A stretch of 5,492 nucleotides of DNA from Escherichia phage lillemer. The stretch lies in the sequence record MN850599.1; one strand, 5' to 3'. The notes below the pieces were generated by a model. It made no database searches. It was given only the letters and a program-made list of their open reading frames with translations, and was not told the DNA's origin. This document shows positions 1 to 5,492 of the stretch, piece after piece. Numbering within the stretch: position 1 is the first letter of the stretch; each line of letters opens with the position of its first letter. The position numbers were made by a program, and so were the translations under genes.

Positions 1-845
1 CCATGTTCCGGTACGAAGAAGCGAGGAACAGAGTGACGGAATGTTTGCTGGACGCGGCCAGAGAATTGACCTAATGAAGTTTGGTCAGTGCCGTCGATAT
101 CATAGCCAGAAGCCCAGAAGTTAGAGCGCATAAGCAGAAGAGGACGATTATCAGCGTCATAGTGAGTTTTGCCACCGAACGAAGAGATTACGTCACGGTA
201 ACGTTGCATGAAGTAGTCACGCTCTTGGTCAGTGTGAAGTTGGGCGTAGGCAGCTTGAAGACCCATGATATCAATGGAGGTAGCGCCAGTAGTCATAGCG
301 CGGGTAATTTCCGTTTGAGGAGGAAGAGGCGCAGACCAGATGTTTTTTAAGTGACAGCAGCGGAAGCCGTGACGACGGTCGTCGTCGTTTAAGTTAGATG
401 GGTTTGCCTCAGTACGGTCAGCCATCCAAGGAGCTTTGAAGTAGTTATTGTAAATATTGAGATAGCCTTGGTGCAGGAACTTGGGAACCTTGCCGTCAGC
501 AGAAGGGATTACACCAAGATAAGAAGCACTGTCGACATATTCGCCAGTGGTTACAGGGTTAAGAGATGCGGCAGCAACGCCAGTTTTCATAAATTGAATC
601 CATGCATCGCCATAGATATGACGGTGTGGAATGTAGAAAGTGAAGTAATCAACAGTTGAGTCAATAGCCAGGCCGCGACGCAGAGGGGATAAGCGTAAAG
701 CACCAACAGCGTCAAGCTGGAAAGAATCACCAGCGATAACAGGGGTCCATGATGCGACTTTAAGGCGACCAATAGCGCCAGTGTTGAAGACCAGATGTGA
801 TAAATCAATTGCATCACGAGAGGCAGAAGTTTGAACATTAGACAT
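1..845 (-). CDS. F: Major capsid protein F, N-terminal segment (partial; starts at ATG 845..843 and runs off the window start)
   Basis: ATG at 845..843 preceded by AAGGA about 8 nt upstream. Hand translation gives MSNVQTSASRDAIDLSHLVFN..., resembling recalled phiX174 F N-terminus (MSNIQTGAERMPHDLSHLGF). Codons at the window start (plus 3..35) read ...HSVPRFFVPEH, which abuts the start of the C-terminal segment at the other window end. Not in the ORF track, consistent with a frame that has no stop before the window edge. Only the two ends were translated by hand, not the interior. Confidence 0.85.
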   Translation of the reverse strand, partial: MSNVQTSASRDAIDLSHLVFNTGAIGRLKVASWTPVIAGDSFQLDAVGALRLSPLRRGLAIDSTVDYFTFYIPHRHIYGDAWIQFMKTGVAAASLNPVTTGEYVDSASYLGVIPSADGKVPKFLHQGYLNIYNNYFKAPWMADRTEANPSNLNDDDRRHGFRCCHLKNIWSAPLPPQTEITRAMTTGATSIDIMGLQAAYAQLHTDQERDYFMQRYRDVISSFGGKTHYDADNRPLLLMRSNFWASGYDIDGTDQTSLGQFSGRVQQTFRHSVPRFFVPEH

Positions 846-863
846 TTTATATCCTTAAATAGA

Positions 864-881
864 GTGGGACCGTGGTCCCAC
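864..881 (-). terminator. J-F intergenic stem-loop (7-bp GC-rich stem GTGGGAC/GTCCCAC, 4-nt loop) followed by T-rich tract; candidate T_J-like terminator or mRNA-stabilising hairpin
   Basis: Viral strand reads TAA(J stop)-CCTTCTAT-GTGGGAC-CACG-GTCCCAC-TCTATTTAAGGATATAAA-ATG(F). Inverted repeat seen directly. A GC-rich hairpin occupies the same J-F position in phiX174 (recalled). Confidence 0.55.
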
Positions 882-889
882 ATAGAAGG

Positions 890-976
890 TTAGAATTGTG
901 AGCCGCCAACGTACCAGAGGCGGGAGCCTTTCTTGTTGCCAGCGGAGCCGCGGCGATATGATTTGCCTTTAGCCAT
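890..976 (-). CDS. J: Small basic DNA-binding/packaging protein J (28 aa)
   Basis: Hand translation from ATG 976..974: MAKGKSYRRGSAGNKKGSRLWYVGGSQF, stop TAA at 892..890. Very basic, C-terminal RLWYVGG motif matches recalled phiX174/G4 J. Start overlaps D stop as TAATG. AAGGA SD about 10 nt upstream. Confidence 0.85.
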   Translation of the reverse strand: MAKGKSYRRGSAGNKKGSRLWYVGGSQF

Positions 977-1256
977 TACATGATTCCTTGTGCACGGAGT
1001 TTAGCGCGGATGTTGTCTTCGGCACCTTCGAGGACGTCTTTACAGCCGGCGCGGACACGGAGAACGAAAGCGAAGAGTTCGGAAGCCTTAACTGGGGATT
1101 CAACGCCATTGACGATGTTTTCAGTAAATTCGGCTCCTTCCATGATGAGACAAGCGGTCTGGGTGTTGACCGGATGAACGTAGTAAGCGATAACAGCAGA
1201 AATAAATTCAACAGGAGCAGGAAAGCGAGGATACCCGACAAAGTCCAGTGTTCCAT
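969..1256 (-). CDS. E: Lysis protein E (95 aa), embedded in gene D in a different frame
   Basis: Track ORF 969..1313, trimmed to internal ATG at 1256..1254 (GAGG about 11 nt upstream). Product MEHWTLSGILAFLLLLNLFLLLSLTTFIRSTPRPLVSSWKEPNLLK... has an N-terminal hydrophobic helix and an RP(L)VSSWK segment like recalled phiX174 E. Lies wholly within D (+ J start) in an alternative frame, as in phiX174. Confidence 0.85.
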   Translation of the reverse strand: MEHWTLSGILAFLLLLNLFLLLSLTTFIRSTPRPLVSSWKEPNLLKTSSMALNPQLRLPNSSLSFSVSAPAVKTSSKVPKTTSALNSVHKESCNG

Positions 1257-1431
1257 ATACGCAGGCCTCGACAGCGCGGCGGGCGCGGGAGCGGTCAGTA
1301 GCAATCCAGACACGGTCGCCAGTTAAGAATTCGAAGTCGTCTTCGGTAAGGTCGAGGACGGATGAGGCTTGAATCATTTTGATAGAAGCGATTGCAGTTT
1401 GAAAGGCTACAGCAGATTCGTTGGAGTTCAT
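976..1431 (-). CDS. D: External scaffolding protein D (151 aa)
   Basis: Track ORF 976..1431. Strong similarity to recalled phiX174 D (ASIKxIQASxVLDLTEDDF, VWIATDRSRARR, YGTLDFVGYPRFPAPVEF, YYVHPVN, ACLIMEGAEFTEN). ATG 1431..1429 overlaps C stop (ATGA). AAGGA SD about 9 nt upstream. Confidence 0.93.
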   Translation of the reverse strand: MNSNESAVAFQTAIASIKMIQASSVLDLTEDDFEFLTGDRVWIATDRSRARRAVEACVYGTLDFVGYPRFPAPVEFISAVIAYYVHPVNTQTACLIMEGAEFTENIVNGVESPVKASELFAFVLRVRAGCKDVLEGAEDNIRAKLRAQGIM

Positions 1432-1688
1432 TTAGTATTTCCTTTGTTGTTACGGGTTGTTTGTGTGGGGGATAGTACCCCCCGTTCGATTAATATGTCA
1501 ACTAAAGATTGTTTGCCATGTACGAAATGTTCTTCGTAGCGGAACCAGTCCTTAAGAAGAGCGCCCAGCATGTTAAGCCATTTTTCCTCGTCAAGGGCAT
1601 CAGCCTTAGAGAGTATTGCGAGTTGATGGCGAAAGGTTGAGAAGTAAGACCCTCTCGAGCTCTTTAGTGCAAGATTGAATTTCTTCAT
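1428..1688 (-). CDS. C: Protein C (86 aa; switch from dsDNA replication to ssDNA synthesis/packaging)
   Basis: Track ORF 1428..1706 begins at a GTG; the ATG at 1688..1686 gives [58 protein letters not shown]..., closely matching recalled phiX174 C. The ATG overlaps the A stop (ATGA), as in phiX174. Confidence 0.88.
1472..1501 (-). promoter_or_regulatory. Candidate sigma70 promoter pD (TTGACA-N18-TACTAT) inside gene C, upstream of D
   Basis: Viral strand: TTGACA (plus 1501..1496), 18-nt spacer, TACTAT (plus 1477..1472), about 40 nt upstream of D ATG. Same hexamers and position as the phiX174 pD promoter as recalled. Confidence 0.6.
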
Positions 1689-1770
1689 TTTCCACCAGCA
1701 GTCCACTTCGATTTAATTCGTAAGCAAGCAGTAGTAATTCCTGCAGCAGCAAGGTAGTTTTTGGTTTCAT
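1606..1770 (-). CDS. K: Protein K (54 aa), overlapping the A/C junction in a third frame
   Basis: Hand translation from ATG 1770..1768: [54 protein letters not shown], stop TAA 1608..1606. ELLLL(V/A)YELNRSGLL and LSPSTN-like segments match recalled phiX174 K. ATG overlaps B stop (TGATG). Too short to appear in the ORF track. Confidence 0.7.
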
Positions 1771-2710
1771 CAGAAGTATCCATGAGTGTTAATTTCTGAG
1801 TCATTGAAGCGATAAAATTCTGCAGGTTGGACGCTCCGATTGTTCGGGTCAAATCGCGCATAAATTTTAGCAGATTGGTCGTTACAGGTTGCGCCGCCAA
1901 AACGGTCGCGACAGATGCTTTTGCCAGCCTCGATTTCAGCTCTTTCTTGGCGTTCTGCTTCAAGACGTTGTTGAACGGGGTCGAGTCGTAGCCCAGCTGG
2001 GTCAGTTGGATCAATGTTTCGGCGGTCAGGTGCGCCATTGATAACATCTTCATCCCGAAGTTGCGGGACATTCGGATTCTGAATAGTTTGGTTGGTAGTA
2101 GAGATATTTTGGTCTTGAGTGATGCGTTCCATTCTTTATTCCCTAGGCCTTTTGCGGCCATATCAATATCAGATTTTTTGTTAACGTATTTAGCGACGTA
2201 GAAGCCGACAGCCATATACGAGGTAGCTTTAAGGGGTTCACCCTTTGAGTCGACAGGCCAGAGCCAGCCAGCGCGCGAGAATGCGTCTTGGGAGTACCGG
2301 ACTGCGATGGGCATAGAATAGCCATAGGGCCATGTGTTTTGCAAGGAGTTTATTTGGCGATTAGTGCGTACCAGCTTACCGAAGTTAGGGTCACGAGAAC
2401 CCATAGGAAGTGTGCGCATAAGGTGCACTGCGTGGAAATGTAGACGACCGTGCTGTGTGCCATACTCTGGAACACAAAAATACTGATAGCAGTCGGCGTG
2501 TGAGTCATTAGCAGAGCGACCCTCGGCAGCAAGCACCATACGACCAATATCACGGAAGTAGTCACGAAGAGCATTGGGATTATCATAGAAAGCCTGTATG
2601 CGGTCATCGGCCAGAGTAAGAGTGTCGAATACAACATACCAGCCGTCAGTGTGGGCTTGGCGCATGGCATTCATCAGTCTTTGAACGGTAAAGCCACGGC
2701 GTGATTTCAT
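1685..2710 (-). CDS. A*: A* (in-frame internal initiation product of gene A, 341 aa)
   Basis: Internal ATG at 2710..2708 (A codon 204, MKSRRGF...) with GAGG about 9 nt upstream; same position and context as the phiX174 A* start as recalled. Expression not verifiable from sequence. Confidence 0.55.
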
Positions 2711-3319
2711 GGTGGATTCCTCAAGCATTTTTGAGCATTCATCCTTAATACCCTTCGCCTTTGCATAGTTGTAATCGGCGCGGATATCTTTAAGGGGTCG
2801 TTTAGATACGAGCTGTGACCAATGGGTGTTAACAGGTTTATCATAAAGCATACTCCAGTGGGCGTTACCTTTAGGGGTGTGGTCTATAGTGTTATTAATA
2901 TCAAGTTGTCCGAGCACGTCGTAACATTCTTGCAGTTCGTCAGCAATGGCGATGACTGTAAGGCGGTAATCCTCACCGATTTCATCAGAGAGGCGTAATT
3001 CGTTAGGGGCAGTTTGAGGGATTGGTTTACGGCGAATGATATCGTCCAGGGTAAATGTGTCAGGGTATTGAATGAGTTTTGGGTTGTGTCCTTTTTGATG
3101 GGCACGATAGGCAATAGTAGTAGCCAGTTGAGAATTTGGGTTCATGTAGAAGTCTTGAGTTTCAGGGCAGCGACGGATTCCGTTTGTCCAGTGAGCAAGA
3201 ATTTCTTCGAGTAATTTTACGCGAGTGTTTACCTGTTTCCAGATACGGAGGTTTGGGGATTGCGTGAGTGTCGACATGCCAGCGGCTTCGACGAGGGGTT
3301 TGATGAGTTCTACAGACAT
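1685..3319 (-). CDS. A: Replication initiation protein A (HUH rolling-circle endonuclease, 544 aa)
   Basis: Track ORF 1685..3319. HUH motif GRLHFHAVH (H294/H296) and catalytic tyrosine pair [10 protein letters not shown] (Y374/Y378, codons at plus 2198..2200 and 2186..2188). C-terminal two-thirds closely match recalled phiX174 gpA. ATG 3319..3317 with GGAGG SD. Contains the 30-nt origin. Confidence 0.95.
1770..2132 (-). CDS. B: Internal scaffolding protein B (120 aa), encoded inside gene A in a different frame
   Basis: Track ORF 1770..2132: ...PQLRDE..., EAERxxRxEIEAGKS, RFGGATC(N/D)DxSAxIYARFD, [12 protein letters not shown]-terminus match recalled phiX174 B. ATG 2132..2130. Stop TGA overlaps K ATG. 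Confidence 0.9.
2315..2344 (-). promoter_or_regulatory. Candidate promoter pB (TTGCAA-N18-TATTCT) inside gene A, upstream of B
   Basis: Viral strand: CTCC-TTGCAA-AACACATGGCCCTATGGC-TATTCT-ATGCCCATCGCAGT. Positionally equivalent to the recalled phiX174 region TTGCAAAATACGTGGCCTTATGGTTACAGTATGCCCATCGCAGT, about 190 nt upstream of B. Hexamers are weak; assignment is tentative. Confidence 0.35.
2879..2908 (-). other. Viral (+) strand origin of rolling-circle replication (30-nt gpA recognition/nick site) inside gene A
   Basis: Reverse complement of plus 2879..2908 is CAACTTGATATTAATAACACTATAGACCAC, identical to the conserved phiX174/G4 origin as recalled. Expected nick between G and A of CAACTTG/ATATT, i.e. 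between plus 2902 and 2901 on the '-' strand. Encodes [10 protein letters not shown] of protein A. Confidence 0.85.
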
Positions 3320-3324
3320 GTTAA

Positions 3325-3346
3325 AGCCTCCGTGTTAATGGAGGCT
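3325..3346 (-). terminator. H-A intergenic stem-loop (AGCCTCC / GGAGGCT, 8-nt loop) containing the gene A Shine-Dalgarno; T_H-like terminator / 5' mRNA hairpin
   Basis: Viral strand: AGCCTCC-ATTAACAC-GGAGGCT-TTAAC-ATG(A). 7-bp stem seen directly. phiX174 has an analogous hairpin (GCCTCCAAATCTTGGAGGC) immediately upstream of the A start (recalled). Confidence 0.6.
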
Positions 3347-3376
3347 ATTAGATAGGATTTATGATGTGATTGTCAA
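3347..3376 (-). promoter_or_regulatory. Candidate sigma70 promoter pA (TTGACA-N18-TCTAAT) between H and A
   Basis: Viral strand: TAG(H stop)C-TTGACA-ATCACATCATAAATCCTA-TCTAAT, immediately followed by the hairpin. Perfect -35 hexamer (plus 3376..3371), 5/6 match at -10 (plus 3352..3347). Same place as phiX174 pA (recalled). Confidence 0.5.
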
Positions 3377-3377
3377 G

Positions 3378-4415
3378 CTATTTGCGAGACATGTTGGAGC
3401 CTACTCCGTCGGCTTTACCATCTTTCCAATAATTGTTCCAAGTGTCAGACACAGCTTTATCAACGCCGCGAAAATAATCAACAATACCAGAAGATGCGTC
3501 ACTAATGACATTTGATACGTCCTTGGCGGTTTTACCGACCTGTGATGATGCATAACGTGAGTTTTGGACTTCCTGTTTTGAGCGGTCAGTTTCTACATGG
3601 GTGCGTTCAGTGTTAGCACGAACAGCATCAATATCAGCGCCGACTTTTCGAGTAAGTTCTTGGATTTGAGCGTTAGTAAAGTGTTGTCCTGAGGTTTGAG
3701 CCTGAGTAAGCATTTGGCGCATAATTTCAGAAGTTTGTTGTTGTTTGGTGAGGCTTGTGTTTTCGAGAATAGCGCCAACACGTGACATAGATTCCTTTTG
3801 GTTGTATTGGAGCATTTCGTTTTGAGCATATACAGAGTCCTTAGTATTCATGCGTGATGTGGCAGACTGGATACCAGCGATATCCTTTTGGGTGTCGTTT
3901 TGCATCTTAGCGATTTTGACTTGGTTGTCAAGTTGCATTTTGATTAGTTGTTTTTGGTTTTCAAAACCAGCGTCAACCATACCAGCAGAGGAAGCACCAG
4001 CGCCAGCGCGTTCCCACGGGTTGAGCTCGGGGAACGCAGAAGCAAGGTAATCTTTAGTATCCTTGCCTTTATCAGCAGCAGATTTGCCACCGAGGCCAAT
4101 TTTGTTAAGAAGAGCTTGTTGAACAGCAGAGCCGCCAGCTTGTAGAGTACCATCGAGAAGTCCTTTGCCAGCATCCTTAAGTGAGGAGACGGCAGATTCG
4201 GTAAATGTAGGAGCCGCCTGATCAGGGCTAGGCGGGTTAGGTCCCTGCATAACAGATTGAATACCTGCATTGTCAGCAGAGATAGTAGTTTCAGGGGTAG
4301 CGAAGAGGCCTTGTCCAGGAGTTGAAGGGGCGGCTTGTTTATTGCCGCCCATCAGTTTGGACATTAGACCGCCAGCAAGAGTAGAGGCGATGCCGCCAGC
4401 GATTGCACCAAACAT
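3378..4415 (-). CDS. H: DNA pilot / minor spike protein H (345 aa)
   Basis: Track ORF 3378..4415. N-terminus [19 protein letters not shown], central Gln-rich heptad region ([22 protein letters not shown]...[10 protein letters not shown]...) and C-terminus DTWNN(Y/F)WKDGKADG(V/I)GSN(M/L)SRK match recalled phiX174 H. ATG 4415..4413 with AAGGA SD spanning the G stop codon. Confidence 0.95.
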
Positions 4416-4424
4416 AGAGATTCC

Positions 4425-4949
4425 TTATTTGAGAGGTTGCAGAGTTGTGATTTCTTGGTCAACCTGATTAATTGAGATGGAGCCGTACACAGTATCGGCG
4501 ACAAATGATTTCGCAATAAGGGCAATACCTACATAAACAGGATTGCCAGAGCGAGAAAGAGTAGAGACAGTAACGCAGTCCTTAACGGACAGAGTAGTAT
4601 CAGATGATTTAAATTCCAACGGATAATAAGTAACCGCAGAGGCGGGGATAGCCGTTGGGACAGTAGCAGATTCAAACCGACAAAGAACAGGTACGAGGCT
4701 GCCGATAGTAGAAAGTGAGGCAGCAACAGAAACGACCTGATTGTCGGTATGAGAGGAGTTGTCGATAGCGACAACAGCAGAGATACCGCCTGGAGAAGTC
4801 AGGGCGGTAGTAGTTAGATTCACAAATAGATTGTCACGCGCAACGGTTGGCGTATTAATAATAGGAGCCAACGCGGCGGGAGTGACAGCCTTTGTGATAG
4901 TAGTAGTAAATTGAGGAGAATTGTGTTTAGTGACAAAGTTCTGGAACAT
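4425..4949 (-). CDS. G: Major spike protein G (174 aa)
   Basis: Track ORF 4425..4997 begins at a TTG. The ATG at 4949..4947 is preceded by TAAGGA about 9 nt upstream and gives MFQNFVTKHNS..., matching the recalled phiX174 G N-terminus (MFQTFISRHNS). VVSV, RFES..VP, VKDCVT, NxVYVG and C-terminal LQPLK are also conserved. Confidence 0.9.
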   Translation of the reverse strand: MFQNFVTKHNSPQFTTTITKAVTPAALAPIINTPTVARDNLFVNLTTTALTSPGGISAVVAIDNSSHTDNQVVSVAASLSTIGSLVPVLCRFESATVPTAIPASAVTYYPLEFKSSDTTLSVKDCVTVSTLSRSGNPVYVGIALIAKSFVADTVYGSISINQVDQEITTLQPLK

Positions 4950-5000
4950 TTGAGTAGTCCTTATAGTTAGGTAGCTAACGCGCTTGCGCTTGTTCAACCT

Positions 5001-5036
5001 GACAGGGGGCGAAAAATTAAAATTTTTCCCCCTGTC
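5001..5036 (-). other. F-G intergenic long hairpin (9-bp GACAGGGGG/CCCCCTGTC stem plus inner A5/T5 stem); candidate complementary-strand origin / primosome assembly site or structural terminator
   Basis: Plus 5001..5036 gacagggggcgaaaaattaaaatttttccccctgtc is an imperfect inverted repeat. The phiX174 F-G spacer has an analogous AAAAATTTTAATTTTT-centred hairpin (recalled), and this spacer hosts the PriA site in phiX174 and the primase origin in G4. Not followed by a U-tract, so not a canonical intrinsic terminator. Confidence 0.55.
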
Positions 5037-5048
5037 ACGTTATAGGCT

Positions 5049-5492
5049 TTAAGAAGTCATGATGCTATCGCGTGTGGTCGGGATATGTCGATATACAGTG
5101 ACATTGTATTTAGCCTGAGCATTCCAGTGAGTTAATTGAAGTGATTGGAAGCATTCGTCGTATTTTTTATGGTCAATCAGTACACGGTTTTCCATGTTGC
5201 CAGTTGGACCATTTTGGATGAACGGGAAGCCTTGAAGGTTGTGATATTGTCCATCAACGTAAGAAGGATGATAGCGATACCATTGCCCTTCGGCAATTTT
5301 GATTTTTTCAGTAGAGCCAGCAGCGCCACGGAAGAGAGTTTTCATTTCGATTTCGCGAGGCGGTAAGTTACCGTAAAGAGTTGGATCACCCGCAAGGTCA
5401 GTATAGTTTAGTGCGCCTTTGCCGACGAGATAGTGAGTTTCCTCAGTGCAGGTAGGCGGGAAGCGTACGAGTTGAAGAGTCATAATAACGCC
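5049..5492 (-). CDS. F: Major capsid protein F, C-terminal segment (partial; 5' end of this segment runs off the window end)
   Basis: Track ORF 5049..5483 (MTLQLVRFPP...YRHIPTTRDSIMTS) matches the recalled phiX174 F C-terminus (TMFTLALVRFPP...TVYRNLPTTRDSIMTS). Frame stays open to 5492 (upstream codons G-V-I). Stop TAA at 5051..5049. Confidence 0.92.
   Translation of the reverse strand, partial: GVIMTLQLVRFPPTCTEETHYLVGKGALNYTDLAGDPTLYGNLPPREIEMKTLFRGAAGSTEKIKIAEGQWYRYHPSYVDGQYHNLQGFPFIQNGPTGNMENRVLIDHKKYDECFQSLQLTHWNAQAKYNVTVYRHIPTTRDSIMTS

Follow-up and report, generated by a model that had tools for sequence, protein, structure and literature searches.

The window, that is, the whole stretch of 5,492 nt that was analysed, carried the full Bullavirinae set of eleven genes (A, A*, B, K, C, D, E, J, F, G and H) in canonical order on the '-' strand, and it opened and closed inside gene F, as an earlier note on this DNA had claimed. 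The 5' part of gene F, which encodes the major capsid protein, was located at 845..1 (-), with the start codon at 845..843 and a Pfam Phage_F score of 505.9 bits, and the 3' part at 5490..5049 (-), with the stop codon at 5051..5049. Joined, the two parts encoded 428 aa, in agreement with the 1287-nt F genes annotated in phages Lilledu, MG1, Lilleto and Lilleput. At 976..890 (-), a DNA-binding core protein of 28 aa is encoded by gene J, which scored 36.2 bits against Pfam Microvir_J and whose ATG overlapped the stop codon of D (TAATG). Gene D, at 1431..976 (-), encodes the external scaffolding protein of 151 aa (Pfam gpD, 268.8 bits), and nested in its +1 frame is gene E for the lysis protein (95 aa; 1256..969, -), which has Leu21 rather than Pro21. 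Gene C (86 aa) was found at 1688..1428 (-) and gene K (54 aa) at 1770..1606 (-), with 135.1 bits against Pfam Phage_C and 60.7 bits against Pfam Protein_K, respectively.

The 544-aa initiator of rolling-circle replication is encoded by gene A at 3319..1685 (-; Pfam Phage_GPA, 204.5 bits), and its translation showed HFHAVH and YVAKYVNK, the motifs of an HUH, double-tyrosine initiator. Gene B (internal scaffolding protein, 120 aa; Pfam Phage_B, 150.2 bits) lay inside A in another frame, at 2132..1770 (-). An in-frame internal start within A gave A* (341 aa, 2710..1685, -), whose first 17 residues are shared with A* as annotated in G4 and ID2, with a difference at the next residue (Q for T); judged by homology, A* is probably expressed. 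Gene H (minor spike/DNA pilot protein, 345 aa) at 4415..3378 (-) scored 466.5 bits against Pfam Microvir_H, and gene G (major spike protein, 174 aa) at 4949..4425 (-) scored 105.7 bits against Pfam Phage_G. Altogether, nine of the ten distinct products passed their Pfam gathering scores. The exception was E, whose C-terminal domain (Pfam Microvir_lysis) reached 19.7 bits, under the cut-off of 25.

Coding sequence covered 5280 of 5490 nt, and the remaining 210 nt fell into four spacers, all of which have counterparts in relatives; every stretch thus belongs to known genes or short spacers, as had been stated before. Neither tRNAs nor Rfam families were detected in the window, and there were no long repeats beyond the F-G hairpin described below. 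A hydrophobic ORF of 98 aa at 883..587 (-) was rejected as a gene, having no ATG in Lilledu, SECphi17 and the metagenomic genome L028 and stops in ID2 and phiX. Among 15 other unannotated ORFs of at least 60 aa, on both strands, 14 had stops in at least one relative; the remaining one, at 3948..4145 (+), showed no stop in the aligned part.

Replication origin and spacers

The viral-strand replication origin was located at 2908..2879 (-) as an exact 30/30 match (CAACTTGATATTAATAACACTATAGACCAC), with 0 expected by chance. By analogy with phiX174, the nick would follow base 7 and so separate 2902 from 2901. The phiX174 record places its origin at 4306. No stable fold was found in the origin region.

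The J-F spacer (846..889, -) contained a GC-rich hairpin at 881..864 (GTGGGACCACGGTCCCAC), a T-rich tail and then the F ribosome-binding site AAGGA, and the hairpin with its tail may serve as a terminator after J. Relatives carried one of two stem alleles, each self-complementary, that differ in length by 7 nt; the window differed in this way from Lilledu, and SECphi17 had the short allele. The H-A spacer (3320..3377, -) held a TTGACA box that may be the promoter of gene A, together with a hairpin (AGCCTCC-N8-GGAGGCT, 3346..3325), the 3' arm of which contains the A ribosome-binding site. The DNA fold of this spacer gave z = -3.1, and the same hairpin was present in Lilledu, MG1, Lilleto and Lilleput.

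The F-G spacer (4950..5048, -) formed a long hairpin from an inverted repeat with arms at 5041..5023 and 5014..4996, and its DNA fold of -21.4 kcal/mol corresponded to z = -4.2. In RNA this hairpin could terminate transcription after F, and in viral ssDNA it could serve as the origin of the complementary strand. The spacer was almost identical to that of ID2 and similar to that of phiX174, unlike that of G4, which does not align, and the G4 primase-origin core CCGCCGTCCCTACTGCAAAGCC was absent from it with up to 3 mismatches allowed. G4 is characterised by a complementary-strand origin in this spacer that primase recognises, which is not a formal criterion of Gequatrovirus; ID2, which this spacer without the G4 core matches, is itself classified in Gequatrovirus.

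Window ends and the genome unit

Both the 5' and the 3' end of the window read CC, and the longest terminal overlap was 2 nt, so that 5491..5492 repeats positions 1-2 and the true circle is 5490 nt. When the window was circularised with this 2-nt overlap, one uninterrupted F of 428 aa was obtained. Removal of 5 nt also left an F frame, of 427 aa, and no junction-spanning ORF of at least 380 aa appeared with 0, 1, 3 or 4 nt removed. Without correction, the joined ends gave 10 nt (ACGCCCCATG) between the flanking anchors, versus 8 nt (ACGCC[A/G]TG) in each of the five relatives compared (Lilledu, Lilleto, Lilleput, MG1 and SECphi17). With a single CC the junction would read AACGCCATGTTCC, and the 5-nt overlap was rejected by the junction in these same relatives. 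Furthermore, the alignments of the 5490-nt circle to MG1 (5490 nt, a circular record) and Lilleput (5490 nt) contained no gap column.

One could suppose that the genome is incomplete or defective, either because the circle really has 5492 nt and F is frameshifted, or because the contig is short of a few bases. F is indeed broken when the ends are joined without overlap, as had been predicted for an exact 5492-nt circle, and a 2-nt overlap is expected by chance once in 16. Against this, precisely the 8-nt junction that the 2-nt overlap predicts is present in each of the five relatives, the alignment to two genomes of 5490 nt is free of gaps, and terminal redundancy also occurs in other assemblies of the clade, measuring 55 nt for both SECphi17 and L030 and 30 nt for L028. 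We therefore consider a defective or truncated genome very unlikely, and because of the shared junction and the gap-free alignments the genome is complete. These results supported the earlier proposal of a 2-nt redundancy, a circle of about 5490 nt and a 428-aa F. The description "near-complete, circularly permuted" was right as to permutation, with the break inside F, and wrong as to completeness, the window being one complete copy (5490 nt plus 2 nt). An exact 55-mer of the window start had no match in IMG/VR. The molecule is presumed to be circular and single-stranded from the permutation and from family membership.

A piece of a larger molecule, such as a prophage in a host genome, a concatemer of tandem copies or a contig trimmed of its host flank to give this window, was also considered, as some other Microviridae (gokushoviruses) integrate and sequence outside the window is not visible from the window alone. 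However, the window spans exactly one genome unit plus 2 nt, and the contig that encodes the identical lillemer proteins (see below) is likewise 5492 nt long. No match was found in 5,426 complete E. coli genomes, no locus with a G homologue in 185,579 species genomes, and no integrase gene in the window. Such an origin appeared even less probable than a defective genome, and the absence of host flank and cargo noted earlier held true.

Relatives and placement within Bullavirinae

Lillemer is a published cultured phage from Danish wastewater with E. coli K-12 MG1655 as host, recorded as MN850599 with 5492 bp, a GC content of 47.1% and 6 CDS (Olsen et al. 2020, PMC7552041, Table 1); the GC content of the window was 47.14%. 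The A, G, H and D proteins of the window were letter-for-letter identical to lillemer proteins QHR69593.1, QHR69595.1, QHR69594.1 and QHR69591.1, among which A, G and H carry the label 'hypothetical protein'. The assignment to MN850599 is based on these four exact proteins, on the 5492-nt length of the contig that encodes them and on the GC content. The genome is already known, and the window holds no new system. The lillemer sequence has a 2-nt duplication, opens in F and runs in reverse orientation, and automated annotation of such a record would be expected to split F.

In rotated alignments, whole-genome nucleotide identity was 98.16% to Lilledu, 97.65% to Lilleto, 97.10% to Lilleput and 95.88% to MG1, and megablast gave 96.7% over 97% of the window for Lilleen. 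Lilledu (98.2%) was the nearest genome compared. Gene order was alike in Lilledu, Lilleto, Lilleput and MG1, which differed from the window by 101-226 substitutions, and 19 positions were private to the window among these relatives. Under a species criterion of at least 95% genome-wide nucleotide identity, as used by Olsen et al. (PMC7552041), lillemer, Lilledu, Lilleto, Lilleput and MG1 form one species group, with SECphi17 as its sister. SECphi17 (LT960607) shares the G type and the Leu21-type E with lillemer, and at 93.54% nucleotide identity it falls under the species line. Only 5-6 CDS are marked in each of the Lilledu, Lilleto, Lilleput and MG1 records, so that annotation is missing there for B, K, E, J and A*.

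With regard to the subfamily, the window showed a small genome within ~5.3-6.1 kb, the gene order with overlapping B, K and E, genes D and G, and the 30-nt origin. D and G are not known from gokushoviruses. The order of the genes and the 30-nt origin are identical in G4 and ID2, and amino-acid identity to these phages was 85% for A, 83-87% for D, 76-80% for C, 74-76% for K, 72-76% for H and 67-69% for B. F was only 67-68% identical to G4/ID2, lower than to phiX (74%) or alpha3 (72%), and G was 43-44% identical to G4/ID2. Identity of G to every other type was ~40-44%, roughly equidistant, and this G is a type specific to the clade: just 6 phage records had a G with at least 90% identity, and for the remaining 563 identity was under 60%. 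The label "G4-like" given earlier thus suited A, B, K, C, D and H, which are nearest to G4/ID2, and did not suit F, G or the F-G spacer. DNA identity to Gequatrovirus (G4, ID52, ID2/talmos) was ~80-81% over only 72-80% of the genome. Olsen et al. (PMC7552041) gave 59-68% similarity, yet termed these phages gequatroviruses, and NCBI places Lilledu in unclassified Bullavirinae.

The resemblance to phiX174 raised the question whether the window stems from the phiX174 spike-in used in sequencing or from a closely similar phage. PhiX174 belongs to the same subfamily, is similar in size, has the same eleven genes and origin and a similar F-G spacer hairpin region, and contaminates many assemblies, including six 5386-bp 'plasmids' (Vibrio, Cellulomonas, Edwardsiella, E. 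coli). However, phiX copies matched only 31% of the window at 76.6% identity (megablast), protein identities to phiX174 were 41-80% (A 72%, B 58%, G 41%), J has 28 aa here versus 38 aa in phiX174, and the genome is 5490 rather than 5386 nt. A spike-in, which the earlier note had also doubted, was the least probable of the alternatives considered and can practically be set aside.

Taken together, with a probability of about 97%, the window is the complete genome of lillemer, a circular ssDNA coliphage of the Bullavirinae with a lytic, non-integrating life style, given as the reverse complement of the viral strand, opened in F and with 2 nt of assembly redundancy. By analogy with phiX174 and G4, H would pilot the ssDNA into the cell, where host enzymes would synthesise the complementary strand, probably from the F-G hairpin. 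A would then nick the 30-nt origin within its own gene to start rolling-circle replication, F/G procapsids would be scaffolded by B and D, the DNA would be packaged by C and J, and E would be expected to lyse the host. Lysis is the least certain of these steps, because E stays under the Pfam cut-off and has no Pro21.

Lysis protein E without Pro21

Residues 19-29 of E read FLLLSLTTFIR, compared with LLPSLLIMFIP in phiX174/ID21 E, so that Leu21 replaces Pro21. The earlier statement that the window holds no novel system was correct for gene content and overlooked this feature. E matched the solved E chains 8G02_B and 8G01_B without gaps (E-value ~3e-9), and, like phiX174/ID21 E of the MraY-E-SlyD complex (8G01/8G02), it has an N-terminal membrane helix and lies in the +1 frame of D. 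Leu21 is shared by the window and eight related genomes, and Pro21 was present in 4 reference phages, 17 IMG/VR genomes and 18 E-like library representatives. The P21A substitution abolishes lysis in ID52 E (PMC11126076); for the requirement of P21 in phiX174 E that paper refers to Witte et al. 1997. The E of the SECphi17 clade departs from the phiX174 paradigm at the one residue reported to be indispensable.

A constraint test indicated purifying selection on the membrane segment of E despite Leu21. If E is the working lysis protein, as plaque-forming isolates suggest, the proline is not a universal requirement. We see about an even chance that the lillemer/SECphi17 lineage, including the metagenomic genomes L028 and L031, has a remodelled E whose proline-free helix would bind and block MraY in another geometry, perhaps with no need of SlyD; a target other than MraY seems less likely. 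SECphi17 is widely used as a model ssDNA phage in anti-phage defence screens, and an E without Pro21 bears on the use of E-like peptides as MraY-directed antibiotics. The E changes at residues 21-29 were synonymous in the overlapping D. The exception to this pattern was L19F, which is also an Ala-to-Ser change in D, and L19F in E also arises when phiX174 adapts to slyD-deficient hosts.

Gene content and closure of the circle

All eleven canonical genes were found in canonical order on the '-' strand, as the earlier note had claimed, and the ORF list showed a single large coding strand ('-') which includes A (544 aa), H (345 aa), D (151 aa) and B (120 aa). The '-' strand carries A (3319..1685, identical to QHR69593.1) with an in-frame start for A* inside it (2710..1685), B (2132..1770), K (1770..1606), C (1688..1428), D (1431..976, identical to QHR69591.1), E (1256..969), J (976..890), F (845..1, then 5490..5049), G (4949..4425, identical to QHR69595.1) and H (4415..3378, identical to QHR69594.1). 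A* shares residues 1-17 with the A* annotated in G4 and in ID2, and differs at residue 18. Nine of the 10 distinct products passed their Pfam gathering scores, and E fell below (19.7 bits versus 25). The 30-nt viral-strand origin CAACTTGATATTAATAACACTATAGACCAC was located inside A (2908..2879) with 0 mismatches, and the A translation contains the HUH-like HFHAVH and YVAKYVNK sequences. Coding sequence occupies 5280 of 5490 nt. GC content was 47.14% over 5492 nt; Table 1 of Olsen et al. 2020 (PMC7552041) gives MN850599 as lillemer, a Gequatrovirus of 5492 bp with GC 47.1% and 6 CDS. The database label of lillemer A, G and H is 'hypothetical protein'. The records of its close relatives Lilledu, Lilleto, Lilleput and MG1 list 5-6 CDS each with B, K, E, J and A* unannotated, and Lilledu H is annotated at 328 aa versus 345 aa elsewhere.

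The window opens and closes inside F. Its longest terminal overlap is 2 nt, CC at both ends, and the 144-aa ORF 5483..5049 in the ORF list is the 3' portion of a longer frame that continues beyond the window end. The ends were joined with 0 to 5 nt removed, and the junction-spanning F was checked each time. An intact F was obtained only with 2 nt (428 aa) or 5 nt (427 aa) removed; the exact 5492-nt circle yielded no intact F across the junction, confirming the earlier statement that it would break the frame. Between the flanking anchors, Lilledu, Lilleto, Lilleput, MG1 and the sister phage SECphi17 (5/5) have 8 nt (ACGCC[A/G]TG) and the joined ends of the window have 10 nt (ACGCCCCATG), so the 2-nt removal was chosen over the 5-nt one. 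Joining with the 2-nt overlap, the terminal CC being counted once, indeed gave a single uninterrupted 428-aa F in a 5490-nt circle. When rotated, this circle aligned with MG1 (a 5490-nt circular record) and Lilleput (5490 nt) with 0 gap columns. Judged from the relatives' junction and these gap-free alignments, the genome is complete and the extra 2 nt are an assembly redundancy. The gene set and permuted circle of the earlier 'near-complete' genome thus stood, and 'near' had to be dropped. Like redundancy at the ends was seen in other clade assemblies (55 nt in SECphi17; 55 nt in L030 and 30 nt in L028, two metagenomic relatives).

Directly evident from the genome are the presence and intactness of the genes, the exact origin, the A sequence motifs and the conserved hairpins. 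All functional roles are carried over from phiX174/G4, with which the genome is fully syntenic. By this analogy, H would pilot DNA entry, host enzymes would make the complementary strand, and A would nick the origin for rolling-circle replication; B and D would then scaffold F/G procapsids, C and J would package the DNA, and E would cause lysis.

Relatives and mosaic ancestry

Megablast against 50,697 phage records identified Lilledu (98.1% identity), Lilleto (97.6%), Lilleput (97.1%), Lilleen (96.7%), MG1 (95.9%) and SECphi17 (93.5%). The top matches all had E. coli hosts and came from wastewater, sewage or sludge, and none lay outside Bullavirinae/Microviridae, in support of the proposed kinship. 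Among 5,426 complete E. coli genomes, none matched the lillemer sequence. A search with its G protein across 185,579 species, each represented by one genome, gave no locus, and only one JGI metagenome contig matched. Neither the window nor the searches gave any indication of integration or flanking host DNA, and the gene set and spacers account for the genome, which bears out the earlier view that it holds no host flank, cargo or novel system. Lillemer is an already known, already published phage genome without cargo. A phiX174 spike-in was rejected, in agreement with the earlier note, since the only matches in the plasmid collection were 5386-bp phiX174 copies at 76.6% identity over 31%. These are six PLSDB 'plasmids', assigned to Vibrio, Cellulomonas, Edwardsiella and E. 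coli and as long as phiX174, whose matches fall in the D-to-A region of the window (76.6%); they are presumably spike-in contamination deposited under the wrong label.

Protein comparison showed that A, D, C, K, H and B are nearest to G4/ID2. Amino acid identities to G4/ID2, phiX174 and alpha3, respectively, were 85%, 72% and 44% for A; 83-87%, 80% and 71% for D; 76-80%, 67% and 45% for C; 74-76%, 57% and 44% for K; 72-76%, 70% and 59% for H; and 67-69%, 58% and 28% for B. However, F is nearer to phiX174 (74%) and alpha3 (72%) than to G4/ID2 (67-68%), and G lies at nearly the same distance from G4/ID2 (43-44%), phiX174 (41%) and alpha3 (39%). 'G4-like' therefore describes those six proteins, but not F, G or the F-G spacer, which is without the G4 core. 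In the phage collection, G reached at least 90% identity in only six records, and the other 563 were below 60%. In the metagenomic relative L031, a lillemer-like backbone goes with yet a different G type (44% identity). By these F and G identities, the ancestry of lillemer is mosaic. NCBI classifies Lilledu as unclassified Bullavirinae, and Olsen et al. (PMC7552041) named these phages gequatroviruses despite 59-68% similarity.

Spacers, hairpins and unannotated frames

The J-F (44 nt), F-G (99 nt), G-H (9 nt) and H-A (58 nt) spacers all have counterparts in relatives, and the hairpins of the J-F, F-G and H-A spacers are conserved. No tRNAs or Rfam families were found in the window, nor any repeats except the F-G hairpin. 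When folded as DNA, the F-G spacer (4950-5048) yields a long hairpin of -21.4 kcal/mol (z = -4.2), which we infer to be the complementary-strand origin and, as RNA, the post-F terminator. ID2 has an almost identical spacer, and phiX174 a similar one in the hairpin region, whereas the G4 spacer is longer and unlike it. The G4 stretch CCGCCGTCCCTACTGCAAAGCC, which we take to be the primase-origin core, was searched for in lillemer and was absent. These features point to complementary-strand priming of the phiX type, not the G4 type, within an otherwise G4-related replication module.

The post-J hairpin (864-883, in the J-F spacer) has two alleles among very close relatives, GTGGGACCACGGTCCCAC in the window, Lilleto and Lilleput (G4 has a CCGCGG variant) and GGGGCTTCGGCCCC in Lilledu, SECphi17, ID2, L028 and phiX; MG1 carries a hybrid of both. 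Base pairing is retained in each allele, and the allele difference explains the 7-nt length difference between lillemer and Lilledu.

Sixteen unannotated ORFs, 60 aa or longer and from both strands, were compared across relatives, and 14 were rejected as genes since one relative or more has stops in the frame. ORF 883..587 had no stops within the lineage, but was rejected because its start codon is missing in three relatives. The aligned part of ORF 3948..4145 (+) was without a stop in any genome compared. A 78-aa ORF in an alternative frame of H (3593-3829, -) was open in all lillemer-like and G4-like genomes compared, and its phiX174 counterpart has two stops in the aligned part; the open frame is probably a compositional effect.

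The Leu21 form of lysis protein E

E is the single unusual feature of this genome. It reads MEHWTLSGILAFLLLLNLFLLLSLTTFIRST... in lillemer versus ...LAFLLLLSLLLPSLLIMFIP... in other Bullavirinae. Pro21 was present in phiX174, G4, ID2 and alpha3, in 17 further IMG/VR Bullavirinae genomes and in 18 E-like representatives from a 1.84-billion-protein library. Lillemer E aligned without gaps to the E chains of the solved MraY-E-SlyD complex (8G02_B and 8G01_B; E-value about 3e-9) with Leu at residue 21, indicating that this position is the true counterpart of Pro21. In ID52 E, P21A abolishes lysis (PMC11126076), and P21 is required in phiX174 E (Witte et al. 1997, as cited in PMC11126076). A 2025 paper puts the bent shape that E adopts in the MraY groove down to the conserved helix proline, which it numbers Pro-19 (PMC11812184).

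The Leu21 form also occurs in Lilledu, Lilleto, Lilleput, MG1 and SECphi17, and in three metagenomic genomes: L030 (90% nucleotide identity), L031 (78-81%, with a different G type and E residues 1-31 the same as lillemer's) and L028 (a sister lineage, 86%). The 107-aa E of L028 (about 4975-5295, in the frame inside D) has its helix proline at position 14 instead (LVFLPLLSLFLLL). Eight related genomes beside lillemer share the same helix (codons 17-29, about 1170-1208). The nucleotide changes behind P21L, S22L, L23S, I25T, M26T and P29R in E leave the D protein unaltered, and over this stretch D is invariant across genera; E L19F is also an Ala-to-Ser change in D. When phiX174 adapts to slyD-deficient hosts, this very substitution (D A79S / E L19F) arises together with R3H (PMC3324380 Table 2). 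Lillemer E has both His3 and Phe19, in common with those mutants.

Variable D wobble positions were then counted among the nine Leu21-type genomes. Only 6/31 were variable under E residues 1-31, whereas 37/51 were variable in the D-only part of the gene (Fisher p = 3e-6); under the E C-terminus, 40/61 varied. Smaller tests, within the clade and versus L028, went in the same direction (p about 7e-4). On these counts, the proline-less helix looks to be under selection rather than in decay, although another constraint on the same DNA stretch may account for the conserved D wobble sites. A function for the Leu21 E is putative and a lead for follow-up; in the literature library searched, no paper names SECphi17 together with MraY. 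Many 'representative' E-like proteins in the 1.84-billion-protein library are phiX174 E joined to unrelated tails (for example ...DRKSGSAGMPRPISYAVFCLKKKK), apparently through read-through in chimeric contigs of spike-in and adapter.

What the first reader, a model, noticed from the sequence alone, without database searches (positions are those of the whole stretch)
969..1256. Lysis protein E has Leu at the position of phiX174 Pro21, and carries His3 and Phe19
E codon 21 is CTG (plus 1194..1196), in the motif NLFLLLSL where phiX174 E has SLLLPSLL. As I recall, Pro21 in the phiX174 E transmembrane helix is required for lysis (MraY inhibition, SlyD dependence), and R3H and L19F are the Epos substitutions that relieve SlyD dependence; this E naturally has H3 and F19. 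The Pro-versus-Leu difference corresponds to a synonymous third-position change in overlapping D codon 79 (GCT Ala), so D would not constrain it. This could mean a different mode of MraY engagement, a SlyD-independent E, or a weak or inactive lysis gene.
Basis: partly seen in the sequence, partly recalled or inferred. Interest (0 to 1): 0.6.

Follow-up and report, generated by a model that had tools for sequence, protein, structure and literature searches.

The report
Lysis protein E lacking "essential" Pro21
This small phage's lysis protein really lacks the membrane-helix proline thought indispensable in phiX174, and so does a whole diverse clade of lytic relatives that conserve the altered helix tightly, so the proline rule is not universal.

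Summary
Gene E (window 969-1256, minus strand, 95 aa) has His3, Phe19 and Leu21 (CTG, 1194-1196). Base 1195 is the synonymous third base of D codon 79.

Leu21 is not a sequencing error. The same helix, LFLLLSLT, occurs in 7 GenBank phages: Lilledu, Lilleto, Lilleput, Lilleen, MG1, SECphi17 and Salmonella PJNS002. It also occurs in about 20 metagenome or SRA contigs. Of 570 matching phage records, 562 keep the Pro21 version almost unchanged.

Compared with G4, this clade carries P21L, S22L, L23S and I25T. About half of it, including this window, also carries P29R. Every one of these changes is silent in D.

Silent D sites vary freely outside the helix across 21 haplotypes (49/57 and 52/66). Inside E codons 9-28 only 5/20 vary, and none vary in codons 18-25 (p about 1e-6). 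The Pro-less helix is therefore under purifying selection.

These phages form plaques. Best reading: a working MraY-directed lysis protein with a remodelled, probably unkinked, inner half of its helix. His3 and Phe19 are ordinary G4-type residues. MraY targeting and SlyD dependence were not tested. No record annotates this E, and no held paper mentions it.

The parts
969..1256 (-). Gene E, the lysis protein: 95 codons plus stop, in the +1 frame inside gene D, ending 7 nt beyond the D stop codon
   Evidence: ORF and translation. PHROG 1472 (lysis) match with E=2.9e-21 over residues 1-91. Ungapped alignment to the E chains of 8G01 and 8G02. When D is shuffled among synonymous codons, this frame stays open for 90 or more codons in only 4% of trials.
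976..1431 (-). Gene D, the external scaffolding protein (151 aa), which hosts E
   Evidence: Pfam PF02925 match, E=1.2e-80. The D protein aligns without gaps across Bullavirinae.
1266..1269 (-). Shine-Dalgarno-like GAGG, 10-13 nt upstream of the E start codon (ATG at 1254-1256)
   Evidence: Read directly from the sequence. The motif is conserved in all E-bearing relatives aligned.
1173..1232 (-). E codons 9-28, the core of the transmembrane helix (ILAFLLLLNLFLLLSLTTFI)
   Evidence: AlphaFold2 predicts a helix over residues 6-30, with mean pLDDT 94 for residues 11-20 and 86 for 21-30. The Kyte-Doolittle hydropathy maximum lies at residues 6-24. Only 5/20 silent D sites vary here across 21 haplotypes, against 101/123 in the flanks.
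1182..1205 (-). E codons 18-25, LFLLLSLT: the remodelled segment, invariant in all 21 Leu21-type haplotypes. It replaces LLLPSLLI (phiX174 and the G4 isolate) or LFLPSLLI (G4 reference).
   Evidence: P21L, S22L, L23S and I25T are all C/T transitions at D third positions.
1194..1196 (-). E codon 21, CTG Leu (CCG Pro in all other Bullavirinae genera examined). Base 1195 is the third base of D codon 79, GCT Ala.
1200..1202 (-). E codon 19, TTT Phe (the Epos L19F residue). It is coupled to Ser78 in D, the equivalent of phiX174 D A79S.
   Evidence: and PMC4825663. Phe19 is also present in the G4 reference and in an ID11-like contig (L001).
1248..1250 (-). E codon 3, CAC His (the Epos R3H residue)
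   Evidence: His3 is also natural in G4, ID11, ID18 and ID21/WA13-like E.
1170..1172 (-). E codon 29, CGG Arg (CCG Pro in Pro21-type E and in the PJNS002-like half of the Leu21 clade). It removes the second helix-end proline and adds a positive charge on the cytoplasmic side.
1206..1208 (-). E codon 17, AAT Asn (AGT Ser in nearly all other E proteins). This is a minor polymorphism, silent in D (GAG to GAA).
   Evidence: Absent from the 7 GenBank relatives but present in two ENA contigs, L184 and L185.

Best explanation
The feature is the phage's single lysis gene, an orthologue of phiX174/G4 gene E. It belongs to a second, naturally occurring allele class of the transmembrane helix.

How it most likely works:
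- E is translated from the D message in the +1 frame, from its own GAGG and ATG.
- It inserts N-out/C-in through one N-terminal helix.
- The periplasm-proximal half of the helix (residues 3-16 and 18) is identical to the ID21 E seen bound to E. coli MraY in PDB 8G01. This half most likely docks in the same MraY groove, blocks lipid I synthesis and causes lysis.
- The cytoplasm-proximal half (residues 19-29) has been rebuilt. LFLPSLLITFIP became LFLLLSLTTFIR, so the helix has no proline.
- The helix is probably straighter and its uncharged stretch shorter (ending at residue 28 instead of 32), with Ser23, Thr25 and Thr26 as new polar positions.
- The Pro21 requirement measured in phiX174 and ID52 E therefore depends on sequence context. 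In this background the co-occurring substitutions (S22L, L23S, I25T, on top of the G4-type F19 and T26) make Leu21 acceptable.

Shown here: gene structure, homology, allele distribution and purifying selection.
Inferred: membrane topology, MraY as target, and the compensation mechanism.
For: 1. Homology and gene structure.
- PHROG 1472 (lysis) match, E=2.9e-21, full length.
- Ungapped alignment to the E chains of 8G01 and 8G02.
- Conserved GAGG and ATG.
- An open frame of this length is unexpected by chance (4% of synonymous shuffles of D).

2. Leu21 defines a clade.
- 7 GenBank phages carry the helix DNA at 100% identity.
- Metagenome contig L050 carries it.
- Every contig recovered through D proteins 85-100% identical to the window's carries it: L164-L185, from many independent SRA or ENA samples.

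3. Purifying selection acts on the new helix.
- Across 21 distinct haplotypes, D third positions vary at 49/57 sites upstream of E and 52/66 sites under E codons 29-94.
- Only 5/20 vary under codons 9-28, and 0/8 under codons 18-25 (Fisher p=7.8e-7 and 3.4e-6).
- SECphi17 and PJNS002 differ at about 40-50% of silent D codons in the flanks, yet share a 62-nt identical block that exactly covers the helix.
- The Pro21 helix shows the same footprint between genera: 0/19 silent differences against about 57% in the flanks for G4 versus phiX174.

4. The few changes tolerated inside the new helix are mostly conservative: I9T, A11V, S17N and T26M, plus one L14P in a single contig.

5. The phages are viable lytic isolates that form plaques on E. 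coli K-12 (PMC7552041). SECphi17 is used routinely in plating assays.

6. No alternative lysis gene is apparent. The only other long hydrophobic ORF (587-883, minus strand) is interrupted by stops in PJNS002, which shares the Leu21 helix.

7. AlphaFold2 gives a longer and more confident helix for the window E (residues 6-30; pLDDT 94 and 86 for residues 11-20 and 21-30) than for G4 E (residues 3-27; 86 and 67). This is weak support for loss of the break at residue 21.

8. S22L, one of the four changes, has already appeared in an evolved phiX174 isolate (EF380012).
Against: - No functional data exist for this allele. MraY inhibition, topology and SlyD dependence are inferred from homology.
- P21A abolishes lysis in two Pro21-type E proteins, so compensation is assumed, not shown.
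- The C-terminal domain is divergent. Pfam PF04517 scores 19.7 bits, below the 25-bit cutoff.
- Conservation of silent D sites could in principle reflect another constraint on that stretch, such as RNA or DNA structure or D translation. I did not test this. The footprint coincides with the E helix in both allele classes, which argues against it.
- AlphaFold2 monomer models with a 7-sequence alignment and mean pLDDT of 56-58 say little about helix kinks.
- Most extra clade members are assembled contigs, not isolates.
Confidence: 0.75

Rival explanations
1. Attenuated timing allele. E still inhibits MraY, but the Pro-less helix is intrinsically weaker. It is tolerated or favoured because it delays lysis and raises burst size. 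The expression-raising residues His3 and Phe19 keep it above threshold.
For: - P21A is a loss-of-function change in related E proteins.
- R3H and L19F raise the rate of E synthesis in phiX174 (PMC4825663). Both residues are fixed in the whole Leu21 clade.
- Phe19 and Thr26 are shared with the G4 reference, the Pro21 type closest to the Leu21 helix (4 of 52 nt differ).
Against: - A merely tolerated defect would not explain invariance of codons 18-25 across 21 haplotypes. The specific replacement residues are conserved, which points to a defined interaction surface.
- His3 and Phe19 also occur with Pro21 in G4, so they are not specific compensators.
Confidence: 0.12
2. Different engagement or different target. 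The rebuilt inner half of the helix binds MraY in a distinct geometry, possibly insensitive to known mraY resistance alleles. Or it has shifted to another envelope-synthesis target or another chaperone dependence.
For: - Four to five substitutions cluster in the cytoplasm-proximal half of the helix, including loss of both prolines.
- The juxtamembrane and C-terminal regions are divergent, with Pfam below threshold.
- There are two separately constrained helix alleles, and no intermediate was found among 570 phage records and about 29 clade members.
Against: - Residues 3-16 and 18 are identical to ID21 E in the MraY-E-SlyD structure.
- The SSWK motif and much of residues 37-53 are retained.
- The hosts are E. 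coli and Salmonella, as for Pro21 phages, so there is no obvious reason for a change of target.
Confidence: 0.1
3. E is decaying or non-functional in this lineage, and lysis is achieved in some other way.
For: - Loss of a residue reported to be essential.
- E is not annotated in any record of the clade.
- One 780-nt ENA contig (L184) has a stop at E codon 33.
Against: - Strong purifying selection on the helix.
- The frame is open for 88-97 codons in 28 of 29 genomes or contigs, although the C-terminal halves have diverged.
- The start signals are conserved.
- No alternative conserved lysis ORF was found.
- The missing annotation reflects gene callers skipping embedded genes. B, K, J and A* are missing from the same records.
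Confidence: 0.03
4. Sequencing or assembly error at base 1195.
For: None.
Against: The same base is present in 7 GenBank genomes from Denmark, China and elsewhere, and in about 20 independent contigs. It is accompanied by three or four further linked substitutions.
Confidence: 0

Closest known systems
phiX174 lysis protein E (MraY inhibitor; PDB 8G02)
   Same: - Embedded in gene D in the +1 frame.
- An N-terminal transmembrane helix followed by a basic, Ser/Pro-rich tail.
- Shared W4-T5-L6, the LAFLLLL motif and SSWK.
- Full-length match to the same PHROG lysis family.
   Different: - About 40% identity outside the helix.
- Residues 19-29 read FLLLSLTTFIR instead of LLPSLLIMFIP, so there is no Pro21 and no Pro29.
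- 95 aa instead of 91.
- The C-terminal Pfam domain is below threshold.
G4 / ID11 E (Gequatrovirus), the nearest Pro21-type allele
   Same: - Residues 1-20, 24 and 26-28 are the same as the G4 reference E, apart from Asn17.
- His3, Phe19 and Thr26 are shared.
- 53-57% identity overall.
   Different: P21L, S22L, L23S and I25T, plus P29R in this window. All are D-silent changes at sites that are frozen in every Pro21 genus.
ID21 E in the MraY-E-SlyD ('YES') complex, PDB 8G01
   Same: Residues 3-16 and 18 are identical. The alignment is ungapped through residue 62.
   Different: The inner half of the helix and the juxtamembrane segment differ. Whether the complex forms with this E is unknown.
phiX174 Epos mutants (E R3H, L19F; Bernhardt et al. 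2002)
   Same: The window E has His3 and Phe19. Phe19 is coupled to the same D change (Ala to Ser) that is described for phiX174 pos5.
   Different: Here the residues are ancestral G4-lineage states, not selected suppressors. Their effect on E synthesis or SlyD dependence in this background is untested.
Engineered Pro21 substitutions (phiX174 E, Witte et al. 1997; ID52 E P21A)
   Same: Same position, and a non-proline residue.
   Different: Those are single substitutions and are non-lytic. Here Leu21 is natural, fixed across a clade and accompanied by S22L, L23S and I25T.

Membership tests
Bullavirinae lysis protein E (Microvir_lysis PF04517 / PHROG 1472) | Encoded in the +1 frame wholly or almost wholly inside gene D, with its own ribosome-binding site and ATG | tested here: met
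   E is at 969-1256 and D at 976-1431, both on the minus strand. GAGG lies 10-13 nt upstream of the ATG. The offset from the D start is 175 nt, as in ID2 and ID18.
Bullavirinae lysis protein E (Microvir_lysis PF04517 / PHROG 1472) | Significant full-length sequence similarity to known E proteins | tested here: met
   PHROG 1472 match, E=2.9e-21, residues 1-91. phmmer against 8G02 and 8G01 E gives E about 3e-9. The best database E protein is 58% identical.
Bullavirinae lysis protein E (Microvir_lysis PF04517 / PHROG 1472) | Pfam PF04517 (C-terminal domain) at or above the gathering score | tested here: not met
   19.7 bits against a cutoff of 25 (E=7.8e-4, residues 36-73).
Bullavirinae lysis protein E (Microvir_lysis PF04517 / PHROG 1472) | A single N-terminal transmembrane helix | tested here: met
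   AlphaFold2 helix at residues 6-30 with pLDDT 86-94. Uncharged stretch at residues 3-28, with the Kyte-Doolittle maximum at 6-24. Topology was not tested.
Bullavirinae lysis protein E (Microvir_lysis PF04517 / PHROG 1472) | Conserved Pro21 in the helix, reported as required for lysis | tested here: not met
   Leu21 (CTG). No Pro in residues 1-31.
Bullavirinae lysis protein E (Microvir_lysis PF04517 / PHROG 1472) | Helix sequence held under purifying selection, seen as frozen silent sites in D | tested here: met
   5/20 variable sites against 101/123 in the flanks, p=7.8e-7, but around a different consensus sequence.
Bullavirinae lysis protein E (Microvir_lysis PF04517 / PHROG 1472) | Inhibits MraY (blocks lipid I synthesis; suppressed by mraY alleles or by MraY overproduction) | not testable with these tools
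   Only indirect support: the outer half of the helix is identical to that of ID21 E in 8G01.
Bullavirinae lysis protein E (Microvir_lysis PF04517 / PHROG 1472) | Dependence on the host chaperone SlyD | not testable with these tools
The putative SlyD-binding tail is only moderately conserved.
Epos-type (slyD-bypass) E alleles | His at position 3 and/or Phe at position 19 | tested here: met
   His3 and Phe19 are present. The Epos definition comes from PMC4825663. The same residues occur naturally in G4.
Epos-type (slyD-bypass) E alleles | Plates on slyD hosts through a raised rate of E synthesis | not testable with these tools
   Requires plating or expression assays.

The most novel reading that the evidence does not exclude
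The Leu21-type helix (LFLLLSLT, with no proline in the membrane span) is a second, structurally distinct solution for inhibiting MraY. It would be a straight helix making different contacts near the active-site side of the enzyme. It could therefore differ in sensitivity to known mraY resistance alleles and in SlyD dependence. On this reading Pro21 is one of two alternative architectures, not a mechanistic requirement.
Probability: 0.3. Interest if true: 0.75.

Novelty: new variant of a known kind. Interest (0 to 1): 0.6.

Why it matters
Protein E is the model 'protein antibiotic'. Pro21 has been treated as its invariant, essential feature since 1997, and it is used to rationalise the bent helix seen in the MraY-E-SlyD structure.

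A diverse, strongly conserved natural clade without Pro21 shows that the requirement depends on context. The clade includes SECphi17, a phage already used in many laboratories. It supplies a ready-made set of four or five co-varying substitutions for dissecting how the helix engages MraY. This bears on the design of E-derived peptides and MraY inhibitors.

It also exposes an annotation gap. Gene E, along with other embedded genes, is missing from every GenBank record of this clade that I inspected. No Leu21-type E protein turned up in the large protein collections.

Tried and rejected
1. phiX174 mutagenesis preprint (10.64898/2026.07.25.740675). P21L is a single-ORF change there and should have a measured fitness. 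The held supplementary tables are truncated: the amino-acid table stops within gpD, and the nucleotide table is sorted as text and cut before position 629. No value could be read.

2. Key papers not held. Orta et al. 2023, Tanaka & Clemons 2012, Chamakura & Young 2019 and Bernhardt et al. 2000 are not in the library. Contact-level statements about the complex rest on secondary citations and on my memory.

3. Metagenome scan. Only 1 of 120 matches, L050, was a real microvirus. The same pattern gave only chance matches in IMG/VR. A specific 32-mer found nothing in IMG/VR or in the genome collection.

4. Alternative lysis gene. The 98-aa hydrophobic ORF at 587-883 (minus strand) was rejected because it is interrupted in PJNS002, ID2, ID18 and alpha3.

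5. Sequencing error. Rejected.

6. Short-patch recombination as the reason PJNS002 and the Lille-type phages share the helix. Not needed, because the identical block coincides with the helix footprint that is also frozen in Pro21 phages. Not formally excluded.

7. AlphaFold2 monomers. They gave only weak information. Complex prediction with MraY and SlyD is not possible with these tools.

8. Profile search of 1.84 billion representative proteins. It returned only Pro21-type E, mostly chimeric reads from the phiX174 sequencing spike-in.

9. Unidentified record. One phage-collection record differs by 6 or more of 52 nt from both helix types. I could not identify it.

Full report
**What the window is**

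The 5492-nt window is a complete Bullavirinae (phiX174-like) genome read on the minus strand. Its nearest relatives are Escherichia phages Lilledu (98.1%), Lilleto, Lilleput, MG1, Lilleen and SECphi17 (93.5%). Where the records name a host strain, it is E. coli K-12 MG1655; the MG1 record gives only E. coli. The next nearest relatives are only about 80-85% identical. The isolation paper describes five such phages from Danish wastewater as an outlying group of gequatroviruses (PMC7552041). The gene order is the usual F, G, H, A(B, K), C, D(E), J.

**Checking the observation**

- E occupies 969-1256 on the minus strand. It is 95 aa long and reads MEHWTLSGILAFLLLLNLFLLLSLTTFIRSTPRP.... D occupies 976-1431.
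- Codon 21 is CTG (1194-1196), codon 3 is CAC and codon 19 is TTT.
- E proteins of phiX174, G4, ID11-, ID52-, ID2-, ID18-, WA13/ID21- and alpha3-like phages align without gaps and all have Pro at position 21. So do the E chains of the solved MraY-E-SlyD complexes 8G01 and 8G02.
- Base 1195 is the third base of D codon 79 (GCT here, GCC elsewhere), so the change is silent in D.
- The window E has no proline before residue 32.

R3H and L19F are indeed the Epos substitutions. L19F is coupled to D A79S, and both raise the rate of E synthesis (PMC4825663, quoting Bernhardt et al. 2002). The window D has the equivalent Ser. Pro21 is reported as required: P21A abolishes lysis by ID52 E, and Witte et al. 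1997 showed the requirement for phiX174 E (PMC11126076). It is described as conserved across the family (PMC9311611; PMC11812184).

His3 and Phe19 are not unusual, however. The G4 reference E has both, with Pro21 (P0002). His3 also occurs in ID18 and ID21.

**Leu21 comes as a package and marks a clade**

Relative to the G4 reference E, the window carries P21L, S22L, L23S and I25T, plus P29R and S17N. All of these fall at second positions of E codons, which are third positions of D codons, and all are silent in D.

The helix DNA is 100% identical in seven GenBank phages: the six Lille-type phages and Salmonella phage PJNS002.

I probed the phage collection with 52 nt of the Pro21-type helix. 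Of 570 matching records, 545 are identical, 17 differ by 1-2 nt and 8 differ by 6 or more nt. Seven of those 8 are the Leu21 phages, and one I could not identify.

I then looked up contigs encoding D proteins 85-100% identical to the window's. This gave 22 more loci from NCBI, ENA and Logan assemblies. Two of them are the GenBank Lilleto and Lilledu records, and the other 20 are independent contigs. Every one carries the Leu21-type helix, as does metagenome contig L050.

Sub-types within the clade:
- TTFIR: the Lille type, including the window.
- TMFIR: L168 and L169.
- TTFIP: PJNS002-like, found in many sequencing runs.
- TMFIP: L180.
- L183 combines a phiX-like N-terminus (WTLWDTL) with the Leu21 helix.
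- L167 has an extra Pro14.

About half of the haplotypes retain Pro29 at the end of the helix. The window's half has Arg29 and so has no helix proline at all.

**Is the Pro-less helix functional?**

E overlaps D, so silent D sites report selection acting on E.

- Between Pro21 genera, silent D codon differences are 0/19 under E codons 10-28. In the flanks they are 47/82 for G4 versus phiX174 (p=1e-6).
- The Leu21 clade shows the same footprint around its own sequence. SECphi17 versus PJNS002 gives 1/19 against 36/89 (p=0.003), with a 62-nt identical block that exactly covers the helix.
- Across 21 distinct Leu21 haplotypes, D third positions vary at 49/57 sites upstream of E and at 52/66 sites under E codons 29-94. 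Only 5/20 vary under codons 9-28, and 0/8 under codons 18-25 (p=7.8e-7 and 3.4e-6).
- Between the two allele classes the helix differs at 5-7 of 18 silent codons, no less than the flanks do.

So there are two separately constrained helix alleles, and I saw no intermediates.

PJNS002 and the window are as far apart in the D flanks as the window is from G4: 0.169 versus 0.128 upstream of E, and 0.281 versus 0.238 in the E tail. The allele has therefore been held in quite different genetic backgrounds.

Other supporting points:
- The E frame is open for 88-97 codons in 28 of 29 genomes or contigs. A synonymous shuffle of D leaves it open for 90 or more codons in only 4% of trials.
- The phages form plaques. 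SECphi17 is a standard assay phage.
- The only other long hydrophobic ORF (587-883, minus strand) is broken in PJNS002 and is not a candidate lysis gene.

**Most likely mechanism**

The outer half of the helix (residues 3-16 and 18) is identical to that of ID21 E in 8G01. The start signals and the SSWK segment are retained.

I therefore read this as an MraY-directed E whose cytoplasm-proximal half of the helix has been rebuilt. There is no kink-forming proline. New Ser23, Thr25 and Thr26 appear. In the window's subgroup, Arg29 ends the uncharged stretch at residue 28 instead of 32.

AlphaFold2 monomer models are compatible with this but weak. The window E gives a helix at residues 6-30 with pLDDT 94 and 86 for residues 11-20 and 21-30. 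G4 E gives a helix at 3-27 with pLDDT 86 and 67.

That Ser and Thr residues can bend helices, and that a straight shorter helix could place the juxtamembrane segment where a kinked longer one does, are inferences from general knowledge. They are not results obtained here.

S22L alone has arisen in an evolved phiX174 isolate (EF380012), so at least one of the steps is accessible.

**What remains untested**

MraY inhibition, SlyD dependence, lysis timing and the structural pose are all untested. The tail is divergent, with Pfam PF04517 at 19.7 bits, below the 25-bit cutoff. The frozen silent sites could in principle reflect some other constraint, although the footprint matches the E helix in both allele classes.

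**Novelty**

- E is not annotated in any Leu21-type GenBank record I inspected.
- The closest E in a 5.8-billion-protein collection is 58% identical and has Pro21.
- A profile search of 1.84 billion representative proteins found only Pro21-type E.
- Searches of the held literature for the Lille-type phage names and for P21L returned no paper that discusses this E allele.

This is a new variant of a known kind. It is a natural, conserved exception to the Pro21 rule, and it is available in a widely distributed laboratory phage.

Noticed in passing
window 1206-1208 (-), E codon 17: Asn17 (AAT) replaces the almost universal Ser17, and the change is silent in D (GAG to GAA). It is absent from the 7 GenBank relatives. 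It recurs in two ENA contigs of the PJNS002-like branch (L184, L185), so it is a recurrent polymorphism and not private to this genome.
   Followed up: partly
L019-L023, L022, L027 (GenBank records of Lilledu, Lilleto, Lilleput, Lilleen, MG1, PJNS002); L024 (SECphi17): None of these records annotates gene E. The embedded or small genes B, K, J and A* are also missing, and SECphi17 has no annotation at all. As a result, Leu21-type E did not appear in either protein database search.
   Followed up: yes
L163 (EF380012.1, phiX174 isolate 3C90), E codon 22: This phiX174 isolate (3C90, apparently an experimentally evolved line) carries E S22L (SLLLPLLLIMF). This is one of the four substitutions that define the Leu21-type helix.
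   Followed up: partly
L167 (Logan SRR20950850 contig), E codons 1-30: This Leu21-type E reads MAHWTLLDILVFLPLLSLFLLLSLTTFIR. It has a proline at position 14 instead of 21, seen in a single contig. It could be an assembly error or a relocated helix proline.
   Followed up: no
L184 (ENA ERZ27284527, 780-nt contig): This Leu21-type E has a stop at codon 33, leaving the N-terminus plus helix only. It is linked to a Gln-to-Leu change in D (NIQTAC to NILTAC). It may be an error in a low-coverage assembly or a natural truncated E.
   Followed up: no
L028 (Vibrio phage vB_VpP_WS0699, D gene 522-974): In this distant D-bearing microvirus, the E frame starts in an E-like way (MELLTWSEWLAFLLRLSL) but stops after 18 codons. 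These Vibrio phages appear to lack an intact E.
   Followed up: no
window 587-883 (-): A 98-aa, very hydrophobic ORF overlaps the 5' part of F in another frame. The frame is open in the Lille-type phages and in G4/ID11, but broken by stops in PJNS002, ID2, ID18 and alpha3. It is probably a by-product of the coding sequence of F.
   Followed up: yes
L050 (OBLN01002562.1, 5539 nt) and L183 (ENA ERZ1305919, 5442 nt): There are signs of mosaicism in the clade. The A/B/K/C region of L050 is 11.7% from the window and 12.7% from PJNS002, while its D/E region is nearly Lille-type. L183 joins a phiX/ID2-like E N-terminus (WTLWDTL) to the Leu21 helix.
   Followed up: partly
phage collection: One record matches the 52-nt helix probe at only 80-90% identity to both the Pro21 and the Leu21 versions. 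It could be a third helix type, a recoded synthetic phiX174, or a record containing ambiguous bases.
   Followed up: partly
L006 (IMGVR_UViG_2534682327_000003): This IMG/VR 'viral genome' is phiX174 with an amber codon at E codon 7 (MVRWTL*). It looks like an E-amber laboratory phiX174 strain, so probably a reagent contaminant. Most E-like hits in the representative protein library are likewise chimeric reads from the phiX174 sequencing spike-in.
   Followed up: no

Follow-up and report, generated by a model that had tools for sequence, protein, structure and literature searches.

Overlapping genes A, A*, B, K and C of Escherichia phage lillemer: a phiX174-type arrangement with an invariant B/K junction

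Overlapping genes were first discovered in the phiX174-type arrangement, and a dense block of such genes on the minus strand of the Escherichia phage lillemer record (MN850599.1) raises the question of whether this block reproduces that arrangement, how well its start/stop junctions and its K frame are preserved among relatives, and which junctions could couple the translation of neighboring genes. The window, that is, the whole stretch of 5492 nt analyzed here, is a complete Bullavirinae genome in rotated and reverse-complemented form, with all of its long open reading frames (ORFs) on the minus strand. ORFs, Pfam matches and the annotation of relatives together give the order A(A*,B)-K-C-D(E)-J-F-G-H on one strand, in line with the organization of the Bullavirinae, a circular genome of about 5.4-6.1 kb with its genes on one strand. 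In the Pfam search, scored against curated cut-offs, the products of A, B, K, C, D and J all exceed the thresholds of their families, and for F, G and H the evidence is their annotation at corresponding positions in relatives sharing 98% identity with the window.

Genome comparison places the window firmly among sequenced phages. Escherichia phage Lilledu aligns with it end to end at 98.1% identity, Lilleto, Lilleput, MG1, Lilleen and SECphi17 share 93-98% genome identity, and G4-like phages align at roughly 80-85% identity across 70-80% of the genome. The clade to which the window belongs consists of divergent gequatroviruses from Danish wastewater (PMC7552041). Lilledu carries an annotated gpA at the same relative position as A of the window and an annotated gpC at the position equivalent to C. 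What is observed directly here comprises the junctions, the reading frames, the family to which each product belongs and the persistence of the frames of B, K and C among relatives; no evidence contradicts the identification of the family or of the block, and the weak points concern mechanism alone. With high confidence, the flagged block is identified as the standard set of early and assembly overlapping genes of a Bullavirinae microvirus of the phiX174/G4 type (Table 1).

Table 1. Genes, start/stop junctions and probable promoters of the overlapping block and its immediate surroundings, in window coordinates
Feature	Position	Strand	Description
Gene A (replication initiation protein)	3319..1685	minus	544 aa; Pfam Phage_GPA, E=2.8e-60
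A* (predicted)	2710..1685	minus	341 aa; in-frame internal ATG at 2710 after GAGGA
Probable pB-type promoter	2344..2315	minus	TTGCAA-18 nt-TATTCT; inside A; homology to phiX174
Gene B (internal scaffolding protein)	2132..1770	minus	120 aa; Pfam Phage_B, E=4.6e-44
B/K junction	1772..1768	minus	TGATG; B stop TGA 1772..1770, K ATG 1770..1768, shared base 1770
Gene K	1770..1606	minus	54 aa, third frame; Pfam Protein_K, E=1.6e-16
Gene C	1688..1428	minus	86 aa from ATG at 1688; Pfam Phage_C, E=7.2e-40
A/C junction	1688..1685	minus	ATGA; C ATG 1688..1686, A stop TGA 1687..1685
Probable pD-type promoter	1501..1472	minus	TTGACA-18 nt-TACTAT; 3' part of C; scan 10/12
C/D junction	1431..1428	minus	ATGA; D start and C stop
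Gene D (external scaffolding protein)	1431..976	minus	151 aa; Pfam gpD, E=1.2e-80
Gene E	1256..969	minus	95 aa; within D, extends past D stop into J
D/J junction	978..974	minus	TAATG; D stop and J start
Gene J	976..890	minus	28 aa; Pfam Microvir_J, E=9.3e-09

Within this block, B and the beginning of K overprint the 3' third of A. The whole of B is contained in A but read in another frame (phase 2 for B and phase 1 for A, taken as the start coordinate modulo 3), and C shares the phase of B. The internal start of A* is preserved as well, its ATG and the accompanying GAGG/GGAGG site being kept in 15/15 aligned genomes, and the predicted product has the length annotated for A* in both phiX174 and ID2. 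The K product scores 60.7 bits against PF12283 (Protein_K), for which the cut-off is 25, with residues 1-52 aligning to positions 1-52 of the 56-position model. For C, a longer version starting at a GTG at 1706 (92 aa) was rejected: despite its conservation, this codon falls within AAG TGG (Lys-Trp), an invariant pair of codons in the C-terminus of A. The start retained for C is the ATG at 1688, which matches the one annotated in relatives. PMC8227390 regards K and E as genes that arose de novo by overprinting, and the C-terminus of A and the N-terminus of C as overprinted extensions.

The E product stays below the cut-off of PF04517 (Microvir_lysis; 19.7 bits versus 25, E=7.8e-4), a model that covers the variable C-terminal part only. 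As a separate observation, the position of E inside D, its frame and its MEHWTL... N-terminus match the E genes of relatives found by a search for MxxWTL, and the lengths of the E genes found in this way agree with those annotated for E in phiX174, ID2, G4 and ID18.

Direct reading of the minus strand reveals that the junction strings and coordinates reported in the earlier note are correct to the base. The description of these junctions as one-base junctions holds for B/K, and equally for D/J, which had been missing from that account, but it does not extend to A/C and C/D, which are four-base ATGA overlaps. K is indeed read in a third frame across the A/C junction (phases 1, 2 and 0 for A, C and K, respectively), with K codons 28-29 (AAT GAA) crossing the ATGA. 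The related statement that positions 1685..1688 are covered by A, C and K is accurate in that all three frames are used there, but sense codons of the three genes coincide at 1688 only; over the rest of 1688..1685, the contribution of A is confined to its stop codon. Folding of 91-nt segments gives no hint of a start-masking hairpin at B/K (z -1.1) or at A/C (z -0.02) in comparison with shuffled sequences.

Conservation of the junctions and of K was followed across 17 genomes, comprising seven members of the window's clade (including the window), Salmonella phage PJNS002, five G4-like phages, two phiX174-like phages and two alpha3-like phages. At B/K, the conserved GYF that ends B is followed by TGATG in 17/17 genomes from three genera, and the bases flanking it vary among relatives. 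K itself is intact in every one of the 17, with a length of 54 aa in the window's clade and PJNS002, 56 aa in the G4- and phiX174-like phages and 53 aa in the alpha3-like phages; neither a broken B or K frame nor closure of the K frame in relatives, the outcomes named in advance as overturning the reading, is seen in any of them. The leucine pattern of K, LL.QEL.LL..EL.R ... L..LL..LS, persists to alpha3 and St-1, where the context of the C start differs. The A/C junction reads ATGA in 14/17 genomes and GTGA in MG1, alpha3 and St-1. The C/D junction is variable: the ATGA overlap is found in the window's clade, phiX174, NC37, ID2 and PJNS002, and elsewhere it is replaced by a 1-nt gap (G4, ID41, ID12), a 14-nt overlap (ID18) or a 26-nt gap (alpha3). 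The D/J junction varies too, with a gap of 5 nt in Lilleen and 42 nt in ID41 and an overlap of 8 nt in ID18. The conservation ascribed to the junctions applies without exception to B/K and in most genomes to A/C, but not to C/D.

Openness of the alternative frames was compared in an ungapped alignment of 1236 nt from 15 genomes (identity 77-98%), with the alpha3-like pair left out. Between the A* start and the middle of C, the segment contains four further stop-free alternative-frame runs of 106, 68, 53 and 40 codons; the only alternative frames open in all 15 aligned genomes are those of B, K and C, and the four others are interrupted in 5-13 of the 15 relatives. Two of these runs were rejected as hidden genes, the 106-codon run at 2670..2353 being interrupted in 6/15 relatives and the 68-codon run at 2349..2146 in 5/15. 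The length of the K ORF was likewise discarded as an argument, since open alternative frames of 40-106 codons occur in the same segment; with length uninformative, conservation is what constitutes the evidence for K.

Selection on K was assessed by a synonymous-site test that counts Fitch steps per site on a neighbor-joining tree of 15 genomes and compares classes of sites by the Mann-Whitney test. Where A and K overlap, A third positions are K second positions, and where C and K overlap, C third positions are K first positions. In the part of A that is free of overlap (192 codons), which serves as the reference, A third positions change at 1.34 steps/site; they change at 1.19 steps/site in the A-B overlap, a marginal reduction (p=0.09), and at only 0.54 steps/site in the A-K overlap (p=5e-4), a value as low as that found in just 0.7% of sliding 26-codon windows elsewhere in A*. 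Specifically, none of the three codon positions varies within K codons 17-25 (YELNRSGLL) in the 15 genomes, as joint constraint from A and K predicts. C third positions change at 1.60 steps/site in the C-K overlap, not significantly slower (p=0.34) than the 1.80 steps/site of the reference, the part of C that stands alone. Codon-position-specific conservation, the check that had been suggested for this block, thus supports K over its N-terminal half, where the A-K overlap is reduced, and gives no signal for the C-terminal half. The leucine-rich N-terminal half of K is under purifying selection; constraint on the C-terminal half is not detectable in the C-frame synonymous-site test of 15 genomes, and the L..LL..LS pattern of this second half persists even in alpha3.

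In phiX174, K is a non-essential protein that raises burst size. Comparative genomics led to the discovery of the gene, which is described as a modulator of burst size (bioRxiv 10.1101/2020.03.05.979765), and its nonsense variants carry no fitness cost in a laboratory complete-mutagenesis assay (bioRxiv 10.64898/2026.07.25.740675). Such neutrality implies either that selection on K acts under other conditions or that the nucleotide conservation has a further cause.

These observations bear on what the K frame represents. A chance alternative-frame ORF with only a superficial resemblance to phiX174 K has next to no probability: in this T-rich genome, the coding strand commonly has alternative frames that stay open for 40-106 codons, but the idea is refuted by the Protein_K match, by residue conservation shared with K of G4 and phiX174, and by a position, frame and start junction that are identical in 17 genomes. 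Quite improbable as well, in our judgment, is the proposal that a cis-acting nucleic-acid signal combined with constraints on the C-terminus of A, rather than a functional K protein, keeps the frame open and its first half conserved, the candidate signals being the ribosome site or 5' context of C, a transcription-termination signal and a packaging signal. The most invariant stretch, K codons 17-28, does lie directly upstream of the C start and includes GGTGG, but the leucine pattern of K is retained in alpha3 and St-1 despite their different C start context, and the sites with excess conservation are third positions of A and second positions of K, as selection at the protein level would predict. 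A Rho-dependent terminator that lowers the K transcript has been proposed near the 3' end of B in phiX174 (bioRxiv 10.1101/2020.03.05.979765), which would suit such a signal; no RNA structure signal emerged at either junction, as the z-scores above indicate. Neither nonsense nor missense variants of K affect fitness in the complete mutagenesis of phiX174 (bioRxiv 10.64898/2026.07.25.740675), in keeping with a signal in the nucleic acid, whereas a phiX174 K protein and its effect on burst size were reported by Gillam 1985, as cited in bioRxiv 10.1101/2020.03.05.979765. Furthermore, K is open in 17/17 genomes when the four other alternative ORFs of the segment are not, and its product fits a curated protein family. 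K is accordingly retained here as a protein-coding gene.

Whether the junctions couple translation, as the earlier note had taken them to imply, depends on the transcripts and ribosome sites available to each gene. The probable pB-type motif precedes B by about 180 nt and follows both the A and the A* starts; its region aligns gap-free with phiX174, so that the transcription start annotated there at nt 4899 corresponds to window position 2308. This promoter is called by homology only, as it agrees with the consensus at 8/12 positions and falls below the scan threshold. The probable pD-type motif is situated about 40 nt upstream of the D start, and its -35 hexamer is kept in 14/15 genomes, with one substitution (TAGACA) in SECphi17. 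Predicted Shine-Dalgarno pairing, in kcal/mol, is strongest for A (-9.5), followed by A* (-6.2), B (-6.0), E (-5.9), D (-5.6), J (-5.4) and C (-4.9), and weakest of all starts for K (-3.1), a value near the 25th percentile of the genome background. C and D possess recognizable sites of their own, GGTGG and AAGGAA, respectively.

Seen against this background, the four-letter and five-letter junctions differ in what they could contribute. Coupling from B to K is plausible because K lacks a Shine-Dalgarno sequence and the TGATG junction is invariant in 17/17 genomes, and reinitiation by ribosomes that have just ended B is the likeliest route to K. Coupling from A to C would be limited, because pB-type transcripts carry C without the start of A or A* and because C has its own site; the A/C overlap can probably pass ribosomes on only in the case of the rarer full-length transcript. 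Coupling from C to D appears doubtful in view of the internal promoter, the ribosome site of D and the variation of this junction among relatives, and since pD-type transcripts would lack the C start, it could not account for most of the D protein. The B-K, A-C, C-D and D-J start/stop overlaps have been described for wild-type phiX174, and in a decompressed phiX174 protein C falls once the A/C junction has been pulled apart from the context upstream of it (bioRxiv 10.1101/2020.06.10.143693). This drop shows that context matters and is not proof of coupling; the literature searched yielded no direct translational-coupling experiment in phage of the phiX174 type.

By homology, expression of the block would follow the phiX174 scheme. 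Three promoters, one ahead of A, one within A upstream of B and one within C upstream of D, would give rise to transcripts that run rightward, and every gene except K would be translated from its own ribosome site. K, having no recognizable site, would most likely be started by ribosomes that have just terminated on B, a route that would tie a small amount of K to the abundant B. The ATGA strings at A/C and C/D may be regarded as compact junctions that are not required for the expression of C or D, given that such overlaps would pass ribosomes on only if the upstream frame is translated on the same transcript. A more elaborate version is a long shot: B, K and C could form a fixed-ratio translation device, in which K arises only from reinitiation after B and the ribosomes on K set the frequency of C initiation. 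On the major pB transcripts, ribosomes translating K would traverse the C site and the C start codon 82 nt downstream. If such a device existed, the act of translating K would matter as much as the K protein, and the invariance of the K frame and junction in three genera could be explained despite nonsense mutants that are neutral in the laboratory.

The opposite reading deserves to be taken seriously, although we consider it unlikely: the start/stop overlaps may be by-products of genome compaction and codon drift, with no coupling role at any junction, B/K included. ATGA and TGATG are the overlaps most easily created by mutation, C/D and D/J vary freely from one viable relative to another (G4, ID41, ID12, ID18, alpha3 and Lilleen), and MG1 has GTG in place of the C ATG. 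Against such freedom, TGATG at B/K is invariant in 17/17 genomes of three genera despite its varying flanks, an invariance that the A frame and the conserved GYF end of B force in part. All genes other than K have their own ribosome sites, but K, the one gene that stands without a site, follows the invariant junction. A fully decompressed phiX174 is described as viable in work cited in bioRxiv 10.1101/2020.06.10.143693, whereas the same preprint gives less efficient reproduction and less protein C for the decompressed phage. Reinitiation at B/K thus remains the preferred reading for K, and the remaining overlaps are viewed as compact junctions.

The finding is real and already known: the block is the classic phiX174 overlapping module, and the clade has already been sequenced. 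Its biological importance is small, and its practical value lies in annotation. The deposited records of Lilledu, Lilleto, Lilleput, Lilleen, MG1, PJNS002 and SECphi17 annotate only five or six genes or else none at all; the annotation of the closest relatives omits B, K, E, J and A*, yet sequence comparison finds all of them intact there. In addition, the comparison provides a small and clean example of split constraint within K and of a fixed junction (B/K) beside drifting ones (C/D and D/J).

Among the closest relatives, Lilledu, Lilleto, Lilleput, Lilleen, MG1 and SECphi17 share the A/B/K/C/D coordinates of the window without indels. Differences within this group include a 6-nt insertion that parts D from J in Lilleen, GTGA at the A/C junction of MG1, and K residue 44, where the window has L, four relatives have R, MG1 has C and SECphi17 has H. 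The unassigned Salmonella phage PJNS002 has a 54-aa K and an 86-aa C as in the window, and it shares with the G4-like phages a block identity of about 83-87% to the window. Of the latter, ID2 (Gequatrovirus) carries all four junctions in the form seen here, G4, ID41 and ID12 depart from the window at C/D, and ID18 departs at both C/D and D/J; K has 56 aa in G4, ID2 and ID18 as against 54 aa in the window.

The phiX174 architecture, which the block had been said to reproduce, is borne out, the same junctions being annotated in phiX174 and in the G4-like ID2. The gene order, the frames and all four junction types of phiX174 (Sinsheimervirus) are those of the window: in its annotation, B ends and K starts at nt 51, A ends at 136 and C starts at 133, C ends at 393 and D starts at 390, and D ends and J starts at 848. 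At about 77% nucleotide identity over the block, the two phages agree in the lengths of B (120 aa), A* (341 aa) and C (86 aa) and in the 86 nt between the K start and the A stop. They differ in the lengths of K (56 aa in phiX174 versus 54 aa) and J (38 versus 28 aa), and in that of A, which has 544 aa in the window and 513 in phiX174, the latter calculated from its coordinates 3981..136. The phiX174 E protein, with 91 aa, stops before the D stop, whereas the 95-aa E of the window runs into J. Greater divergence is seen in alpha3 and St-1 (Alphatrevirus), which retain the TGATG of B/K as in the window and a 53-aa K that runs across the end of A 86 nt from the K start; their A stop lies in a GTGA context, with C annotated from an ATG located 26 nt further downstream, and in the alpha3/St-1 group a gap of 26 nt lies between C and D and one of 1 nt between D and J.

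Short ATGA and TGATG overlaps, of 4 nt and 1 nt between neighbors on the same strand, are associated with termination-reinitiation in bacterial and phage operons, and the same forms occur here. In contrast to operon coupling, the frames upstream of C and D in the window, namely A and C, would be untranslated on the major transcripts from the internal promoters, and a generic coupling model would therefore fit only the passage from B to K.

In addition to the A/C junction, a second spot at which three reading frames meet lies at window positions 969..978 on the minus strand. In the window's clade, lysis gene E ends 7 nt beyond the D stop and 8 nt inside J, and because E extends past the D stop into J, the TAA of D, the ATG of J and the final E codons share bases. 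In phiX174, ID2 and PJNS002, by contrast, E terminates ahead of the D stop, while in G4 the E/J overlap reaches 32 nt. Within the clade, Lilleen carries a 6-nt insertion (TAAATATCATG) that moves the J start clear of the D stop and lengthens its E to 97 aa; since Lilleen is a viable isolate, the one-base D/J overlap is dispensable.

Coordinates of features in the window
Feature	Position	Strand	Description
Alternative-frame ORF inside A	2353..2670	minus	106 codons
Alternative-frame ORF inside A	2146..2349	minus	68 codons
Lysis gene E	1256..969	minus	95 aa
GC-rich hairpin between J and F	864..881	minus	GTGGGACCACGGTCCCAC, then T-rich tract

The A/C junction also varies, reading GTGA rather than ATGA in MG1 (OR702609), where position 1632 corresponds to window 1688. 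This change converts the C start to GTG, is silent in the A frame (AAA to AAG) and produces N28S in the K frame. K itself reaches its stop two codons sooner in PJNS002 and the window's clade, giving 54 aa, compared with 56 aa in G4 and phiX174. Specifically, the stop region occupies window 1606..1611, and the base that creates the stop falls at position three in a serine codon of the C frame (TCT AAG).

Adjoining the upstream side of the pB-type -35 hexamer, window 2345..2350 (minus strand) contains a serine codon-family switch that is polymorphic within the clade, its alleles AAC TCC (Asn-Ser) and AAT AGC differing at three neighbouring bases. The TCC allele is present in the window, Lilleput, Lilleen and SECphi17, and the AGC allele in Lilledu, Lilleto, MG1 and every G4- and phiX174-like genome, a distribution that suggests mosaicism or recombination inside the clade. 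The two alternative-frame ORFs inside A were considered as conserved genes and rejected, because the longer is broken in 6 of 15 relatives and the shorter in 5 of 15.

Deposited annotations of the closest public relatives (L001, L003-L007 and L013) list only 5-6 genes, and none for SECphi17, yet these genomes carry intact, though unannotated, copies of B, K, E, J and A*. Additionally, the PJNS002 record begins C at an ATGATG, with the start set downstream by one codon. The J–F hairpin with its T-rich tract is positioned like the phiX174 terminator 3' of J.

Follow-up and report, generated by a model that had tools for sequence, protein, structure and literature searches.

A 30-nt sequence within gene A of Escherichia phage lillemer (sequence record MN850599.1) raises two questions: whether it is the origin from which the viral strand of this phage is replicated, and whether its preservation is owed to the DNA itself or to the peptide that it encodes. 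An earlier note on this genome had taken the sequence for the rolling-circle origin of phiX174 and G4, kept by purifying selection inside a diverged part of the gene. That phiX174 and G4 share the 30-mer although its flanks have diverged has been textbook knowledge since the late 1970s. We are all but certain that these 30 bases are the viral-strand origin (ori+) of a G4-like Bullavirinae microvirus, identical to the origin of phiX174 and G4. The ori+ of the Bullavirinae is already well known; new is only its placement in this lineage, where it is unannotated in GenBank. Throughout, the window denotes the whole 5,492-nt stretch of DNA that was analysed.

Genome, strand, and copy number of the 30-mer

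Compared with 50,697 phage records (megablast, reverse complement), the window matches Lilledu over its full length at 98.1% identity; other full-length matches are Lilleto, Lilleput, MG1, Lilleen, and SECphi17 (93.5% for SECphi17), and nucleotide identity to ID2, G4, and ID18 is ~80%. The gene map was made by tblastn with 11 ID2 proteins, and all 11 canonical genes could be placed (Table 1). Judged by these comparisons, the window is a complete circular genome of a G4-like microvirus (Bullavirinae); it is written in the sense complementary to the viral strand, with the break in gene F. The GenBank records of Lilledu, Lilleto, Lilleput, MG1, and others hold 5–6 protein genes each and leave the origin unannotated.

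The minus strand of the window had been proposed to be the packaged (+) strand, and three lines of evidence bear this out: the 30-mer has the orientation that it has in the phiX174 and G4 records, this strand carries all 11 genes, and its composition (27.6% C and 19.5% G) shows the excess of C over G that is found in the G4 and ID2 records.

Table 1. Coordinates of genes, protein motifs, and origin parts in the window, with the basis of each assignment.
Feature	Position	Strand	Basis and remarks
Gene H	4415..3378	-	tblastn, ID2 protein
Gene A	3319..1685	-	1635-nt ORF, 544 aa; tblastn, ID2 protein
A*	2710..1685	-	Internal start M204 (MKSRRGF...); tblastn with ID2 A*
Gene B	2132..1770	-	tblastn, ID2 protein
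Gene K	1770..1606	-	tblastn, ID2 protein
Gene C	1688..1428	-	tblastn with ID2 C, 75.6% identity; Lilledu annotation
Gene D	1431..976	-	tblastn, ID2 protein
Gene E	about 1256..981	-	tblastn, ID2 protein
Gene J	about 976..890	-	tblastn, ID2 protein
Gene F	845..1 joined to 5492..5049	-	tblastn, ID2 protein
Gene G	4949..4425	-	tblastn, ID2 protein
Viral-strand rolling-circle origin (ori+), CAACTTGATATTAATAACACTATAGACCAC	2879..2908	-	Exact single copy; identical to phiX174/G4 origin
Left decamer CAACTTGATA, gpA recognition and cleavage sequence	2899..2908	-	Invariant also in alpha3-like phages; role by phiX174 analogy
Variable part, positions 11–14 (TTAA here, ATAG in alpha3-like)	2895..2898	-	Allele comparison
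All-A/T 10-nt stretch ATATTAATAA, positions 8–17, presumed melting spacer	2892..2901	-	Read from sequence
Right 16-mer TAACACTATAGACCAC, presumed gpA binding ("key") part needed on duplex DNA	2879..2894	-	Invariant in all Bullavirinae sampled
HUH motif H294-F295-H296 of protein A	2432..2440	-	Alignment mapping; phiX174 H263-F264-H265
Catalytic tyrosines Y374 and Y378 in YVAKY	2186..2200	-	Alignment mapping; phiX174 Y343, Y347

The Lille* relatives come from Danish wastewater, were isolated on E. coli K-12, and have been described as gequatroviruses whose spike gene G is strongly diverged (Olsen et al. 2020, PMC7552041). Gene G of the window agrees with that finding: its spike protein is 41% identical in amino acids to ID2 G, and nucleotide identity to the G4-like phages is ~39–55% across the gene body. 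This divergence probably relates to growth on K-12 rather than on E. coli C.

The F–G intergenic region (4950..5048, minus strand) contains a strong DNA hairpin with a stem of ~20 bp and an A/T loop (MFE -20.7 kcal/mol, z=-5.03), after which comes a small GCGCAAGCGC palindrome. The region is ~93% identical to that of ID2 and is unalignable with the three-hairpin complementary-strand origin found at the same position in G4; the window thus has a complementary-strand origin or F terminator of the ID2 and not of the G4 type.

Read on the minus strand of positions 2780..3020, the coordinates and sequence previously given for the 30-mer are exact. It is the sole match in the window, on both strands and with up to 3 mismatches allowed, and at the same threshold 200 dinucleotide-preserving shuffles gave none by chance; the second equally good copy that the earlier note had named as telling against its reading is thus absent from the window. 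Its identity to the phiX174/G4 origin, likewise claimed there, is complete, with 30 of 30 bases matching phiX174 nt 4299–4328 and G4 nt 500–529 (NC_001420.2). BLAST of the 30-mer against the 50,697 phage records returned 565 at ≥99% identity, including phiX174 at 4299–4328 and G4-like phages at 500–529, and a further 80 in the 90–95% band, among them the alpha3-like WA45 and ID21, in which all 30 nt are covered at 93.3%. The rep_origin feature of RefSeq NC_001422, labelled "origin of viral strand synthesis", is placed at 4306, corresponding to position 8 in the 30-mer. A full-text literature search with the 30-mer matched no paper.

Constraint on the 30-mer within a variable part of gene A

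Two alleles only of the 30-mer occur among the phage records and IMG/VR. The alpha3-like variant CAACTTGATAATAGTAACACTATAGACCAC, carried by ID21, alpha3, St-1, and related IMG/VR genomes, is changed at positions 11 and 14 alone, and because of this the left decamer and the right 16-mer can be resolved as separate parts; when the alpha3-like ID21 is included, the invariant run is the right 16-mer. The layout is accordingly tripartite: the first 10 and the last 16 nt do not vary, and the 4 nt between them are variable and A/T-rich. Functional roles are assigned to these parts by analogy to phiX174, and on that analogy the anatomy of the 30-mer agrees with the classical division. That scheme, in which a recognition sequence is followed by an A/T-rich spacer and then by a binding ("key") part, is said to go back to work by van Mansfeld in 1980, Brown in 1983, Fluit in 1984–86, and Goetz in 1988.

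Scans of IMG/VR with loosened patterns for intermediate origin variants gave the two known alleles and matches with 6–12 mismatches. A recurring loosened-pattern match, CAACTTGATAATCATATATTCCACGACCAC, found in small contigs (e.g., L037), lies antisense in a tailed-phage tail-sheath gene and was rejected as a chance match.

The 30-mer begins on a codon boundary, at nt 412 of the gene A ORF, and is read in frame as codons 138–147 (Q138–H147). As in phiX174 and G4, it precedes the A* start, and the third of the gene in which it is found is the most variable one. Upstream of the origin, gene A of the window and that of phiX174 share 40% amino acid and 50% nucleotide identity, with 65 columns of the alignment gapped. 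Amino acid identity is 24% over the 30 codons to the left of the origin and 33% over the 30 codons to its right. The part of protein A upstream of the origin is 19% identical to that of the alpha3-like ID21. Amino acid identity to G4, ID2, and ID18 is 75–80% upstream of the origin and 85–87% in the C-terminal part of the protein. The description of the N-terminal third as strongly diverged thus holds against phiX174 and ID21 but has to be softened for G4, ID2, and ID18, from which the divergence is moderate only. In a sliding comparison with the G4-like phages, identity is ~50–75% at the 5' end of gene A and rises to 85–96% in the catalytic core, forming a mosaic along the length of the gene.

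The H–A intergenic region together with the extreme 5' end of gene A (3272..3379, minus strand) has ~44–54% nucleotide identity to the G4-like phages, compared with 85–96% in the catalytic core. Protein A of the window and of Lilledu also lacks the N-terminal extension (~10–17 aa) present in G4, ID2, and ID18. This pattern suggests that the 5' end of gene A and the promoter region may have been replaced or may be evolving rapidly.

Conservation of the 30-mer itself was followed in a codon alignment of gene A from five lineages (the window, ID2, G4, ID18, and phiX174) and in a seven-lineage set that adds two IMG/VR genomes, the G4-like L010 and the divergent microvirus L017. Among the five, the longest stretch of gene A without nucleotide variation coincides exactly with the 30-mer, and the next is 22 nt long. 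Among the seven, in which identity of protein A to that of the window goes down to 54.5%, the 30-mer is still the longest invariant run, and the next measures 9 nt. All 10 third-codon positions within the origin are invariant over the seven lineages, compared with 47 of 195 (24%) at the other degenerate codons whose amino acid is invariant; a naive binomial calculation for the ten wobble positions gives 7e-7, a value that overstates independence, since the lineages are related. Other invariant peptides retain far fewer invariant third positions: two peptides of 10 residues, one of which holds both catalytic tyrosines, have 3/10 each, while the shorter PNALRDYFR and TMKSRRGF have 3/9 and 2/8, and the maximum reached in any 10-codon window outside the origin is 6/10. 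In phiX174, saturation mutagenesis identified nine detrimental synonymous mutations at the homologous codons Q107–D115, colocalised with ori+ (10.64898/2026.07.25.740675).

The constraint acts on the DNA, because the wobble positions are all invariant and synonymous changes are detrimental in phiX174. As the site lies in frame within gene A under this DNA-level selection, all 30 bases and the encoded peptide are frozen together, and the proposal of purifying selection on a cis-acting site that fixes the peptide along with it is upheld. A constraint on the peptide of protein A alone, with no cis-acting function of the DNA, would account for a peptide that does not vary throughout the phiX174 and G4 lineages and is only slightly altered in alpha3-like phages (QLDNSNTIDH), but it would leave unexplained why its third positions are invariant throughout when peptides of equal length, including that of the catalytic site, keep only 3 of 10, and why synonymous mutations at the origin codons of phiX174 do harm (10.64898/2026.07.25.740675). 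Moreover, both alpha3-like changes alter amino acids, so the peptide itself is not inviolable. We give this explanation practically no credence.

A second alternative is that a short patch holding the identical 30-mer was recently exchanged between lineages, by recombination or gene conversion, rather than kept by long-term purifying selection. Microvirid coliphages do recombine, and the mosaic identity of gene A along its length would fit such exchanges. The boundaries of the conserved block are, however, sharp and equal in every phiX-type and G4-type lineage, including L017, with flanks that differ at once on both sides, and a fixed functional site is much more plausible than 30-nt conversions that recurred with the same ends each time. 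Recombination as the source of the identity is therefore extremely improbable, and long-term selection on a cis-acting DNA site is the reading that we retain.

The divergent microvirus of the seven-lineage set (IMGVR_UViG_3300005306_000004, 5241 nt) has the exact 30-mer at 4160..4189 (minus strand) amid unrelated flanks, and its A protein of 472 aa is 54.5% identical to that of the window. It appears to represent a lineage outside the phiX, G4, and alpha3 groups.

The second-longest invariant run of gene A in the window, ID2, G4, ID18, and phiX174 is the 22-nt TTAAATCGAAGTGGACTGCTGG, at ~1699..1720 (minus strand; hand-estimated coordinates, counted from the A stop at 1685). It falls where A and K overlap, directly before the start of gene C, and is broken up by the divergent microvirus. 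Its invariance is probably explained by the multiple coding frames and the translation start of C.

The predicted nick site and its initiator

In the phiX174 ori+, cleavage and religation take place at G4305/A4306, within the 30 nt, and are carried out by Tyr343 and Tyr347 (10.64898/2026.07.25.740675). By homology, the nick in this phage is predicted to fall between G2902 and A2901 of the minus strand, within the left decamer and in the GAT codon of D140.

A 90-nt DNA fold around this position gave no significant hairpin (MFE -5.8 kcal/mol, z=-0.33); the predicted structure pairs the first few bases of the 30-mer weakly and leaves the nick site and everything downstream unpaired. An origin of the hairpin-presented (stem-loop) HUH type was rejected, as there is no stable inverted repeat. 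No promoter-like or terminator-like site was found to overlap the 30-mer, and an Rfam scan of the window returned no match.

The phiX174 origin also serves in termination, re-initiation, and packaging coupling, and added constraints on the 30-mer are therefore likely. From there it is a further step to suppose that the sequence is kept mainly because it does something else in cis, for instance as a promoter or terminator, as a structured element, or as a packaging signal that does not depend on nicking. The want of an overlapping promoter- or terminator-like site, of an Rfam match, and of a significant fold all argue against that step, as does the fact that annotation and experiment both assign the identical sequence the role of an origin (NC_001422; 10.64898/2026.07.25.740675). 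We regard a different principal role as very unlikely and continue to treat the 30-mer as ori+.

The protein expected to act there is well conserved. Protein A of the window belongs to the Phage_GPA family (Pfam PF05840, E=2.8e-60) and is 84.9% identical in amino acids to G4 A and 72.2% to phiX174 A. When the residues that are catalytic or contact Mg2+ or DNA in phiX174 are mapped onto it, T233, T235, E285, R292, H294-F295-H296, Y374, Y378, K485, F486, R488, and F502 are all conserved, and there is one conservative change, R492 in the window for K461 in phiX174. The role of the tyrosines is that given by van Mansfeld 1986, as cited in a preprint (bioRxiv 10.64898/2026.07.25.740675). The gene A product is identified as a HUH/Y2 rolling-circle initiator, predicted to act on an origin within its own gene.

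From the identity of the site (100%) and the conservation of the enzyme, we infer both the cleavage position and the following course of replication in this phage. Protein A would bind the supercoiled replicative-form duplex via the right-hand part of the 30-mer, by homology with phiX174, and the all-A/T centre of the origin would melt. Either Y374 or Y378, aided by Mg2+ bound at the HUH motif, would then cut the viral strand at the predicted nick and become covalently linked to the 5' phosphate, while the free 3'-OH would prime the host Pol III, working with Rep helicase and SSB. One turn later, the second tyrosine would cut the regenerated origin, and the first strand would be ligated to a circle. 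In phiX174, the product of gene C redirects use of the origin from duplex replication to the synthesis and packaging of ssDNA. Late in infection, with gpC and procapsids, ssDNA synthesis in this phage may likewise be coupled to packaging.

Other carriers, significance, and comparison with known systems

One sequence elsewhere in the window resembles the cleavage decamer. CAACTTGACA, at 3926..3935 (minus strand) in gene H, has a single mismatch to it, is read in frame (MQLDNQ), and lacks the other 20 nt of the origin. It is the only decamer-like site outside the origin and is at the level expected by chance (≥2 matches in 10 of 200 shuffles). Lilledu shares it; ID2, G4, ID18, and phiX174 do not.

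The K-12-infecting cluster of Lille* phages and SECphi17 has a replaced spike gene G and a shortened N-terminus of protein A, yet it carries the exact phiX/G4 allele of the origin. Initiators and origins might conceivably be interchangeable across lineages, allowing replication and packaging in trans, and, as a separate matter, CAACTTGACA might be a lineage-specific site of ssDNA cleavage by A or A* outside the origin; we consider this extended reading of the sequence improbable. If it is correct, co-infecting microviruses, or a natural plasmid or satellite with the 30-mer, could be replicated and packaged in trans.

Among the matches listed from plasmids and from bacterial and archaeal assemblies, there is no natural non-phage carrier of the 30-mer. 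The sequence occurs in at least 120 genome contigs (~5.4–5.5 kb) of bacteria and archaea, and all of those listed carry phiX174 flanks; these contigs are phiX174 Illumina spike-in contamination, not natural hijackers of the origin. The full-length PLSDB matches listed are six 5386-bp "plasmids" assigned to unrelated taxa (Vibrio, Cellulomonas, Edwardsiella, and others), which, from their length and taxa, we also read as phiX174 spike-in.

The value of the result lies mainly in annotation: it supplies the ori+, a predicted nick position, and the polarity of the packaged strand for a cluster that lacks origin annotation. The locus is also a clean example of selection on DNA overriding synonymous drift within a gene, and synonymous constraint at ori+ has been directly reported for phiX174 in a 2026 preprint (10.64898/2026.07.25.740675).

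Compared with the phiX174 ori+, the site in the window agrees in all 30 nt, in reading frame, in the encoded peptide (Q107–H116 in phiX174), in strand sense, in its position upstream of A*, and in the company of a conserved HUH/Y2 protein A. It differs in its setting, as the flanks and the N-terminal part of protein A are strongly diverged (40% amino acid identity, 65 gapped columns), and the phages differ in host range, the closest relatives of the window having been isolated on E. coli K-12 MG1655.

With G4, ID2, and ID18 (Gequatrovirus, the clade to which the window itself belongs), the locus shares the identical 30-mer, its homologous position in gene A, and the upstream flank GTGCTCGGA. 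Unlike those phages, the window encodes a protein A without the N-terminal extension of ~10–17 aa, and the 30 codons on either side of the origin are 63–80% identical in amino acids.

Alpha3, St-1, and ID21 (Alphatrevirus) have the same left decamer and right 16-mer at the same location in gene A. However, they carry T>A at position 11 and A>G at position 14, giving the peptide QLDNSNTIDH, whereas the window carries the phiX/G4 allele.

The stem-loop HUH origins of circoviruses and geminiviruses, with their nonanucleotide loop, the double-strand origins (dso) of plasmids of the pT181/pC194 type, and the f1 gpII origin resemble the proposed scheme in the sequence-specific nick by a tyrosine of a HUH-type or related initiator, the covalent link to the 5' end, and priming from the 3'-OH. 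In contrast to such origins, the predicted nick site of the window has no hairpin, and it is embedded in the coding sequence of its own initiator rather than in an intergenic region.

Follow-up and report, generated by a model that had tools for sequence, protein, structure and literature searches.

The region between genes H and A of Escherichia phage lillemer (MN850599.1) is probably an orthologue of the phiX174 pA–T_H element, in which RNA started at the gene A promoter escapes the hairpin and only RNA reading through from upstream folds it. The window, by which we mean the whole 5,492-nt stretch of DNA that was analyzed, is the reverse complement of a complete, rotated genome of a G4-like microvirus (Bullavirinae). 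It shares 98.1% identity with the genome of Escherichia phage Lilledu; Lilleto, Lilleput, MG1, and Lilleen are 96-98% identical to it, and ID2 and G4 about 80%. An element of the phiX174 pA–T_H type is not new in itself: knowledge of this regulatory layout at the H-A junction goes back to the sequencing of the phiX174 and G4 genomes (Sanger 1977; Godson 1978, comparing G4 with phiX174; both as cited for the H-A element by Logel & Jaschke 2020, 10.1101/2020.03.05.979765), and RNA-seq and deep mutagenesis have since measured it again.

Anatomy of the H-A intergenic region

The element lies between genes H and A on the coding (viral-sense) strand and consists of the following features, which are given with the flanking genes.

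3378-4415, minus strand: gene H (pilot/minor spike protein), a 345-aa ORF matching Pfam Microvir_H (E = 5.9e-140)
3380-3378, minus strand: H stop codon TAG, read from the sequence
3371-3376, minus strand: -35 hexamer TTGACA, read from the sequence, starting 1 nt past the H stop codon
3370-3353, minus strand: 18-nt spacer between the -35 and the -10, read from the sequence
3347-3352, minus strand: -10-like hexamer TCTAAT, a 5/6 match to TATAAT with C at position 2
3340-3346, minus strand: hairpin 5' arm AGCCTCC, from the inverted repeat and the fold; it would double as promoter discriminator/start region
3332-3339, minus strand: hairpin loop ATTAACAC, 8 nt, from the inverted repeat and the fold
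3325-3331, minus strand: hairpin 3' arm GGAGGCT, from the inverted repeat and the fold, with the Shine-Dalgarno (SD) sequence GGAGG of gene A at 3331-3327
3320-3325, minus strand: residual U-tract and spacer, TTT (3325-3323) and then AAC, a putative remnant of the terminator tail
3319-3317, minus strand: gene A ATG, read from the sequence
1685-3319, minus strand: gene A (replication initiation nickase), a 544-aa ORF matching Pfam Phage_GPA (E = 2.8e-60)

Homologues of gene H are annotated as CDS in Lilleto, MG1, and ID2, and the gpA of the window shares 71-88% identity with gpA of phiX174, G4, ID2, and PJNS002. Every base of TTGACA-N18-TCTAAT and of the AGCCTCC/GGAGGCT stem is as the original prediction had given it, but on the minus strand. 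All genes of the window are on that strand together with the promoter-hairpin motif, and a plus-strand reading of the motif was rejected for this reason.

TTGACA-N18-TCTAAT matches the consensus at 11 of 12 positions, with a spacing of the two hexamers within the 17 ± 1 nt expected of pA–T_H; for the pattern TTGACA-N16-18-TNTAAT the window has a single occurrence, where 0.01 would be expected. TCTAAT directly abuts AGCCTCC with 0 nt between them. The inverted repeat was recovered independently by an inverted-repeat search and forms a stem of 7 bp, 5 of them G-C pairs, closed by the 8-nt loop, a GC-rich stem-loop as in Rho-independent terminators. The RNA hairpin has a dG of -12.6 kcal/mol (z = -5.1; none of 200 shuffles was as stable) and ranks in the top 0.9% of the 33-nt local folds on the sense strand. 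GGAGGCT is followed by TTAAC and then by the gene A ATG. The SD had been placed 5 nt before the ATG, which is correct when measured from the end of the arm, but the last G of GGAGG is 7 nt from the ATG. A search of the whole window against Rfam matched 0 families.

The other strongest local hairpins of the sense strand are at 5002-5034, 863-895, 4322-4354, and 4005-4037 (all minus strand). There is an F-G intergenic hairpin, CAGGGGG...CCCCCTG, and two of the strongest hairpins lie inside gene H. A J-F intergenic hairpin, GTGGGACC-ACGG-TCCCAC, is T_J-like and was also listed as terminator-like by our scan.

Counterparts in phiX174 and other Bullavirinae

In phiX174, pA–T_H is a promoter followed by a terminator stem-loop that holds the start site and the gene A ribosome-binding site (RBS) (Logel & Jaschke 2020, 10.1101/2020.03.05.979765); the start site inside the stem-loop is given in the legend to their Fig. 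S2. The original reading of the window sequence as a pA-like promoter is supported by homology, since the site shares with phiX174 pA its place just behind the H stop codon, its -35 hexamer, and its register. The two elements share the H-A position, TTGACA, a degenerate -10 set against a GCCTCC/GGAGGC stem, the SD GGAGG in the 3' arm, an ATG 5-8 nt past the stem, and, by register, a start inside the stem-loop. They differ in the spacer (18 nt in the window, 17 nt in phiX174) and in the loop (8 nt and 3 nt, respectively); the window -10 has no TG extension and the window stem is longer by an A-U pair. The window tail is UUUAAC and that of phiX174 U6, and terminator strength is probably lower in the window.

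The phiX174 element causes a net 0.29-fold change in transcription from H to A, the largest drop among the four phiX174 terminators, and has been described as a 'reset' of the transcriptional current ahead of gene A. At -13.2, the hairpin score of T_H is also the best among these terminators. Transcripts from phiX174 pA are scarce, largely through instability. Deep mutagenesis of phiX174 found 17 of 27 mutations in the 3' stem/RBS detrimental, compared with 3 of 23 in the 5' stem (10.64898/2026.07.25.740675). Since 5'-stem mutations are mostly tolerated, pairing as such adds little to laboratory fitness.

The same layout was found in phiX174, G4/ID52, ID2, ID18, PJNS002, alpha3, WA13, St-1, and metagenomic relatives, and is thus common to all three Bullavirinae genera (phiX174-, G4-, and alpha3-like). 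In it, 15-18 nt separate the -35 from a -10-like hexamer; 0-2 nt further on comes the GC-rich stem, which carries the SD in the 3' arm, and a T-rich tail then leads to the ATG. The phiX174 element reads TTGACA-N17-TTTCAT-GCCTCCAA-ATC-TTGGAGGC-TTTTTT-ATG, that of G4 ...TAATAT-GCCTCC-N8-GGAGGC-TTTTC-ATG, that of ID2 TTGACA-N18-TATCAT-GCCTCC-N8-GGAGGC, and that of alpha3 TTGACA-N18-TATATT-GCCCTC...GAGGGC-TTTTTCGC-ATG. The -35 is TTGACA, TTGACT, TTGGCA, or TAGACA in all Bullavirinae compared. From the end of the -35 to the first base of the stem there are 24 nt in 12 of 15 distinct sequences; exceptions include phiX174 with 23 nt and ID18 with 21 nt (its close relative L097 has 24). Both the G4/ID2/ID18 and the alpha3/WA13/St-1 groups have the architecture and, ID18 itself apart, the 24-nt distance of the window. 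The G4 group also has the window type of hairpin, GCCTCC-N8-GGAGGC, whereas the alpha3 group has GCCCTC/GAGGGC with compensatory changes and a longer inner stem, placed at the end of a 750-nt intergenic region. The GC-rich hairpin with the gene A SD in its 3' arm is conserved.

We aligned 14 distinct sequences, and all six core stem pairs were 100% paired. Two of these pairs change on both sides between clades (U-A to C-G and C-G to U-A, in either direction), the inner stem of the alpha3 group has further swaps, and U-G wobbles occur on the sense strand in 3 sequences. Overall, 92% of the cells are paired, a figure that drops to 33-57% if the partners are shifted by 1-3 columns. Kept pairing and compensatory changes indicate that the stem is maintained as a sense-strand structure, on the basis of few independent compensatory events. 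The loop varies among relatives in length (3-13 nt) and sequence, and the stem is kept.

The terminator scan of the window (at least 5 T in 8 nt) did not list the H-A site, because the T-run after the stem is too short: the tail TTTAACAT has 4 T in 8 nt after GGAGGC and 3 in 8 after the extended stem. TTTAAC follows the stem in the window, Lilledu, MG1, Lilleen, Lilleput, and SECphi17; PJNS002 has TTTCTC, and most relatives have 5-7 T in the 8 nt past the stem. T-tail scores, calculated with a TransTermHP-style weighting, are about 1.9-2.6 for the window clade, the lowest in the family, and 3.3-4.7 for other clades. Unlike the window clade, the G4-type and alpha3-type relatives thus keep a better T-tract. 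The nearest outgroup, L040 (OBLN01002562.1, 5539 nt, 90% gpA identity), reads TCTAAT-G-GCCTCCA-N7-TGGAGGC-TTTTTC-ATG at about 2212-2300; as it keeps TTTTTC, the loss of the U-tract is specific to the Lilledu/MG1/SECphi17/window clade. With a UUUAAC tail, termination at the H-A hairpin is probably weaker in this clade. The suggestion that the hairpin might serve as a leaky terminator for read-through from H agrees with the known phiX174 T_H in kind, but less so in likely strength. Compared with canonical Rho-independent terminators of E. coli, the window hairpin has the GC-rich 6-7-bp stem directly followed by Us, but only 3 consecutive Us, and it overlaps a promoter and an RBS.

Several further sequences were noted during this comparison. 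The alpha3-like L026 (IMGVR_UViG_2974698941_000001, 6039 nt) has a natural deletion of about 30 nt at about 690-730 that removes the -10 hexamer and the hairpin 5' arm and leaves TTGACA...ACGAGGACTTTTTCGT-ATG. The linear GenBank records of Lilledu (L005) and Lilleto (L006) begin at the gene A ATG, which puts the element at the end of the record; these ends differ, with an extra A in Lilledu and ...GGAGGCTCTTTCGA in Lilleto, and the differences are likely assembly-end artefacts. Most of what the metagenome scan gave were phiX174 spike-in concatemers; new sequences that were informative numbered only about six. One 327,964-nt metagenome sequence, FUFK010037421.1 (L041-L110), contains dozens of tandem phiX174 genomes and is presumably a spike-in assembly artefact; it accounted for the bulk of the scan. 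In the distant microviruses L037-L039 (33-50% gpA identity) the region upstream of gene A is cut off or different. L039 (IMGVR_UViG_3300020043_006353, 33% gpA identity) has no SD hairpin of the Bullavirinae type upstream of its replication gene; its positions 1-160 hold three copies of TATCTGTTGGTyTTTT there. By sequence comparison, the pA–T_H architecture is documented only within Bullavirinae.

Predicted start of the gene A transcript and folding of its leader

A consensus promoter scan of the window did not list the pA-like site, because TCTAAT has C in place of the key A at position 2. Unlike the phiX174 -10, the hexamer also has no TG extension, and because of both features the promoter is possibly very weak or its exact register different. 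The homologues at the same place are TATCAT in ID2, TATATT in alpha3, and TTTCAT in phiX174. In phiX174 the -35 (nt 3927-3932), the -10, and the TATG extension are all mutation-sensitive, and TTTCAT is likewise degenerate (10.64898/2026.07.25.740675). Within the pA–T_H reading, we regard the gene A promoter of the window with reasonable confidence as a putative weak sigma-70 promoter.

Sigma-70 promoters usually have a 17-18-nt spacer and a 6-nt hexamer with the start about 7 nt further on, within a range of about 5-9 nt past the -10. Counting 30 nt on from the -35 hexamer of the window leads to C3341, position 6 of the 7 positions of the stem. From this geometry we infer that pA most likely starts at the end of the 5' arm or on the first loop base, from C3341 to A3339, and hence inside the stem-loop. 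Two alternative -10 registers, TATCTA with a 16-nt spacer and TAATAG with a 20-nt spacer, still give a start at 3344-3336; neither shifts it upstream of the 5' arm, and they were rejected as a route to such a start. Across the family, the 24-nt register combined with the usual sigma-70 geometry places the expected start at stem position 6-7. RNA that begins about 7 nt past the -10, inside or after the 5' arm, would be made without this arm, so that the hairpin could not form in it.

The GenBank record of phiX174 gives Promoter A as 3918-3961, a feature that ends at the GCCTCC arm and is followed by AAATCTTGGAGG. The in vitro start of phiX174 A mRNA, which we take to be pppAAAUCUUGG, is supported indirectly, through the end of the Promoter A feature at 3961 and the Fig. 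S2 legend mentioned above. A literature search for the original 5'-end sequence of phiX174 A mRNA (AAATCTTGGAGG / AAAUCUUGG), pre-2005 papers included, found nothing relevant in the collection searched.

For each possible 5' end of the RNA we calculated how much free energy it takes to open the SD-to-AUG region. This cost was 13-14 kcal/mol for RNA starting at or upstream of 3346, 12.4 kcal/mol at 3345, 8.3 kcal/mol at 3344, 6.4 kcal/mol at 3343, and 5.4 kcal/mol for 5' ends from 3342 downstream; the RBS is occluded (12-14 kcal/mol) only with a 5' end at or upstream of 3345, that is, 1-2 nt after the -10 hexamer. When 120 nt of H sequence from upstream are included, the hairpin remains dominant (11.5-15 kcal/mol). 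The same step is present in phiX174, where the cost is 13.6 kcal/mol compared with 3.3 kcal/mol at the annotated start, and also in G4, ID2, alpha3, and L023. Because occlusion requires the 5' arm, promoter geometry implies that the occluded RNA would be the RNA arriving from upstream and not that started at pA.

These data bear directly on the original proposal that the hairpin sequesters the SD and keeps translation of gene A low. For the mRNA made from gene A's own promoter the proposal is unsupported, in view of the register, the folding, and the phiX174 start site; geometry and the phiX174 homologue both put the start downstream of the 5' arm or at its very end. Self-repression of gene A by the hairpin is unlikely, and occlusion of the SD is plausible in read-through transcripts only. 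SD-sequestering 5'-UTR attenuators and RNA thermometers have both arms of the hairpin in the mRNA of their own promoter; by its geometry the gene A mRNA would not, and the window hairpin does not belong with self-regulating attenuators of the 5' UTR.

A perfect 7-nt complement of ACGGAGG (3333-3327) is present within gene A, CCTCCGT at 3245-3251 (minus strand; codons 24-26, N-L-R). In transcripts without the 5' arm it is the predicted partner of the SD once about 110 nt have been made. The heptamer occurs at the homologous codons in G4, ID52, ID18, and PJNS002 and with 6 of 7 positions in SECphi17, and is absent in ID2, phiX174, and alpha3. Long-range pairing between the SD and CCTCCGT is not significant on its own, as some complement of 7 nt or more would arise by chance in about 7.5% of cases, and we mention it only in passing. 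The conserved anti-SD heptamer (3251-3245) might additionally damp translation of pA transcripts.

Possible roles of the hairpin

Three other explanations of the hairpin were weighed against the pA–T_H reading. That gene A mRNA starts at or before the 5' arm, and that a 5'-UTR hairpin keeps translation of the nickase constitutively low, we consider very unlikely. The hairpin is stable (-12.6 kcal/mol) and would cost 12-14 kcal/mol to open if transcription began at or upstream of 3345; levels of pA transcripts are low, and it is known that only small quantities of gpA are produced. Such a start would, however, follow the -10 by no more than 1-2 nt, closer than is usual for sigma-70, and would have to be reconciled with a 24-nt register between -35 and stem that is conserved across three genera. 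It would also disagree with phiX174, where the stem-loop holds the start and the GCCTCC arm is part of the annotated promoter, and where 5'-arm mutations, expected to de-repress A under this explanation, are mostly neutral (10.64898/2026.07.25.740675). A role of the inverted repeat as DNA, as a single-stranded hairpin or an RF cruciform for replication, packaging, or promoter function, is the least probable of all. The viral strand is of mRNA sense, its DNA fold reaches -6.6 kcal/mol (z = -4.4), and other intergenic hairpins are complementary-strand origins, as in the F-G region of phiX174 (10.64898/2026.07.25.740675), but the phiX174 literature consulted assigns the H-A hairpin no replication or packaging role. 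Moreover, the sense-strand U-G pairs are tolerated in RNA and would be destabilizing as G-T in DNA, or as A-C on the other strand, and the tight register of the hairpin relative to the -35 and the SD speaks for a function in transcription and translation.

More weight, though still short of making it probable, must be given to the hairpin being a terminator/3'-end stabilizer of the late transcripts of H and nothing else, its overlap with the SD being a by-product of genome compaction; we consider this rather doubtful. T_H is an established intrinsic terminator in phiX174, with the largest drop and the best hairpin score of the four, and 5-7 T in the 8 nt past the stem are kept by most relatives. 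In the window clade, however, the U-tract has decayed to UUUAAC and the stem is perfectly kept, which suggests that canonical termination is not the only reason for keeping the stem, and occlusion of the RBS physically follows whenever the hairpin forms. This decay is the only hint that pairing has been selected beyond termination, be it for RBS occlusion or for 3'-end protection.

Under the pA–T_H reading, late transcripts from pB/pD-type promoters would run through D-J-F-G-H and meet the hairpin, gene H being the gene from which read-through RNA would enter the element. In RNA arriving through H the hairpin would be the leaky intrinsic terminator T_H and might also protect 3' ends, and in those molecules that read through, the folded hairpin would bury the gene A RBS. 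RNA initiated at pA, lacking the 5' arm, would be neither terminated nor translationally blocked. As a net effect, gene A would rely on its own weak promoter and be insulated from the abundant late transcripts. An arrangement of this kind has a functional analogue in IS10 and IS50, where transcription from the transposase promoter begins within a stem that covers the RBS with its 3' arm. In what the Kleckner and Reznikoff laboratories reportedly described in the 1980s as 'fold-back inhibition' of transposase mRNA, transcripts from outside fold and are poorly translated. The analogy is one of function only: sequence, host element, and protein are unrelated, and the IS structure is not also a terminator.

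A sequence TTGACA-N18-TACTAT is found at 1472-1501 on the minus strand, inside gene C and just upstream of D. Its hexamers and spacing are the same as those of phiX174 pD, and this pD homologue (1501-1472) is a likely source of transcripts reading into the H-A hairpin. Two promoter-like matches were also seen inside H on the minus strand, at 3904-3931 and 3937-3964, with the sequences TTGACA-N16-TAAGAT (10/12) and TTGAAA-N16-CAAAAT (9/12). If these are active, their transcripts would hold the full hairpin.

It is possible, although we put this forward tentatively, that the hairpin is primarily a 'transcript-origin filter' and not a terminator, and that it bars read-through RNA from translating nickase A, a cis-acting and potentially toxic protein. 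If so, gene A output would be set solely by its own weak promoter, and translational insulation would be the role under selection in the Lilledu/MG1/SECphi17 clade. Having lost most of the U-tract but not the stem, the window clade offers a small natural test case for separating the terminator role of the hairpin from its RBS-occluding role. For the annotation and engineering of Bullavirinae, the conserved 24-nt register speaks for an escape of gene A's own mRNA from the hairpin, which should be treated as acting on read-through transcripts only.

Follow-up and report, generated by a model that had tools for sequence, protein, structure and literature searches.

A probable phiX174-type primosome assembly site in the F-G spacer of Escherichia phage lillemer

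The stretch of DNA analysed here, hereafter the window, is the complete genome of Escherichia phage lillemer (MN850599.1; 5492 bases), a Bullavirinae (phiX174-like) microvirus deposited as its reverse complement. All of its genes lie on the window minus strand, which is therefore the viral strand, that is, the strand that is packaged and has the sense of the mRNA (Table 1). The nearest relatives are the K-12-infecting wastewater phages Lilledu (98.1%), Lilleto, Lilleput, MG1, and SECphi17, and ID2, G4, and ID18 share about 80% identity with the window across most of the genome. The spacer between genes F and G is the sole non-coding stretch of the genome with room for an origin; the J-F, G-H, and H-A gaps contain small hairpins only. 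The limits and length of the F-G spacer, as given in an earlier sequence-only reading of this DNA, agree with flanking genes that belong to the Pfam families Phage_F and Phage_G. An AAGGA motif close to the start of gene G lies outside the element described below and is likely the ribosome-binding site of that gene.

Table 1. Genes, spacers, and structural features of the lillemer window (window coordinates).
Feature	Position	Strand	Remarks
Gene A	3319..1685	-	
Gene D	1431..976	-	
Gene J	976..890	-	
Gene F (major coat protein)	845..1, joined with 5492..5049 across the window ends	-	Pfam Phage_F, E 5e-39
Gene G (major spike protein)	4949..4425	-	Pfam Phage_G, E 3e-30
Gene H	4415..3378	-	
F-G intergenic spacer, 99 nt	4950..5048	-	F stop 5051..5049, G start 4949..4947
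Other non-coding gaps	J-F 846..889 (44 nt), G-H 4416..4424 (9 nt), H-A 3320..3377 (58 nt)		
AAGGA, likely gene G ribosome-binding site	4958..4962	-	8 nt before ATG; read from sequence
Hairpin 2, AACAAGCGCAAGCGCGTT	4977..4994	-	counterpart of the phiX174 2353..2373 hairpin
Hairpin 1, 46 nt, AACGTGACAGGGGGAAAAATTTTAATTTTTCGCCCCCTGTCAGGTT	4996..5041	-	DNA fold; counterpart of phiX174 2308..2351
36-nt core inverted repeat	5001..5036	-	9-bp G/C-rich outer stem, CG bulge, A5/T5 inner stem
CG bulge in 3' arm of hairpin 1	5010..5011	-	
AT-rich apex AAAAATTTTAATTTTT	5012..5027	-	central AAATTTTAATTT invariant in 4/4 phage lineages
Covariance-model match, both hairpins	4974..5041	-	93.6 bits, E 6e-20; plus strand 37.7 bits

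Within this spacer the sequence-only reading had picked out an imperfect inverted repeat of 36 nt with a G/C-rich outer stem and an A5/T5 inner stem, and the repeat can be read directly from the letters (GACAGGGGGCGAAAAATTAAAATTTTTCCCCCTGTC on the plus strand, GACAGGGGGAAAAATTTTAATTTTTCGCCCCCTGTC on the viral strand). The structure of which it forms the core, here called hairpin 1, is larger, as it is extended by an AAC/GTT base and a G.G mismatch. As DNA, the spacer folds at -20.7 kcal/mol against -9.4 +/- 2.2 kcal/mol for shuffled versions (z -5.0; 0 of 200 as good), and in a 60-nt sliding fold of the viral strand the hairpin region is the most stable local single-stranded fold in the genome (-16.6 kcal/mol, z -5.0). 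The same sliding fold, taken over the whole viral strand, brought up no better origin-like structure elsewhere, such as the sequence-only reading had named as a refutation of its proposal. At 46 nt, stable in single-stranded DNA and with a structure kept in evolution, hairpin 1 corresponds to the hairpin of about 44 nt that marks a phiX174-type site, and it likewise lies on the viral strand and in the F-G spacer. Natural variants close its imperfections: in Lilleto (3762-3862) the 5' arm carries an inserted CG that pairs with the CG bulge to give a perfect hairpin, with a DNA fold of -27.2 kcal/mol as compared with -19.2 kcal/mol for the window, and in the metagenomic relative OBLN01002562 (4907-4974) the mismatched G is changed to C, which closes the G.G mismatch. 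An Rfam scan of the whole window matched no family at E<=1.

A database search aligns nucleotides 5-74 of the spacer with phiX174 2305-2371 at 77-79% identity over about 70 nt, and pairwise E-values to the spacers of ID2, ID18, and PJNS002 range from 2e-9 to 4e-11. One phiX174 record annotates the 44-nt hairpin at 2308..2351 as the complementary (-) strand origin, and this hairpin is the PriA binding site, or primosome assembly site (PAS) (PMC8246471; PMC5778457; PMC4132743; bioRxiv 10.64898/2026.07.25.740675), in keeping with the earlier statement that the F-G spacer of phiX174 carries the PriA hairpin; the phiX174 substitution T2305G falls in the primosome binding site (PMC3606162). The F-G spacers extracted from 17 phages for comparison hold one homologous hairpin in four stem versions, namely those of phiX174, of the window group (the Lille phages, SECphi17, MG1, ID2, FL76, and ID204), of ID18/WA14, and of PJNS002. 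Common to the four versions are the 21-position register of the 5' arm, the AAC/GTT base with its G.G mismatch, the apex AAATTTTAATTT, and the 3' block. Stem sequence varies in the middle, but pairing is kept: of the cells in an alignment of six sequences, 98.7% are paired, and 10 pairs are changed on both sides (nine in hairpin 1, one in hairpin 2), a level of covariation reached in 0 of 500 shuffles and set against 0-2 such pairs in slid-partner controls. When phage, plasmid, and other copies are taken together (14 members), 97.2% of cells are paired, and the compensatory changes number 12 pairs and 50 cells. Homology to the phiX174 PAS and compensatory changes in the stem thus both support the sequence-only proposal that the repeat is a candidate origin of the complementary strand or a primosome site. 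When IMG/VR and JGI metagenomes were scanned by pattern for new stem variants, only ID2, ID18, phiX174, and Lille-type copies came up, along with unrelated chance matches.

The second, smaller hairpin of the element, hairpin 2, forms with the linker a near-invariant block, GGTTGAMCAAGCG..GCGCGKTAG, which in the phages reads GGTTGAMCAAGCG(C)AAGCGCGKTAG. Its one compensatory pair is A-T in the window and ID18 and C-G in phiX174 and PJNS002, and hairpin 2 is almost unchanged in the plasmid copies described below. From phiX174 through to the plasmids, hairpin 2 and the linker are the most conserved part of the element. Both stems of the phiX174 counterpart of hairpin 2 are mutationally sensitive (Wei et al. 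2026 preprint, bioRxiv 10.64898/2026.07.25.740675). In phiX174 this hairpin has been read as part of the terminator T_F; it may belong to the origin instead, because among the four phage lineages a T tract follows hairpin 2 in phiX174 only. The covariance model built over both hairpins also carries information on strand (Table 1), and so does the fold, which G-T wobbles weaken on the complementary strand; in ID18, for example, it is -16.3 kcal/mol on the viral strand versus -10.0 kcal/mol on the complementary one. The weaker fold and the lower model score on the complementary strand argue for selection on the viral or mRNA-sense strand. Covariation by itself does not separate a DNA role from an RNA role, since the mRNA has the sense of the viral strand.

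Relative to the phiX174 site, the window element retains the F-G slot, the viral strand, the register of the 5' arm, the base and its mismatch, the AAAAATTTTAATTTTT apex, the linker, and hairpin 2. The differences lie in the middle of the stem, which is TGACAGGGGG/CCCCCTGTCA in the window versus CCGAAGCGGT/GCCGCTGAGG in phiX174; in a G.A/A.G internal loop that phiX174 has and the window lacks, the window having a CG bulge; in the T tract after hairpin 2, present in phiX174 and missing from the window; and in stability, the two-hairpin element folding at -19.2 kcal/mol in the window and -15.7 kcal/mol in phiX174 (DNA parameters). Further, the phiX174-type site here sits in an otherwise G4-like genome. 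Early comparisons of n' sites drew attention to the hexamer AAGCGG. It is not found in the hairpin arm of the window, where the phiX174 5' arm GCCGAAGCGGT is replaced by GTGACAGGGGG and the GAAGCGG of phiX174 is not conserved; AAGCG occurs twice in hairpin 2 of the window, and the standing of AAGCGG as a defining feature of n' sites is doubtful. Deep mutagenesis of phiX174 indicates that many 5'-stem mutations predicted to break pairing raise fitness (bioRxiv 10.64898/2026.07.25.740675), and despite these gains from predicted disruption the window stem is more fully paired than that of phiX174.

Homologues of the element are also found on plasmids and rolling-circle replicons. In four Erwinia/Winslowiella plasmids the two-hairpin unit lies in the origin region, in a gap of ~520 bp between divergent parA and repE, with a match of 79.7% over 71 nt (E 6e-7). 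The copy on pEPIR37 (NC_022963) is at 4002-4068, and further listed copies, on Erwinia/Winslowiella/Pantoea plasmids or contigs, are at 3994-4061, 5953-6021, and 1609-1676. The arrangement is the same on an Erwinia persicina contig, where the element stands between parA and a RepE-like gene (Pfam Rep3), and on a Pantoea contig the element is upstream of parA. A Pectobacterium brasiliense contig that encodes a gpII-type rolling-circle Rep (NZ_JACDSF010000077, 5888 nt) has two copies, at 5083-5147 (minus strand) and 5681-5745 (plus strand). These two inverted copies bracket a gene for a HicB-like antitoxin; the Rep there is of the G2P/Phage_CRI type, and a TIR-domain protein is encoded on the same contig. 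The stems of the plasmid copies again covary; they are 2 bp longer, and the apex is shorter. The plasmid and rolling-circle replicons that carry the element all need host priming on single-stranded or displaced DNA, and the locations of the homologues point to a priming role at the level of DNA, which is favoured because a terminator makes no sense between divergent genes.

The origin-region location of the homologues on RepE-type Erwiniaceae plasmids is also a likeness to the PAS and single-strand initiation signals of other plasmids, such as the n' sites of ColE1/pBR322 and the site near mini-F ori2. A primosome site has been reported near ori2 of mini-F; nevertheless, no sequence links the element family to the F plasmid between 30 and 80 kb. 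A search of G4, alpha3, and this part of the F plasmid, ori2/repE included, with the covariance model reached at best 14.8 bits (E 0.31), with no credible match. A weaker relative of hairpin 1 occurs on Col(pVC) plasmids with a Rep_1 rolling-circle protein (about 134 records of 2056-2058 bp from Klebsiella, E. coli, and Enterobacter), at 1006-1070 / 3503-3567. It has the G.A/A.G internal loop seen in phiX174 and matches the Pectobacterium copy by blastn (E 6e-7). With 17 bits in the model and a strand opposite to rep, the Col(pVC) match was set aside as evidence, and a role for this relative as a single-strand origin is uncertain.

In light of its position, the element has to be weighed against the other known origin of the F-G slot. 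The G4 spacer carries a primase origin, as the sequence-only reading had stated, with a primer (3970-3997) and an origin (3970..3998) both annotated. The G4 origin is recognised by DnaG alone, not by PriA. Searches with the G4 spacer match only G4, ID11, WA5, NC19, and NC6-type phages, all of them at least 90% identical to it. The G4 F-G origin (3884-4019) and the alpha3 G-H spacer (4960-5094) are 77% identical over 133 nt, so that one primase-origin module occupies different intergenic slots in the two phages. For the window, a G4-type mechanism would mean that DnaG primase by itself recognises an SSB-phased hairpin and lays down a single primer at a CTG. It would share with the G4 origin the F-G slot and the starting of the complementary strand on SSB-coated viral DNA, and it would suit a genome that is otherwise G4-like, at about 80% over most genes. 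The sequence itself, however, has nothing in common with either primase origin: a profile of the G4 and alpha3 origins found no match in the window at E<=10 (nhmmer --max), and blastn-short with these origins found chance words of 8-9 nt only. The folds also differ, three stem-loops in the G4 spacer as against one major hairpin and two small ones (3 and 5 bp) in the window spacer. The CTG start site of G4 has no equivalent here, as the one CTG in the spacer lies within the paired 3' arm of hairpin 1 and no single-stranded CTG lies 3' of the hairpin. A G4-type origin is thus very unlikely. The sequence-only reading had held that the mechanism cannot be told from the letters, and on this point it appears too cautious: homology to the phiX174 PAS at 77-79% in the same register, with compensatory changes, and the lack of any similarity to G4 or alpha3 separate the two mechanisms, and they point to an element of the phiX174 type that would use the PriA route.

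A more serious challenge, albeit still an unlikely one, is that the hairpin acts only at the level of RNA, as the intrinsic terminator T_F and/or as a 3' stabiliser of the F mRNA, and that the complementary-strand origin lies elsewhere. The hairpin region of phiX174 is also the terminator T_F, across which transcript levels drop by 20-40% (Logel & Jaschke preprint; Wei et al. 2026, bioRxiv 10.64898/2026.07.25.740675). The window has, like phiX174 with its T_J, T_F, T_G, and T_H, a stable hairpin right after a structural gene; it is G/C-rich, directly follows the F stop codon in the position equivalent to T_F, and forms a very stable RNA fold (two-hairpin element, 68 nt, -31.3 kcal/mol; full spacer, 99 nt, -34.4 kcal/mol). 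Covariation fits either role. Unlike the intrinsic terminators of phiX174, however, neither hairpin is followed by a U/T tract (AGGTTGAACAAG after hairpin 1, AGCTACCTAAC after hairpin 2), and a consensus terminator scan that called a T_J-like hairpin at 881..864 did not call the F-G site. The terminator-only reading is weak because of this missing tract, and the confinement of the T run after hairpin 2 to phiX174 tells against it as well. In alpha3, the F-G spacer (33 nt) has only a GGCC-TTCG-GGCC hairpin followed by TTT and the origin is in G-H, an arrangement which implies that the terminator and origin functions are separable. Likewise, homologues between divergently transcribed genes on plasmids, and the lack in the window of any other origin-like structure or of a G4-type origin, are difficult to reconcile with a role in RNA alone. 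The sequence-only reading had also considered alignment to a region known only as a terminator; the phiX174 region that does align is known both as ori(-) and as T_F. As the phiX174 counterpart also bears the T_F annotation, RNA could nonetheless account for some of the conservation.

Less probable again than a G4-type origin is one primed by RNA polymerase, of the kind known from filamentous phages or the pT181 sso, in which the hairpin would mimic a promoter. The presence of the element family on replicons with a rolling-circle Rep lends this some interest, as single-strand origins of such replicons are often primed by RNA polymerase (PMC5714925). A promoter scan, however, found no pair resembling -35 and -10 elements within the hairpin, and the element is most closely related to the phiX174 site, which uses the PriA primosome (PMC5778457; PMC8246471). 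That the inverted repeat arose by chance and has no function is the least plausible reading and has a negligible probability. A perfect 9-bp inverted repeat alone is present in 21% of mononucleotide-shuffled genomes; yet the whole hairpin, with its z of -5, is the top fold of the genome, and its pairing is kept by compensatory changes in four phage lineages and several plasmids. The covariation data refute the chance reading.

Hairpins 1 and 2 together very likely constitute (at a probability of roughly 0.8) a phiX174-type primosome assembly site (n'-pas) that serves as the complementary-strand origin, a reading carried by the structure and its covariation, the phiX174 homology, the strand bias, and the lack of any G4-type origin observed here. 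PriA binding and primosome assembly on the lillemer hairpin are predicted from homology to one characterised site. The element is of a known kind and was previously unannotated in this phage lineage. In such a mechanism the viral (window minus) strand would enter the cell and be coated by SSB, with the 46-nt hairpin remaining folded; PriA would bind the hairpin and be joined by PriB and DnaT; DnaB would then be loaded from DnaB-DnaC, and DnaG would prime synthesis by the DNA polymerase III holoenzyme to convert the single-stranded DNA to the replicative form, following the steps of primosome assembly as summarised in PMC4132743. In the stem of hairpin 1 pairing alone would be needed, and the sequence-constrained parts, namely the AAC/GTT base, the AT-rich apex, and hairpin 2, would be the likely points of contact. 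The hairpin may also have a secondary role in the F mRNA, terminating transcription weakly or stabilising the 3' end, although such a role would not be required.

For lillemer, this locates the likely origin of the complementary strand and predicts that the phage relies on the restart primosome (PriA-PriB-DnaT) of its host, with a bearing on the host range and engineering of K-12-infecting microviruses. Taken together, the phage lineages and plasmid copies amount to a natural mutagenesis map of the PriA site that distinguishes positions where only pairing matters from those fixed in sequence. Such a map may guide structural work on PriA bound to DNA, and it questions the reading of the phiX174 2353-2373 hairpin as a terminator. 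More broadly, the near-invariance of hairpin 2 and the homologues on plasmids and rolling-circle replicons allow the tentative proposal, conceivable but short of probable, that the two hairpins form a module for sequence-specific single-strand initiation, one that is mobile and has been exchanged by recombination among Bullavirinae, Erwiniaceae RepE-type theta plasmids, and rolling-circle replicons. If so, the core by which the primosome site is really recognised would be hairpin 2 and not the big hairpin, and the genus Gequatrovirus would be divided into PriA-dependent and DnaG-only members.

Within the phages themselves, the F-G spacer looks like an exchanged module, or recombination cassette, when its divergence is compared with that of its surroundings. 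It is 95-97% identical to ID2 (3830-3928; compared over window 4986..5057), in contrast to 54-68% identity in the adjoining part of F and 29-53% in that of G. PJNS002 is the closest relative of the window in genes A and H (about 90%) and yet has a different stem version, and the near-identity of the spacer to that of ID2 is therefore not explained by constraint alone. Three origin layouts occur among the Bullavirinae. The phiX174, ID2, ID18, Lille, and PJNS002 groups have a PAS in F-G; the G4 group has a primase origin in that same spacer; and in the alpha3 group the primase origin is in G-H and F-G holds a bare terminator. Consequently, the phages filed with G4 form two classes that differ in origin type, and the spacer that holds the origin acts as a swappable cassette. 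A literature search whose reach did not extend to key older papers found no paper that states these three layouts and none that combines Bullavirinae with PriA.

Several minor observations concern the record and its neighbours. The window ends (1-2 and 5491-5492) are redundant by 2 nt, the viral strand reading ...AACATGG|GGCGTT... across the junction as compared with ...AACATGGCGTT... in MG1; gene F is intact (a 428-codon frame) only without the two end nucleotides, which implies a real genome of 5490 nt. A strong promoter-like site on the minus strand at 1472..1501 (TTGACA, 18 nt, TACTAT; 10/12) lies within gene C, ~40 nt upstream of the D start, and overlaps a GGGGGG...CCCCCC hairpin at about 1467..1485; it is probably the P_D promoter. 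Finally, the Lilleen record (MK629526, 5342 nt) is without 155 nt that correspond to window 4910..5064, that is, the last F codons, the whole spacer, and the first 13 G codons, and its F and G annotations overlap; the missing stretch most likely reflects a gap left in the assembly at the hairpin and not a viable deletion.
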